Shown: one piece after another, positions 1 to 43,955 of the stretch
How positions within the stretch are numbered: the stretch's first letter is position 1
How the letters are laid out: each line of letters starts with the position of its first letter
Virus genome (UHGV): UHGV-0152227
Direction: 5' to 3' (one strand)
DNA length: 43,955 nt
DNA from: a virus
Translations under genes and position numbers: made by a program
The notes under the pieces: generated by a model
What the model was told of the DNA's origin: nothing
The model's database searches: none
Seen by the model: the letters and a program-made list of their open reading frames with translations, nothing else

Positions 1-8475: not shown

Positions 8476-9186
8476 ATGGCTAATGCTCAAACTGCCATCT
8501 TCAAATTTGAATCTGTTAACCCTATCCGTTCCATCATTATCGATGGCCAACCATGGTTTGTAGCCCAAGACGTTTGTAGTGCGCTGCGTATCCAAAACGT
8601 CACCCAAGCACTTGAAAAACTGGATGATGATGAAAGGTCTATGTTCAACATAGGGCATGAACATCGTGCAATTTTTGACAGCCGAGTAAAAGAGATCAAC
8701 ATCATCTCCGAGTCAGGCCTCTACACACTGATCCTCCGCTGCCGCGACGCAGTGACACCAGGCACTATCCCCTACCGCTTTCGTAAATGGGTTACAGGTG
8801 AGGTTCTTCCTCAGATCCGCCGCACCGGAAGTTACATTAAAAACTCGCTCCCGCAGGAAGAACGCATAAAGATGGTTGCCGACCAGGTTGCAAACGCCAC
8901 AGCATCAGCAGTGATGCAGGCAATGAAGATAGAGAACAAAACCTACAGCGCCCCACTGAAGCCCGGCTACCGTAGCCTGATTCATTCGCCGTCTGGTGTT
9001 CTCGGCCTGACGGAGAACTCACTGCTGATGAATCTGCTGAACCAGTTACAGGAAGACGGGCACGACGTATCGGGCGCGGCGGCGGAGCTGACCACCATGT
9101 TCTGCTACATCGTCGGTGTGAGCAAATGCCTGCGTGATATCCAGACGCACGCGGAGTACATCAACGACAAGGCTGGGTTCTTCTGA
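8476..9186 (+). CDS. Antirepressor, BRO-N domain with shared C-terminal module
   Basis: ATG 8476 with GGAG RBS; BRO-N motifs (FKFESVNPIRSIIIDGQPWFVAQDVCSAL, IISESGLYTLILR, WVTGEVLPQIRRTGSY); C-terminal ~80 aa near-identical to the 41902 protein. Confidence 0.8.
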   Translation: MANAQTAIFKFESVNPIRSIIIDGQPWFVAQDVCSALRIQNVTQALEKLDDDERSMFNIGHEHRAIFDSRVKEINIISESGLYTLILRCRDAVTPGTIPYRFRKWVTGEVLPQIRRTGSYIKNSLPQEERIKMVADQVANATASAVMQAMKIENKTYSAPLKPGYRSLIHSPSGVLGLTENSLLMNLLNQLQEDGHDVSGAAAELTTMFCYIVGVSKCLRDIQTHAEYINDKAGFF

Positions 9187-9210
9187 CGGGCGGCGGCACA
9201 GGGATGTGCC
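8944..9210 (+). repeat. Direct repeat copy A (~267 bp, ~95% identical to 42379-42646): antirepressor C-terminal module plus downstream hairpin
   Basis: Aligned by eye with copy B; only a few mismatches; ends in palindrome GGCACAGGGATGTGCC. Confidence 0.9.
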
Positions 9211-9230
9211 TTTAAATAATTCTGTACAGA

Positions 9231-9273
9231 TTGCAGACTGTGGGTGAATAGCGTACTATTACCTCAAGGGTAA
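9231..9273 (+). promoter_or_regulatory. Promoter-like element with operator palindrome TTACCTCAAGGGTAA
   Basis: TTGCAG-N17-TACTAT followed by operator 9259-9273 of the same family as the immunity-region operators. Confidence 0.45.
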
Positions 9274-9333
9274 ACGGATTGGTTTCATTTTTATTAATCC
9301 GTGTAATGAACTTATGAGATATGAGGTAATGTC

Positions 9334-9513
9334 ATGCGAAACGAAAAATTGCAGATGCGTAGAGCGCAAGCTGCCGCAAGACGTTCTTTCAATGGAAGCG
9401 TAGAGTACGTAAAAGTTACTATGACAAAAGATCACGCAAGTCGCGTATCCCGCGCTTTCTTTGATTCTCGTAACAATAAGGAAAATTATGAGTTCGTCTG
9501 CGTCGCAGAATGA
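9334..9513 (+). CDS. Small basic protein (59 aa), candidate antitoxin or regulator, upstream gene of a two-gene cassette
   Basis: ATG 9334 with GAGG RBS 6 nt upstream; overlaps downstream gene by 26 nt; contains that gene's RBS; below the ORF-track size cutoff. Confidence 0.5.
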   Translation: MRNEKLQMRRAQAAARRSFNGSVEYVKVTMTKDHASRVSRAFFDSRNNKENYEFVCVAE

Positions 9514-10033
9514 TAAAAATCAAATTGTCAGATATAAGGGTCGAGTATTGCATACGCAAAATTTCTCGGCCCTTTGTGCATCTGATCTTGAGCTGAAGAA
9601 AGTATCTGATGCCTTTACCCAGTATTGGAAAACGGGATACCATCCATCTCTTGGTAAAGATGCTGCATTTGCTCGTCCGACAGAAATGCTTAAACTAAAT
9701 GTCAGGCATACTCATGTCGATAACCAAGACTATATTCCAGAAGATAGTGATAAAAAACACACTGGTAAAAAATCATCTTGGGATGCATGGAAAAATATAG
9801 CGTCTGTGCAAGTAAAATGCATACCAACAAGTGATTGCTTTTTAGTTTATTCGGTAAATCACAATCGTGATGCGCTGGTTATGTTTTTTGTTGACGCAGA
9901 TGCCCACAACATAACTGAGCAAGAAGAGTTTAAAGAGGCAGCAATCACTATCAGTTATCAATTCTTTCAGAAAACAAAAACAGAACCAATGCCTTTAGAA
10001 GAAGATCTTTTTTCTGATAAATGGAAGGAATAA
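9488..10033 (+). CDS. Candidate toxin, distant resemblance to YafO-type mRNA interferases (tentative)
   Basis: ATG 9488 with AAGGA RBS; AT-rich; recalled YafO-like motifs (F-x2-Y-x3-G-x2-P-x2-G-[KR]-D-A, V-x-H-x-H, LVY...A-hydrophobic run); followed by strong terminator. Confidence 0.45.
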   Translation: MSSSASQNDKNQIVRYKGRVLHTQNFSALCASDLELKKVSDAFTQYWKTGYHPSLGKDAAFARPTEMLKLNVRHTHVDNQDYIPEDSDKKHTGKKSSWDAWKNIASVQVKCIPTSDCFLVYSVNHNRDALVMFFVDADAHNITEQEEFKEAAITISYQFFQKTKTEPMPLEEDLFSDKWKE

Positions 10034-10055
10034 GCCCGCGTTGCGGGCTTTTTTG
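10034..10055 (+). terminator. Rho-independent terminator
   Basis: GCCCGC-gttg-CGGGC followed by TTTTTTG. Confidence 0.8.
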
Positions 10056-10126
10056 TGGACGAAACAAAAGTCAGTGCTACACTCATTGACGCCACATTGA
10101 GGTGGCTTATAGATGGAAATTTCACA

Positions 10127-10288
10127 ATGAAAAAAGCATTTGCTGCACTGTTCGTTTTGTTGTCTCTGGTAGCTTCAACTCAGGCCTTTGCCGGTCGTTG
10201 TCAGCACGACAGCGATACTGCCGCTGACGGCTCCCGCTGCGGTGGGCGTTCTGCGGATTCCCGCCCTGGCGGCGGTGGCATTCGTTAA
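10127..10288 (+). CDS. Small secreted peptide (signal peptide plus ~31-aa Cys/Gly/Asp-rich mature part)
   Basis: ATG 10127; MKKAFAALFVLLSLVASTQAFA signal-like N-terminus; flanked by terminators; weak RBS. Confidence 0.45.
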   Translation: MKKAFAALFVLLSLVASTQAFAGRCQHDSDTAADGSRCGGRSADSRPGGGGIR

Positions 10289-10294
10289 AAACAA

Positions 10295-10310
10295 GGCCGC
10301 GAAAGCGGCC
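10295..10310. terminator. Hairpin GGCCGC-gaaa-GCGGCC; terminator for the minus-strand late operon, possibly bidirectional
   Basis: Perfect 6-bp stem; T-run on the minus strand (complement of AAAAACAA). Confidence 0.55.
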
Positions 10311-10311
10311 T

Positions 10312-10323
10312 GTGACATGTCAC
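10312..10323. repeat. 12-bp perfect palindrome GTGACATGTCAC, copy 1 of 3
   Basis: Exact match to copies at 27684-27695 and 29949-29960; lies 1 nt downstream of the stop of gene 10325-10885. Confidence 0.9.
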
Positions 10324-10324
10324 A

Positions 10325-10885
10325 CTACATTGATATATGATTCATAAAGTAGCTTAAAGATTTACTTCCCAGAAAAGAAATTTCTTTTCCTGGATATGTC
10401 GCAATAATTGAGCATGACTTATCCCCGTTAGAGGTAACAAATCCTGAATAACCTACTTGTTCTTTACCATTTTGTTGCTTGGCTAAAAAGTAGAGGTAGC
10501 TTATCTTTTTGCCCTCTGGGTAAAACTCTGCCAAACCAGTATCGGTGATTGAATATTTTATTCTCCCGCCTTGAGTAACGTTTTCCATCTCAAGTTTAGC
10601 TATGTCTTTTCTGTTGTATTCAGCATTGATTTTCCTTTCGAAATCAATGTTGTTTTCAAATGAGTAGGAAGCAACAGTCTGAATAGATGGGAACACGTTT
10701 ATCTGGATGCCTCCACAGTCGGCACAGGTATAAAGGTATGAATCAGATGGAATCCCCATAAAAGAAAACTGAGTTACCTTAAATTTATCGCTATCTCCAA
10801 AGTATTGAAGTTCGCATTTAACATTTTGCCCTGCAAAAGAAAATGCAGACATCAATATTGAAACAAAAAATATAATTGCCTTCAT
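10325..10885 (-). CDS. Secreted protein of unknown function, last gene of the late operon (possible moron or exclusion factor)
   Basis: N-terminal signal peptide MKAIIFFVSILMSAFSFA; AT-rich; abuts stop of upstream virion gene. Confidence 0.6.
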   Translation of the reverse strand: MKAIIFFVSILMSAFSFAGQNVKCELQYFGDSDKFKVTQFSFMGIPSDSYLYTCADCGGIQINVFPSIQTVASYSFENNIDFERKINAEYNRKDIAKLEMENVTQGGRIKYSITDTGLAEFYPEGKKISYLYFLAKQQNGKEQVGYSGFVTSNGDKSCSIIATYPGKEISFLGSKSLSYFMNHISM

Positions 10886-10887
10886 TA

Positions 10888-13440
10888 TTATTTACCTAGC
10901 ATGAACTGCGATGGTGGGATCAGAAAGTCGTTACCCTGCTCACGCTCAACACGGCGCTGATAACGCTCAAGAGAGCCTGGGTCAAGGGCATCTTGTATCC
11001 GGTTCAATATTAAACCATTCATCGCCGTACGAAGCCAGAACACGTTGAGGAATGGCGTATTGTCAAGTGCCGTGCGATACCAGTCACCCAAATCTGCATC
11101 CCCTCTCGTGGTCTGCTGGAGCAGCGTGATAATGCTGTCAGCGTTCGATGCTGCTGGCCCCATTAGCGACGTAACCGGCCCGGCCCCCATGCGGTTGACC
11201 TCGCCAAACATGAAGTCACCCAAGATGCCAAGACCGCCCCCCTGAGATGCGGCTGCGAGAAACGTCTTGGCATCTGCCGGGCGTGGTGTTTGCCCTTTCA
11301 GCATGAGTTTTGACTGCATGGAGATATAACCAAACATAGTCGCCCAGACAAAGAGGTTTGCAGCACCAAGGAAAGCCCCCTTCCCGTTACGTAGCAGCGC
11401 ATTCGTCAGCGATCCGGTTTTCGACTCACCAAGCCCAGCAGGAATATAACCACGCCCGAATACTTCGCGTCCTAGTACGTTCTGCATGAAGCTTGCAGTG
11501 AACGATTTGTACTGACCAGCGAATCGTATTGCTTCCCCAGCCACCGTTCCTGGCACCGTGCCCATCTTCATAAACGCCTGCGTGCGATCGCCAGGCTCTG
11601 ACATGGCGATATTCAGGCGGTCAAGGATGTAGCCGCGCAACTGCCCTTCCAATTGATCGCGTGCGTCAGCGATAGCGCGCTGCGTTGGTTTGATCCCCTT
11701 ACTCTCTACATAACCGGCAATCACTTCGTCAGGCACGCCGCGGATGCCGCTGGTCGTCATGAACTTACGACCTTCGCTATCGGCCATGTCCATGTTGCGA
11801 AAAATTTCCCACTCACGTTCGCCAATACCGTGCAGATCCAGCACGCGTCGCAGGTCTTCCGGTAGCCGCGCATGAGACTGGTCAGCATTCTTTGCAAGCC
11901 AGTTGGTTATCATCATGGCGTTGCTGTTGCGACCGCTCTCGGTCCAGAAGTTCATGAGGTTGTACTTAAAGAAAAGCTGCTGCGCGCGACCAAGCTTTCC
12001 ATTCAGCGTGTCATCACCAGATATGCGCCGGATGATTTCCTGCGTCATGGAGTCGGAATAAACTCCGATAGAGGAAAGGATCTCTTTCTGCTCCGCGCTG
12101 TTGTAACGCGTGAAGCGGCCTCTCATAGCACCAAGCAACGCCTGCATAAAATTCTGCCCTTGGTAGCGCATCTCGGTAGCGGCGATAGGCACGTCGTTAA
12201 ACGATGAGATTACCGCGCCACCAAGTTGGCTCATACGCAACCAGCCGCGTACAGCCGCCGACGCATTGGCCCAGCCTACGCTGCCAGGAATATTTAGCGA
12301 GCCGTCAACCTGCGGCATTACGGTACGGTTAATGCGACGCACCTTCGTCATGTAGTCAGCCAACGCTGCCGGTCTTCCGGATTTGCTGATATCTTCAGCA
12401 ATGGCGTCCGTCAGGTACTTAAACATGTTCTGTGGGTTAGTGCCCAGTACGCGCATCATGCCCGTTGTGCGGGCAGCGCTGTTTAAGCCACCAAACAGCG
12501 CTTCTCGCAGGCTGCCGGTGCCGAATTGCTGGTTGTACTCGTGCCACGAGATACCATCTTTGAAGTGCAAAATTCGCTCTTGGCTGGCGCGTTTAGCTGC
12601 GTTCGCCGATCCCTTAAAGCCATTCATCCAATCGGGCTTTTCAGATGTAAGATGCACGCCGGAAGCCAGCCCGTTATAAATGTTACGCGTGAACTGCTCG
12701 CGGTCAGCCACGCCGTCAAAAGTGCGCTCATCAAGGCGCGGGAGAATAGCATTTCGCCATGCTTCATAACCTGCGGCGCGGATCTTCATGATGTCGTGTG
12801 ACTGGCGCACTATATAGCCCGGCTCTTTGCGTATCCATGCCCCGGCGCGGTTCTCATCAATGCGCGCAGTTTCCTGCCATTTCATGATGATTTGTGCAGC
12901 GCTTACGGATTGCTTTGTCATACCGTCAGTTGACTGCCCGCGCCCTATGCGCCACATTGCATCGGCAATTTCCCGGTCATTGCTGCCGCTGGCGATGAAT
13001 TGCACCAGCCCGGCACGGTCAAAATCGTAGTTGATACCGGAATGATACTTGCCGCGCAGTTGCGCCACCTCCGAAGATACCGACCGGCGGGCGCCGGTAC
13101 GCGCATCGTTGCGGCCAACCAGCATTGCTTCAAGCCCGATATCCGGGCGGTCTTTCCAGATAGTACGAAGCTCTCTAAGTCGTTGTGCGGCAATACGGGC
13201 GTTGATTGCCTTATTGCGAGCCTCAATCTGTTTTGCCAGCATATCGGCATTGCTCAGTTCTTCCGCTGCGCGCATCGCGGCCTCTTCCAGAGACAGCGCC
13301 TCATTGGTCGCCAGAATTCGCCTAGTGGTGTCGTTCATGTCACGCACCAGCGACTCCATCTCATCGGAAGAAAGCTCGCGACCAGCGGCAGCATTTACAC
13401 TGCGCTCGCACTGCGTCAAAAATTCGTTTGCTGCCATCAC
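10888..13440 (-). CDS. Large virion protein (internal/ejection or tail-associated), 850 aa
   Basis: Long ORF in structural operon, translationally coupled to neighbours; no recognisable enzymatic motif. Confidence 0.6.
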   Translation of the reverse strand: MMAANEFLTQCERSVNAAAGRELSSDEMESLVRDMNDTTRRILATNEALSLEEAAMRAAEELSNADMLAKQIEARNKAINARIAAQRLRELRTIWKDRPDIGLEAMLVGRNDARTGARRSVSSEVAQLRGKYHSGINYDFDRAGLVQFIASGSNDREIADAMWRIGRGQSTDGMTKQSVSAAQIIMKWQETARIDENRAGAWIRKEPGYIVRQSHDIMKIRAAGYEAWRNAILPRLDERTFDGVADREQFTRNIYNGLASGVHLTSEKPDWMNGFKGSANAAKRASQERILHFKDGISWHEYNQQFGTGSLREALFGGLNSAARTTGMMRVLGTNPQNMFKYLTDAIAEDISKSGRPAALADYMTKVRRINRTVMPQVDGSLNIPGSVGWANASAAVRGWLRMSQLGGAVISSFNDVPIAATEMRYQGQNFMQALLGAMRGRFTRYNSAEQKEILSSIGVYSDSMTQEIIRRISGDDTLNGKLGRAQQLFFKYNLMNFWTESGRNSNAMMITNWLAKNADQSHARLPEDLRRVLDLHGIGEREWEIFRNMDMADSEGRKFMTTSGIRGVPDEVIAGYVESKGIKPTQRAIADARDQLEGQLRGYILDRLNIAMSEPGDRTQAFMKMGTVPGTVAGEAIRFAGQYKSFTASFMQNVLGREVFGRGYIPAGLGESKTGSLTNALLRNGKGAFLGAANLFVWATMFGYISMQSKLMLKGQTPRPADAKTFLAAASQGGGLGILGDFMFGEVNRMGAGPVTSLMGPAASNADSIITLLQQTTRGDADLGDWYRTALDNTPFLNVFWLRTAMNGLILNRIQDALDPGSLERYQRRVEREQGNDFLIPPSQFMLGK

Positions 13441-15134
13441 ATCCCCCGGTTAATCATACAGGCGGCAAATGCCCGGAAAGCGTTGCTCATGCTATTGTCG
13501 CTGGCGTCGGCACGAATATCATTGAGTTTCTGGCGCAACGTGGTCGCAAGATCAGGGTTATCGACAGCGATATCGTCAAGCAGGGCGTTACTCAGGTTGA
13601 GCTCGTTATCAAGGTCTGCAGCGGCAGCGGTAATTTCATGATCTGCCTTTTGCGTTTCTTGATAAACCCGATCGGCTGTTTCGCTTGCTGGGCGAGCCGT
13701 TTCATCAACCTGCCGTGCCGGGTTCTGTATGCGATGGATGGCGCGTTCACGCAGTGCCGGTTTGTGCAGTTCATAGAAGGGCTCAACATCTGGGCTACGT
13801 CCTTCCATCATGTGTGCCAGCGCAGCGCGATACGCCTGCTGGTTCACGTTCCAGTCAGCATCCCTGATGGCGCTTGCGGCAGTGCGAACTGCGCCAGCGA
13901 CCGGCGACATCTGCATGCCGTCCAGGATCTGCTGCGCACGCTCGGAAATGGTGACTTTCAGGTCGTCTGGGATCTCACCGCGGGAAATCTGAGACTGGCG
14001 CCAGCGCGCCTGCTCTGCTGTCGCGTTCTGCTCCAGCGATGTGTTGATCTCCTGATTGCGTGCAGCGATGGCGTCTTTCTCGGCCTGAATCTCTTTCAGT
14101 GCCCTAGAGCGCGCATCCTTAAACTTCATCCGCTGCCCCTGATACTTTTTGGTGCGCTGCTGCAGCGTCGCATCAAGCGAGTCAGCATGACGTTGATTAG
14201 CCGCAAGCTCGGCACGCAGGTCGGCAACGTTACCGATCTGACCGCTCTGTAATTCCTGCTGGCGCGCCATATAGTCAGGAACCACGTCGTCATAAGCCCG
14301 GCTGTATGCGTAGCTCTCCGCTTCACTGGAAATGGCCGCCGCCAGATCTGCGTTAGCGCCAACCTCAGGGATATTCACGCCCGCCGGAATGTTGTCAGGC
14401 GTTATCACCGGGGTTGGCTGCGCATCGCCAGAAAACGCCGGGGACTCTCCCGTTGCAGCATCGGGAACGCGACGCGGTCGCACGATATCGGCGATAAGGC
14501 CGCCGCCGGCATGCATTAGACCGCCAGCCATCGTGTTAAAGAAAGTACTTTCCAACGCGTTGCTATAGGTGAAGTCGTCACCTTCCGCCGCCGCTGCCAG
14601 CCCGGTAAGCGGCACGGTCACCACCGCCTGCGCTGCCCCCATGCGTGCACCAGCAACAAATCGCTCGCCAAATCGGCCAAGCACAGAAGCCGCCTTTGCT
14701 TCTCCAGCGAACGGAACCAGCGCCAGCGCCACGTTACCAGGATCTGCCATTGAACCAGCTAGGCTGGCTGCGAAATTAAGCGGCGTGGCTACCCATCCGC
14801 TCGGTGCCGACATCGCGATCTGCTGGCGTGCCAGAGAATCTTTGCGTTCGGCAATAACATGATCGAGAAAAGCCTGCGTAACGCCAGAATCTGGCACGTT
14901 TATGCTCTTTACGCCGTACTGCTTCAGGAGCTCATCCGCTTCCTGCTTACTGATAACTGTAGAGTTTGGGTCATTCGCCAGCGAGTCGGCCTGCGCAAAG
15001 CGGTAGCCGGACATGACCGGCCCCTCTTCAAATCCCTGCTTAAGGGAAGAAAGCAGCGATTCGCCAAGCCCTGCTGGCGCGTTGCCAATTGGCTGGTTAA
15101 TTCCCTGTCCCGGATCATCTGTGTAAATTGGCAT
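13437..15134 (-). CDS. Virion internal protein, 565 aa
   Basis: Position in structural operon; Ala/Gly-rich; overlapping stop/start with neighbours. Confidence 0.6.
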   Translation of the reverse strand: MPIYTDDPGQGINQPIGNAPAGLGESLLSSLKQGFEEGPVMSGYRFAQADSLANDPNSTVISKQEADELLKQYGVKSINVPDSGVTQAFLDHVIAERKDSLARQQIAMSAPSGWVATPLNFAASLAGSMADPGNVALALVPFAGEAKAASVLGRFGERFVAGARMGAAQAVVTVPLTGLAAAAEGDDFTYSNALESTFFNTMAGGLMHAGGGLIADIVRPRRVPDAATGESPAFSGDAQPTPVITPDNIPAGVNIPEVGANADLAAAISSEAESYAYSRAYDDVVPDYMARQQELQSGQIGNVADLRAELAANQRHADSLDATLQQRTKKYQGQRMKFKDARSRALKEIQAEKDAIAARNQEINTSLEQNATAEQARWRQSQISRGEIPDDLKVTISERAQQILDGMQMSPVAGAVRTAASAIRDADWNVNQQAYRAALAHMMEGRSPDVEPFYELHKPALRERAIHRIQNPARQVDETARPASETADRVYQETQKADHEITAAAADLDNELNLSNALLDDIAVDNPDLATTLRQKLNDIRADASDNSMSNAFRAFAACMINRGM

Positions 15135-15135
15135 G

Positions 15136-17757
15136 TTATCGTCCTGATTGCTGGCCGTTCTGGAAAATGTTAATCAGGTTGTCGCGCTGACTTTCTGCGC
15201 TGTATTCCTTAGACTGTCCGGGAGTATATTTCACCGGAGTATCAATGAACTTGGTAATGCTGTTCCATACTGATCGGTTGGTTGTTCCCAGTTTCGCCAG
15301 ATCGTTGAACGGCACCGTAATCGGGTTGCCGTCGGCACCGTTGACGATCAGCCCGTTGAGCATCAGGGTAAGTCCTGTTTCGTCGCTGTTGGTAACCCAC
15401 TGCGCATTATCACGAATGCGGGAGATACTCTGCTCACGGTTGACCTCATCAGGTAGCCTTGGGTCACCAATAAGCGGCATAATCTGATCTGCTGACAGGT
15501 TTTTCAGATACGCATTGGCACCATCGTTAACGTCACGAATATCTATCCCTGCACGATTAGGTAGCCGCCAAGTGCCATTGGTCTGGTACTGCTCGCCGAG
15601 GATGTCCTGATACGCCTGTTTTGCTGCATCAGACGCCGACATTCCGCGCTGCATGTTGATGTAAGTAAGTCGTTTTCCCTGCTCGTTGAAGTTATTCCAC
15701 ACGGCAGTGCCACCAGGCTGAACAACCATCGTGCCAGCAAAATCTTTCGATTGGTCATTCCATGACGAGTCGGCGCTATCCGCGTCGGTTTTCTCAAGAC
15801 TGCCGCGTAAGTCAGCAGTTTTAACGCTACGGTTTTGCCAGAGCGCATTTGCCGCGCGCGGGTTCTCGGTAGCCATGACAACCTGCAACGCAGGATAAGC
15901 GCTCTTCTGAACCTGCTGCATCACCTGATCCGAGTATTTGCCGAACGACTGCGCCACCGACTGAATGGCCTTAACGCTAGATTCCTGCGTGTTGTCAATA
16001 CGCTGCAGTACATCATTGACCATGGACTCCGGTAAAACTTTTTTGCTCATTATCCCCAGGCGGTCTTTTTCAGACTGTATGCGGGAAACTAGGTATTCAC
16101 CAGATGAAGGGTCATTCAGGTACTGCTGGAATGCAGCCTGCACAACCGGAGAGTTTTGTTGCAGCCATGCCCCCGGATCCGCTTCCCGCGCCTTCAGTAC
16201 CTGCCCAAGCTTGACCTTTGCCGATGCATAAAGCTCTGCTTTGTATTTAAAGTCAGGGTCGTTTTCCTGCGGTGCCATTGCCTGCACGGCGGCGGTACCC
16301 TGCTGGACGTTGCCCTGCATAATGGTCTGATAAACAGGTTGTAGCGTCATTGCCTGCTGGTATTGCTGGAAGGTTTTTTCCATCTGCAGGCGCTCGGCAG
16401 GCGCTGCCTGAAGCGGCATAACGGCGGCCCATTCGTGCGCTGAAATAGGCGTCACCTGCTTACCGGCCTCAATTTTGGATAGGTCGTCCTGCATTCGACT
16501 CTGTAGCGCAACGCGACCGGCTGAAGCCTGCATGTCGTACATGCCAGCAACCTTGCTCATCATCTGCGACTTTTTGTCCGGACTCATGGCGTTCCAGAAT
16601 GGCTGTGCGATGAGGTTTTCCATCGTCGCAGATCCAGGAATAGCTCCAGCACTGCCAGTTACTTTTGCCACATAATTGCGCGTCTCGTCGTATGGGATAG
16701 CTGCGGCAAACTGGGCGTTACTGACTTCGCCTGTGCGCGGATCGCCAATCTGTTTAATCCAGCCGTCAACCTTTCCTGGGCCAGCGTTATAGGCAGCTAC
16801 TGCCAGAACCGGGTTATTGTCGTATTTCTTCATCTGCGCGCCGAAATAAGCTTGCCCCAAGCGGGCATTATAGCGCGGGTCATTCAACCATTTATCGCGG
16901 TCCCACGGCACGCCAGCAAGGCGGGCAGCTTCGGGGCCAGTATCTTCCGTCACCTGCGCTACGCCAACAGCGCCTTTTGGCGACACCAGAGGTGTTCCGT
17001 CCTTTCCGTACTGATTTCCGCCACTCTCCTGCCAGATTATTGCAGAGAATAACTGCGCCTCACTCGGTGTATCGGTTACCTCAATCTTGCCGTTCGGACC
17101 CATCATCTGTTGATACATCGGCACATACCACGCCTCCGCCGCACCGTTCGCGGCATTCTCGCGCCACGAAACCCAGTTCTGTTCGATCTCTTCCTGACTC
17201 TGGCCGTGGGCTTCGCCGTAAGCGATGATGCTATGATATGCCTTCAATCCTGCCTGGTTTGCCATTGTCGGGTTACGGAACTGCATCGATAGGTTTTTTA
17301 GTGTCGCATCCTGCATATCCGCCTCATACTGGCGAACCTGTCCTATTTCGTACCTCCCGGCCTGCGTAGTGAACTGAATGCGCTGCTGCTGCGCCTGCTG
17401 CATGAAAGCATTACGAGCCTGTTCATCCGGCAGCGACATAGCCAGTTGTTCGACCTGAGCATCAAACTGCTGCGTATACTCCTGACCTTTTCCAATAGCA
17501 TTTTTCCCTTTCAGGTTAAGCAATCCTGTTTCAGGATTATTCAGCAGATCACTGCTTATCTGACTGAGGTTAAGAGATGCCTCCTGAGCCAGAGCGATAT
17601 TGGCACGCTGTTTTGCCTGACCAAAAACATCAATTGCCTCTGTCCCTGCCCGAACAAAAGCATCACCAATACCTGGCTGAGAAAACGTCTGCAAGCCTGC
17701 TGACTGAACTCCACGGCTCTGAACCTGACGGCCGGATACTGTTGGTACGACTGGCAT
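15136..17757 (-). CDS. Internal virion protein with lytic transglycosylase (SLT) domain
   Basis: SLT motifs AIIWQESGGNQYG ... AAYNAGPGKV; ATG at 17757 with GGAGG RBS (ORF-track start at 17832 is upstream read-through). Confidence 0.75.
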   Translation of the reverse strand: MPVVPTVSGRQVQSRGVQSAGLQTFSQPGIGDAFVRAGTEAIDVFGQAKQRANIALAQEASLNLSQISSDLLNNPETGLLNLKGKNAIGKGQEYTQQFDAQVEQLAMSLPDEQARNAFMQQAQQQRIQFTTQAGRYEIGQVRQYEADMQDATLKNLSMQFRNPTMANQAGLKAYHSIIAYGEAHGQSQEEIEQNWVSWRENAANGAAEAWYVPMYQQMMGPNGKIEVTDTPSEAQLFSAIIWQESGGNQYGKDGTPLVSPKGAVGVAQVTEDTGPEAARLAGVPWDRDKWLNDPRYNARLGQAYFGAQMKKYDNNPVLAVAAYNAGPGKVDGWIKQIGDPRTGEVSNAQFAAAIPYDETRNYVAKVTGSAGAIPGSATMENLIAQPFWNAMSPDKKSQMMSKVAGMYDMQASAGRVALQSRMQDDLSKIEAGKQVTPISAHEWAAVMPLQAAPAERLQMEKTFQQYQQAMTLQPVYQTIMQGNVQQGTAAVQAMAPQENDPDFKYKAELYASAKVKLGQVLKAREADPGAWLQQNSPVVQAAFQQYLNDPSSGEYLVSRIQSEKDRLGIMSKKVLPESMVNDVLQRIDNTQESSVKAIQSVAQSFGKYSDQVMQQVQKSAYPALQVVMATENPRAANALWQNRSVKTADLRGSLEKTDADSADSSWNDQSKDFAGTMVVQPGGTAVWNNFNEQGKRLTYINMQRGMSASDAAKQAYQDILGEQYQTNGTWRLPNRAGIDIRDVNDGANAYLKNLSADQIMPLIGDPRLPDEVNREQSISRIRDNAQWVTNSDETGLTLMLNGLIVNGADGNPITVPFNDLAKLGTTNRSVWNSITKFIDTPVKYTPGQSKEYSAESQRDNLINIFQNGQQSGR

Positions 17758-18302
17758 TATAATCCTCCGGGTAATCTGGTTCCTGCTGCTGCCCCGATTG
17801 GCGCAGGGGTGCTTTGAGTAAACGGACTCCACGTCCCACCAAACATCTGGTACGCACCGTATGCCTTCAGAGGCGCAGTGAGCAATGTTGTTGCTGCTCC
17901 CACATTCCCCTGTTTACGGGCTGAACTGGCTTCTGCTTTATAGTTGGCAGCCTGAACCTGATAACCGTAAGCCTCGCGTTGCGCGTTATTCACCGTCGTC
18001 AGAGAATCAAGAGCGCCAAACTGGGCAGTGTCGCCAAATATATCCAGCGCGTTACCTGTAGATAAATCAGCGCCGGTAGCCCCCATTGTCGCCGCCTGTG
18101 TACCAAGCCGCTGTCGGGTCTCTCTGCGCCGTTGCTCAGCTTCAGCGTTACCTCTGTTTATTGCATCATTTGCCTGAGCTGTGGCTATATCTGCGTTCGC
18201 TTCTGCAACCTTCGAGGCATACTTTCCCTGTTGGTACTGGGTGTATGCCTGAATGCCACTCATGGCGAGCATTGCGCCACCAGCAATAACCGGATCGCAC
18301 AT
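17757..18302 (-). CDS. Virion protein, 181 aa (internal core protein candidate)
   Basis: Position between tail tubular and SLT genes; coupled overlaps. Confidence 0.5.
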   Translation of the reverse strand: MCDPVIAGGAMLAMSGIQAYTQYQQGKYASKVAEANADIATAQANDAINRGNAEAEQRRRETRQRLGTQAATMGATGADLSTGNALDIFGDTAQFGALDSLTTVNNAQREAYGYQVQAANYKAEASSARKQGNVGAATTLLTAPLKAYGAYQMFGGTWSPFTQSTPAPIGAAAGTRLPGGL

Positions 18303-18766
18303 TATTTTCTCTCCATGTGAAATCTGTGGAAATTAAGACCAAGAGCACCATAAGGCGCGGCTTCTTCAAGCCTGAATCCAAGCCAGTGCAGCCATGCTTT
18401 GGCAACATGGTTTCGCTCGTCGACATAGTTTTCCAGGCGCGGATAAACTGCCAGCATCTGCTGCAATACAGGGCGGCAGTGGCGCAGAAATGTCTTCTGA
18501 TATTTTTCAATACGGCTGGTTCCTACCAGCCAGGGCGTACCATTGCCACCGATCATTGACGCCGGAGATACACCAAACATGGTTACCAGTTCTCCGTTCG
18601 CGAACCCTGACCAGGCCATAGTCGCAGTGCGCAGACCAACACGCAGCGCATCTTTGGTAGTCATCAGCGATACCGCATACAGTTCGTCAATATCAGCCTG
18701 ACGAACATCCGGCAAAATCATCTGAAGATGCTCTTCGGTAGCGGGAATAATTTGAACATCGATCAT
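18302..18766 (-). CDS. Structural-module protein, 154 aa
   Basis: Coupled to flanking structural genes; no clear motif. Confidence 0.5.
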   Translation of the reverse strand: MIDVQIIPATEEHLQMILPDVRQADIDELYAVSLMTTKDALRVGLRTATMAWSGFANGELVTMFGVSPASMIGGNGTPWLVGTSRIEKYQKTFLRHCRPVLQQMLAVYPRLENYVDERNHVAKAWLHWLGFRLEEAAPYGALGLNFHRFHMERK

Positions 18767-21231
18767 CAGAATCCCCCAACAGTAAGGCGAGGAATAACGG
18801 CAAGAACAGACAGCGGCAACGGGTCAAGCTGACGGATTTTTACACGTCCGTTTTTGCCCCAGTTACTGTCCAGTTTCACTTCTACTTTTCCGGTAGCATC
18901 ATCAACAGGATCATCGTAGAACTCGAATTCACGCTGTGGATATTCGTACCATTTGCCGCCGGGCGTAGTCGCCCAGATGCCGCGACTGGCATTCACAACC
19001 AGAGTAACGGACGGGATCACCTGTTTTTTGTCCAGCAGCGTTTCCTGTCCGTTAATGTTGATATCCAGTGTTTCGAATTCAGCAGTTATTGGCAGGCCGA
19101 TGTGCACAACAGCCCCAGGTGATTCCAGCGTGACGGCACCTCCGGAAACCACTTTCTGTGGTTCCACGTTCGCATCAGAGAGAATGTTTACGGTCTGGCC
19201 TTCAAGATGAGACAGGCCTCCAAATGTCCGGCGCGCCATCTGCCAGTTCGTGGTGGCCACATTCCTGAGGGATGGCGGGACGTTCCTGTTAGCACGAACC
19301 ACTACTGCGGTATTGCTGGTTACAGAAATAATGTCGCAACGTAATTCTTTTGACACTTCATCGCCAGTATCAGGATCAGTTCCGGTATAAGGGAACTGTA
19401 GTTGCGCACCGACATCACTACTGGTGAAGTACGCACCACCAGAAACACTGATTGTATATTCCTCGCGGTAATCCCATTCGCCAGAACCACCAGTGATGAT
19501 CATCGTTCTGTCAGACGTATTTCTTCCATCATAGCTAAGGCCAGAATCAACAAAGAAAGCATCTTCATCGCTGGTAAATAAACGGCTGGACAGTCGCTCG
19601 ATGTATCTCACTGTTTGCCCGTTAACGGTTCGGTTAACGACGAAATACACCGCATCTTCATTGCCTTCGCTGATACTGCATGTGCTTTCATATTTTCCGG
19701 TACTGGATTGTGGTGCCCATGCAAAAACCTGCTGATCACGCAAATAGGTCATCACCAGTAATTTACCGTCATCACGAATGCAGAAGGCGCTGGAGTAAGG
19801 GACAATAGAGAAGCACCAGTCAACAATGCTGTGCTTCTGAAAAAGATGATTGGCAAGGATGGTCAGGTCGTTCCCCTGATAGCCGTCAACATCGAATGAG
19901 TAGGCCAGATCACGGACAACACTGCCTTTCTCCTGGACGAACAGAGCAATATTCGCCACGGCAATTGGTGGGACATTGCTCGAGCCATTTGATCCCTGAG
20001 AGCTGAATGCAAATGATGATGGGGTAAGCACTTTGTTCTGGTCGCCGGTGATGACGTACTCACCTCCGGAAGTCAGCGCCACCAGCGAACCGACATCAAT
20101 CAGGTGGCGGATCTCATTAACCTGACGCCCGGCATAGGTGTAGATAATTCTGTCGTCATCCTGCGTAGGATTGCTTTTGCCAAAATCCTTATAATCCCCG
20201 GTACGGCTGACCCAGATAGTCTGAGGGAACGCAGTCGATGCGGCGAAGTAAAGACGTTGTTGATAATAAACAACAGTGCCAGGATAACCATTAACACTGT
20301 TCCAGGCATATTTAGCCCATTTATAGCTGGCATTATCCTCGCCAACTACCTGCGAAGGGATATAGGAAATCACCTCGGCAGTTGCAGTAGTTCCATTTGC
20401 AGCAGTGATACGGGCAATGCCAAAACCACTGTGCAGATATTCCCACTCAATGCCAGTATCATCATCACCGGATCCGCCCCAGCCATCCCATGATGTGCCT
20501 TCTGTATGCGAAGGGCGCAAAGTGCCTGTTTTGCCTACTGTAACGGCGCGATAGTAGTTACTGTCTGCACGGCGAATATCGCCAATTGACGTACTCTTAC
20601 TGGTTTCCCATACCGGCACAGAATCCACTGCAGGCTGTTCCAGATAGAACAATTTGCCTACCTGCTCCGCGCCAAAAATAGAGGCGCTTGCCGTTAACGT
20701 AATTGTCCCGGTGCTGGCGCTGGCATAAACCGTCACTGACTCGTCAATATTGATATCTTCAAATGGTCCGTTCTTCGTTACCACATCAACCAGTTGCCAG
20801 TTGTCATGCGCATAGCGACGCAACTCTTTCGGGGGGTATGCCGGATGAACAAGCGTAAGCACGTCGGCGCTTTGCGTGAATTTAATTCGGAACAGATCGG
20901 CTTCAGTATATGGCGTGGAAATTTCATAAATAACATTGCTGCTGTTCAGCACCAACGCACCATCTTTGATAACGCGCATGTACTGGTGTCCGAACTCCAG
21001 AGCATAAGTCTGAACCGTCGAGAACTGGAACGGGATCAGGCGGCATTTCCGATTTGGGTATTTGGCGGCACCGACAAAACGCGTACCAGGTCGATTCTCA
21101 ACTCCGCCATACTGCCGCACGATAAAGTTATCGCACTTGCGCAATGCCACCTGGTACTTCGCCATACGACCGTACAACGACGGTCCAATCTCACCACCGG
21201 CAAAGCTGGGCTGGATCCAACTGATAGCCAT
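18766..21231 (-). CDS. Tail tubular protein B-like (nozzle, T7 gp12-like)
   Basis: N-terminal GGEIGPSLY motif reminiscent of T7 gp12 N-terminus; size and position after the gp11-like gene. Confidence 0.55.
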   Translation of the reverse strand: MAISWIQPSFAGGEIGPSLYGRMAKYQVALRKCDNFIVRQYGGVENRPGTRFVGAAKYPNRKCRLIPFQFSTVQTYALEFGHQYMRVIKDGALVLNSSNVIYEISTPYTEADLFRIKFTQSADVLTLVHPAYPPKELRRYAHDNWQLVDVVTKNGPFEDINIDESVTVYASASTGTITLTASASIFGAEQVGKLFYLEQPAVDSVPVWETSKSTSIGDIRRADSNYYRAVTVGKTGTLRPSHTEGTSWDGWGGSGDDDTGIEWEYLHSGFGIARITAANGTTATAEVISYIPSQVVGEDNASYKWAKYAWNSVNGYPGTVVYYQQRLYFAASTAFPQTIWVSRTGDYKDFGKSNPTQDDDRIIYTYAGRQVNEIRHLIDVGSLVALTSGGEYVITGDQNKVLTPSSFAFSSQGSNGSSNVPPIAVANIALFVQEKGSVVRDLAYSFDVDGYQGNDLTILANHLFQKHSIVDWCFSIVPYSSAFCIRDDGKLLVMTYLRDQQVFAWAPQSSTGKYESTCSISEGNEDAVYFVVNRTVNGQTVRYIERLSSRLFTSDEDAFFVDSGLSYDGRNTSDRTMIITGGSGEWDYREEYTISVSGGAYFTSSDVGAQLQFPYTGTDPDTGDEVSKELRCDIISVTSNTAVVVRANRNVPPSLRNVATTNWQMARRTFGGLSHLEGQTVNILSDANVEPQKVVSGGAVTLESPGAVVHIGLPITAEFETLDININGQETLLDKKQVIPSVTLVVNASRGIWATTPGGKWYEYPQREFEFYDDPVDDATGKVEVKLDSNWGKNGRVKIRQLDPLPLSVLAVIPRLTVGGF

Positions 21232-21836
21232 CAGGACAACCTCGCAATGGTAAACTCGTCAACCGGTGGCAGTGGTTCCTGTGATTCATTCTGGCTATGC
21301 GAGCCAGCACTAAGAATCACGCGATTGTACATATTGAGGGCAAACGTACCGAGGTCTGCATTCCCAGTCAGCGCCATGTTAATAGCTGCCGCAAGACGCC
21401 AGGCCAACGCCTCCATAAAAATGGCATCAAACATGTTCACATCTGTAACGCGAGATACATACTTGAGCCATGCCTGCGGCTGGTCTGTGTAGATCAACTT
21501 TCCTGTTCCGTTGGTGTCTGCACCAACTTCGTACTGAACGCGCATTGCTGCTGTTGGATTGCGTACACCAGGAAGCATAATTTCAGTAATGCGCAGACAA
21601 TCGGACGGGTACTGGTACGCATATTCCCAGTCAGGCGGTGGATTGCTCGTATCTGCAAGCGCCACGCGTTTGGTAGCAAAGTTCCAGTCAAAATCAGAAA
21701 GCACAGCATCACGGCAGGCCTCAAAGTGCAGCGAACATTCCCCCGCTTCCTTGCTGGCTTCCGTCAGGCTGTTAATACTGCGGCTGTTGCCAATATTGGA
21801 CAGCGCACGATTGCAGATCTCTACTACAGAGGCCAT
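21231..21836 (-). CDS. Tail tubular protein A-like (adaptor, T7 gp11-like)
   Basis: ~200 aa; N-terminal NRALSNIG...SLTE pattern resembling T7 gp11; precedes the gp12-like gene. Confidence 0.5.
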   Translation of the reverse strand: MASVVEICNRALSNIGNSRSINSLTEASKEAGECSLHFEACRDAVLSDFDWNFATKRVALADTSNPPPDWEYAYQYPSDCLRITEIMLPGVRNPTAAMRVQYEVGADTNGTGKLIYTDQPQAWLKYVSRVTDVNMFDAIFMEALAWRLAAAINMALTGNADLGTFALNMYNRVILSAGSHSQNESQEPLPPVDEFTIARLS

Positions 21837-21892
21837 AAGTTTCTATACTCCTGCAATAAAGGGGCCGAAGCCCCTTGTCTGATTCGCGAGGC

Positions 21893-22237
21893 TTACACGC
21901 CCAGTTCTTTACGCTTATCTGCGATCTTCTCGCGTAGCGTTTCGGCTTTGGCGTTATGGTGTGGCTTCTCGTTAAAGAGCAATTCGTACTCTTCACGGAG
22001 CTTATCCAGTTCACCATCATCTGACACATCGTTGATGATTTTGGTGCTGGTTGCTGCCATAGACACCTTTCCTGCAACTTTTGCTTTTGCCTGTCTGGCT
22101 GCATCGTTAACAGGTTCCAGTGCGCTACCAGGCTCACCTTCGTATTCGATTTCTGCCCCCTCTGGCCACAGAGTGTTATGGATATGAGAGAGGCGCAGAA
22201 CGCGGTATCTTGGTTTCTCACCTGACATCGATATCAC
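21893..22237 (-). CDS. Head-module protein, 114 aa
   Basis: Between capsid and tail genes; charged C-terminal helix. Confidence 0.45.
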   Translation of the reverse strand: MISMSGEKPRYRVLRLSHIHNTLWPEGAEIEYEGEPGSALEPVNDAARQAKAKVAGKVSMAATSTKIINDVSDDGELDKLREEYELLFNEKPHHNAKAETLREKIADKRKELGV

Positions 22238-22238
22238 C

Positions 22239-22676
22239 TTAACCAGTTACTTTTGAGCGGATCGGGTACGGCGTATTGGCATCAACATCCAGACTGATAC
22301 CCGCAGTGAATTTGCCAGCCGTTAGTGGGCCAGTTGCGACGGAGTAGTTAACACGCAGATATCGCTGAACACCGGCAGGCACCTTTGCAGAAACAACTCG
22401 TTTACCTGCTGTCAGGGCGGTCTTTGCCAGTGCGCCACTATCATAAATAGTGGTCCATGAGCTGTTATTCTCACTCGTCTGCAACTGGATGTTTACAGTT
22501 GCATCACCGCTTGCCGCGGCGGCTGCGTTAACCAGCGCCCAAAACTCAAGCGGGTAACCCACGCCGATATCACGACGTTTTCCGTCAATTGGACCGAGAT
22601 CGATTACGTCAGTAGAAGCCGCGGTATTCGTAACCGCCTGAGCTTCGGAGAACATCAACAGTTTGTCGGTGATCAT
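22239..22676 (-). CDS. Putative capsid decoration protein, 145 aa
   Basis: Immediately downstream of major capsid gene; Ala/Thr/Gly-rich beta-type composition. Confidence 0.45.
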   Translation of the reverse strand: MITDKLLMFSEAQAVTNTAASTDVIDLGPIDGKRRDIGVGYPLEFWALVNAAAAASGDATVNIQLQTSENNSSWTTIYDSGALAKTALTAGKRVVSAKVPAGVQRYLRVNYSVATGPLTAGKFTAGISLDVDANTPYPIRSKVTG

Positions 22677-22727
22677 CTTCTTTCTCCATTAGTGGGTCTG
22701 TTACGACCCACAGGTTAATAACAGGCG

Positions 22728-23714
22728 TTACACCACGCGGGCTTCTGTTTCCAGAAGCGCATCAGTTTCACGGATTGGTACACCACGGAATGAAGTCCAC
22801 CACTCGCCTTCTGTCTCTTTTACGCTGATCGCCAGAGATGTTTTCTCCAGAGATTGCAGATCAAGAGCCTGACCTACAGTGCGGTTCATGTAGAACACTG
22901 GGCGCCCCATGCCACGGTTTGGAATGCGATGCAGTGCTTTAACCATCAACTTCGCAATATTTGCGGCAGAGGAAGGTTCTGAAAGATTGCTGACATCGAT
23001 GTTTGCAATGCGAACAACATAACGCCAGTCACGCAGAGCAAGTCCGTTGTCCCATTTGTAATGGGTACGGTAGCCTTCGTACTTGCCGCCATTAGCATCT
23101 TCCAGTGTCACCTGGCCTTTATCTTCCATCTGAATGCCAGCCTTCTGCCCTTTCGGGAAGATGCCATGCACGGTGTTTTCGCCCCACACCACTAACCAGA
23201 TTGAGGTGTTATCTGTACCCGTGCCACCAGCATCAATGATGTTCTGAGCATTACCTGCAGACAGGCTGGAATAGCGGGAGGACAGTCCCATAAACTGCTG
23301 AGGGTTAACGCTGGAATCACCATAAAACAGCGTCTGCGCCATCTGCTGATTCATCGCTTCAATAAATGCGCGGTCTTCAGACAGGCGGAATTCGGCGGTA
23401 TTGCCGTTCAGATCAGCCAGTGACTTATCGACTTCAGCATAGGTTTCCAGCATGCCCACGGAATCGGTTACCTGCACTGTGGTTGATTTGCTTGGCTGTA
23501 CGCCATAGTTCAGCAAACGCCAGGTAGCTGAAGGTAAACCAGAACGAATGGTGGTTTTGTGTCCGGTAGGAAGGTTCCCTTCGACAAAAGGCATATCCTG
23601 AAGGATCGGGTTAGTTTGACCGAGAAGCTCGATAATCTTATCGACTTTCCCATCTGGATCGACGCGCTTACCCCAGTCAGCCAGCGTTAGCGCAGTTAAG
23701 CCTTTAACAGCCAT
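22728..23714 (-). CDS. Major capsid protein
   Basis: ~330 aa directly after scaffold gene; AGAGAGG RBS spaced for ATG 23714 (ATG 23720 is too close to the RBS). Confidence 0.75.
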   Translation of the reverse strand: MAVKGLTALTLADWGKRVDPDGKVDKIIELLGQTNPILQDMPFVEGNLPTGHKTTIRSGLPSATWRLLNYGVQPSKSTTVQVTDSVGMLETYAEVDKSLADLNGNTAEFRLSEDRAFIEAMNQQMAQTLFYGDSSVNPQQFMGLSSRYSSLSAGNAQNIIDAGGTGTDNTSIWLVVWGENTVHGIFPKGQKAGIQMEDKGQVTLEDANGGKYEGYRTHYKWDNGLALRDWRYVVRIANIDVSNLSEPSSAANIAKLMVKALHRIPNRGMGRPVFYMNRTVGQALDLQSLEKTSLAISVKETEGEWWTSFRGVPIRETDALLETEARVV

Positions 23715-23728
23715 TGTCATTTCCTCTC

Positions 23729-24424
23729 TTATTTGCCATAGAGCACTTCGGCCGCACTACGCTGGCCTTCATTACCACCGGTGACCATGCCATCTTCAGA
23801 CATCGCCTTTCCGATTTTCACGAACGTTTTGACCAGATCAGGGTGATTACCCAGCCCGGTGGTGTTCAGATATTCTTTGAGTTCAGGTGTCCCGAACTGG
23901 TCAAGCGCACGCTGTGCGGCGCTAAGGTTAGAAATCAACTTGTCGCCACCGATTTCTTTGTCAGCTTTTACATCCGCAGCCCACTGCTCGGTTGTTTTCT
24001 GCCAGGCTTCTGCCTGGCGCTGCTGAACACCTGCCAGAATCTTCGGATAAGCATCAACCAGCTTTTGCGCTTGCTCGTTGGTCAGGTTAAGTTCTCGCGC
24101 CACCGGCTCGAATTCCTTCAACGCTTCTGTATCCAGCTCTACGCCTTCGGCTGCCTGAAACTCGTACTTCTCAGGCGCACCCTCTGGTTTATCGCCGTCC
24201 TTTTTTTCACCCTGCTTATCGTTTTCAGATTTTTTTTCATCATCAGGTTTATCGACATCAACAACAGGTTGTGGCTTATCACCTTCCTGTTGTGATGGAT
24301 CACCAGCTGGAGCAGGGTTATCACCTGCATGCGCTGACGGTTCTGACGCAGCCGGAGCTGCCCCACCATCGACTTGTTGCTCATTGCAAAGACGGCGATA
24401 CAGCAAACGCTCAAATAAACTCAT
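23729..24424 (-). CDS. Scaffolding protein
   Basis: Highly acidic, Lys/Glu/Asp-rich helical protein between portal and capsid; ATG 24424 with AGGAG RBS. Confidence 0.7.
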   Translation of the reverse strand: MSLFERLLYRRLCNEQQVDGGAAPAASEPSAHAGDNPAPAGDPSQQEGDKPQPVVDVDKPDDEKKSENDKQGEKKDGDKPEGAPEKYEFQAAEGVELDTEALKEFEPVARELNLTNEQAQKLVDAYPKILAGVQQRQAEAWQKTTEQWAADVKADKEIGGDKLISNLSAAQRALDQFGTPELKEYLNTTGLGNHPDLVKTFVKIGKAMSEDGMVTGGNEGQRSAAEVLYGK

Positions 24425-24426
24425 GA

Positions 24427-24723
24427 TCACTCCTGTTCACTGGCCTCTTTGGCCATCTTCAAATACTGTTCAGGGCAATGCGCCATAACGCGCTGAAACA
24501 GTTCCAGCGCCAGATTGCGTTGCCCCTCATTAAATGCCATTGCCATAGCATCCATCGGAGAGATAGCGGAAAACACCCGGCCTTTCTCCAGCACCGACCA
24601 GACAACGCGACGCCCCTGTTCACTGCTCATGACAAAGCGAATGTCATCAATTTCACGCTGTGCCATGTCACGTTGCTTACGGGCGTTTTCTTCTTTCAGT
24701 TGATCGTCTTCGTAATCTGTCAT
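24427..24723 (-). CDS. Small head-module protein, 98 aa
   Basis: ATGA overlap with portal stop; acidic. Confidence 0.5.
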   Translation of the reverse strand: MTDYEDDQLKEENARKQRDMAQREIDDIRFVMSSEQGRRVVWSVLEKGRVFSAISPMDAMAMAFNEGQRNLALELFQRVMAHCPEQYLKMAKEASEQE

Positions 24724-26399
24724 TGTGATTGCCCACCCTGACCACTAACTGCATTCGCCATAGCTGACAAAACACTCGGATCCGAAGTTTTAGCTTCGCT
24801 TAGCGTCTTGGCACCCTGTGCCGCCGCCATCCCCATCGCCATCATTTGTTGCTGCTGTTGTTGCTGTGCCCGTTGCTGGCGAGCCTGCTCAACCTGTTCC
24901 TGCGGAACAATGACGGTTGGAGACACTCCGGACATATCAGCGAATGCATCGATCGCCTGATCAACGTTGAGTTTGTCGAGAGCTTCTGGTTTCGCTTGCG
25001 CAAGTTGACCAATAAAGTTGACCGTGGATGCCAGACTGGACAGGCCGATAGACTTCTGCGCCTGAGCCATGACGGAAATGTATTCGACCTTCAGGGGCAT
25101 ACCTTCCATCGCGTCAGGCGGTGGCGGCAGCATGTTTTTACGCACCATCATCGAGAAAGCGCGGTCAATGAGAGGATTAAGACATTCGTCGTTCAGACGC
25201 TCCAGAACCGGCCCCAACATCAGAAGTTTTTCTTCTTTCATTTCGATCACTGCTTCAACAGGCATCGAGCGGGTATTGATGTTCTGCAACATCATGAACA
25301 GATCGACAAAGTAGGCGCTGTTAATGATTTGACGAGTGTCCTGAATGTCTGCTACCAGATCTGCTGTACTGGGGTTAACCAGATAAGCAGGCCTGAAGCC
25401 ATCCTGACCAGTAATCTGATCGATATACGTGATGTCGCCAGGAAGAAGGGAGGCGCGCTGATTCTTGAGGGAAGTCGGAGCAACCATCGGCGGATTGGTG
25501 GCTTTATCAATCAACTGCGACTTGCGCTTCTGGAGAAGTTGCAATGCCTTAACAGGTCCAAGCGCCAGCATACCCGGGCATGATGATCCATAAACATCTT
25601 CGCCATTAACTTCCCAGCGCGGAGCCATAATTGGAAACTCATCAAATCCGGACTCACGCAACAACTTGTCGTTATCGCCACCAACCTCGTAATAAACCGA
25701 TTTGAATGGCTTGTTCTTGCTATCCAGCTTCGATGTATCGCGGTCAATGTTCGGGTAAACCGAATGCATCACTTCAATCCACTTCTCGTAGGTGCCGCTT
25801 TCCCACATGCTTTTTACGGATTCGCTGACGTTATTTAGTCCGAACTCCTGAACAAGCTGACGAACAGTCATAGAGAACCTGCGAAAACAGGTGTCTACAC
25901 TGCCACGAGGTGAGTTAGCCAGGTAGTAACTTCCTATCGGGAATGGCATTGTACGAATGATGTCCTCGTCATCCTCCAGCACCGCCATTGCGCCAGTGCT
26001 GTATGTGCCGAGGCTTCCGTATAACTGCGGCAGCGACTGATAGAGATTCGACTTATTGAACATATCGTTCATGCGGTTCTGCACCGCCTCAAGCCACAAC
26101 TTAACAGGGCCATAATCCATCATTTCAGGATCTGGCGTAGCCAGGCGAAACCACGGACGCGCGGGGCTTGTGATGCCTGACATCATGCCGCTGGCGAGAG
26201 TGCGCGCCGCCATAGTCCCGGTCGAATCAATAATGCGTGTATTGCGTCGATCGTTACGGTTGACCTCAGAAGTCAGAAAGCGGGAACCACGCGGGTTGAT
26301 GTAATCACTCAACTCGCGCCAGTGCGGCTCGAACGACTGACGCTCGCTTTCAAGTTGTGCGAACTGTTTGTTCAATCGCTCTTTAGTTGTTTCCGCCAT
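24720..26399 (-). CDS. Portal protein
   Basis: 559 aa between terminase and scaffold; GGAG RBS; C-terminal Gln/Ala-rich tail. Confidence 0.8.
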   Translation of the reverse strand: MAETTKERLNKQFAQLESERQSFEPHWRELSDYINPRGSRFLTSEVNRNDRRNTRIIDSTGTMAARTLASGMMSGITSPARPWFRLATPDPEMMDYGPVKLWLEAVQNRMNDMFNKSNLYQSLPQLYGSLGTYSTGAMAVLEDDEDIIRTMPFPIGSYYLANSPRGSVDTCFRRFSMTVRQLVQEFGLNNVSESVKSMWESGTYEKWIEVMHSVYPNIDRDTSKLDSKNKPFKSVYYEVGGDNDKLLRESGFDEFPIMAPRWEVNGEDVYGSSCPGMLALGPVKALQLLQKRKSQLIDKATNPPMVAPTSLKNQRASLLPGDITYIDQITGQDGFRPAYLVNPSTADLVADIQDTRQIINSAYFVDLFMMLQNINTRSMPVEAVIEMKEEKLLMLGPVLERLNDECLNPLIDRAFSMMVRKNMLPPPPDAMEGMPLKVEYISVMAQAQKSIGLSSLASTVNFIGQLAQAKPEALDKLNVDQAIDAFADMSGVSPTVIVPQEQVEQARQQRAQQQQQQQMMAMGMAAAQGAKTLSEAKTSDPSVLSAMANAVSGQGGQSQ

Positions 26400-26413
26400 T
26401 TCAATGACTCCGG

Positions 26414-26620
26414 TTACTGACCAAGCAGCGTTTTACCGCTGGTATTAGCGGTTGATGTGTCGCCCTGAGAACCGGTAAGCAGCGTAGAACTACGACCAGC
26501 AGCAGCGCGACGGCGACGAGTTTCTTCGTCGCGGGCATCAACAACGGCGGCATCCTGCTCCTGTGGTGCTGCCTGAACTTCTGGTGTTGCAGGCACTGAT
26601 GGTGAGCTACCCATGCACAT
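26414..26620 (-). CDS. Small acidic protein upstream of portal, 68 aa
   Basis: ATG 26620 with GGAG RBS; overlapping alternative-frame ORF 26401-26640 judged less likely. Confidence 0.5.
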   Translation of the reverse strand: MCMGSSPSVPATPEVQAAPQEQDAAVVDARDEETRRRRAAAGRSSTLLTGSQGDTSTANTSGKTLLGQ

Positions 26621-26688
26621 ATCAATGACTCCGTACGCAATTAAATTATTACCAATTTAACCACATATGATTTATTTATCGTAGATAG

Positions 26689-26725
26689 TTGACATTTAAC
26701 GCACAAATTATTACCTTTAGGGTAA
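26689..26725 (+). promoter_or_regulatory. Early-type promoter-operator (TTGACA ... ATTATTACCTTTAGGGTAA) facing the tRNA and moron
   Basis: Near-duplicate of the PL-like promoter architecture at 37395-37437; operator 26711-26725. Confidence 0.55.
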
Positions 26726-27047
26726 GTAAATGGTTCATTCCGGTTATTAACCTGACTGGCTTGTCGTTAAATTGAACAGGTGGAGTGAGCTTTTATTTTG
26801 AGCAGTACGGCGTATGGCACATGCGCCGATAGCGGTCTGGATACGTTTAAGGGGCTCCCTCCCTTGCTCGGGCAAACGAACCAGGTAGCCGGAATGTGCA
26901 AGTCGAGCGGTTTTATTCCGCGCACGGGGATTCACCATCCCGGCGATTCGGTGTGACGCCTCGGAAGAGACGAGGGTACAACGATGAGAGCATTTATGGA
27001 GCCGCGACAAAGTGTGGCGCCTTAACAGGCTAAGTGCTCTCAGCGTT

Positions 27048-27124
27048 GTGGCATTAGCTCAGTTGGACAGAGCAACCGCCTTCTAAGCGGTTGGTCGCAG
27101 GTTCGAATCCTGCATGCCACGCCA
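27048..27124 (+). tRNA. tRNA-Arg (anticodon UCU, reads AGA)
   Basis: 77 nt folded by hand: acceptor GTGGCAT/ATGCCAC, D-arm GCTC...GAGC, anticodon loop CTTCTAA, T-arm GCAGG-TTCGAAT-CCTGC, encoded CCA; differs from chromosomal argU. Confidence 0.9.
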
Positions 27125-27287
27125 GAATCACGCCTAAGGACCGTGATGCCAGAAGTTCCAGGGGCTTGGCGGTGATGGTTTCCCTTGAAGGACTATCACC
27201 GCCCTTTTTACAGCAGGACGCCATTGCGATGACTTCATGCTGTAAACCAGTACAGCCACGGAAGGCATAACTCATTGCTTCCAGTTC

Positions 27288-27311
27288 GCCCGGTTCGCCG
27301 GGCATTTTTTT
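27288..27311 (+). terminator. Rho-independent terminator after the tRNA
   Basis: GCCCGG-ttcg-CCGGGC followed by ATTTTTTT. Confidence 0.8.
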
Positions 27312-27322
27312 AAGGTGAGATT

Positions 27323-27679
27323 ATGAACGACCAGCAAATCGAAAAAGAAATCGTTGAGAAAGGCAAAACCGCTCCGCGAGTTACGCCTCAATATATCGAA
27401 AGCATCATTCTTGAAGAGCATTTCTTTACTGCTTATGACGGCATTCGTGCTGCCAATATGGGAGTTGGCGATTCATGGACAGCGCATAAATCTACAGACC
27501 TCCTGACTTTCTGCGTATTGGTACTGAAGAATGGCTTCACCGTCACCGGAGAGAGTGCCTGTGCAAGTCCGGAAAATTTTGATGCAGAAATTGGTCGGAA
27601 GATTGCCCGGCAGAATGCTGTAAACAAAATCTGGATGCTCGAAGGTTACTTGCTGAAGCAGAAGTTAAGCGAGCAATAA
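27323..27679 (+). CDS. Moron protein, 118 aa, possibly phage Gp49/Sf6 gene 66-like family (tentative)
   Basis: ATG 27323 with AAGGTGAG RBS; opposite strand to flanking terminase and portal; own terminator. Confidence 0.6.
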   Translation: MNDQQIEKEIVEKGKTAPRVTPQYIESIILEEHFFTAYDGIRAANMGVGDSWTAHKSTDLLTFCVLVLKNGFTVTGESACASPENFDAEIGRKIARQNAVNKIWMLEGYLLKQKLSEQ

Positions 27680-27683
27680 CACC

Positions 27684-27695
27684 GTGACATGTCAC
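27684..27695. repeat. 12-bp perfect palindrome GTGACATGTCAC, copy 2 of 3
   Basis: Exact; 5 nt after the stop of gene 27323-27679 and downstream of the large terminase. Confidence 0.9.
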
Positions 27696-27700
27696 AAACA

Positions 27701-27727
27701 GCCAGCCGATGAGCTGGCTTTGTTTTA
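27701..27727. terminator. Terminator hairpin, probably bidirectional
   Basis: GCCAGC-cgatga-GCTGGC followed by TTTGTTTTA; T-rich on the complement too. Confidence 0.65.
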
Positions 27728-27769
27728 TCCTCATCAGAGGATATCAACGACATTATCCCCACTAGCGGA

Positions 27770-29245
27770 TTAAGCATAGGGATCGTAATCTGTGATGGCC
27801 TTGCCTTGCTGGTTCTGCTGCCCGGGAATTCGCAGACGCTTTGACACAGGGAAAGCAAACGTCAGCAGTAGCGCATCGCCTTTACCAGGAGAACGCCCAA
27901 GCCGCTCCTTGATATCTTCCTTCGGTTCGATAACGATTTTACCGTCCACTCGAACTTTATACTCTGCCGCCGACAGGTCGTCCGCTGTTTCCTGGTCATC
28001 CAGCATCCCGCCCAGCCTCAGCCATGTCTTGCATGAGTTGAACATCTCCCCACGCTTGTTGAGCATCTGCGGGTCAGTAGACGCGCCACCGAACGGAACA
28101 AGTTGCCATGTGCGCCCCCAACCATCACCGATTGACTTCAGACCGGTACCGTAACCGAAGTCGATGAACACCGCGTCAGCCTGATACTGGTCTTCAAAGT
28201 CAGCGATACGCTTCGCCATAATCAGATCGTCGGTGGTCTTGTTACCAGTCCATAGCACCTTACTGTGCAGCCCCTGCCGCAGGTATATCACAGCGTCATC
28301 AACGCCGGAGTATGCCGGGTCAACGCCGATTATCACCGGAGCATGCGCCACCTGCGCAGCGGTTACCACCCGTTTCATTGCCTCATCAGTAAGACCGGTA
28401 GGGATAAACTGCAATTCAGATGCATCAGGGAATATGCCGCGCACACGGATTTTAACGAAGTCGCTATCTTCCCCGTAGTCATCAACCCATTTCTGCAACT
28501 GCTGTTTGTTAGTGCCTTCCACCGTCCGGCTGTCAATCTGCGCAGTTTTCCAGCGGTGTTTATATTTGCGGAAACATTCGCGGAAACGCCCGGTGTTACG
28601 AGTAGGGTTTCCGAACGCCACCCAGATAATCTCAGTGTCTTCGTCCGTAAGCGCACCCTCAGCAACTTCCCACACCAGATCCGCAATGTTCGACGCTTCA
28701 TCGAATACCACGATGATGCGTTTGCGCTCGTTGTGTAGTCCGGCGAATGCCTCAGTGTTGTGCTCAGACCAGGGGATTGCGTCAGCTCGCCACCGCTTGT
28801 CGTGCCCAGGATCATTGCTGTACATCGCGGTAGCGGTACAGGTAAACCAGTCTTTCGTGATAGCAAGGTTCGACCACTTGATAATTTCCGGCCAGGTCTT
28901 CGTTCGTAGCTGGTTGTCGGTGTTGGCGGTCACCACGACCTTACAATCCTCGCAAGTGGACATGCCCCAGTTGATCAGCATTGAGATGAATGCGGATTTA
29001 CCAATACCGTGACCAGAAGCGCGTGCCAGCATAAGCGGCTGATAGCGCGTCTCTGGATTCTGCAGGTGATCACGTATCTCTCGGAACGCATCAGCCTGCC
29101 ACTGACGTGGGCCGGTGGCATGTGCCAGTTCAGTCCCCTCTTCCCCCCACGGGAACGCATAGAGGGCATAGCCAAGCGGATCGTGAGTGAACCCTGCAAT
29201 ATCCTCGATCAACTGCTCTTCAGGAGATAACGCTGTATCTGTCAC
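27770..29245 (-). CDS. Terminase large subunit
   Basis: 491 aa; ATPase and nuclease-type organisation; GTG start overlapping small-terminase stop (GTGA). Confidence 0.85.
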   Translation of the reverse strand: MTDTALSPEEQLIEDIAGFTHDPLGYALYAFPWGEEGTELAHATGPRQWQADAFREIRDHLQNPETRYQPLMLARASGHGIGKSAFISMLINWGMSTCEDCKVVVTANTDNQLRTKTWPEIIKWSNLAITKDWFTCTATAMYSNDPGHDKRWRADAIPWSEHNTEAFAGLHNERKRIIVVFDEASNIADLVWEVAEGALTDEDTEIIWVAFGNPTRNTGRFRECFRKYKHRWKTAQIDSRTVEGTNKQQLQKWVDDYGEDSDFVKIRVRGIFPDASELQFIPTGLTDEAMKRVVTAAQVAHAPVIIGVDPAYSGVDDAVIYLRQGLHSKVLWTGNKTTDDLIMAKRIADFEDQYQADAVFIDFGYGTGLKSIGDGWGRTWQLVPFGGASTDPQMLNKRGEMFNSCKTWLRLGGMLDDQETADDLSAAEYKVRVDGKIVIEPKEDIKERLGRSPGKGDALLLTFAFPVSKRLRIPGQQNQQGKAITDYDPYA

Positions 29246-29838
29246 TGATTACCATCCTGACGTTCTTTGAGTCGCTTCCTGGCTGCTGCTATGCGATCAG
29301 CAATTGTCACATTCACATTAACATCCAGACGTTCTTTGAACGCGTTGACATCAACATGCTTACCAATCAGCTCAAGGTTCTTCACCTTGTCAGGCCATTT
29401 AATTTTTTTGAGGATTGTCTCTATCGAATCCTCGTTCATGTTCATGATGGTCGATGACAGATCAAAGCCACTAAGCGTAGTGCGCCAGATTTTCGGCCAC
29501 TCGCGGATTGGCTTAAGGCTCCCATCGTCGTTGAGGATGTCGATCACATCCATCTGGTCGATCTCCACCAGGCGCATAAGAACGTAATCGGCACTGACGC
29601 GCATTCGTTTGTTGCGCTCCTCCATCAGCTCGGCAATCCGTTTTTGAATGCGTTCATCGCGCATCATGACACTGGCTTTAACTGCCGCTGTATTTGGGGA
29701 GAATCCTGCGTTAATCGCTGCCTGAGTCTGGTTTTCAGGCGTTTTGATGTATGACTGGCAATAAGCCTCCTGCATTGCTGTTAGTGGCTTAAATTGCGTT
29801 GATTTGCGTTTATAGGTTTTAGGTTCAGCAGGCATCAT
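29242..29838 (-). CDS. Terminase small subunit (P27/Terminase_2-like)
   Basis: Motifs QEAYCQSYIKTPENQTQAAINAGFSPNTAAVKAS; start taken at first ATG (29838); ORF-track TTG at 29916 is a possible alternative. Confidence 0.7.
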   Translation of the reverse strand: MMPAEPKTYKRKSTQFKPLTAMQEAYCQSYIKTPENQTQAAINAGFSPNTAAVKASVMMRDERIQKRIAELMEERNKRMRVSADYVLMRLVEIDQMDVIDILNDDGSLKPIREWPKIWRTTLSGFDLSSTIMNMNEDSIETILKKIKWPDKVKNLELIGKHVDVNAFKERLDVNVNVTIADRIAAARKRLKERQDGNQ

Positions 29839-29948
29839 AACCACCGTGGTAATAGTTACCGTTGTGGTAATAGTACCATGCAAAATAAAGCCGCCATAGT
29901 TGGCGGCAGTATTCAAAACCCATCAAATTCATCATGCATAATCTACTC

Positions 29949-29960
29949 GTGACATGTCAC
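29949..29960. repeat. 12-bp perfect palindrome GTGACATGTCAC, copy 3 of 3
   Basis: Exact; overlaps the stop codon of gene 29957-30295, just upstream of the terminase operon. Confidence 0.9.
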
Positions 29961-30295
29961 ACTATTAATTTCGTTTCATGCCAGCCTTTAGTCACCCAGC
30001 ATTGCGAGTCACCATTACACGGGCATGAATTAACTGGAACTCTCTCGCCGCACTTACCGCAACGTTTTCTGCTGATCGATTTTATACGCCCGCGCACCCG
30101 GGCATCATCCTGGCGGATCAGCAGCGCGATGTACTCGGCCATTTCATAGGGATCTCGACCAGGGCGCCGGGCGGCGCAGTTCCGCTCCAGCATTTCAATT
30201 TCCTGAGCATCAAGCACAATCTCCAGCTTACGTACACCGGATTCAGCTTGTCTGGCTCTCTGAGCGGCTTTGCGCTCTGCTGCTGATTTAGCCAT
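29957..30295 (-). CDS. Hypothetical protein with C-terminal Cys cluster (CGKCGERVPVNSCPC)
   Basis: ATG at 30295; basic N-terminus; zinc-ribbon-like Cys spacing. Confidence 0.5.
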   Translation of the reverse strand: MAKSAAERKAAQRARQAESGVRKLEIVLDAQEIEMLERNCAARRPGRDPYEMAEYIALLIRQDDARVRGRIKSISRKRCGKCGERVPVNSCPCNGDSQCWVTKGWHETKLIV

Positions 30296-30330
30296 CAATA
30301 TTTACCTTTATCGCGAACACCTTTACCGGT

Positions 30331-30573
30331 TTATCTCCTTTGCATGGCACGTAATTTTTTCAGATGGTTCTCCTGTTCTGTTTCAGCCAGGATCTGGTGA
30401 TATTCTCTGTGATCAATGTGTTCGAATAAATTATTGAATTTTCTGATGCACACCCTTCCAGGATAGCCATCCATCCTCTTGAAGAATACTGAGTGATCAG
30501 TACTACGAATGATTTTTACTGGATAGCCGGCGCTATCGGTGTATATCTGACCACGTTGAATCAGAGAGAACAT
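30331..30573 (-). CDS. Small hypothetical protein, 80 aa
   Basis: ATG 30573; nin-region-like position. Confidence 0.45.
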   Translation of the reverse strand: MFSLIQRGQIYTDSAGYPVKIIRSTDHSVFFKRMDGYPGRVCIRKFNNLFEHIDHREYHQILAETEQENHLKKLRAMQRR

Positions 30574-30634
30574 TCGTTTATCCCCAGATAAAAATATAGC
30601 AATACCAATTACATAAAATACTTCAGGCCAAGCA

Positions 30635-31360
30635 TCATTTCACCTCCTGCGGCGGTTCTGGTAGAGGCATCCAATTGATTACATCGCATTTAGGGATGCT
30701 GATATCATCACCAAGCCACCCTTGACCTTCAGACCAGCATTGCACGTAATACCCGTATTCTGTGTTCACTACGCACCACTGCGCGTCGTTCGGCATTCGC
30801 TCACTACAGCTTATCCAACCATCCGGAGTTACCGGATAGTTGACAGCCAGTCTGCGCAAAACAGCCTTAACAGCCTCAATACGGTCATCATCAACTTTTT
30901 CTACAATATTGGAATTTAAATACTTCGAAGCCTTGCTATGCCAATCGCTGGTTTTAGGGTCTTGTCCATCCATCAAACGCCAAGCTTCAGCGATTAACTC
31001 ATAGCCAGTAACAGTGGCTTCCTGCGCATCACCAATCAGTTGTGTGATCTCTCTTTCAAGCATGCTTAGAGCGTTAGGCATTGGTTTTTCTTCCGGTACT
31101 ACTGGAACGGGTGGGGCGGCGTAGACCTCAATAATTCCATTATCAATAGGCCATTCTCCATCCTTGAGGTAGTCACTTGTGCCGTCAACTTGCTGTTCTG
31201 CAATGTGGAATGCACCTATTGGTTTTGCCTCAAGCGAGGCCAGTGCAATTCGTGCCAGTTCTTCCGCTTCTTCTGCTGGCAGTACAACGTTGCTACCAGG
31301 TCCGTATGTTTCGCGCCACTGCCTGATTGTCAGCAGTCGCTCTTTGGTAATAGTGGTCAT
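30635..31360 (-). CDS. DUF551-type protein
   Basis: C-terminal WISCSERMPNDAQW...W motif typical of DUF551 in lambdoid accessory regions. Confidence 0.6.
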   Translation of the reverse strand: MTTITKERLLTIRQWRETYGPGSNVVLPAEEAEELARIALASLEAKPIGAFHIAEQQVDGTSDYLKDGEWPIDNGIIEVYAAPPVPVVPEEKPMPNALSMLEREITQLIGDAQEATVTGYELIAEAWRLMDGQDPKTSDWHSKASKYLNSNIVEKVDDDRIEAVKAVLRRLAVNYPVTPDGWISCSERMPNDAQWCVVNTEYGYYVQCWSEGQGWLGDDISIPKCDVINWMPLPEPPQEVK

Positions 31361-31370
31361 GTGTTAGTCC

Positions 31371-31634
31371 TTATCCTGCTGTACTTTCAACTGATGAGGG
31401 GAATAAAATCTTTTCATCAAATCCGGCATTCATATCATGAACAGCAACACACCAATCCATTGACGAACGATTATCAAGAGCCTCCATGATTTCATCCATG
31501 CGGCGCAGGTCATACAGGTAAATGCTTTTATCGCCAATGGTGTAAAAACCAATTTTTTTCGGTGATGGGCAGCGATCAAGAACGTCCTGTAATTCGCTCA
31601 ACCATGCTTGTTCTTTTTTTGTCAAAGTTGCCAT
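31371..31634 (-). CDS. Hypothetical protein, ~87 aa
   Basis: ATG 31634 overlapping upstream stop; in-frame ORF extends to 31688 but overlaps the neighbour. Confidence 0.45.
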   Translation of the reverse strand: MATLTKKEQAWLSELQDVLDRCPSPKKIGFYTIGDKSIYLYDLRRMDEIMEALDNRSSMDWCVAVHDMNAGFDEKILFPSSVESTAG

Positions 31635-31635
31635 A

Positions 31636-32202
31636 TCACTCTCCTTTAATGCGAATGTCAGCGACGCGTAATGCGTGTTCCAGGTCAATCAGGTAAAGCC
31701 AACTGCCATTTTCTTTAGGTATCATGACATGTCGCTCATCTGCATTTATCGGGTGTCCATATCGAAGGTCGTAGCGAGTCGGTAATTGAACTTCCCGCGC
31801 TTCCAGTTCAGCAATGCGCTTCTCTGCGGCCTCTGCCCTGCATTGTTCCCGTTGGAACATTTTGTGGGTGCGGTCGAGCGCCTCAAGTCTGGCTGCTGAT
31901 GTTTTCTCTTCTGCTTCAAGCTCAACGCGCAGCTTCCCAACCGTAAGCGCAATATCCTCGTTCTCCTGGTCGCGGCGTTTGATGTATTGCTGGTTTCTTT
32001 CCCGTTCATCCAGTAGTGCCAGCACGGTTTCTGGTCCGGCCAGAAATTTGAAGGCGTTGAGCGCATCAATATCCACACCGTAATCTTTAAGTTCCTGTTC
32101 ACTTAACAAATCATCATCAACTGGCAACATTAACAGGCGTTCCATTGCTGGAATTGCACGTTCTGCCGCCTCACGCAGTGCCTGATAGTTAATTTTGGTC
32201 AT
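31636..32202 (-). CDS. Ead/Ea22-like protein, paralogue 3
   Basis: N-terminus MTKINYQALREAAERA nearly identical to paralogue 32500-33324; coiled-coil. Confidence 0.65.
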   Translation of the reverse strand: MTKINYQALREAAERAIPAMERLLMLPVDDDLLSEQELKDYGVDIDALNAFKFLAGPETVLALLDERERNQQYIKRRDQENEDIALTVGKLRVELEAEEKTSAARLEALDRTHKMFQREQCRAEAAEKRIAELEAREVQLPTRYDLRYGHPINADERHVMIPKENGSWLYLIDLEHALRVADIRIKGE

Positions 32203-32203
32203 A

Positions 32204-32503
32204 TCACATCACCCTGAAGCCGTTGCATTTACGTAAAAAATCGCAGATATAGCCCTTCATTTTTTCGTGCCAATCTCGATCATTCCCATTGCACCAACCA
32301 TCAGGTGGAGTCCAGTTTTCTATCAGAGCAGCCATTTTCTTTGCTTTCGCCGGAGTAGCTGTTGCGGTATCGCAGTAATGACGAGTGTCAACCAACGTAT
32401 CCATACCATCGATATCAAGTACGCAAAACCATGTGTGATTCGGCATTTCAACAGATGGTATTTGTTGCCCACGTCGACGTTTATCAATAAGACATACAGT
32501 CAC
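32204..32503 (-). CDS. Hypothetical protein, 99 aa
   Basis: GTG start overlapping upstream stop; Cys/Trp-containing. Confidence 0.45.
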   Translation of the reverse strand: MTVCLIDKRRRGQQIPSVEMPNHTWFCVLDIDGMDTLVDTRHYCDTATATPAKAKKMAALIENWTPPDGWCNGNDRDWHEKMKGYICDFLRKCNGFRVM

Positions 32504-33324
32504 TGGTTGCCTCCTTTGCGAAGCTGGGCAGCAAAGTCAACTAACCACTCAGTCATTTCAACCTTCCCTACCAGGTCTGAACCAGGGTGCATACAGCAAT
32601 CACTCTGCGCCGCTTTGAAATCCTTATACTCATATTCTTGGGCCACCAGATTTTTTGCAGCTTCTATAGCAGCATCCACCCCCTGCGCCCGAACTTCAGC
32701 CAGGAAAGCGTCGGTGGCTGGGGTTTCGACATTAGGTCGAAGCTCATAATCACAAACTCTTTCAATCCATGGTGATACTCTGTCGCATTTCCTCTTCTTG
32801 CGTTCACCGACCTTGGTTGCCTGCTGAATAATTACCCCCCAGCAAATGCTTTCGACCTCTTCGCTCCATCCATCGCAAGCATCGCCTCTATAGTCGTCAA
32901 TTGCAGCCTCAGCAGCAGCGATAGCCTCCTCAGCAGTTTTGTGACACTCGAAACTAAATTCAGAGCCATATGAGAAATACATAGCCCCGGCCTTCAGCGC
33001 CGCATTCTCCGCTGCCAGCGCCACGAGATTAGTCTCAAGCTCTGCAATTCGACACATAGCATCAATATTTGTGTCCTCCAGGCGCTTAATTTCACCAAGC
33101 AGCTCCAGTGCAACCTTTGGGTTGAACGCGGCAACATAACGAGCGTTGTTCTCTGCATTTTTCTGTCCATCAAAGCCGGTCCATTTGATAACGTCTTCAC
33201 ATCGTTCATCACCGGGCGTGTGCACCGCATAAGTACCAGTATCCGTCGAAATAAATGCGACCCATTCGTCTGGTGTTGCCTTTTCTGCCGCCTCACGCAG
33301 TACCTGATAATTAATCTTGCTCAC
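32500..33324 (-). CDS. Ead/Ea22-like protein, paralogue 2
   Basis: Shares N-terminal block with 31636-32202 and C-terminal block (AAENAALKA ... AAQLRKGGNQ) with 33321-33890. Confidence 0.65.
   Translation of the reverse strand: MSKINYQVLREAAEKATPDEWVAFISTDTGTYAVHTPGDERCEDVIKWTGFDGQKNAENNARYVAAFNPKVALELLGEIKRLEDTNIDAMCRIAELETNLVALAAENAALKAGAMYFSYGSEFSFECHKTAEEAIAAAEAAIDDYRGDACDGWSEEVESICWGVIIQQATKVGERKKRKCDRVSPWIERVCDYELRPNVETPATDAFLAEVRAQGVDAAIEAAKNLVAQEYEYKDFKAAQSDCCMHPGSDLVGKVEMTEWLVDFAAQLRKGGNQ

Positions 33325-43955: not shown

Follow-up and report, generated by a model that had tools for sequence, protein, structure and literature searches.

Antirepressors related to those analysed here are known from several temperate phages. 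Phage SPC32H belongs to the same genus as the phage of this study, and its Rep-Ant pair has a solved structure (PDB 5D50; Kim et al., PNAS 2016, via PMC9638917); in that secondary account of the 5D50 study, binding of Ant to the phage repressor Rep disrupts the tetramer through which Rep binds DNA. In the ImmI region of phages P1 and P7 (c4-icd-ant1/2; Citron & Schuster 1990, as summarized in PMC8198154), a C4-family RNA lies upstream of the antirepressor gene on the same strand; according to that summary, the C4 loop is complementary to the ribosome-binding region, with allelic loop and target specificities (P1 versus P7). Antirepressor genes are also gated by small RNAs in P22 immI (arc-sar RNA-ant) and in Gifsy-1 (isrK-orf45-anrP; PMC4825925). 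In phage ZX5, over-expression of a Bro-N protein termed the "ORF4 anti-repressor" reduced lysogens from 1e9 to 1e6 and lowered repressor mRNA by 75% (PMC9782041); that publication does not link the C-terminus of ORF4 to SPC32H Ant, nor does it describe the RNAs reported below.

Here, we analyse a 43,955-nucleotide stretch of viral DNA (UHGV virus genome UHGV-0152227; hereafter, the window), in which an earlier note had pointed out near-identical direct repeats at the ends of two predicted antirepressor genes, about 33.4 kb apart.

Prophage context

Alignment of the window to phages TL-2011b, HEMP4, ZX5, and phiV10 gave 96–98% nucleotide identity over 36–76% of each window half, and the window is a phiV10-like (Uetakevirus) E. 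coli prophage integrated next to guaA. The att core, described together with the attP and attB sites in PMC9782041, occurs as an exact match (ATTGAGTGGGAATGATT; 0 expected by chance) at 1874–1890 on the minus strand; this is attL, the left end of the prophage, and positions 1–1873 are therefore host DNA. Phage-to-phage nucleotide similarity also starts at 1874, and the prophage extends from there to just past the right end of the window. A tyrosine integrase gene, int (42655–43905, minus strand; Pfam Arm-DNA-bind_3, Phage_int_M, and Phage_integrase), is convergent with the second of the two antirepressor genes. In the source contigs, int is followed by guaA, with integration at the 3' end of guaA.

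Extent and edges of the repeat

Global alignment of 8944–9210 (copy A) with 42379–42646 (copy B), both on the plus strand, gave 257 identical columns out of 268 (95.9%) with one 1-nt gap. A self-repeat search identified a single long direct-repeat family, at 8931–9187 and 42366–42622 (95% identity; spacing 33,435 bp), and no other repeat in the window exceeded 54 nt; proper alignment thus confirms the near-identity and spacing noted earlier. Chance cannot account for a repeat this long and this similar in 44 kb. The longest perfect runs shared by the two copies are 101, 53, and 26 bp.

Copy A consists of the last 80 codons and the stop codon of gene A, a short spacer, and a hairpin, and copy B has the same arrangement at the end of gene B. 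Identity between copies is 97.1% in the coding part (243 nt with its stop codon) and 84% in the post-stop segment with the hairpin (GGCACAGGGATGTGCC). The edges of the repeat are sharp: identity drops to 59.5% over the 13–14 codons preceding it, to 51.7% beyond those, and to 47.5% on the downstream side. All seven coding differences are synonymous, and the last 80 residues of genes A and B are identical. The description of a block about 95% identical, covering a C-terminal module and a downstream hairpin, holds.

At the 3' edge of copy A (9195–9210, plus strand), the hairpin reads GGCACA-GGGA-UGUGCC (-10.1 kcal/mol). Copy B ends in the same hairpin (42631–42646), which lies between convergent gene B and int and is terminator-like on the minus strand; the right edge of the gene B cassette is the int stop codon. 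The hairpin sequence is exact in 68 of 108 distinct module copies. We rejected a role as a strong terminator, as the folding energy is no better than that of shuffled sequence and there is no clear plus-strand T run; we refer to it simply as a cassette-end hairpin.

Genes A and B and the Ant' domain

Gene A (8476–9186, plus strand; 236 aa) encodes a Bro-N domain (residues 17–112; PF02498, 9.6e-20, 71.5 bits versus a Pfam gathering threshold of 25.6) fused to the repeated module, which we term Ant' (about residues 153–236). Gene B (41902–42621, plus strand; 239 aa) encodes an ORF6N domain (residues 12–97; PF10543, 2.8e-19, 69.6 bits versus a gathering threshold of 27.8) fused to Ant' (about residues 156–239). 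Using BLASTP, we obtained no alignment between the N-terminal 143 residues of gene A and the N-terminal 145 residues of gene B even at E ≤ 100; these domains show no detectable similarity, in line with the view that they are unrelated.

A third gene, ant0 (7903–8160, plus strand; 85 aa), encodes a stand-alone Ant protein and occupies the position of SPC32H ant, between the tailspike and the virion genes. Gene A matches phrog_130 and phrog_450, and gene B matches phrog_1760 over its full length (1e-91); phrog_450 is common to ant0 and both modules. Matches to PDB chain 5D50_E ("Anti-repressor protein") were found for gene A (1.2e-13), gene B (5e-14), the module alone (1.3e-14), and ant0 (4e-47). 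Based on the 5D50_E and phrog_450 matches, A and B are both antirepressor genes with a common C-terminal module, as had been proposed. The ant0 product is a probable ortholog of SPC32H Ant (~88% identity). It aligns to the A/B module with 42% identity (BLASTP, 4e-17), and Ant' is a diverged paralog of the 86-aa SPC32H Ant.

For an AlphaFold model of Ant' (pLDDT 73.9), Foldseek returned chains 5d50_G and 5d50_H as top matches (probability 1.00, TM 0.59–0.78, rmsd 2.3–3.4 Å), and the next match after the 5D50 Ant chains had a probability of 0.16; the E-values were weak (0.02–0.09), as expected of a 90-residue helical protein. The model shows the same small helical fold as SPC32H Ant for the predicted structure of Ant', which is probably a repressor-binding domain. 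The repeated module thus resembles SPC32H Ant in sequence (E = 1e-14) and predicted fold; unlike SPC32H Ant, the A/B domain, about 40% identical to it, is fused to ~150 residues of Bro-N or ORF6N, and the window carries it twice in addition to ant0, including once at the integrase locus. Gene A resembles ZX5 ORF4 in combining Bro-N with a module at the same locus, although its Bro-N is of a different sequence type, and ZX5 lacks a second Ant' gene next to its integrase. Both the module (at the protein level) and Rep are 100% identical between ZX5 and the window.

The exact gene B protein was found in 10 contigs, all 10 with the gene beside int and guaA. The exact gene A protein is widespread: a look-up over the 24 of 2,587 index blocks with the longest contigs identified it in 27 contigs, always at the A locus, and all 10 contexts among the matches listed were the normal one. 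Stand-alone 95-aa module homologs exist as well (word-indexed protein search: 25 matches, mostly short fragments).

Upstream control of the three genes

A LexA-box-like palindrome (CTGTATAAATATACAG; 0 mismatches) occurs at 7866–7881, just upstream of ant0. A LexA box is also present upstream of the ant0 homologs in SPC32H, phiV10, and ZX5, and because of this conservation ant0 would be an SOS input. The window shares with SPC32H an Ant gene (4e-47), its locus, the LexA box ahead of it, and a matching Rep (4e-42). Upstream of genes A and B, we found no LexA box with ≤1 mismatch, and LexA control of these two genes was rejected.

Unlike SPC32H ant, genes A and B are preceded by antisense RNAs. 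In the case of gene A, a promoter-like site (8208–8236) lies ahead of an isrK-like leader RNA (8243–8319, plus strand; Rfam RF01394, 63.5 bits versus a gathering threshold of 50), which contains an intrinsic terminator at 8297–8313 followed by a T run. Further downstream, and upstream of gene A, is a C4-type antisense RNA (8344–8427, plus strand; Rfam RF01695, 66 bits versus a gathering threshold of 45), the loop of which (CCACUUAG; 8385–8392) is complementary to CUAAGUGG (8457–8464), overlapping the gene A ribosome-binding site. C4 and the start of gene A are separated by 48 nt, and the icd-like ORF of the P1 arrangement is absent from this gap. Same-strand position, loop complementarity, allelic loop and target specificities, and family membership all resemble P1/P7 ImmI; unlike in P1, C4 would target the ribosome-binding site of the ant gene directly, a terminated isrK-like leader lies ahead of C4, the effector is an SPC32H-type Ant rather than P1 Ant, and the repressor is Rep rather than C1.

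The RNA upstream of gene B is sRNA-Xcc1-like with a C4-like architecture (41771–41860, plus strand; Rfam RF02221, 64.2 bits versus a gathering threshold of 53), and a promoter-like TTGACA-18-TATATT lies ahead of it at 41656–41685. Its loop, CUUUCGA (41826–41832), is complementary to UCGAAAG (41884–41890) at the gene B ribosome-binding site, and a second pairing upstream of gene B involves 41748–41757 and 41890–41899. sRNA-Xcc1 is known from integron or Xanthomonas contexts as a trans-acting sRNA; here, the RNA instead forms part of the 5' leader of an antirepressor gene in a prophage, with a loop complementary to the ribosome-binding site of that gene. Such an RNA would be expected to behave like a C4 analogue.

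Related phages carry RNAs of the same families. The sRNA-Xcc1 family also occurs upstream of AntA-type genes at the int locus in two relatives (L086 and L100), the C4 family occurs in six relatives, in which each convergent pair has two copies, and the isrK family is found upstream of every A-locus gene. A sar RNA is located directly upstream of a P22_AR_N-Ant' gene in relatives; in TL-2011b, Arc and sar accompany a P22_AR_N gene that ends in the same Ant' module. These cassettes resemble P22 immI and Gifsy-1 in the gating of antirepressor genes by small RNAs; unlike in those systems, the C-terminal effector is the Uetakevirus Ant', and there is no orf45 or antQ context. Five different pairs of loop and ribosome-binding-site target co-vary: three are C4 pairs among A-locus relatives, and two are sRNA-Xcc1-like pairs at int-locus AntA-type genes (L086 and L100). 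Based on this complementarity, the upstream antisense RNAs would repress translation of A and B, and the C4 and sRNA-Xcc1-like loops differ from each other, with predicted specificities that are orthogonal.

Module shuffling and purifying selection

In related phages, the module is fused to N-terminal domains of four Pfam families, namely Bro-N (at least five sequence types), AntA, ORF6N, and P22_AR_N, at two loci and in both orientations. The AntA N-terminal domain is in turn paired with at least five different C-termini. The domain shuffling suggested by the earlier note is strongly supported by these combinations. Shuffling of this kind in KilA-N/Bro-N-type phage regulators was reportedly recognized by Iyer, Koonin, and Aravind in 2002; as there, Bro-N, AntA, ORF6N, and P22_AR_N combine freely with unrelated C-terminal modules, whereas here the C-terminal partner can be linked to a repressor-antirepressor complex of solved structure, and shuffling is visible at population scale within one phage genus.

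More than 100 module haplotypes at the nucleotide level encode almost one protein. Among 51 polymorphic sites, 49 are synonymous, and 45 are at third codon positions; the first locus set was picked for protein similarity to the module, a choice that inflates apparent conservation, and this was partly corrected with a set picked by N-terminal domain. In the latter set, which is unbiased for the module, the 80 codons of the module have 35 synonymous and 7 non-synonymous sites, versus 35 synonymous and 57 non-synonymous sites per 138 codons in the N-terminal domain of 22 genes. The near-identity of the two copies reflects population-wide purifying selection on the protein, which is very strong for Ant', presumably because it must fit the invariant Rep of the immunity group.

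If the block were instead conserved as nucleic acid, serving as a recombination "linker" or an RNA signal, one could account for mosaic boundaries that match the block in many phages, for the conserved hairpin at its 3' edge, and for the high reticulation within it (at least 15 recombination events, Rm, in 231 bp). However, the free variation of third positions with a near-invariant protein indicates constraint at the protein level, and distant module homologs (55–79% identity) keep the protein motifs; we rejected DNA-level conservation because the variation is almost wholly synonymous, and consider that explanation extremely improbable.

Recent duplication or gene conversion within this genome, the other reading of the ~96% identity, is very unlikely. 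The sharp bounds of the block would be consistent with it, and in the relative L078 the two copies have 0 differences, so conversion or recent exchange can happen. The window's two copies, however, differ at 5 of 231 compared positions, which is typical of pairs from unrelated contigs (mean 7.9 differences; 45% have ≤7). Module pairs within a contig (n = 24; mean 7.5) were not closer than pairs between contigs (Mann-Whitney p = 0.29), and this comparison led us to reject recent gene conversion and, with it, the word "recent" in the earlier account. Moreover, the seven synonymous differences point to appreciable divergence of the copies under selection, and the same block boundaries are seen next to other N-terminal domains in hundreds of phages. 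The repeat is well explained as a normal feature of the phiV10-like phage group, that is, as ordinary modular architecture.

Rep as the putative target

A gene encoding a Rep repressor (36719–37303, plus strand; 194 aa) lies inside the 33.4-kb interval. Residues 1–190 of its product align to residues 2–197 of 5D50_A ("Repressor"; E = 4e-42), a full-length match, and these alignments show the module and Rep to be homologs of the two partners of the solved 5D50 complex. We infer that Rep is the target of all three Ant domains and that Ant' physically binds the Rep of the window.

Across all E. coli phiV10-like phages, Rep identity is 98.5–100%. Relative to the window, Rep and module identities are 98.5–100% and 97–100% in the E. 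coli lineage, 78% and 79% in Tyrion, and 45% and 54.5% in Klebsiella; in the Salmonella lineage, Rep is 42% identical and there is no Ant' copy, only an ant0-type Ant with 37–40% identity to the module. This covariation of Rep and module spans four lineages and is confounded with phylogeny.

Two comparisons complicate the assignment. The ant0 product and SPC32H Ant are ~88% identical, while the Reps of the two phages share 42% identity; Ant and Rep sequences thus need not match strictly, and the target of Ant' could be something else. Phage PAS61 has an identical Rep and no Ant' gene, and Ant' genes are therefore accessory. Ant' might be antirepressor-like and act not on its own Rep but on a host protein or on the repressors of other prophages resident in the cell (cross-talk or anti-immunity). 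Such a role would suit a genome in which ant0 already provides a LexA-controlled Ant of the SPC32H type, in which Ant' is only 42% identical to ant0, and in a phage group whose cassettes gated by C4, sar, and Arc are reminiscent of secondary immunity (ImmI) regions in P1 and P22. On the other hand, ORF4 of ZX5, which joins Bro-N to an identical module, pushes ZX5 itself to lysis as rep mRNA falls (PMC9782041), module identity follows Rep identity across lineages, and both proteins are invariant among E. coli phages. We regard a target other than the phage's own Rep as improbable, and Rep remains the preferred target.

Recombination between the repeat copies

Given the direct orientation of the copies and their 101-bp perfect run, the predicted deletion of the 33-kb segment between them is sound in principle. 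For RecA-dependent exchange in E. coli, the minimum is roughly 25–30 bp. As for what would be lost and what would remain, the contents assigned earlier to the 33.4-kb interval and to the remnant are broadly right, except that the "acetyltransferase" corresponds only to a sub-threshold Hexapep match.

We used a synthetic deletion junction (left side of A joined to right side of B) as a query against 5,426 finished E. coli genomes, few of which are "at risk", and found no place covering ≥80% of it; a fixed deletion allele was rejected on this basis. The reciprocal hybrid junction was likewise absent from the finished E. coli genomes. The protein specified after the predicted deletion would match that of gene A exactly; neither the 27 contigs with this protein (24 of 2,587 index blocks) nor about 115 IMG/VR loci showed a deletion context. 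The direct-repeat arrangement is intact in phage HEMP4 and in at least 23 finished genomes.

One IMG/VR contig (2690316323_000002; 32,357 bp) joins the left side of B to the right side of A through one module; its ends overlap by 26 nt, and it assembles exactly as the reciprocal circle. This contig hints that exchange between copies happens. It may also be an assembly artefact, a de Bruijn-graph cycle through the collapsed repeat, because a 26-nt overlap equals k-1 for k = 27. In relatives, inversions and swaps occur around module copies at the A locus, and the hybrid module of one relative (L089), compared with its closest relatives, has five differences to each candidate parent and so yields no crossover point.

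Structural instability could then be the main significance of the repeat, with the 33.4-kb segment regularly deleted, or a 33-kb segment released or duplicated. The perfect run well above the RecA minimum, the reciprocal circle, and the A-locus rearrangements all speak for this; set against them are the missing junction in the three collections searched (a weak negative, with few genomes at risk), the retained direct-repeat arrangement, and the k-1 overlap of the circle. We consider instability as the main significance possible but doubtful. The remnant that it would leave behind, 8.6 kb with the lysis genes, tailspike, ant0, a hybrid ant, and int, is a comparably tentative prediction.

Discussion

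We are fairly confident that the repeat is the coding sequence of a shared antirepressor domain that is separately gated, selected, and exchanged, with no recent conversion. The repeat comprises the small helical antirepressor domain Ant' and a short hairpin closing the cassette, and the prophage combines a full-length Rep homolog with three Ant-domain genes, each under a different predicted control: ant0, standing alone behind its putative LexA box; gene A (Bro-N and Ant'), behind isrK-like and C4 antisense RNAs; and gene B (ORF6N and Ant'), behind the sRNA-Xcc1-like antisense RNA. For both A and B, a predicted upstream RNA loop complementary to the gene's own ribosome-binding site would follow the design of phage P1 ImmI (c4-ant). 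Ant' would be held by purifying selection and constantly exchanged among cassettes via homologous recombination in the phage population.

A more far-reaching version is a three-input switch, in which LexA-gated ant0 and the two fusions, gated by orthogonal cis-encoded antisense RNAs and bearing different N-terminal domains of DNA-binding type, converge on one invariant Rep, Ant' doubles as a swap patch, and a 32–33-kb circle or tandem junction forms in cells; taken as a whole, we think this unlikely. If it were true, the invariant Ant' and the hairpin would be a homology patch for swapping sensor domains (a role we infer for the N-terminal domains) and RNA specificities. If the repeats do recombine, lysogens could lose virion genes and keep the tailspike, the lysis cassette, and the integrase.

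An unexplained repeat thus becomes a defined functional unit, a domain that probably contacts the phage repressor. For phiV10-like E. coli prophages, this means up to three antirepressors with separate controls, which is relevant to the induction triggers of O-antigen-converting phages that are common in E. coli, EHEC and APEC strains among them. The module is also a clear natural case of domains shuffled around a stretch of protein that selection holds invariant.

The repeated module in two antirepressor genes

The window contains a single long direct repeat (8931-9187 versus 42366-42622; 95% identity; 33,435 bp spacing). When copy A (8944-9210) was aligned with copy B (42379-42646), 257 of 268 positions were identical (95.9%) with one 1-nt gap, confirming the near-identical ~267-bp direct repeats 33.4 kb apart described in the earlier note. 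At the repeat edges, identity drops to 59.5% and then 51.7% upstream and to 47.5% downstream. The coding portion is 97.1% identical and 7/7 differences are synonymous; therefore, the last 80 residues encoded by gene A (8476-9186, plus strand; Bro-N type) and gene B (41902-42621, plus strand; ORF6N type) are identical. Protein comparison found no similarity between their N-terminal 143 (A) and 145 (B) residues.

Both C-terminal modules (Ant') match PDB 5D50 chain E, “Anti-repressor protein” (E=1e-13 to 1e-14), and the 5D50 Ant chains are the sole confident structural matches to the AlphaFold model of the module. 5D50 captures Rep and Ant of Salmonella phage SPC32H in complex; as PMC9638917 describes it, an Ant tetramer binds two Rep dimers, breaking the DNA-binding Rep tetramer. 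The window repressor (36719-37303; 194 aa) matches the 5D50 Rep chain over its full length (E=4e-42). The match of the module to Ant, together with a full-length Rep match in the same prophage, points to an antirepressor effector domain with its partner present, and the repeat is probably a Rep-binding domain common to two independently gated antirepressor cassettes. A Pfam search of the genes and their relatives returned no model for the Ant' domain, and the PHROGs model, phrog_450, is labelled “unknown function”; PHROGs already has “anti-repressor” entries for both gene architectures, A and B (phrog_130, phrog_1760).

A stand-alone gene, ant0 (7903-8160; 85 aa), encodes a protein nearly identical to SPC32H Ant (E=4e-47), of which it is probably the ortholog, and it occupies the SPC32H ant position between the tailspike and virion genes. 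Its identity to the shared Ant' module is just 42%. Because ant0 is the SPC32H-type Ant at the SPC32H locus, genes A and B are extra, diverged paralogs fused to Bro-N and ORF6N domains. A perfect LexA-type palindrome, CTGTATAAATATACAG, lies directly upstream of ant0 (7866-7881), and this box is conserved upstream of ant0 homologs in SPC32H, phiV10, and ZX5. The earlier note did not mention ant0, and the ORF listing gives only a longer ORF (7780-8160).

Predicted RNA control of the antirepressor genes

Rfam models scoring above the gathering threshold identified isrK (8243-8319) upstream of gene A and a C4 antisense RNA (8344-8427) directly upstream of it, as well as sRNA-Xcc1 (41771-41860) directly upstream of gene B, all on the same strand as the genes; the leader stretches span 8243-8427 and 41748-41860. 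The C4 loop CCACUUAG complements CUAAGUGG, a stretch overlapping the gene A Shine-Dalgarno sequence; likewise, the Xcc1-like loop CUUUCGA complements UCGAAAG at the gene B Shine-Dalgarno sequence. We compared upstream RNAs in related loci (L011, L013, L073, L086, L100, L001, L085, and L182). Five allelic loop/target pairs co-vary among relatives, good comparative evidence for predicted translational control of A and B of the P1 c4 type, as outlined in PMC8198154; the regulators of the two genes would accordingly be orthogonal. In relatives, genes at the A locus (between tailspike and virion genes) each have their own isrK and C4, and genes at the integrase locus (the gene B site) have an Xcc1-like RNA upstream, whereas the plain ant of SPC32H lacks isrK, C4, an Xcc1-like RNA, Arc, and sar. 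In this prophage leader, the Rfam sRNA-Xcc1 family appears to act as a C4 analogue.

Module shuffling among relatives

Scanning IMG/VR with the 80-aa module identified 180 relatives, in which its N-terminal partners include at least five Bro-N sequence types, AntA, two ORF6N types, and P22_AR_N. The A locus holds most copies. In many phages there is a second copy ~1 kb downstream, in convergent orientation, or else the entire block is inverted. A-locus cargo of ~1 kb is flanked by two convergent Ant' genes in L011, L013, L022, L023, L043, L061, L078, L079, L091, L094, L105, and L119; L078 has three module copies, two of them identical. Relative to the tailspike and virion genes, both orientations are seen, either of the convergent block as a whole or of the cargo by itself, implying inversions or swaps via the repeated module or repeated leaders.

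At the integrase locus, a few relatives have an AntA-type gene. The window's ORF6N version was absent from this locus in 5,426 finished E. coli genomes, in which similarity to the window begins just 48 nt upstream of the block. The AntA N-terminal domain itself is joined to five or more different C-termini; in other prophages (L122-L165), an AntA-type domain precedes unrelated C-termini such as “...RARPMLKSLRARQFEF” and “WAIHLLRKSGWIVMPRDELL...”, which are presumably effector domains suited to different repressors.

TL-2011b (L001) has a P22 immI-like set (31060-32244; second coordinates 31231-31298) comprising an Arc-like repressor, sar antisense RNA, and a 314-aa P22_AR_N protein. This protein ends in the Ant' module with the join shifted slightly (module nt 10), and its gene and the Bro-N-Ant' gene of this phage converge. 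Stand-alone 95-aa Ant' homologs (60-65% identity) occur in Klebsiella (L081-L083; P0012) and Raoultella (P0010). They begin at the internal Met of the linker, beside an AlpA-like gene, a DUF1902/HicA pair, and Rap1a; two of three loci place them in a small island between host genes, and at the third an acyltransferase and tailspike follow.

Selection on the module

Among 81 module copies, which were selected by protein identity, there are 70 nucleotide haplotypes and three protein variants, and 49 of 51 polymorphic sites are synonymous. We repeated the count on 32 genes selected by N-terminal domain: the module has 35 synonymous and seven non-synonymous sites per 80 codons, and the N-terminal domain (22 of these genes) has 35 and 57, respectively, per 138 codons. 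Applied to 231 bp of the module, the four-gamete test indicated at least 15 recombination events. The earlier note attributed the near-identity of the two copies to recent domain shuffling or gene conversion. The window pair differs at 5/231 sites. Within-contig pairs (n=24; mean 7.5/231) are no closer than between-contig pairs (n=5,026; mean 7.9; p=0.29), so near-identity is a property of the gene pool rather than of this genome, and recent conversion is not supported.

Rep is 98.5-100% identical across E. coli phiV10-like phages, and in Enterobacter and Klebsiella relatives module identity follows Rep identity. Salmonella phages (Rep 42%) have no Ant' copy, just an ant0-type Ant with 37-40% identity to the module. 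In ZX5, whose Rep and module are identical to the window's, over-expression of the Bro-N antirepressor decreased lysogens 1000-fold (PMC9782041). A reasonable explanation is that the Ant' sequence may be held because it has to fit an invariant Rep. Two observations weigh against it: from Salmonella to E. coli phages, conservation of ant0 far exceeds that of Rep, and PAS61 is entirely without Ant'.

Prophage context

The prophage is of the phiV10/epsilon15 type (Uetakevirus), and TL-2011b, HEMP4, ZX5, phiv142-3, and phiV10 are 96-98% identical to the window over large stretches. Its left end (attL, 1874-1890) matches the att core ATTGAGTGGGAATGATT published in PMC9782041. Positions 1-1873 are therefore host DNA, coding for a glycine-zipper lipoprotein and a DUF5384 protein. 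These two genes resemble yfgH and yfgI. The TL-2011b phage record takes in this flank as though it were phage DNA. Contigs with the exact gene B continue into int and then guaA-guaB-xseA, and attR is just past the window's right end, adjoining guaA.

Gene order from attL is spanin, endolysin, and holins; a weak hexapeptide-transferase-like ORF; tailspike; ant0; gene A; cargo (YafO-like toxin); virion, packaging, and replication genes; cro-like gene and Rep; RecT/exonuclease and methylase; gene B; and int. The ORF previously called an acetyltransferase (3979-4830) has only a sub-threshold Hexapep match (22 bits versus a cut-off of 27); it lies on the opposite strand and shows no relation to the Acyl_transf_3-type O-acetyltransferase that TL-2011b, phiV10, and SPC32H carry. 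The cargo slot between gene A and the virion genes (9461-10288; a YafO-toxin-like ORF, Pfam 25.8 bits, and a small membrane-protein ORF, phrog_14503) is highly variable, with DUF2335, DUF4760, or other genes in relatives. A tRNA-Arg (anticodon UCU; 27048-27124) lies amid packaging/head genes and is also annotated in O157 typing phages 9 and 10. At 32148-33740, a run of minus-strand ORFs holds three families of short direct repeats (54 nt, 83%; 32 nt, 100%; 33 nt, 91%); Pfam calls the counterparts of these ORFs in related contigs Ead_Ea22. They look like paralogous, indel-prone genes, and a ~0.6 kb indel separates relatives here.

A predicted deletion between the copies and a possible circle

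Direct orientation and a 101-bp perfect run make RecA-dependent exchange between the copies plausible; as the earlier note proposed, this would delete ~33 kb (33,435 bp, including Rep), leaving ~8.6 kb. The deletion junction was not found in the 5,426 finished E. coli genomes, among ~115 IMG/VR loci, or in 27 contigs encoding a protein identical to that of gene A. The pool of genomes at risk is small, with the module adjoining int in only ~23 finished genomes. HEMP4 keeps the direct-repeat arrangement.

One IMG/VR contig, 2690316323_000002 (L089, L202; IMGVR_UViG_2690316323_000002; 32,357 bp), consists of the interval between the module loci plus one hybrid ant gene: window-equivalent 35583-41350, an AntA-type N-terminus, a single module, and then 9211-35608. 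It lacks the integrase, lysis genes, tailspike, and ant0, and its ends overlap by 26 nt, closing on itself. Its layout is exactly that of the reciprocal recombination circle or of the novel junction of a tandem duplication, and it may be either. The hybrid junction was not found in the finished genomes searched. It may also be an assembly-graph cycle, as the overlap equals k-1 for k=27. A relative without any virion genes (L095; IMGVR_UViG_2695420596_000007; 21,599 bp), in which the lysis/tailspike/ant region is followed by ~4 kb of unmatched DNA and the replication/immunity region (window-equivalent 33772-38748), is a natural deletion derivative with its junction outside the module.

One close homolog has already been tested experimentally. 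Only the proposed three-input design and the possible 32-kb circle deserve more work. The repeat is real and explained: two gated antirepressor cassettes with one domain are typical of this phage group.

Follow-up and report, generated by a model that had tools for sequence, protein, structure and literature searches.

The stretch of DNA analyzed here (the window) is the 43,955-nucleotide viral genome UHGV-0152227, an E. coli prophage that belongs with epsilon15, phiV10 and TL-2011b in the genus Uetakevirus. Its accessory region carries a two-gene cassette at positions 9231–10055, which we consider probably to be a type II-like toxin–antitoxin (TA) module composed of a YafO-family toxin and a minimal antitoxin, operating under the control of the phage repressor. 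The assignment of the larger protein to the YafO family is already present in RefSeq and is not new; what is new is its obligatory pairing with a partner unrelated to YafN, together with an operator-linked promoter that travels with the cassette.

The cassette lies between two sets of minus-strand genes, for the tailspike (4936–7707) and for the ejection proteins (from 10888 onwards). An initial annotation of the window had described it as a compact AT-rich unit, and all of the elements it named were recovered at their positions, with a GC content of 0.37–0.41 within the unit versus 0.52–0.58 in the flanks. Escherichia phage TL-2011b (NC_019445) carries a matching stretch of 861 bases in the corresponding part of its genome, at 98.8% nucleotide identity, and its gp45–gp44 pair shows no difference of substance from the window cassette. 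There, the proteins are described by annotation only, gp45 as hypothetical and gp44 as a YafO family toxin (in full in RefSeq, 'type II toxin-antitoxin system YafO family toxin'). The full unit is found in 61 of 5426 complete E. coli genomes (~1%), including Shiga-toxin outbreak strains carrying TL-2011b; in RefSeq E. coli genomes the toxin gene alone is annotated under the match, and the 59-aa gene upstream of it is usually left unannotated. A scan of GTDB species-representative genomes with family patterns returned no confirmed locus, and a literature search found no functional work on the cassette, on TL-2011b gp45–gp44 or on phage YafO homologues.

The downstream gene of the pair (9488–10033, plus strand), preceded by a ribosome binding site AAGGA at 9478–9482, encodes a 181-aa protein and is a candidate for an endoribonuclease toxin. 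YafO-type motifs had been noticed in it on first reading, and HMM searches, structure prediction and a fold search had been proposed as checks. The Pfam family YafO_toxin (PF13957) scores 26.0 bits (E = 1e-5) over residues 46–148, just above its cut-off of 25 bits; this is marginal for a lone sequence and as such counts against our reading. A profile of the close family detected only 70 relatives at E ≤ 0.001 among 1.84 billion representative proteins, and individual PF13957 matches were obtained for 39 of the 61 relatives aligned with E. coli YafO and the EC.W1-9 homologue. Finally, a 69-sequence profile of the family aligned with E. coli K-12 YafO over 122 columns, covering YafO residues 2–130 (hhalign 97.8%, E = 7.7e-13). 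Judged by these profiles, the 181-aa protein does belong to the YafO family, and the assignment made on first reading holds.

Of two AlphaFold models, the one based on 23 close homologues was poor (pLDDT 58); the one from the 69-sequence alignment was confident (pLDDT 92.3, pTM 0.87), and in it the protein is predicted to adopt the RelE/ParE (BECR) fold, the class that includes RelE and HigB. In a Foldseek search of PDB structures, HigB2 and YoeB ranked first, without significance. The predicted fold agrees with the published placement of YafO (PF13957) among BECR-fold mRNA-degrading toxins with an antitoxin–toxin gene order (PMC11980606). In an alignment of 61 sequences, E. coli YafO among them, Gly56 and His76 never vary, and Phe43, Asp58, Pro64, Ser115, Tyr121 and His140 are conserved in at least 90% of sequences. 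The conserved polar residues of this YafO clade form a candidate active site, with His76 and His140 as putative catalytic residues. The gene is under purifying selection, with a dN/dS of 0.06–0.09.

At 181 residues the protein is 49 residues longer than YafO (132 aa): it is extended at the N-terminus, has some 30 residues inserted, and ends in an acidic C-terminal tail, MPLEEDLFSDKW, that is strongly conserved. The additional length, with the insertion and the tail, counts against our reading. The tail itself (window 9989–10030, residues 168–181) is almost invariant in the close family, with M168, L170, E172, L174, F175 and W179 as its invariant positions, and is absent from E. coli YafO; it could act as a docking or autoinhibitory segment.

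The upstream gene (9334–9513, plus strand), with a ribosome binding site GAGG at 9323–9326, overlaps the toxin gene by 26 nt in the window and encodes the candidate antitoxin, a basic protein of 59 aa (pI 10.0, net charge ~+4.6), as the initial annotation had it. This protein comprises an Arg-rich N-terminal segment, a conserved C-terminal strand–helix motif, KVTMTKDHASRVSRAFF, and an acidic tail. Comparison with four diverged copies gave a dN/dS of 0.18–0.24, by which measure the ORF is a real gene under purifying selection. When window positions 9334–9486 were compared with loci L044, L046, L047 and L052, the small ORF showed a dS of 0.44–0.82, versus 1.5 to >2 for the toxin gene (9515–10030); the lower value suggests extra nucleotide-level constraint on the small gene or separate recombination histories.

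The upstream protein had been judged unlike YafN/Phd antitoxins, and the searches upheld that judgment. It had no significant match in Pfam or NCBIfam, including none to PF02604, and hhalign of the partner family gave 0.3% against a single YafN and 0.1% against a 37-sequence YafN family, so that the cassette has no upstream antitoxin of the Phd/YefM (YafN) type. A profile of the partner family returned nothing from all PDB sequences, and PADLOC-DB v2 yielded no match for either cassette protein or for four neighbours at E up to 1. A DNA-binding domain of the sort found in autoregulating antitoxins was likewise not detected, and the Arg-rich N-terminus could still bind DNA. Two candidate relationships were considered and rejected. 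One was a ribbon-helix-helix or other DNA-binding fold for the 59-aa protein, for which there was no significant Pfam or NCBIfam match and no PDB chain. The other was kinship with YafN through an ungapped C-terminal pattern seen by eye (hydrophobic-x-x-S/T-x3-A/L-x2-I/V-S/T-R ... EF ... E), in which hhalign finds nothing; this pattern is an unproven lead only.

Turning to the pairing of the two genes, the toxin gene is immediately preceded by a small partner ORF in each of the 54 related loci examined (the window, nine loci obtained via protein look-ups and 44 from IMG/VR), and the two ORFs overlap in all of these except L008, where a gap of 58 nt separates them. Two small, co-oriented, overlapping genes are thus kept together across genomes, as is characteristic of type II systems, and the TA or abortive-infection architecture proposed at the outset extends to every related locus. 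The loci occupy several phage backbones: the Uetakevirus accessory region, a siphovirus tail module (L005, L008 and L009), lambdoid phages in which the cassette sits between lysis and terminase genes (L015 and L057), and a primase-bearing element of Pectobacterium (L016). The partners range from 52 to 139 residues in length and have unrelated N-termini, and all share a C-terminal module consisting of a short hydrophobic strand, S/T, an amphipathic helix (the KVTMTKDHASRVSRAFF motif in the window) and an acidic end. A shared C-terminal module carried on varying N-termini is what would be expected of a toxin-binding segment.

Broken copies of the cassette are present in a few genomes, namely P0040 (86 aa) and P0022 (114 aa). 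In the frameshifted copy, the small ORF continues after residue 32 in another frame through the toxin start; in the other, the toxin is truncated to 114 residues. Such decay is often seen in TA loci.

These data also bear on a reading in which the 181-aa protein, though of YafO fold, has diverged, is not toxic and serves some other function, and the small ORF is conserved as an unrelated leader or partner. The marginal Pfam score and the segments additional to YafO would fit such a protein, as would the want of a PADLOC model for either protein, which we count against our own reading, and the placement of both in PHROG families labelled as of unknown function (phrog_1651 for the toxin, phrog_6685 for the partner). 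A non-toxic protein would be harder to reconcile with the retention of YafO-clade residues, including two histidines and polar positions typical of an active site, with the very low dN/dS of its gene, or with the truncated and frameshifted copies. Moreover, invariable association with a small overlapping gene upstream is a hallmark of toxins requiring neutralization, and we regard the non-toxic reading as very improbable.

Expression of the cassette is framed by recognizable signals. A promoter-like element (9231–9259, plus strand) consists of a −35 hexamer TTGCAG (9231–9236), a 17-nt spacer and a −10 hexamer TACTAT (9254–9259). With 7 of 12 positions agreeing with the consensus, this promoter is weak, a point against the proposal, and it fell below the threshold of the promoter scanner and was not called; the −35 TTG and the −10 A..AT are kept in five diverged cassettes. 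Its geometry is that of the operator-bearing promoters at 8163–8206 and 37396–37437, and its layout corresponds base for base to the latter. Upstream, a hairpin, GGCACAGGGATGTGCC, followed by TTT (9195–9210, plus strand) lies just 3′ of the stop codon of a Bro-N/Ant-like gene and, from its sequence, is probably a terminator that insulates the cassette from upstream transcription. An 18-mer comprising hairpin and T's, GCGGCACAGGGATGTGCC, occurs twice in the window (9193–9210 and 42629–42646), each time just after the stop codon of a plus-strand ORF, and is probably a reused terminator. At the distal end, an intrinsic terminator (10032–10056, plus strand) is formed by the stem AAGCCCGC/GCGGGCTT, a GTT loop and a T-run. 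Its 8-bp GC-rich stem (10032–10050) starts inside the toxin stop codon, and the RNA fold is −15.4 kcal/mol (z −2.6). An inverted repeat in the 5′-UTR (9274–9303) was discarded as a structured element, being no better than shuffled sequences (z −0.6) and unconserved.

The promoter overlaps an operator, TTACCTCAAGGGTAA (9259–9273), with exact palindromic half-sites TTACC/GGTAA; the first T is shared with the −10 hexamer, and the site spans roughly −8 to +8. Allowing up to one mismatch, TTACC-N5-GGTAA occurs 14 times in the window versus 0.71 expected, and none of 100 shuffles reached 14. The sites are at 7812, 8192, 9259, 10509, 26711, 29838, 29856, 34300, 34362, 36264, 36601, 36649, 37361 and 37423. 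Most of them directly abut a −10-like hexamer. The abutting arrangement at 9254–9273 is also found at 8163–8206 before the Bro-N gene (site 8192) and at 37396–37437 before early genes (site 37423), and five sites flank the divergent regulatory genes at 36264–37437, around the gene for a 194-aa immunity repressor with two HTH domains (36719–37303, plus strand). The first reading of this promoter as one carrying the immunity operator is therefore well founded, and, by the placement of its operator over −10/+1, the cassette appears to belong to a phiV10-type repressor regulon. The 14 sites across the phage may be taken as a map of the presumed regulon, including sites before structural and late regions (26711 and 29838/29856).

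The 194-aa protein has the same sequence (100% identity) as the repressors in phiV10, phiv142-3 and vB_EcoP_ZX5, and overexpression of the vB_EcoP_ZX5 repressor abolished lytic growth (PMC9782041). From the arrangement of the sites, we infer that this repressor binds TTACC-N5-GGTAA and acts in trans on the cassette promoter. A literature search found no definition of a Uetakevirus operator; the paper describing the epsilon15 genome reportedly mentions a similar ATTACC...GGTAAT repeat. Phage phiv142-3 shares the initial 79 bases of the unit (hairpin, promoter and operator) at 96% identity, and in that phage they are followed by other small genes, with no toxin gene. Because the same promoter–operator drives other cargo in this cassette-less phage, the site belongs to the phage regulon; on such comparisons, the promoter–operator appears as a generic phage expression slot and not as a property of the antitoxin.

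Evidence from the other cassettes must be weighed against classical autoregulation, in which the 59-aa protein, alone or with the toxin, would bind TTACC-N5-GGTAA, and the likeness to the phage operator would reflect shared or mimicked specificity. Exact half-sites are retained 53–82 nt upstream of the small-ORF start in all 48 cassettes with a 59/60-aa partner, among which nine different central pentamers occur and the intergenic flanks are otherwise unalignable, as might be expected if the cassette itself made use of the site. The Arg-rich N-terminus of the 59-aa protein would suit this role. Additionally, the operator persists in the lambdoid prophages L015 (9773–9787; Kosakonia, CP158850.1) and L057 (9762–9776), and no homologue of the 194-aa repressor was found within 20 kb in L015, L016 or L057; simple control by a resident repressor thus does not explain the retention of the site in L015 and L057. 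The retention may be due to a matching repressor elsewhere in those hosts, to recent descent, or to use of the site by the small protein or its complex as well. The CI protein of L057 shares only a 29%-identical HTH segment with the 194-aa repressor. Its CI/Cro intergenic region (1763–1830) contains TTTACCCCTAGGTAAA and TATACTCCTAGGTATA, which have related half-sites with a 4-nt spacer, and cross-talk between immunity systems at L015 and L057 is possible. In the siphovirus tail modules, the cassettes of L005 (4778–4800) and L008 (4715–4735), which have a different short partner, lack TTACC/GGTAA and carry another palindrome, TGACG-N4-CGTCA, ~25 nt upstream of the small ORF; a change of site accompanying a change of partner would also be in line with autoregulation.

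However, the same operator is present at 13 other positions in the window, including the immunity region, and at the same promoter slot in Uetakeviruses without the cassette. Some 25 N-terminal residues that match no DNA-binding family would make a poor DNA-binding domain. Furthermore, EC.W1-9 and L014 keep a near-consensus operator at the same position in front of partners with entirely different N-termini (139 and 113 aa), which weakens the idea that the small protein or its complex uses the site. We consider classical autoregulation quite unlikely. A further proposal, which we hold to be doubtful, is that of a 'repressor-gated' TA unit that moves with an immunity-operator promoter and is on only when a certain class of phage repressor is lost; it would listen in trans to the repressor of a co-resident or incoming phage, or the 59-aa protein would share its DNA specificity. 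If this were true, such a TA unit would be wired into inter-phage immunity cross-talk and not into its own autoregulation.

The reading that we favor, a TA module under phage repressor control, may be outlined as follows. The cassette would be a portable accessory cargo of Uetakevirus-type (epsilon15/phiV10/TL-2011b) prophages. Its downstream gene would encode a YafO-family enzyme of RelE/HigB fold that, by homology, may cleave mRNA and arrest translation and so be toxic to the cell. The upstream, translationally coupled gene would supply a 59-residue antitoxin without a recognizable DNA-binding domain, whose C-terminal strand and helix may dock on the toxin and block it, by analogy with HigA2, RelB and PaaA2. 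In these antitoxins, disordered toxin-binding segments block the cognate toxins. The operon would be placed behind a standard phage promoter–operator slot, which would replace classical antitoxin autoregulation. As the site spans roughly −8 to +8, repression by occlusion is expected: in a lysogen, the 194-aa repressor would occlude the −10/+1 region and leave the cassette off or low. Where the repressor is absent or inactivated, through infection, induction or antirepressor action, the cassette would be transcribed.

Expression tied to loss of the repressor points to a role early on or during induction, or to a derepression switch, rather than to constitutive addiction, and silencing by the repressor in lysogens makes the usual TA roles (addiction, or abortive infection by the lysogen) hard to see. 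One alternative is a purely lytic-cycle early function, in which the phage, once infecting or induced, would use the RNase to destroy mRNA of the host or of competitors, with the small protein as its timer or inhibitor, and neither addiction nor defence would be involved. The promoter–operator design, which is common to the antirepressor-like neighbours and to early promoters and implies expression in the absence of repressor, accords with this alternative, as does the finding that all cassettes detected are in phage or phage-like contexts. Nevertheless, many close relatives of the window phage do not have the cassette, so lytic growth can proceed without it; it is distributed in the manner of a moron, and repression through a single operator may be leaky in lysogens. 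This alternative, which we rate as unlikely, concerns the role only and is compatible with a TA mechanism. Overall, we place less confidence in any particular biological role than in the mechanism.

Comparison with known systems places the cassette closest in toxin homology to YafN–YafO of E. coli K-12 (dinB-yafNOP), with which it shares the antitoxin–toxin order and the RelE/BECR fold class. Besides the difference in toxin length described above, YafN is of the Phd/YefM type, whereas the 59-aa antitoxin candidate has no Phd/YefM domain; and YafN–YafO is a LexA-controlled chromosomal operon, whereas the cassette is phage-borne and placed behind a phage operator. HigB2–HigA2 of Vibrio cholerae (PDB 5mje and 8a0x) represents the HigB/RelE ribosome-dependent mRNases. 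Its toxin shares 9% sequence identity with the cassette toxin, the gene order of higBA2 is reversed relative to the cassette, and HigA2 has an HTH DNA-binding domain, whereas the 59-aa partner has none. The nearest analogue in logic is PaaR2–PaaA2–ParE2 from E. coli O157 prophages (PDB 5czf), in which a small antitoxin without a DNA-binding domain is likewise accompanied by a separate regulator. In that system, however, the regulator gene lies inside the module, whereas the putative regulator of the cassette is the immunity repressor encoded 27 kb away, and the toxin family and probable target also differ.

Several genes around the cassette share its accessory character. An 86-aa ORF (7900–8160, plus strand) corresponds to a free-standing, paralogous version of the C-terminal domain found in the Bro-N/Ant-like protein encoded at 8461–9186 (plus strand); both match phrog_450, at residues 2–86 and 158–239, respectively. 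The two genes have their own operator-bearing promoters (sites 7812 and 8192), so that the accessory region would contain, with the cassette, three successive repressor-controlled units. On the other side, adjoining the cassette, are low-GC accessory genes for a 53-aa protein (10127–10288, plus strand; phrog_14503, 'membrane associated protein', moron category) and a 186-aa protein (10325–10885, minus strand; phrog_11983, unknown function), each with a signal-peptide-like N-terminus, and a bidirectional-looking terminator (10294–10311) lies between them.

Among RelE-type toxins, YafO is one of the most poorly understood: its structure has not been solved, and whether it depends on the ribosome is a matter of dispute (PMC11980606). 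The clade described here offers a confidently modelled YafO relative, a new and very small partner family that is missed by most genome annotations, and a TA operon whose control has apparently been handed to a phage immunity repressor. If confirmed, these features would add an antitoxin family to current catalogues and tie TA modules to the lysis–lysogeny switch.

Follow-up and report, generated by a model that had tools for sequence, protein, structure and literature searches.

The stretch of DNA analysed here (the window, 43,955 nucleotides) is, as judged from its sequence, part of the Escherichia coli chromosome (yfgH/yfgI) with a podovirus prophage that resembles epsilon15 and phiV10. Two genes converge in it on a single hairpin, one for a 53-residue precursor peptide on the plus strand and one for a 186-residue protein on the minus strand. 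Both reading frames lie where the first-pass annotation had placed them, and the two are at present ordinary hypothetical accessory genes that are well delimited. The features of the locus are as follows:

10032-10050, plus strand: intrinsic terminator, an 8-pair stem with 6 GC pairs followed by TTTTTTG (-15 kcal/mol, z = -2.4)
10046-10073, plus strand: putative promoter-like region of the peptide gene, read from the sequence
10091-10106, plus strand: leader stem-loop GCCAC-ATTGAG-GTGGC, from covariation in 15 divergent enterobacterial loci
10127-10288, plus strand: gene for the 53-residue precursor (ATG at 10127, TAA at 10286-10288), from the reading frame, homologues and selection
10127-10192, plus strand: rule-based signal peptide of the precursor, codons 1-22
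10193-10285, plus strand: mature 31-residue peptide, GRCQHDSDTAADGSRCGGRSADSRPGGGGIR, by translation
10294-10311, for both converging genes: GC hairpin AGGCCGC-GAAA-GCGGCCT (-16.5 to -17.9 kcal/mol)
10312-10323: perfect 12-bp palindrome GTGACATGTCAC, read from the sequence, between the hairpin and the stop codon of the 186-residue gene
10325-10885, minus strand: gene for the 186-residue exported protein (ATG at 10885, stop codon TAG at 10325-10327)
10885-10832, minus strand: rule-based signal peptide of the 186-residue protein, codons 1-18, MKAIIFFVSILMSAFSFA followed by GQ
10888-13440, minus strand: gene for an 850-residue internal/ejection-type virion protein (phrog_684), given as context

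Two converging genes for exported products

Both genes are real: they are conserved in homologues across genera, and strong purifying selection acts on them (dN/dS about 0.1 or lower). Synonymous sites of the peptide gene are saturated (pS 0.6-0.9) at a pN of 0.1-0.2, and for the 186-residue gene the dN/dS was 0.10-0.13. The rule used to call a signal peptide asked for a basic n-region, followed by a hydrophobic h-region and by small residues at -3 and -1; whether homologues keep these features was considered as well. By this rule both products carry a Sec signal peptide with a signal peptidase I site, and it is conserved in all homologues of both, in agreement with the earlier claim that the two products are exported. 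The precursor of the peptide begins with MKKAFAALFVLLSLVASTQAFA followed by GR; this N-terminus contains two Lys and a hydrophobic core, and positions -3 and -1 are both Ala. A lipobox ([LVI][ASTVI][GAS]C) is absent from both cleavage sites, which are FSFA-GQ in the 186-residue protein and AFA-GRC in the peptide. Sequence searches of Pfam, NCBIfam and the PDB with the single proteins and with their families gave no significant match for either, and a PADLOC search gave no match. In the literature, no paper naming either protein was found with the RefSeq accessions, the DGSRCG motif or Uetakevirus exclusion as search terms.

The hairpin at 10294-10311 is followed by TGTTTTT on the minus strand and has no U-tract on the plus strand. 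This indicates that it is the terminator of the late operon, and that for the peptide gene it is at best bidirectional. The same hairpin sequence is annotated as a terminator in phiV10, where the palindrome at 10312-10323 is also present in an identical copy.

The two genes had been described as a pair. A functional pair, for instance a ligand with its binding protein or a toxin with its immunity protein, would be in line with their adjacency, their convergence on one common terminator and the export of both products. However, among 5,426 complete E. coli genomes the peptide gene is present in 422-435 (about 8%) and the 186-residue gene in 56 (1%), with the two together in 49. Joint presence in those 49 genomes speaks for a pair, but as a two-gene module the genes fail to co-occur across genomes, and each is also found alone in other genera. 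A neighbouring peptide gene is missing from the homologous 186-residue loci of Salmonella, Hafnia and Klebsiella michiganensis, and the peptide gene has different neighbours in TL-2011b, Klebsiella phages and a Pectobacterium prophage that is of another type. In addition, an identical peptide gene faces at least eight different converging genes, and homologues of the peptide occur in bacteria without any relative of the 186-residue protein. The pair reading is already refuted by the co-occurrence counts, and a functional partnership of the two products is very improbable. These are two independent accessory genes that have only the terminator in common; in the best explanation as a whole, which includes the functions proposed below for the two products, our confidence falls somewhat short of even.

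The peptide cassette and its family

The peptide gene appears to be an autonomous cassette. It begins with the terminator on its upstream side, continues with a -10-like box, a 5' stem-loop that shows covariation and a weak Shine-Dalgarno site, and ends with the reading frame and the hairpin. The terminator at 10032-10050 closes the upstream accessory genes on the plus strand (a YafO-like gene at 9461-10033) and probably insulates the cassette. A position between two terminators, as claimed in the first-pass annotation, is correct for this canonical upstream element but not fully for the downstream hairpin, which lacks the U-tract on the plus strand. The leader stem-loop is based on 15 enterobacterial loci, in which 85% of the cells are paired as opposed to 25-64% when one side is slid along the other. 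Double changes were counted in 12 cells against 4.5 in shuffles, and none of 500 shuffles reached as high a number. An Rfam search of the region gave no match for the stem-loop, the only hit being a chance match to a microRNA (E 0.87). The structure probably lies at or near the 5' end of the mRNA, and it may have an mRNA-stabilising or regulatory role. The promoter-like region upstream of this hairpin contains a -35-like TGGACG (10046-10051), a 16-nt spacer, TG at 10065-10066 and a -10-like TACACT (10068-10073). In divergent loci the -10-like hexamer (TACAAT, TACACT, TACGCT or TATGAT) is found at a constant distance to the hairpin; a scan for consensus promoters made no call at this box.

Three other candidates in the leader were discarded. 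The bases of a possible promoter TTGACG-N16-TATAGA (10086-10113) form the covarying hairpin, and the conserved -10-like box lies further upstream. A five-codon mini-ORF (ATG at 10113) that overlaps the start of the peptide gene was rejected because it is not conserved in Klebsiella, and a longer reading frame of 77 codons from GTG 10055 because the homologues begin at MKK.

The cassette is mobile. In phiV10 the peptide gene is reduced to its last ~25 nt, a deletion scar; it is missing from the relatives in Salmonella, Hafnia and K. michiganensis and present in the Pectobacterium prophage of a different type. Like the classical late-operon morons (lambda lom and bor, HK97 gp15), the gene comes with terminators and a promoter-like box, some relatives carry it while others lack it, and its GC content deviates from that of its neighbours. 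The term moron, which had been given to both genes, therefore suits this stand-alone gene well, with the difference that its family is not restricted to phages.

The 53-residue protein matches phrog_14503 at 2e-40 and corresponds to RefSeq WP_000708858.1. Its mature part of 31 residues contains two Cys and has a pI of 8.1 and a GRAVY of -1.19, so that the signal peptide and the two-Cys mature peptide of about 31 residues proposed earlier are borne out by the sequence analysis. The family pattern is C-x5-D-x-A-x-DGSRCG-x-R...RPGG, with the core C-x5-D-[RT]-A-[AS]-DGSRCG-x-R-[AS]-x3-[RK]-PGG. The enterobacterial alignment has 16 invariant columns, among them C25, D30, A32, G35, S36, R37 and C38, and in the wider alignment C25, A32, D34, G35, S36 and C38 still show no variation. 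A search of 185,579 species genomes yielded 57 loci, including loci in Rhizobiales, cyanobacteria, Bacteriovorax and Vibrio. The family is thus not phage specific, a point that was absent from the earlier reading. Outside phages the core mini-domain occurs alone, behind a lipobox (VTSC, ITSC or LTAC in some cyanobacterial and Beijerinckiaceae homologues) or as a module at the C-terminus of exported proteins of greater length. Clustering of the neighbours over the 57 loci revealed no conserved partner gene outside the enterobacterial prophage context. Judged by these searches, the family is an undescribed one that is widespread among bacteria and has no match in Pfam, NCBIfam or the PDB. Small proteins of this kind are often overlooked in annotation; here a sharply conserved small exported family spans distant phyla, with its E. 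coli member in about one in twelve complete genomes of that species.

After Sec export the precursor would be cut by signal peptidase I behind AFA, and DsbA would close the C-x12-C loop, which would leave a hydrophilic periplasmic peptide of 31 residues. Such a peptide might bind a ligand that is common to Gram-negative envelopes, for example a divalent cation or a cell-wall component. A ligand of this type is the leading candidate, ahead of a phage-specific target, because the core mini-domain also occurs outside phages, but our confidence in it is low. Its nature is a guess, based on the conserved Asp/Gly/Arg pattern and the distribution of the module.

Alternatively, the peptide might be secreted for offence or to act on the host, in the manner of a bacteriocin or an enterotoxin, and the gene might be a virulence or competition moron. 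The product is small, Sec-exported and disulfide-containing, its cassette is mobile, and the gene is present in pathogenic E. coli lineages, as in the O103:H25 phage TL-2011b. However, no immunity or export gene adjoins it and no neighbour is conserved, and the Cys pattern of heat-stable enterotoxins is unlike that of the peptide. The core is also anchored as a lipoprotein or used as a C-terminal module in free-living cyanobacteria and rhizobia, which indicates a role in the cell envelope. An offensive function is accordingly improbable.

The Excalibur motif (PF05901) is D-R-D-x-D-G-x-x-C-E. The spacing of Asp, Asp-Gly and Cys in this motif, which serves as a lead only, equals that in D-[RT]-A-[AS]-D-G-S-R-C-G of the peptide, but the central Asp is replaced by the invariant Ala. 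No Excalibur match was obtained by hmmscan with 33 members of the peptide family at E values up to 10.

A variable slot behind the ejection protein genes

The 186-residue gene starts 2 nt past the stop codon of the 850-residue gene. This makes it the terminal late-operon gene, and it runs towards the peptide gene as had been proposed. Its translation appears to be coupled to that of the last internal/ejection protein gene. Upstream of it neither a promoter scan nor manual reading found a sigma-70-like promoter, and the gene uses the terminator of the operon. Its description as AT-rich is confirmed by a GC content of 35.5% against 55.2% in the adjoining upstream gene; the difference from the neighbouring gene is 13-19 points in every lineage (three others besides this one). 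In each lineage sampled (Hafnia, Salmonella, K. michiganensis and metagenomic relatives, down to 35% identity) the gene directly follows the ~850-residue gene. Identities to the relatives are 66/35/36% for the 186-residue protein, compared with 87/62/51% for the neighbouring ejection protein. By these values the gene has changed in parallel with the ejection protein gene, at a higher rate. It is co-inherited vertically with this gene and not scattered, which the first-pass annotation did not contain. In 1.84 billion proteins the family amounts to only 8 representative clusters; it is a tiny family of enterobacterial prophages. A tblastn search of 50,697 phage records with the protein gave no match, and the gene is missing from Ab31 and BUCT708. 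With classical morons it shares its deviant GC content and patchy presence, but neither a promoter nor a terminator belonging to it alone was detected, and it is inherited with its neighbour, so that the label moron applies to it in part.

In related prophages the position is occupied by other genes. Among 55 related loci the converging gene belongs to at least eight unrelated classes, and the occupants are mostly membrane proteins, lipoproteins or otherwise exported proteins. Six classes other than Ant were examined more closely: five of these are each a different PHROG of unknown function, and the sixth is the 186-residue family. Other occupants of the slot include proteins of 46, 98, 152 and 283 residues and a lipoprotein of 137 residues; the ejection protein of phiV10-type phages has 824 residues. 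On the map of P22, sieA lies between gene 16 and the mnt/arc/ant region. By analogy of gene order, the slot of the 186-residue gene corresponds to this sieA position (PMC10883804). The idea that envelope-targeted accessory genes reside at this place is thus supported both by the variability of the slot, which is a hot spot, and by the positional match to P22. SieA acts at the envelope on DNA delivery, and mutations that escape it map to ejection proteins (PMC10883804). As in P22, the host element is a temperate podovirus with an accessory region after the ejection protein genes and near mnt/arc/ant-type and tailspike genes. SieA, in contrast, is a multi-pass inner-membrane protein with a separate promoter and with expression in the lysogen, whereas the 186-residue protein is predicted to be soluble and periplasmic. 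Its sequence does not resemble that of SieA, the search for a promoter of its gene found none, and transmembrane helices of the SieA type are absent, its signal peptide being the only strongly hydrophobic segment.

If the occupants of the slot block phage entry, they constitute a ready list of uncharacterised exclusion genes in a prophage group that is common in E. coli, Salmonella and Klebsiella. The slot would then bear on the choice of phages for therapy and on how ejection proteins cross the envelope.

Possible roles of the 186-residue protein

The mature protein has 168 residues, in which C24, C54, C57 and C158 are invariant and a TCxxC motif is present. It is probably a soluble periplasmic protein with disulfide bonds. 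With an alignment of 14 sequences AlphaFold reached a pLDDT of 44; the model became confident after four distant homologues were added, with low pLDDT for residues 1-20. It has a Mog1/PsbP-like fold, an alpha-beta-alpha sandwich that matches solved members of this group with modest TM-scores of 0.4-0.5. The fold is common to DcrB, the Eag chaperones SciW and EagT6 (DUF1795) and the type VI secretion immunity proteins TplEi/Tli4, Tsi3 and PA3488, and is a generic binding scaffold. In a viral structure library the best matches of the model were phage lipoproteins. Unlike the fold, the sequence is not detectably homologous to Mog1/PsbP-like proteins: a comparison of 18 family members with the Mog1/PsbP-like families in Pfam at E values up to 10 yielded none, and profiles of NCBIfam, PADLOC and the PDB also yielded none. 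The cytoplasmic location of the Eag chaperones and the lipoprotein nature of DcrB set these apart from the predicted soluble periplasmic protein, and among Mog1/PsbP-like proteins the four-Cys pattern with TCxxC is specific to the 186-residue family.

Our best guess for the function is superinfection exclusion, a reading that is plausible but tentative. When phages of the same type arrive, the protein would bind their trans-envelope ejection apparatus at a part that is exposed to the periplasm, with the 850-residue, the 565-residue or the 898-residue SLT-domain protein as candidate targets, and this binding would block the entry of DNA. It could act as a soluble counterpart of P22 SieA, or as a Tsi3-type inhibitor of a peptidoglycan-cleaving enzyme (muramidase). 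Counting against exclusion, the factors of this kind that are known from comparable positions are lipoproteins or reside in a membrane, and are not soluble periplasmic proteins. As no promoter was found, the protein may moreover be made only late in lytic growth, which would be an odd timing for an exclusion factor.

This timing would suit a late-lytic role in the producing cell, in which the protein acts as a periplasmic regulator of lysis or envelope breakdown or guards the progeny virions from wasted ejection into cell debris. The terminal position in the late operon, the 2-nt gap and the lack of a detected promoter are in line with this, as is the K. michiganensis copy, which lies inside the late operon between the ejection protein and tailspike genes. 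However, the lysis cassette (two holins, a GH19 endolysin and DUF2514) is about 7 kb distant, and the gene is missing in close structural relatives such as Pseudomonas phage Ab31. In addition, sister prophages carry unrelated proteins in the slot, as would be expected of a dispensable accessory function more than of a core lytic one. We consider a late-lytic function unlikely. The same degree of doubt applies to an orphan immunity protein or inhibitor directed against outside enzymes, namely type VI secretion effectors, colicin-type toxins or lysozyme-type peptidoglycan hydrolases. The fold is shared with the immunity proteins named above, but there is no sequence relationship to any immunity family and no effector gene nearby, the neighbours being phage structural or accessory genes in all loci. 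In all cases the gene accompanies a single phage ejection protein gene and not type VI secretion loci, and no promoter for the lysogenic state was found. That the protein is a structural component of the virion is hardly credible. Its gene lies in the late structural operon directly after the genes for the internal virion proteins, but every homologue has kept a cleavable signal peptide, whereas tailed phages assemble their virions in the cytoplasm. The gene is also missing from the nearest phage isolates that share the structural module, and the 50,697 phage records contained no tblastn match.

For the exclusion reading a comparison with T5 Llp and Cor-type receptor blockers is relevant. These are small phage-encoded exported proteins that stop superinfection from the periplasmic side and, like the 186-residue protein, are encoded beside genes of the entry apparatus. 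The N-terminal part of the protein has a weak similarity to Llp (KCE-x2-Y-x2-D-x2-K-x-K-x3-F), with an E value of 0.24 in the PDB profile search, which is not significant at database scale, 1e-4 in pairwise BLASTP and a probability of 53% in hhalign. In a shuffle test the score was reached in 2 of 2000 cases, and the signal was missing in four distant family members. Llp differs in being a lipoprotein of 61 residues, whereas the 186-residue protein has no lipobox. The similarity is probably due to chance.

A broader reading, which we regard as doubtful, goes further on both genes. The end of the ejection operon in epsilon15/phiV10-like prophages would be a diversity hot spot of entry-blocking genes, and the 186-residue protein a new, soluble and periplasmic type of exclusion factor that captures ejection proteins of incoming phages with a Mog1/PsbP-like binding surface, in the style of Eag or Tsi proteins. 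Independently of this, the 53-residue gene would be a phage-acquired moron that encodes an undescribed mini-domain of ~25 residues with a disulfide loop, which extends across Proteobacteria and cyanobacteria.

The two exported products and their adjacency

In the first-pass annotation a secreted pair had been proposed at the end of the tail operon, consisting of a short peptide and a 186-aa protein. Both open reading frames were present as described and each product carries, by its sequence, an N-terminal signal peptide. The two exported accessory proteins are real. The region is organized as follows.

10032-10050, strong terminator closing the upstream plus-strand genes
10065-10126, -10-like box and covarying hairpin leader (15 divergent loci, L010-L025)
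10127-10288 (+), peptide gene, 53-aa precursor
10294-10311, hairpin with its U-tract on the minus strand
10325-10885 (-), 186-aa gene
10888-13440 (-), gene of an 850-aa internal/ejection-type virion protein

The signal peptide of the 53-aa product is a textbook one, with MKK, a hydrophobic core and AFA before the G at the cleavage site; it leaves a mature peptide of 31 aa that is hydrophilic, basic and contains two Cys. In the 186-aa product the sole hydrophobic segment is the N-terminal signal peptide, ending in SFA before a G. The 186-aa gene starts 2 nt past the stop of the preceding gene and has a GC content of 35.5% versus 55.2% for this upstream neighbour. Its dN/dS was 0.10-0.13 against relatives that are 93-94% identical; in the peptide gene the synonymous sites are saturated and the protein is nearly unchanged. 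Both ORFs are genuine genes. The peptide gene was also said to lie between two terminators. This holds for the strong one at 10032-10050, but the U-tract of the 10294-10311 hairpin is on the minus strand and this element is therefore primarily the terminator of the late operon. A perfect palindrome of 12 bp, GTGACATGTCAC (10312-10323), separates this hairpin, which the two genes share, from the stop of the 186-aa gene; it has the same sequence in phiV10.

The notion of a pair was not borne out. The peptide gene occurs in 422-435 of the 5,426 complete E. coli genomes versus 56 for the 186-aa gene, and the two are adjacent in 49. Each is found alone in other genera: 186-aa homologues without an adjoining peptide gene are present in Hafnia, Salmonella and Klebsiella michiganensis, and opposite the peptide gene lie an Ant gene in phage TL-2011b and other genes in Klebsiella phages; in Pectobacterium it resides in a prophage of a different type. 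On 55 viral contigs with an identical peptide gene the converging gene belongs to at least eight unrelated classes. The adjacency is accidental. RefSeq and PHROGs list both genes already, as hypothetical proteins. The main new findings are the unexpectedly broad distribution of the peptide family, hitherto undescribed, and the make-up of its cassette; for the 186-aa protein they are its predicted fold, the strict linkage of its gene to that of the ejection protein and the variable slot itself.

The peptide family and its cassette

A scan by sequence pattern, with each species represented by one genome, yielded 57 loci in the Enterobacterales and beyond, among them Mesorhizobium, Rhizobium, Agrobacterium, Bradyrhizobium, Devosia, Methylobacterium, Anabaena, Dolichospermum, Nostoc, Bacteriovorax, Vibrio, Polyangiaceae and others. 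The family is thus much wider than phages. Its common core is C-x5-D-[RT]-A-[AS]-D-G-S-R-C-G-x-R-[AS]-x3-[RK]-P-G-G, mostly ending one residue short of the C-terminus. Most members consist of a signal peptide and the core, some having a lipobox in place of this signal peptide type. Longer exported proteins with the core as their C-terminal module, behind Gly/Ser linkers, occur in several cyanobacteria and in Bacteriovorax. No conserved neighbouring gene was found at the 57 loci and the peptide had no match in Pfam, NCBIfam or the PDB; the Excalibur motif of Pfam, which we took to be similar to the core, did not match the family either. The sole name in use, 'transmembrane anchored protein', is unfit for a hydrophilic product that is predicted to be cleaved. 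The distribution beyond phages speaks for a general function in the cell envelope and against a phage-specific target.

The upstream regions of divergent enterobacterial loci, when aligned, share three conserved elements: a -10-like hexamer (TACACT in the window, TACAAT in Klebsiella), a short hairpin 5-8 nt downstream of it, and a GGA-type ribosome-binding site after the hairpin. The stem shows compensatory substitutions (GCCAC/GTGGC, GCCGC/GCGGC, CTGC/GCAG and AAATC/GATTT). In 15 sequences 85% of cells were paired versus 25-64% when one side was slid, and 12 double changes were observed versus 4.5 in shuffles. We infer a promoter followed by a stem-loop at the mRNA 5' end, possibly a 5'-terminal stabilizing one; Rfam had no match in the leader. 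Of the peptide gene, phiV10 (L002, ~4990-5060 versus 10262-10326) has kept no more than the last ~25 nt, followed by the terminator and the palindrome. This remnant, fused to the terminator, is a deletion scar that marks a conserved recombination boundary. Together with the conserved leader elements it indicates that the peptide gene is a mobile, self-contained cassette.

The 186-aa protein and the slot after the ejection protein genes

The 186-aa family is tiny: a set of 5.8 billion proteins gave 17-21 clusters and one of 1.84 billion gave 8 representatives. Their sources are Enterobacterales or gut-type metagenomes throughout, and no match was found in isolated phages. All members have kept the signal peptide and four Cys (C24, C54, C57 and C158), two of them in a TCxxC motif. 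In every locus examined, including those of relatives that are 29-36% identical, the gene directly follows that of the ~850-aa internal protein. Identity to these relatives was 66, 35 and 36% versus 87, 62 and 51% for the neighbouring gene, and the GC content was 13-19 points below that of the neighbour in each lineage. This indicates that the 186-aa gene was acquired once, has remained linked to the gene of the ejection protein and changes faster than this neighbour. Ab31 and BUCT708, phages with the same structural module, are without the gene.

With a deeper alignment AlphaFold2 gave a confident model (pLDDT 83.4, pTM 0.79), of which the best viral matches were phage lipoproteins. The predicted Mog1/PsbP-like fold is that of a protein-binding scaffold; such a fold often serves in the periplasm to hold or neutralize a partner. 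Over its N-terminal 60 residues, in the mature part, the protein (10328-10885 without the stop) weakly resembles Llp, the exclusion lipoprotein of T5 (L086, 301-531), in KCE-x2-Y-x2-D-x2-K-x-K-x3-F. This similarity (E 0.24 versus PDB, 1e-4 pairwise, 53% by hhalign) is suggestive pairwise, not database-significant and absent from distant family members.

In sister prophages the slot holds a 46-aa protein with two transmembrane helices (phiV10p21) or a 98-aa multi-pass membrane protein; further occupants are a 137-aa lipoprotein, a 283-aa secreted Cys-rich protein, a 152-aa or 204-aa cytoplasmic protein and the 186-aa protein, all PHROGs of unknown function. They start 2-12 nt after the 824-, 850- or ~1010-aa gene, save the 98-aa protein, for which the distance is ~195 nt and includes a short 57-aa ORF. 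Three different genes are found behind one and the same 824-aa ejection protein of phiV10 type (96-99% identical). Over the IMG/VR loci (L094-L173), downstream of the peptide gene, the end of the late operon was hypervariable, with at least eight unrelated classes. The order of ejection protein genes, variable gene, Arc/Ant or Bro genes and tailspike parallels that of P22, where sieA follows the ejection protein genes.

Superinfection exclusion or host interaction, as guessed at first, is a sensible class of function. In the favoured reading, which is still less likely than not, the 186-aa protein would bind to some portion of the ejection apparatus that incoming phages of its own type expose in the periplasm, and would thereby block entry. 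For this speak the predicted binding fold, the signal for export, the nature of the slot and the fact that the gene is strictly linked to that of the ejection protein and has diverged along with it. Against it, a promoter scan found none for expression in the lysogen, the fold is generic, and known exclusion proteins at such positions are membrane-bound. Rival readings are an orphan immunity protein against outside enzymes or a late helper of the lytic cycle. A virion protein, the third rival, is unlikely because the signal peptide is conserved.

The prophage setting

The window starts with E. coli yfgH and yfgI; a podovirus prophage of epsilon15/phiV10 type (Uetakevirus-like) takes up the remainder. 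E. coli EC17CM13 has this arrangement in its annotation, with lysis cassette, tailspike and small accessory region ahead of a late operon that encodes a T7 gp14-like protein, a protein with an SLT domain and large internal proteins. Pfam recognized an SLT domain in the 898-aa protein, an S74 chaperone domain in the 923-aa tailspike, a Bro-N protein and a YafO-like protein. Among 50,697 phage records none was more than 49% identical to the 850-aa protein, the nearest being Stenotrophomonas phage BUCT708 (49%) and Pseudomonas phage Ab31 (45%). The structural module (10888-17832) is 45-49% identical to these nearest isolated phages and ~23% to its phiV10 counterpart, whereas the adjoining accessory DNA (9400-10323) is 98.6% identical to TL-2011b. 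The prophage lineage is a mosaic, without a cultured representative in the phage collection searched.

The segment 9334-10033 contains a YafO-toxin-like gene, whose Pfam match (1.2e-5) lies just above the cut-off. An ORF of 59 aa without family match overlaps this gene on its upstream side, and the two may form a toxin-antitoxin pair. In EC17CM13 a 272-aa hypothetical gene stands in place of the YafO-like one. Between lysis cassette and tailspike gene lies a 283-aa gene (3979-4830, +, ~36% GC), whose match to a hexapeptide-repeat motif of acyltransferase type is weak and sub-threshold; the gene may be an O-antigen-modifying conversion gene like oac of phiV10.

Follow-up and report, generated by a model that had tools for sequence, protein, structure and literature searches.

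A conserved, structured leader RNA precedes tRNA-Arg in an early-type transcription unit of phiV10/epsilon15-like phages

Introduction

The window (the whole 43,955-nt stretch of DNA analysed) is a phiV10/epsilon15-like (Uetakevirus) prophage. Between its terminase gene and a small ORF beside the portal gene lies an island of plus-strand elements with a tRNA-Arg gene. The initial annotation described the island as an insertion that interrupts the packaging and head operon, and treated the interval between promoter and tRNA (26726-27047) as spacer. The locus raises the question of what the island is and which of its parts, the tRNA, the ORF or the long leader ahead of both, is its constant element.

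Results

The island forms an early transcription unit of its own

Every element that had been listed for the island was found at or near the position given for it. On the + strand the order is promoter/operator, a structured RNA of about 245 nt, tRNA-Arg(UCU), terminators T1 and T2, an ORF of the Gp49 family and terminator T3. Apart from the RNA, the features are as follows.

26689-26717, + strand: early-type promoter read from the sequence, with -35 TTGACA (26689-26694), a 17-nt spacer and -10 TACCTT (26712-26717)
26711-26725, no strand: operator TTACCTTTAGGGTAA (TTACC-N5-GGTAA), overlapping the -10 and the predicted start; putative repressor-binding site
27048-27124, + strand: tRNA-Arg, anticodon UCU, CCA encoded (ARAGORN; Rfam RF00005)
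27168-27209, + strand: intrinsic terminator T1, 14-bp stem (hairpin 27168-27203), -22.8 kcal/mol, then CUUUUU
27207-27246, no strand: imperfect 40-nt palindrome between T1 and T2, self-match 80% identity
27288-27311, + strand: intrinsic terminator T2, GCCCGG-UUCG-CCGGGC (27288-27303), -12.7 kcal/mol, then AUUUUUUU
27323-27679, + strand: 118-aa protein of the Gp49/Sf6-gp66 family (PF13876 Phage_gp49_66; PHROG 322, unknown function)
27684-27695, no strand: palindrome GTGACATGTCAC, one of three exact copies in the window
27700-27726, + strand: terminator T3, AGCCAGC-CGAUGA-GCUGGCU, then UUGUUUUAU

Transcription from the island promoter is predicted to start near 26724. A generic promoter scan of the window did not call this promoter because its -10 fits at only 3 of 6 positions. 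The geometry TTGACA-N17-TACC(T/C)T is present in 35 of 35 distinct Uetakevirus loci, with a variable spacer sequence, and all 35 carry the operator, whose first base lies 22 nt beyond that of the -35. In the window, TTACC-N5-GGTAA occurs 14 times (0.71 expected), is spread across 10 or more intergenic sites and flanks the gene of a two-HTH repressor (36719-37303) on both sides; in addition, AATTATTACC is common to the island promoter and the promoter at 37396-37437. The PL-like promoter-operator first read here is supported, with the operator of the immunity region and a geometry kept throughout the genus sample. An operator that covers the -10 makes it less likely that the unit is expressed in the repressed lysogen.

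The island has the attributes of a moron, namely its own promoter, its own terminator, a direction opposite to that of the flanking genes and variable cargo. It is no sporadic insert: it is fixed at the same site across the phiV10/epsilon15-like genus, where it forms a self-contained early transcription unit. Among relatives the tRNA and the ORF are swapped or dropped while promoter, operator and leader RNA are kept, all three being retained in 35 of 35 distinct Uetakevirus loci; Tyrion and PAT1, for instance, keep the leader without the tRNA. The leader RNA is the constant part of the unit, and the tRNA and ORF are interchangeable cargo. These two add little, as relatives already carry their annotations; the tRNA-Arg island itself is already known in phiV10-like phages, and the leader RNA is the new element.

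The leader contains a large RNA supported by covariation

Far from being spacer, the 320 bases between promoter and tRNA (26726-27047) contain a conserved structured RNA, the largest feature of the island. This RNA (26805-27047, about 245 nt) has six helices and a pseudoknot that are well supported by covariation. Its parts, with the segment that precedes it, are the following.

26726-26804, + strand: variable 5' leader segment, holding the motif GUCGUUAAAU ... GGUGGAGUGAGCU
26805-26980, + strand: conserved RNA core (covariance model R1, 150.9 bits, E 3e-44)
26808-26828, + strand: helix P1
26833-26840 with 26881-26884 and 26888-26891, + strand: helices P2a/P2b, with a GUA bulge at 26885-26887
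26884-26902, + strand: 19-mer GGUAGCCGGAAUGUGCAAG, used as search probe
26927-26930 with 26938-26941, + strand: helix P4
26933-26936 with 26950-26953, + strand: pseudoknot
26959-26963 with 26971-26975, + strand: helix P5
26979-27048, + strand: helix P6, CAACGAUGAGAGCA (26979-26992) with UGCUCUCAGCGUUG (27035-27048), closing a variable insert

In the alignment, 97.2% of cells were paired, compared with 88% in shuffles and 30-42% when partners were slid, and compensatory changes were found at 11 pairs; the observed value was reached in 0 of 500 shuffles. P1 shows clean G:C to A:U covariation. The closing stem of P6 forms in 36 of 38 distinct sequences and its two strands co-vary, for example as GGAAAAGGCG/CGCCGUUUCC and GAUGGCU/AGUCAUC; its last base, G27048, is at the same time G1 of the tRNA. 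G:U pairs are confined to the + strand. A hairpin at 26929-26956 (UCAC-C-AUCGUG...UACGGU-GUGA) proposed by single-sequence folds was discarded, as it is not conserved and covariation favours P4 plus the pseudoknot. The 5' segment varies in length among relatives, placing the operator 100-296 nt ahead of the 19-mer, and in the Stenotrophomonas phage copies the motif GUCGUUAAAU ... GGUGGAGUGAGCU recurs 3' of the core. A search of the window with R1 returned a single copy of the RNA.

The RNA matched no curated family: a search of 26726-27047 against Rfam 15 gave no hit even at E up to 10, and at gathering threshold Rfam 15 returned the tRNA only, with no riboswitch, ribozyme or sRNA family. Two further Rfam matches, one RyhB-like at 27257-27311 (E 2.4) and one to a plastid family antisense to the tRNA, were set aside as chance. 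No description of the RNA was retrieved when the literature was searched for sequence strings and for related topics.

Two simpler accounts of the interval were weighed against these data. According to the first, the unit is no more than a tRNA moron, with a passive leader or spacer making up the 320 nt ahead of the tRNA. The tRNA is indeed real and matches AGA-rich early genes, and phage-borne tRNA-Arg(UCU) genes are common; yet this account is contradicted by the significant covariation, by conservation of the leader at 72-82% identity in phages with no tRNA at that place and by Tyrion and PAT1, and we regard it as very improbable. According to the second, a small protein is encoded in 26747-27033. 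Both strands do have open frames of 45-87 aa, a hypothetical protein is entered on the minus strand in some records, and a CDS has been annotated across the RNA match in mEp460 (mEp460_037) and in one Stenotrophomonas phage. Substitutions, however, are matched between the two strands of a helix and do not follow third codon positions, the variable loops carry indels of any length, and the frames differ among relatives, with most records and PGAP annotating nothing there. We rejected the protein-coding reading of this region on the evidence of the paired substitutions, and hardly any likelihood attaches to it.

The RNA recurs in prophages under repressor control

The leader RNA was found in 1840 of 5426 complete E. 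coli genomes (about a third), in prophages, and is almost never annotated; nearly all sampled copies were left blank by PGAP. Its carriers include Stx2a, Stx2c and Stx2k phages and P1-like plasmid prophages. Three settings were distinguished: in lambdoid N-less phages the RNA comes directly after OL/PL, with no N-like gene recognised; in P7/D6-like phages it lies between tRNA-Ile and ban; and in Uetakevirus it follows the operator-promoter in all 35 distinct loci. The RNA always lies in a transcription unit that the phage repressor controls or, in P1-like phages, is reported to control. The cargo of these units is diverse (tRNA, gp49, a DUF2829 protein, ban, and ParB-like and YfdQ-like genes), and in 46 of 130 loci the RNA directly abuts a tRNA on one side or the other. 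The sole double locus has two same-strand copies around an inserted, reverse-oriented ORF.

In mEp460 the order is cI, terminator, operators with a PL-like promoter, and RNA; in Ayreon, the depositor's annotation places a terminator and a promoter immediately 5' of the RNA and a further terminator inside the downstream operon. A 3' UTR of cI was ruled out as the identity of the RNA, since in both phages a terminator and a promoter separate the two; several loci with a reverse-oriented gene between cI and the RNA also speak against it. When the sequence upstream of the RNA was compared with the cI-cro region of the same phage, the longest shared word averaged 9.1 versus 6.8 and 7.6 in the controls, and shared words of at least 10 were found at 17 of 56 loci versus 2 and 1 in the controls.

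The P1 C1 repressor regulon comprises many dispersed operators, one of which controls the ban operon. The present phage resembles it in that the TTACC-N5-GGTAA operator is dispersed in the window, and the P7-like RNA lies in the ban operon; the repressors, however, are unrelated. A C1-type operator was sought within 2 kb of the P7 copy and was not found.

Candidate functions of the leader RNA

The reading towards which we lean, with somewhat less than even confidence, is that the RNA acts in cis and makes early transcription resistant to terminators, by analogy with HK022 put and with no detectable relationship to it. This reading is supported by the covarying structure, by the constancy of the RNA in Uetakevirus, by its placement after early promoters, by the operator words that the upstream sequence shares with the cI-cro region, by terminators between RNA and cargo and by the lack of an N-like gene: none of the gene families most often found directly 3' of the RNA is N-like. 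The diversity of the cargo argues for a general transcription device and not a gene-specific regulator. Terminators on the + strand were found in 24 of 24 Uetakevirus loci, ahead of the next ORF in 19. Downstream of the lambdoid copies, a canonical + strand intrinsic terminator was found within 800 nt at 7 of 55 loci under a strict rule that covers intrinsic sites only; this line of support is weak, and the low count speaks against antitermination.

More specifically, the repressor would keep the island unit off in the lysogen. Upon infection or induction, the nascent RNA would fold and act in cis with RNA polymerase or a conserved host elongation/termination factor, and the transcribing polymerase would become termination-resistant, as with HK022 put RNA. 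In this window such a polymerase could pass T1 and T2 and reach gp49, while an RNase P cut at G27048 would release the tRNA, which may then supply AGA decoding for AGA-rich early and accessory genes. A wider proposal, which we hold to be rather doubtful, is that the RNA represents an undescribed class that binds RNA polymerase or an elongation/termination factor, gives processive antitermination with no phage protein, is common to lambdoid, P1-like and epsilon15-like temperate phages, and would serve N-less lambdoid prophages, in about a third of sequenced E. coli, as the early antitermination device they seem to lack.

The put RNA brings about terminator read-through in cis, an activity abolished by mutations in the zinc-binding domain of the RNA polymerase beta-prime subunit. 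HK022 putL has an equivalent position and needs no phage protein (PMC9378689), and N-less lambdoid phages have been suggested to use a put-like RNA (PMC12315714). Like HK022 put and the putL-like RNA of HK639, the leader RNA of the lambdoid phages stands just 3' of a repressor-controlled early promoter with no N-like gene recognised, and no dedicated phage protein partner is evident. There is also a local likeness, ACGGCG ... CAUGCGUCG, which includes the G:U wobble seen in put at G12-U32. The two differ in size and fold: put measures about 70 nt and has two stems (126 nt for the HK639 feature), and the leader RNA spans 170-245 nt and folds into six helices plus a pseudoknot. The leader RNA does not conserve the A9-G35 platform of put and, unlike put, also occurs in podoviruses and P1-like phages and beside tRNAs. 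R1 had no match in six put-region loci (including HK022, HK639, phiEt88, CobraSix and S9-5), and BLAST with putL returned a different set of phages without retrieving the leader RNA. Homology with put was accordingly rejected despite the local motif likeness, and the analogy rests on position.

As in HK639 as annotated, the RNA is present in one copy, on the PL side only; a second, putR-like copy on the PR side was not found. This single copy counts against antitermination, as does the operon-internal position in P7-like phages, where the RNA lies 3' of tRNAs and small ORFs. The early-left leader position, with a signal ahead of terminators, also recalls lambda N/nut, from which the present system differs in having no recognised N-like ORF and an RNA far larger than a nut site. 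An association with boxA/nut was dismissed: a boxA-like sequence was seen in just 1 of 146 regions, and the RNA does not qualify as a lambda-type nut site, which combines boxA and a boxB hairpin with an N protein gene downstream.

Alternatively, the RNA could be a stable immediate-early ncRNA that acts in trans, for instance by sequestering a conserved host protein, as decoys and sponges do, or by counteracting defence; we judge this unlikely, while giving it some weight. It would be excised from the early transcript by RNase P (3' end, in this phage), by tRNA 3' processing (5' end, P7-like phages) or by RNase E (lambdoid leaders). Such a role would fit the long, nearly invariant single-stranded stretches (the invariance of the 19-mer is partly built in by the search design), the tRNA abutment on either side, the end of P6 at exactly G1 of the tRNA, and the fact that the RNA is the first item transcribed upon derepression in the lambdoid and Uetakevirus settings. 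There is a precedent that counts in its favour: phage T4 makes two stable RNAs (species 1 and 2) of unknown role in one transcript with its tRNA cluster, presumably freed by tRNA processing enzymes. T4 is virulent, however, and its stable RNAs, unlike the leader RNA, are not known to be linked to repressor-controlled promoters. Most copies of the leader RNA, moreover, lack a terminator of their own and run straight into mRNA or tRNA, the short forms with a terminator-like hairpin precede a whole early-left operon that still needs to be transcribed, and no partner protein gene was found to travel with the RNA.

A sensing role was also considered, in which the core would be an aptamer for a ligand or signal (riboswitch or attenuator) that gates early transcription by host state, with the variable 3' parts as expression platforms. 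The compact pseudoknotted fold with many invariant unpaired bases and the variable 3' modules (P6 with inserts, alternative modules, terminator-like hairpins) are in keeping with this, and RNAalifold proposed a mutually exclusive pairing of GGCACAU (P1) with AUGUGC. That pairing, however, uses invariant bases only, whereas P1 covaries from G:C to A:U; P6 is a plain stable hairpin with no U tract and no overlap with the core; the downstream genes are mutually unrelated; and no riboswitch class of Rfam 15 matches. We consider a sensor distinctly unlikely.

Whichever role applies, the leader RNA stands out as large, pseudoknotted, strongly covarying and absent from Rfam 15. An antiterminator role would account for early-left operon expression in the many lambdoid phages that have no N gene, and would add a second, structurally distinct case in which RNA alone controls polymerase processivity. 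As a trans-acting RNA or a sensor, the leader would instead be a newly recognised immediate-early participant in the induction of common prophages, some of them toxin-bearing.

The tRNA, the Gp49-family ORF and the terminators

The complete tRNA-Arg(UCU) reported for the island is real, scoring 73.3 bits with the Rfam tRNA model (gathering score 29, E 2.7e-14), and ARAGORN places the anticodon tct at position 35. A20 and C35 are arginine identity elements of tRNA. Both are present here together with the 3' CCA: the D loop AGUUGGACA carries A20, CUUCUAA forms the anticodon loop and GCCA closes the gene. In related phages the gene is annotated as tRNA-Arg, and the tRNA-Arg(UCU) of close relatives is the same gene. 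Outside prophage copies, the best chromosomal match is an annotated tRNA-Arg (85.9% identity over bases 7-77), presumably argU. The same anticodon, with presumed decoding of the rare AGA codon, is found in argN/argO of Stx phages and in the annotated tRNA-Arg of O157 typing phages 9/10, SPN9TCW and SPC32H; unlike these, the present tRNA is joined to the leader RNA's 3' helix and driven by an operator-controlled promoter.

AGA is used 2.1 times per 1000 codons in the late structural genes, compared with 12.1 in the early minus-strand genes and 11.1 in the left arm, and is absent from the head, portal and terminase genes. The tRNA fits the early and accessory genes, consistent with the early-type promoter, and since AGA is enriched in early and not in late genes we infer that it serves early translation. 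The suggestion that the tRNA supports lytic translation is best narrowed accordingly.

The 118-aa ORF and the terminators were likewise confirmed. The ORF matches PF13876 (E 1.7e-34; 118.6 bits, cut-off 27) over all 82 positions of the profile. T2 adjoins its ribosome-binding site AAGGUGAG (27312-27319), and the gap between T2 and the start codon leaves no space for a promoter. T1 and T2 are strong and one-directional, their minus-strand versions having no U tracts (the sequence next to T1 on that strand is AAGCCCCU). The T3 hairpin (27700-27719) is followed by UUUGUUUU, and its minus-strand version is weak. It had been proposed that the downstream portal and head genes are forced to reinitiate transcription or read through terminators. 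The terminators are oriented for + strand transcripts only, so that leftward late transcription, meeting hairpins without U tracts, need not reinitiate. A polymerase that ignored T3 as well as T1 and T2 would run antisense into the terminase gene in the window, which counts against antitermination.

T3 had also been described as a bidirectional-looking terminator that carries a palindrome copy; it is only weakly two-directional, and the palindrome is indeed there. Exact copies of GTGACATGTCAC lie at 10312, 27684 and 29949 of the window, three against 0.08 expected.

Genomic context of the island

The 1.4 kb around the island (26641-27770) matches phages of the genus Uetakevirus (epsilon15-like podoviruses) at 97-98% identity: phiV10, O157 typing phages 9 and 10, TL-2011b and ZX5. 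The initial annotation described the island accurately, but it is ordinary and fixed in the genus, and neither its tRNA nor its 118-aa ORF is new, since relatives carry both annotations already. The interest of the locus lies instead in an unannotated leader RNA family. The island and its neighbours are arranged as follows:

24720-26399, minus strand: portal or head-tail connector gene
26414-26620, minus strand: conserved 68-aa ORF (PHROG 831)
26689 (TTGACA) and 26712 (TACCTT), plus strand: island promoter with a 17-nt spacer, read from sequence
26711-26725: putative operator TTACCTTTAGGGTAA, overlapping the island promoter
26805-27047, plus strand: leader RNA
27168-27203, 27288-27303 and 27700-27719, plus strand: terminators T1, T2 and T3
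27770-29245, minus strand: large terminase gene

The proposal of a repressor-type promoter is borne out: the operator overlaps the promoter, and for its motif, TTACC-N5-GGTAA, 0.71 sites would be expected in the window and 14 are present (at 7812, 8192, 9259, 10509, 26711, 29838, 29856, 34300, 34362, 36264, 36601, 36649, 37361 and 37423). These sites are scattered across the entire genome, much like P1 C1 operators, and pairs of them flank a two-HTH repressor gene (36719-37303) on each side. The island promoter was also rightly called a near-copy of a PL-like promoter-operator, because it has AATTATTACC in common with a second promoter (37396-37437) that lies downstream of the repressor gene. 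Two of the 14 operator sites are at the small-terminase gene's 5' end, where the late operon starts. In ZX5, overexpression showed that ORF21, whose sequence is reported to equal that of the phiV10 repressor, is the lysogeny repressor (PMC9782041), a result obtained with the ZX5 protein.

The sole tRNA in the window is a tRNA-Arg(TCT) at 27048-27124 (plus strand), called by ARAGORN and confirmed as real by the Rfam covariance model (73.3 bits, E 2.7e-14). About 500 E. coli records contain a version with 95% identity or more; among chromosomal genes that are not prophage copies, the closest share 85.9% identity, are annotated tRNA-Arg and are presumably argU. The tRNA had been proposed to support lytic translation. 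Such a role would fit early minus-strand genes (29950-36600; 12.1 AGA per 1000 codons) and the left arm (11.1 per 1000) but not late genes, which have 2.1 per 1000 and none in head, portal and terminase genes; the demand for AGA decoding is early rather than late.

All three plus-strand terminators are present as listed. Read in the minus direction, T1 and T2 are trailed by AAGCCCCU and GAACUGGA, so neither is a terminator for the late operon, and T3 is only a weak one (GUUUGUG). Contrary to what had been supposed, the portal and head genes are therefore not forced to reinitiate transcription. The 118-aa plus-strand protein (gp49) is likewise present and matches PF13876 (Phage_gp49_66, E 1.7e-34), a family without assigned function. 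T1 and T2 are strong and the U tract of T2 directly touches the gp49 ribosome-binding site; gp49 is therefore reachable only via read-through.

Two palindromes were also observed. The 12-bp GTGACATGTCAC has three exact copies in the window (10312-10323, 27684-27695 and 29949-29960) and a near-copy at 24660-24671. Its positions (where the last late gene ends, just past the terminase and gp49 stops, and the early/late boundary) possibly mark a late-regulator binding site or boundary element. A 40-nt imperfect palindrome (27207-27246) lies between T1 and T2, with a stem-loop and U run on its 3' side (to 27311) that has a weak, non-significant RyhB-like score (E 2.4); 27207-27311 may act as a small RNA or as an attenuator.

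Structure of the leader RNA

The plus-strand leader RNA is structured. A 40-sequence alignment gave five named helices plus a pseudoknot, and a sixth helix closes a variable insert:

P1, plus strand: CGGCRUAUG-GCA-CAUGYGYCG
P2a/P2b, plus strand: invariant GUA bulge
P4, plus strand
P5, plus strand: CCUCG-GAAGAGA-CGAGG
Pseudoknot, plus strand: CACC of the P4 loop with downstream GGUG
P6, plus strand: 26979-26992 with 27035-27048

In the model of five helices and the pseudoknot, 97.2% of cells are paired, against 88.1% in column shuffles and 30-42% with slid partners. Compensatory changes occur in 11 of 30 pairs, and both sides change in 97 cells against 29 in shuffles, a value reached by none of 500. 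The pseudoknot covaries from CACC:GGUG to AACC:GGUU in five sequences, and G:U pairs are common in the plus orientation. Of 38 distinct sequences, 36 form P6, with covariation between its strands; a competing local hairpin from single-sequence folding was rejected as not conserved. GUUGUGG is retained in lambdoid copies lacking a tRNA, and the tRNA acceptor stem therefore starts within a conserved leader-RNA motif. G27048 serves twice, in the final P6 base pair and as G1 of the tRNA (27035-27054).

R1, our covariance model of the leader RNA, detects the window's single copy at 150.9 bits. Related loci likewise have one each, L027 being the sole exception. There, two copies on the same strand (3995-4155 and 4802-4960, minus) flank a reverse-oriented 166-aa ORF, and the second has otherwise invariant bases altered (GUA to GAA; GCCG to GCUG with GGUC to GGCC). 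A motif, (U)GUCGUUAAAU then GG(U/C)GGAGUG(A/C)GCU, lies at 26760-26795 in the window, upstream of the core in Uetakeviruses; in the copies of a Stenotrophomonas phage and L077 (L010, L077), the motif is inside the P6 insert, 3' of the core, suggesting a movable sub-module or permutation.

Distribution and genomic settings

BLAST of 26726-27047 alone matched 103 phage records at 72-82% identity, almost never annotated there. They span other Uetakeviruses and unrelated phages: lambdoid phages (cdtI, mEp460, Ayreon, 2H10, Stx2c, Stx2a and Stx2k phages), P7, D6 and other P1-like phages, and Klebsiella, Salmonella, Enterobacter and Stenotrophomonas phages. The 19-mer GGTAGCCGGAATGTGCAAG (26884-26902), present in 9/9 diverse aligned copies, occurs in at least 120 IMG/VR contigs and 24 species-representative genomes, nearly all Enterobacterales. 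Among 5426 complete E. coli genomes, 1840 carry the element (2474 places, 554 on plasmids), with annotation beneath given as 'none' in almost every match listed. No Rfam 15 family matches it, even at E up to 10, and text searches of the literature by sequence and topic did not find it described.

The leader RNA is found in three settings. In Uetakeviruses, TTGACA-N17-TACC(T/C)T is present in 35/35 distinct loci with the operator beginning 22 nt after the -35, while the spacer and the distance to the leader RNA vary. Cargo on the 3' side is a tRNA with gp49 (this window), a DUF2829 protein (a Klebsiella phage) or a 64-aa ORF (SPN1S); Tyrion and PAT1 have no tRNA. Plus-strand terminators follow in 24/24 loci, ahead of the next ORF in 19.

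In lambdoid phages, the leader RNA sits after a repressor gene of cI type, and these repressors belong to three unrelated families. Membership of the cI transcript was rejected: mEp460 has cI, a terminator, two TTGC-N7-GCAA operators with a PL-like promoter, about 40 nt and then the leader RNA, and Ayreon has a depositor-annotated terminator and promoter directly 5' of it, with another terminator within the downstream operon. Across 56 distinct lambdoid loci, the longest exact word that the 150 nt 5' of the leader RNA share with the intergenic region between that phage's cI and cro averages 9.1 (controls, 6.8 and 7.6), reaching at least 10 in 17 loci (controls, 2 and 1). N-like genes are absent from the commonest gene families just downstream. 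In mEp460, about 300 nt more non-coding sequence precedes the first early-left ORF (L003 2250-2550); its long inverted repeats (e.g., ACAAAACAGAGAAGA ... UCUUCUCUGUUUUGU) and a long-loop hairpin then UCUUUUU may represent a second structured region or unconventional terminator.

In P7/D6-like phages, the leader RNA occupies the stretch between tRNA-Ile(CAU), 15 nt to its 5' side, and ban, about 100 nt to its 3' side. The P1-type ban operon is reported to be under phage-repressor control; no C1 operator was found within 2 kb of the leader RNA in P7. The common rule, documented for the lambdoid and Uetakevirus settings, is that the leader RNA lies inside a phage-repressor-controlled transcription unit, upstream of diverse cargo, often with terminators or long untranslated stretches between.

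Possible function of the leader RNA

HK022 putL, an antiterminator RNA, acts on polymerase by itself, via the beta-prime zinc-binding domain (PMC9378689). The leader RNA is equivalent in position and logic, and it is not accompanied by a phage protein partner. It was rejected as a put family member: the two share only a short motif, ACGGCG ... CAUGCGUCG, with identical G:U, R1 does not detect put RNAs, and putL BLAST returns a different phage set. Because of this putL-like placement and the read-through that gp49 needs here, we tentatively favour a cis-acting antitermination or anti-Rho leader, by which polymerase would pass T1 and T2 and reach gp49. Against antitermination, canonical terminators are rare just 3' of lambdoid copies (7/55), the P7 leader RNA is internal to an operon, and a fully resistant polymerase in the window would transcribe antisense into the terminase gene. 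Of the two main rivals, a processed, trans-acting immediate-early RNA, suggested by the long invariant single strands and by tRNA fusion at either end, is considered unlikely; a sensing aptamer seems a good deal less probable again.

L089 has, directly 3' of the RNA core and 129 nt beyond the 19-mer (about 3360-3400), a hairpin and then UGCUCUUUAACAAU, which we take to be a match to E. coli rrn boxA. The strict boxA pattern occurs in 1 of 146 regions; L033 and L046 carry AGCUCUUUAA.

Other RNA elements in the window

Two RNAs, one isrK-like (8243-8319) and the other a C4 antisense RNA (8344-8427), stand in tandem behind an exact operator, TTACCTTTGCGGTAA, at 8192; in this podovirus, 8192-8427 resembles an immI antirepressor control module of P1/P7 type. 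An Rfam sRNA-Xcc1 match (41771-41860; 64 bits, above the gathering score) lies near the prophage integrase end.

Follow-up and report, generated by a model that had tools for sequence, protein, structure and literature searches.

A 12-bp palindrome preceding terminators in an epsilon15-like prophage, candidate operator of a phage-encoded regulator

The DNA analysed here (the window, 43,955 nucleotides, UHGV-0152227) is an epsilon15/phiV10-like (Uetakevirus) prophage of E. coli, in which the 12-bp palindrome GTGACATGTCAC occurs exactly three times. From comparisons of sequence across phages, we consider it probable that the phage's own 112-aa regulator has this 12-mer as its cognate operator and would act there on RNA polymerase at operon ends. 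Table 1 gives the coordinates and the letters a, b and c used for the copies.

Table 1. Palindrome copies and neighbouring features in the window
Feature	Coordinates	Strand	Remarks
Intrinsic terminator, head-tail operon end (AGGCCGCTTTCGCGGCCT + TGTTTTT)	10284..10311	-	terminator scan
Palindrome copy b (copy 1), GTGACATGTCAC	10312..10323	.	1 nt after last late gene stop; directly abuts terminator hairpin
Variable last late-operon gene (PHROG 11983, 186 aa)	10325..10885	-	other genes in its place in L002, phiV10, epsilon15, Tyrion
Moron, Gp49/Sf6 gene 66 family	27323..27679	+	PF13876, 1.7e-34; convergent with TerL
Palindrome copy a (copy 2), GTGACATGTCAC	27684..27695	.	4 nt after moron stop, 4 nt before terminator hairpin
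Intrinsic terminator of moron (AGCCAGCCGATGAGCTGGCT + TTTGTTTTAT)	27700..27729	+	found on plus strand only; weak in TerL direction
Large terminase subunit (TerL)	27770..29245	-	
Small terminase subunit (TerS)	29242..29838	-	Terminase_2; start corrected to ATG 29838
Two ATTACC-N5-GGTAAY operator-like repeats	29837..29871	.	overlap TerS Shine-Dalgarno and start codon
Intrinsic terminator between copy c and TerS (GCCGCCAACTATGGCGGC + T-tract)	29881..29907	-	conserved in epsilon15, Tyrion, phiV10
Sigma-70-like promoter match GTGACA-18-CATGAT	29931..29960	-	9/12 match; -35 hexamer is left half of copy c; significance uncertain
Palindrome copy c (copy 3), GTGACATGTCAC	29949..29960	.	contains regulator gene TGA stop
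112-aa regulator gene (PHROG 536)	29957..30295	-	homologue of epsilon15 gp49, phiV10 gp55, N15 gp46

The expectation for a self-complementary 12-mer is about 0.003 per 44 kb, and no copy appeared in any of 100 dinucleotide-preserving shuffles of the window. The three identical copies reported in a preliminary description of this DNA were confirmed as exact, and their placement was also as given there: copy b is 1 nt from the TAG (10325-10327) of the last late minus-strand ORF, copy a follows the TAA (27677-27679) of the plus-strand moron by 4 nt, upstream of the TerL stop (27770), and copy c takes in the TGA (29957-29959) that ends the 112-aa gene upstream of TerS. The longer GTGACATGTCACACTA that copies b and c were said to have in common is present in the window, but is incidental, because relatives do not conserve the 4-nt extension; in L002, the closest prophage, site b reads GTGACATGTCACgttcc. 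The conserved core across relatives is GTGAC-N2-GTCAC. The outer T/A of the palindrome is not conserved; only copy b has it, and in copies a and c a C precedes the G. A near-copy at 24660, with one mismatch, is a coincidence within coding sequence.

All three copies in the window stand in the order stop codon, palindrome, intrinsic terminator, and the uetakevirus copies all have a stop codon on one side and an intrinsic terminator on the other. Of the distinct contexts, 66/79 and 35/40 (84-88%) have a terminator-like hairpin no more than 50 nt away, versus 38/600 random positions (6%), and within 5 nt in 34/79 and 27/40 distinct contexts, versus 5/600 random positions. The hairpin sequences vary between relatives; the palindrome is constant. 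TerS starts at the ATG at 29838 and not at the TTG at 29916 given by the ORF finder, so the terminator past copy c is intergenic. Between this terminator and the TerS Shine-Dalgarno are only some 35 nt, occupied by two other operators, so that transcription of TerS probably has to pass terminator c. These ATTACC-N5-GGTAAY repeats are a separate motif, placed at the 5' ends of late operons and annotated as 'repressor' binding sites in the epsilon15 record. The initial view that the palindromes bracket the terminase module is geometrically true but misleading, since copies a and c are part of the 3' ends of two separate transcription units, the moron for a and the early-right operon for c.

Enterobacter phage Tyrion, epsilon15, phiV10 and the closest E. 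coli prophage have this 12-mer at the three corresponding syntenic positions, their flanks having diverged. Most of the related prophage loci in IMG/VR have it there too, with variation on both sides. At site c, the exact 12-mer is present in 76 of 78 of these loci, as it is in epsilon15 and Tyrion; phiV10 has one mismatch. Site a is exact in 51/74 related loci, the rest having one-mismatch variants or a different terminator without the palindrome; roughly one related prophage in three has only a degraded site a or none. Despite a variable upstream gene and hairpin sequence, site b is exact in 46/59 loci and has one mismatch in 5; it is degraded or missing in about a fifth of related prophages.

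A module-exchange boundary had been among the first suggestions, to be checked by searching related prophages for the 12-mer at mosaic junctions, and the junctions do coincide with palindrome edges. At site b, the window and L002 cease to be identical right at the edge of the palindrome, and the gene upstream is of more than 10 kinds among relatives; at site a, several different morons each end TAA-CACC-palindrome; at site c, three kinds of sequence follow the palindrome. The same junctions are, however, equally expected if a functional site was kept while its neighbours were swapped. It is highly improbable, in our judgement, that the palindrome is a recombination linker at module boundaries or, with copies a and c flanking TerS-TerL, a pac signal. 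Twelve bp of identity alone are too short for driving homologous exchange, and a linker leaves both the strict palindromy and the genome-specific centre (below) unexplained. A pac role is disfavoured because the motif tracks the regulator gene, far from terS, in phages with unrelated terminases and cos ends (N15, P2-like); a pac or cos site was ruled out by its distance from the terminase genes in N15, ZF40 and the P2-like Yersinia phage.

That gene, the PHROG 536 regulator, is the one with which GTGAC-N2-GTCAC travels; gene and motif co-occur in 17/21 lineages sampled. The motif lies over or against the regulator stop codon (G-TGA-C) in podo-, myo-, P2-like and telomere phages, as seen in ZF40 (a myovirus of Pectobacterium), in a P2-like phage of Yersinia (GTGACGCGTCAC), and in the telomere phages N15 and phiKO2 (GTGACTGGTCAC). 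Two Vibrio phages have it 226-235 nt downstream of the regulator gene, and in Aeromonas A051 this distance is 1.3 kb. Nine regulators, 27-40% identical, formed an independent test set. Three related-locus scans of IMG/VR with distant homologues found nothing, and the nine were examined instead via the contigs encoding them: three have the motif over the stop codon, one has two copies of a variant, and in one it is 124 nt upstream of the stop. It is absent from the available sequence of the other four, three of which are on contigs of less than 1.7 kb.

Copies within one genome have an identical centre. N15 has three copies of its own variant, all with centre TG (at 28.5, 33.2 and 39.3 kb, the cos ends being at position 1), and ZF40 has three, all with centre AT. 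The extra copies in N15 and ZF40 are inside early coding regions, and the copy at the regulator stop is not followed by a terminator in these two phages or in the loci that have a small ORF inserted immediately past the palindrome. N15 has its own Q-like antiterminator (gene 40), with a late promoter/terminator, and one distant regulator homologue is encoded directly upstream of a Phage_antitermQ gene; to regard the regulator family just as 'the Q' of these phages would therefore be too simple.

The N-terminal half of the regulator is predicted to be a ribbon-helix-helix (RHH) DNA-binding fold, the model having the beta-strand, helix, helix arrangement of this fold, in which dimers form via the strand. 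The C-terminal half contains four conserved cysteines (C79, C82, C91, C99). Pfam scans of eight family members gave no match, including none to zf-dskA_traR, and NCBIfam gave no better than 0.074, to YbfE. Against the PDB, residues 48-109 of the regulator profile, including a CxxCGxx(I/L)P motif, aligned with the C4 zinc fingers of the DksA/TraR kind at marginal E-values (TraR 0.046, YbiI 0.065). The regulator is unlikely to enter the secondary channel, because the helix aligned to DksA/TraR is RHH helix 2. Set against known RHH regulators (Arc/Mnt of P22, CopG, MetJ, the ParD/TacA antitoxins, NikR), it has no sequence family assignment and carries an extra Cys4 module at its C-terminus; whereas those systems have the operator at a promoter, its putative operator is at the gene 3' end, over the stop codon, with further copies abutting intrinsic terminators. 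The early proposal of a site for a dimeric helix-turn-helix protein is supported as regards a protein site, but the likely protein is the RHH/zinc regulator encoded adjoining copy c.

Could a host protein be the ligand instead? The half-sites had been likened to those of CRP, whose site is TGTGA-N6-TCACA (22 bp); the palindrome has TGTGA and TCACA at a spacing of 4, and we rejected this likeness on the spacing and on the non-conserved outer bases. A closer look-alike is matS, a 13-bp GTGACRNYGTCAC with a 3-nt spacer (PMC6907758). The half-sites of matS and the palindrome (GTGAC/GTCAC) are identical, the spacer of the palindrome being always 2, and in both systems several sites are scattered over one replicon. 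MatP, an RHH protein that has a long helix, aligns to the regulator model over 73 residues at 18% identity; the regulator does not have the N-terminal four-helix bundle of MatP, has the zinc module in its place, and shows no detectable sequence similarity to it (PF06303/PF17414; BLASTP E=12, hhalign probability 0.1-0.2%). A MatP homologue search gave near-identical proteins alone and no usable profile. The prophage adjoins guaA, a position that we take to be outside the Ter macrodomain, to which the matS sites of the E. coli chromosome, bound by the macrodomain organiser MatP, are confined. We regard as quite unlikely a site for a host DNA-binding protein common to Enterobacteriaceae, Vibrio and Aeromonas, with MatP/matS the closest look-alike and the phage recruiting or evading a nucleoid factor. 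The spacer is 2 bp in every locus examined, with no N3 form found, ruling out identity with matS, and the N6 spacing of CRP does not fit. Moreover, the motif co-occurs with one phage gene, not with a host clade, and its centre differs between lineages with the same host, E. coli (TG in N15, AT in uetakeviruses).

A role in RNA was also weighed, i.e. a 3' UTR element (a small hairpin or protein-binding motif before the terminator) with an effect on the stability or processing of the mRNA or on how efficiently termination occurs. The three copies all form the last transcribed bases ahead of a terminator hairpin, and minimum free energy folds draw the palindrome as a separate 4-bp hairpin beside the terminator stem. 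The RNA hairpin of the palindrome, however, has -1.2 kcal/mol, not better than shuffles; in relatives the half-sites are exact while the centres are non-complementary (TG, AC, CC, AG), without compensatory double changes among more than 170 copies; and the ZF40 and N15 copies within coding regions occur in either orientation. Symmetry that is kept whatever the direction of transcription is the requirement of a dimeric DNA-binding protein. We therefore find an RNA element very unlikely, and the processing signal first suggested is poorly supported. At -1.2 kcal/mol the palindrome is not an intrinsic terminator itself; the adjacent hairpins are the terminators.

A promoter scan gave GTGACA-18-CATGAT at copy c and GTGACA-18-TATGAT at copy b, and GTGACA-17-TAAATT is kept at site c in epsilon15 and Tyrion, whose spacers differ. 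Copy c might on this evidence be mainly the -35 element (GTGACA) of a constitutive promoter that feeds a short terminated leader, as lambda pR'/tR', with the other two copies functionally unrelated. This seems to us unlikely: promoter-match counts are not above shuffles; no -10 element follows copy c in the inserted-ORF loci, nor is there one at phiV10 site b or at site a; and a promoter leaves the invariant second half-palindrome and the tracking of the regulator gene unexplained.

The arrangement can also be compared with the Q late-gene module of lambda (QBE/pR'/tR'). As with Q, the regulator gene closes the early-right operon, and a promoter-like element, an intrinsic terminator and the late genes come after it; in this module order the terminator past the regulator gene is present and conserved, while the promoter-like match is the 9/12 one, which does not exceed shuffles and is lost where an ORF is inserted. 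As with Q and its QBE, the DNA site is a few tens of bp upstream of the expected RNA polymerase pause, and the protein has a cysteine-rich module. Unlike Q, the regulator is outside every Q family (no Phage_antitermQ or related Pfam match, and no NCBIfam or PDB match to Q proteins); unlike the lambda module, there are extra sites at the 3' ends of other operons, and a separate Q gene exists in N15 and in a metagenomic relative.

For the operator that we favour, analogy with RHH proteins suggests that a regulator dimer, with its C-terminal Cys4 module, would lay its beta-ribbon in the major groove across two GTGAC half-sites 2 bp apart. As the presumed last product of the early-right operon, the regulator would appear only once lytic development has begun. 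It would then occupy three sites, at its own operon end before TerS, at the moron end facing TerL, and at the head-tail operon end, and act on RNA polymerase reaching the terminators. Our preference is for read-through of the terminator before TerS and of that after the head-tail operon, which would turn the late genes on in the manner of lambda Q with an unrelated protein. Nearly as likely is the reverse effect, in which the regulator would strengthen operon ends as a roadblock or insulator. Most RHH proteins are repressors, a point in favour of the roadblock over read-through, and read-through at site a would yield nothing but antisense RNA to TerL, a further point against it. More doubtful is the specific proposal that the regulator is a DNA-tethered termination modulator, an RHH-zinc protein that sits on a 12-bp site directly upstream of intrinsic terminators, engages RNA polymerase on its arrival at the terminator and chooses between release and read-through; this would be a Q-like early-to-late switch of unrelated fold, whose DNA recognition is a one-base-shorter cousin of matS/MatP.

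No Q, sigma or other late-gene regulator except a PerC-like activator is annotated in the Uetakevirus records, and for the epsilon15/phiV10 group we found no annotation of late-gene control in the phage records examined and no account of it in the literature searched. Literature searches on N15 gp46 and on Uetakevirus late regulation returned nothing relevant; in the searchable literature no paper was found to contain the 12-mer or to describe the site, and the ZX5 paper does not mention it. The arrangement of sites may show how epsilon15-like phages, which are common prophages and are used in Salmonella and E. coli O157 typing and detection, time the expression of their late genes. The outcome is a specific candidate protein-site pair, amenable to gel shift and to a terminator read-through reporter. 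The pair recurs in N15, phiKO2, P2-like phages, a Pectobacterium myovirus and Vibrio/Aeromonas phages, and any function found would therefore apply widely. A putative operator over its regulator's own stop codon, flush against terminators, is an unusual arrangement that could reveal a new antitermination route or a protein-reinforced operon boundary. As the site is nearly identical to matS, one may ask whether there is cross-talk with the host's chromosome-organising machinery, or whether the site and its regulator stem from it.

The window, an epsilon15/phiV10-type prophage (genus Uetakevirus), is inserted adjoining guaA of E. coli, and its minus strand carries the late genes. It contains exactly three copies of the palindrome GTGACATGTCAC, here sites b, a and c, and reading the sequence bore out the position relative to neighbouring genes that the preliminary description had assigned to each (see table). 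None of 100 dinucleotide-preserving shuffles of the window held any copy of the 12-mer, and a search of the window allowing two mismatches returned only two extra matches, both unrelated and within coding sequence. A one-mismatch copy in the late coding region, replaced by GTGACATGGCAC at the equivalent position in 44 related loci, looks from these sequences like a coding-sequence coincidence and not a fourth site.

Coordinates of the palindrome copies and of features discussed with them, in the window and in related phages
Genome	Feature	Position	Strand	Context
Window	Site b	10312		1 nt past TAG of last minus-strand late ORF
Window	Site a	27684		4 nt past TAA of plus-strand moron (Gp49/Sf6 gene 66 family), upstream of TerL stop
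Window	Site c	29949		Contains TGA of the gene upstream of TerS
Window	Regulator gene	29957-30295	-	112 aa
Window	One-mismatch copy GTGCCATGTCAC	24660-24671
Window	TerS start, ATG	29838		198 aa; ORF-finder start was TTG 29916
Window	Small ORF	10127-10288	+	Signal-peptide-like start (MKKAFAALFVLLSLVASTQAFA...); convergent on late operon end; stop just before site-b hairpin, which lacks a T-tract in this orientation
Window	tRNA-Arg (anticodon TCT)	27048-27124	+	Adjoins the moron, between TerL and portal-side genes; strand opposite late operon
Window	ATTACC-N5-GGTAAT repeats (0-1 mismatch)	29837-29871, 26710-26726, 7811-7827, 34299-34377, 36648-36664, 37360-37438
N15 (L094)	N15's own variant	28550, 33237, 39269		Exactly three in the whole genome
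ZF40 (L005)	ZF40's own variant	5125, 7622, 14944		Exactly three
Yersinia phage vB_YenM_31.17 (L006)	LexA-box-like CTGT-N8-ACAG	10040-10055		Beside TATAAT
Metagenomic contig L162	Regulator homologue P0323	866-1258		Next gene directly downstream has a Phage_antitermQ domain

Searching related prophages for the 12-mer, as the preliminary description had proposed, we found it in the same three syntenic places: phiV10, epsilon15, Enterobacter phage Tyrion and the closest E. coli prophage carry it identically there (one phiV10 copy, spanning the ends of the record, has one mismatch), while the surrounding intergenic sequence is unlike among these genomes and the window. Among IMG/VR loci obtained via neighbouring proteins, the exact 12-mer occurs at site c in 76 of 78, at site a in 51 of 74 (with several one-mismatch variants, and some loci having a different terminator and no palindrome), and at site b in 46 of 59, with one mismatch in 5 more. 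All but one of the 129 exact copies in the regulator loci (1.36 Mb in total) lie at site c or site a. At site b the palindrome stays constant between more than 10 different upstream genes and at least 5 different terminator hairpins; at site a different morons share the ending TAA-CACC-palindrome, and at site c an invariant GTGTGACATGTCACGA leads into three kinds of downstream sequence. Comparison of the first 60 nt past the regulator stop marks out a prophage subgroup (L012, L014, L030, L033, L037, L056 and L073) in which an inserted small ORF, bearing a ribosome-binding site of its own, directly follows GTGACATGTCACGA and places terminator c and TerS ~186 nt farther off.

Along the transcript ending at each copy, the order is stop codon, palindrome, intrinsic terminator. 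Across every distinct context, and with 600 random positions from the same loci for comparison, a terminator-like hairpin lies within 50 nt at 66 of 79 sites c and a and 35 of 40 sites b (random, 38), and within 5 nt at 34 and 27 respectively (random, 5). A stable RNA structure formed by the palindrome itself is ruled out: its hairpin, at -1.2 kcal/mol, is no better than shuffles, the palindrome centres of relatives are non-complementary, and no compensatory changes were found among more than 170 copies. A CRP site is likewise ruled out, with a spacing of 4 instead of 6 and outer bases not conserved. Copy c could possibly supply a promoter with GTGACA as -35 hexamer, but such use is not general.

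The stop codon within copy c ends a protein with no Pfam family, which PHROGs labels 'transcriptional regulator' (PHROG 536); homologues include epsilon15 gp49, phiV10 gp55 and N15 gp46, in a small family of 185 cluster representatives among 1.84 billion proteins. A confident AlphaFold2 model from a diverse alignment (pLDDT 92.5) predicts a basic helix at the N terminus, two helices preceded by an extended segment, and a Cys-rich loop region in which four cysteines are conserved. The ribbon-helix-helix (RHH) fold predicted for this protein is shared by MatP, which is among the top structural matches despite no sequence similarity. The MatP site matS is a 13-bp GTGACRNYGTCAC (PMC6907758). Its half-sites are identical to those of the palindrome, but no copy with the 3-nt spacer occurs in any locus searched, ruling out matS.

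Phages of quite different kinds carry homologues of the regulator, and with them the motif. Pectobacterium myovirus ZF40 has GTGACATGTCAC 2 nt past the regulator stop, and its cI-cro region is flanked by two further copies; GTGACGCGTCAC in a Yersinia P2-like phage and GTGACTGGTCAC in N15 and phiKO2 lie across the regulator stop. Two Vibrio phages carry GTGACACGTCAC and GTGACCCGTCAC ~230 nt downstream of that stop and ~290 nt upstream of a holin gene, one Aeromonas phage has a two-mismatch copy across the stop, and another has an exact GTGACCGGTCAC 1.3 kb downstream. As an independent test, contigs of nine family members 27-40% identical to the window protein were searched: three have the motif across the stop codon, again in the G-TGA-C register, one has the variant GTGTCCGGTCAC twice, one has the motif 124 nt upstream of the stop, and in four (three of these contigs being under 1.7 kb) it was not found. 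The chance of GTGACNNGTCAC per 3-5 kb locus is ~0.003-0.005. Judged from these sequences, the motif can be written as GTGAC-N2-GTCAC, with half-sites essentially invariant except for the above variants in Aeromonas and in locus L164, and a lineage-specific centre that is the same among copies within one genome. A packaging signal is ruled out, since the motif accompanies the regulator, far from terS, in phages whose terminases are unrelated and which have cos ends.

N15 and ZF40 have three copies per genome, as in uetakeviruses. Those of N15 lie over the gp46 stop, inside repA, and between gene 33 and a terminator; in both phages two copies flank the immunity/early control region, in or near early genes and not at terminators. 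The LexA-box-like site of L006, ~100 nt downstream of the regulator stop and motif, suggests an SOS-controlled gene nearby, by analogy with tum of phage 186. The gene order in L162 places the regulator family, as read from sequence, at the early/late boundary as a protein distinct from Q.

The reading with the best support makes the palindrome the operator of this RHH/zinc regulator, a predicted binding that we consider fairly probable. For what the bound regulator would do, we give roughly even weight to two possibilities. It may promote terminator read-through: the regulator gene, last of the early-right operon and directly before a terminator and late genes, occupies the position of Q in lambdoid phages, and terminator c leaves no space for an ordinary promoter before the TerS ribosome-binding site. 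For terminators a and b the expected polymerase pause is ~30-45 nt downstream of the palindrome, and for c ~70 nt (in lambda we estimate ~40 nt between the QBE and the Q-dependent pause), and tail-fibre and lysis genes follow terminator b on the same strand. Alternatively, the regulator may act negatively, as a roadblock or insulator. Most RHH proteins are repressors; site a faces the moron, where read-through would yield only antisense TerL RNA; N15 and ZF40 have extra copies within early genes; and a Q gene exists separately in N15 and in one metagenomic relative. Bridging of the three sites, by analogy with MatP, is conceivable.

Aligning the TerS leader across relatives moved the TerS start, so that the terminator and operators fall in an intergenic leader. 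Measured from regulator stop to TerS start, this region is 118 nt long. It holds copy c, a weak promoter-like match, a strong intrinsic terminator, two operator-like repeats ATTACC-N5-GGTAAY and the TerS ribosome-binding site; the two repeats overlap this site and the start codon. The epsilon15 record lists the ATTACC repeat, which is unrelated to the palindrome, as a repressor site. This repeat stands at the 5' ends of three units (terminase, head-tail and tail-fibre), with a cluster in the immunity region; the palindrome is at 3' ends.

The 12-mer and the function of the regulator are absent from the searchable literature, an earlier mention in the epsilon15 genome paper being possible. At this stage the proposed operator and regulator form an undescribed pair belonging to a familiar structural class, unusual in an operator lying across its regulator's own stop codon, in copies flush against terminators, and in half-sites identical to those of matS.
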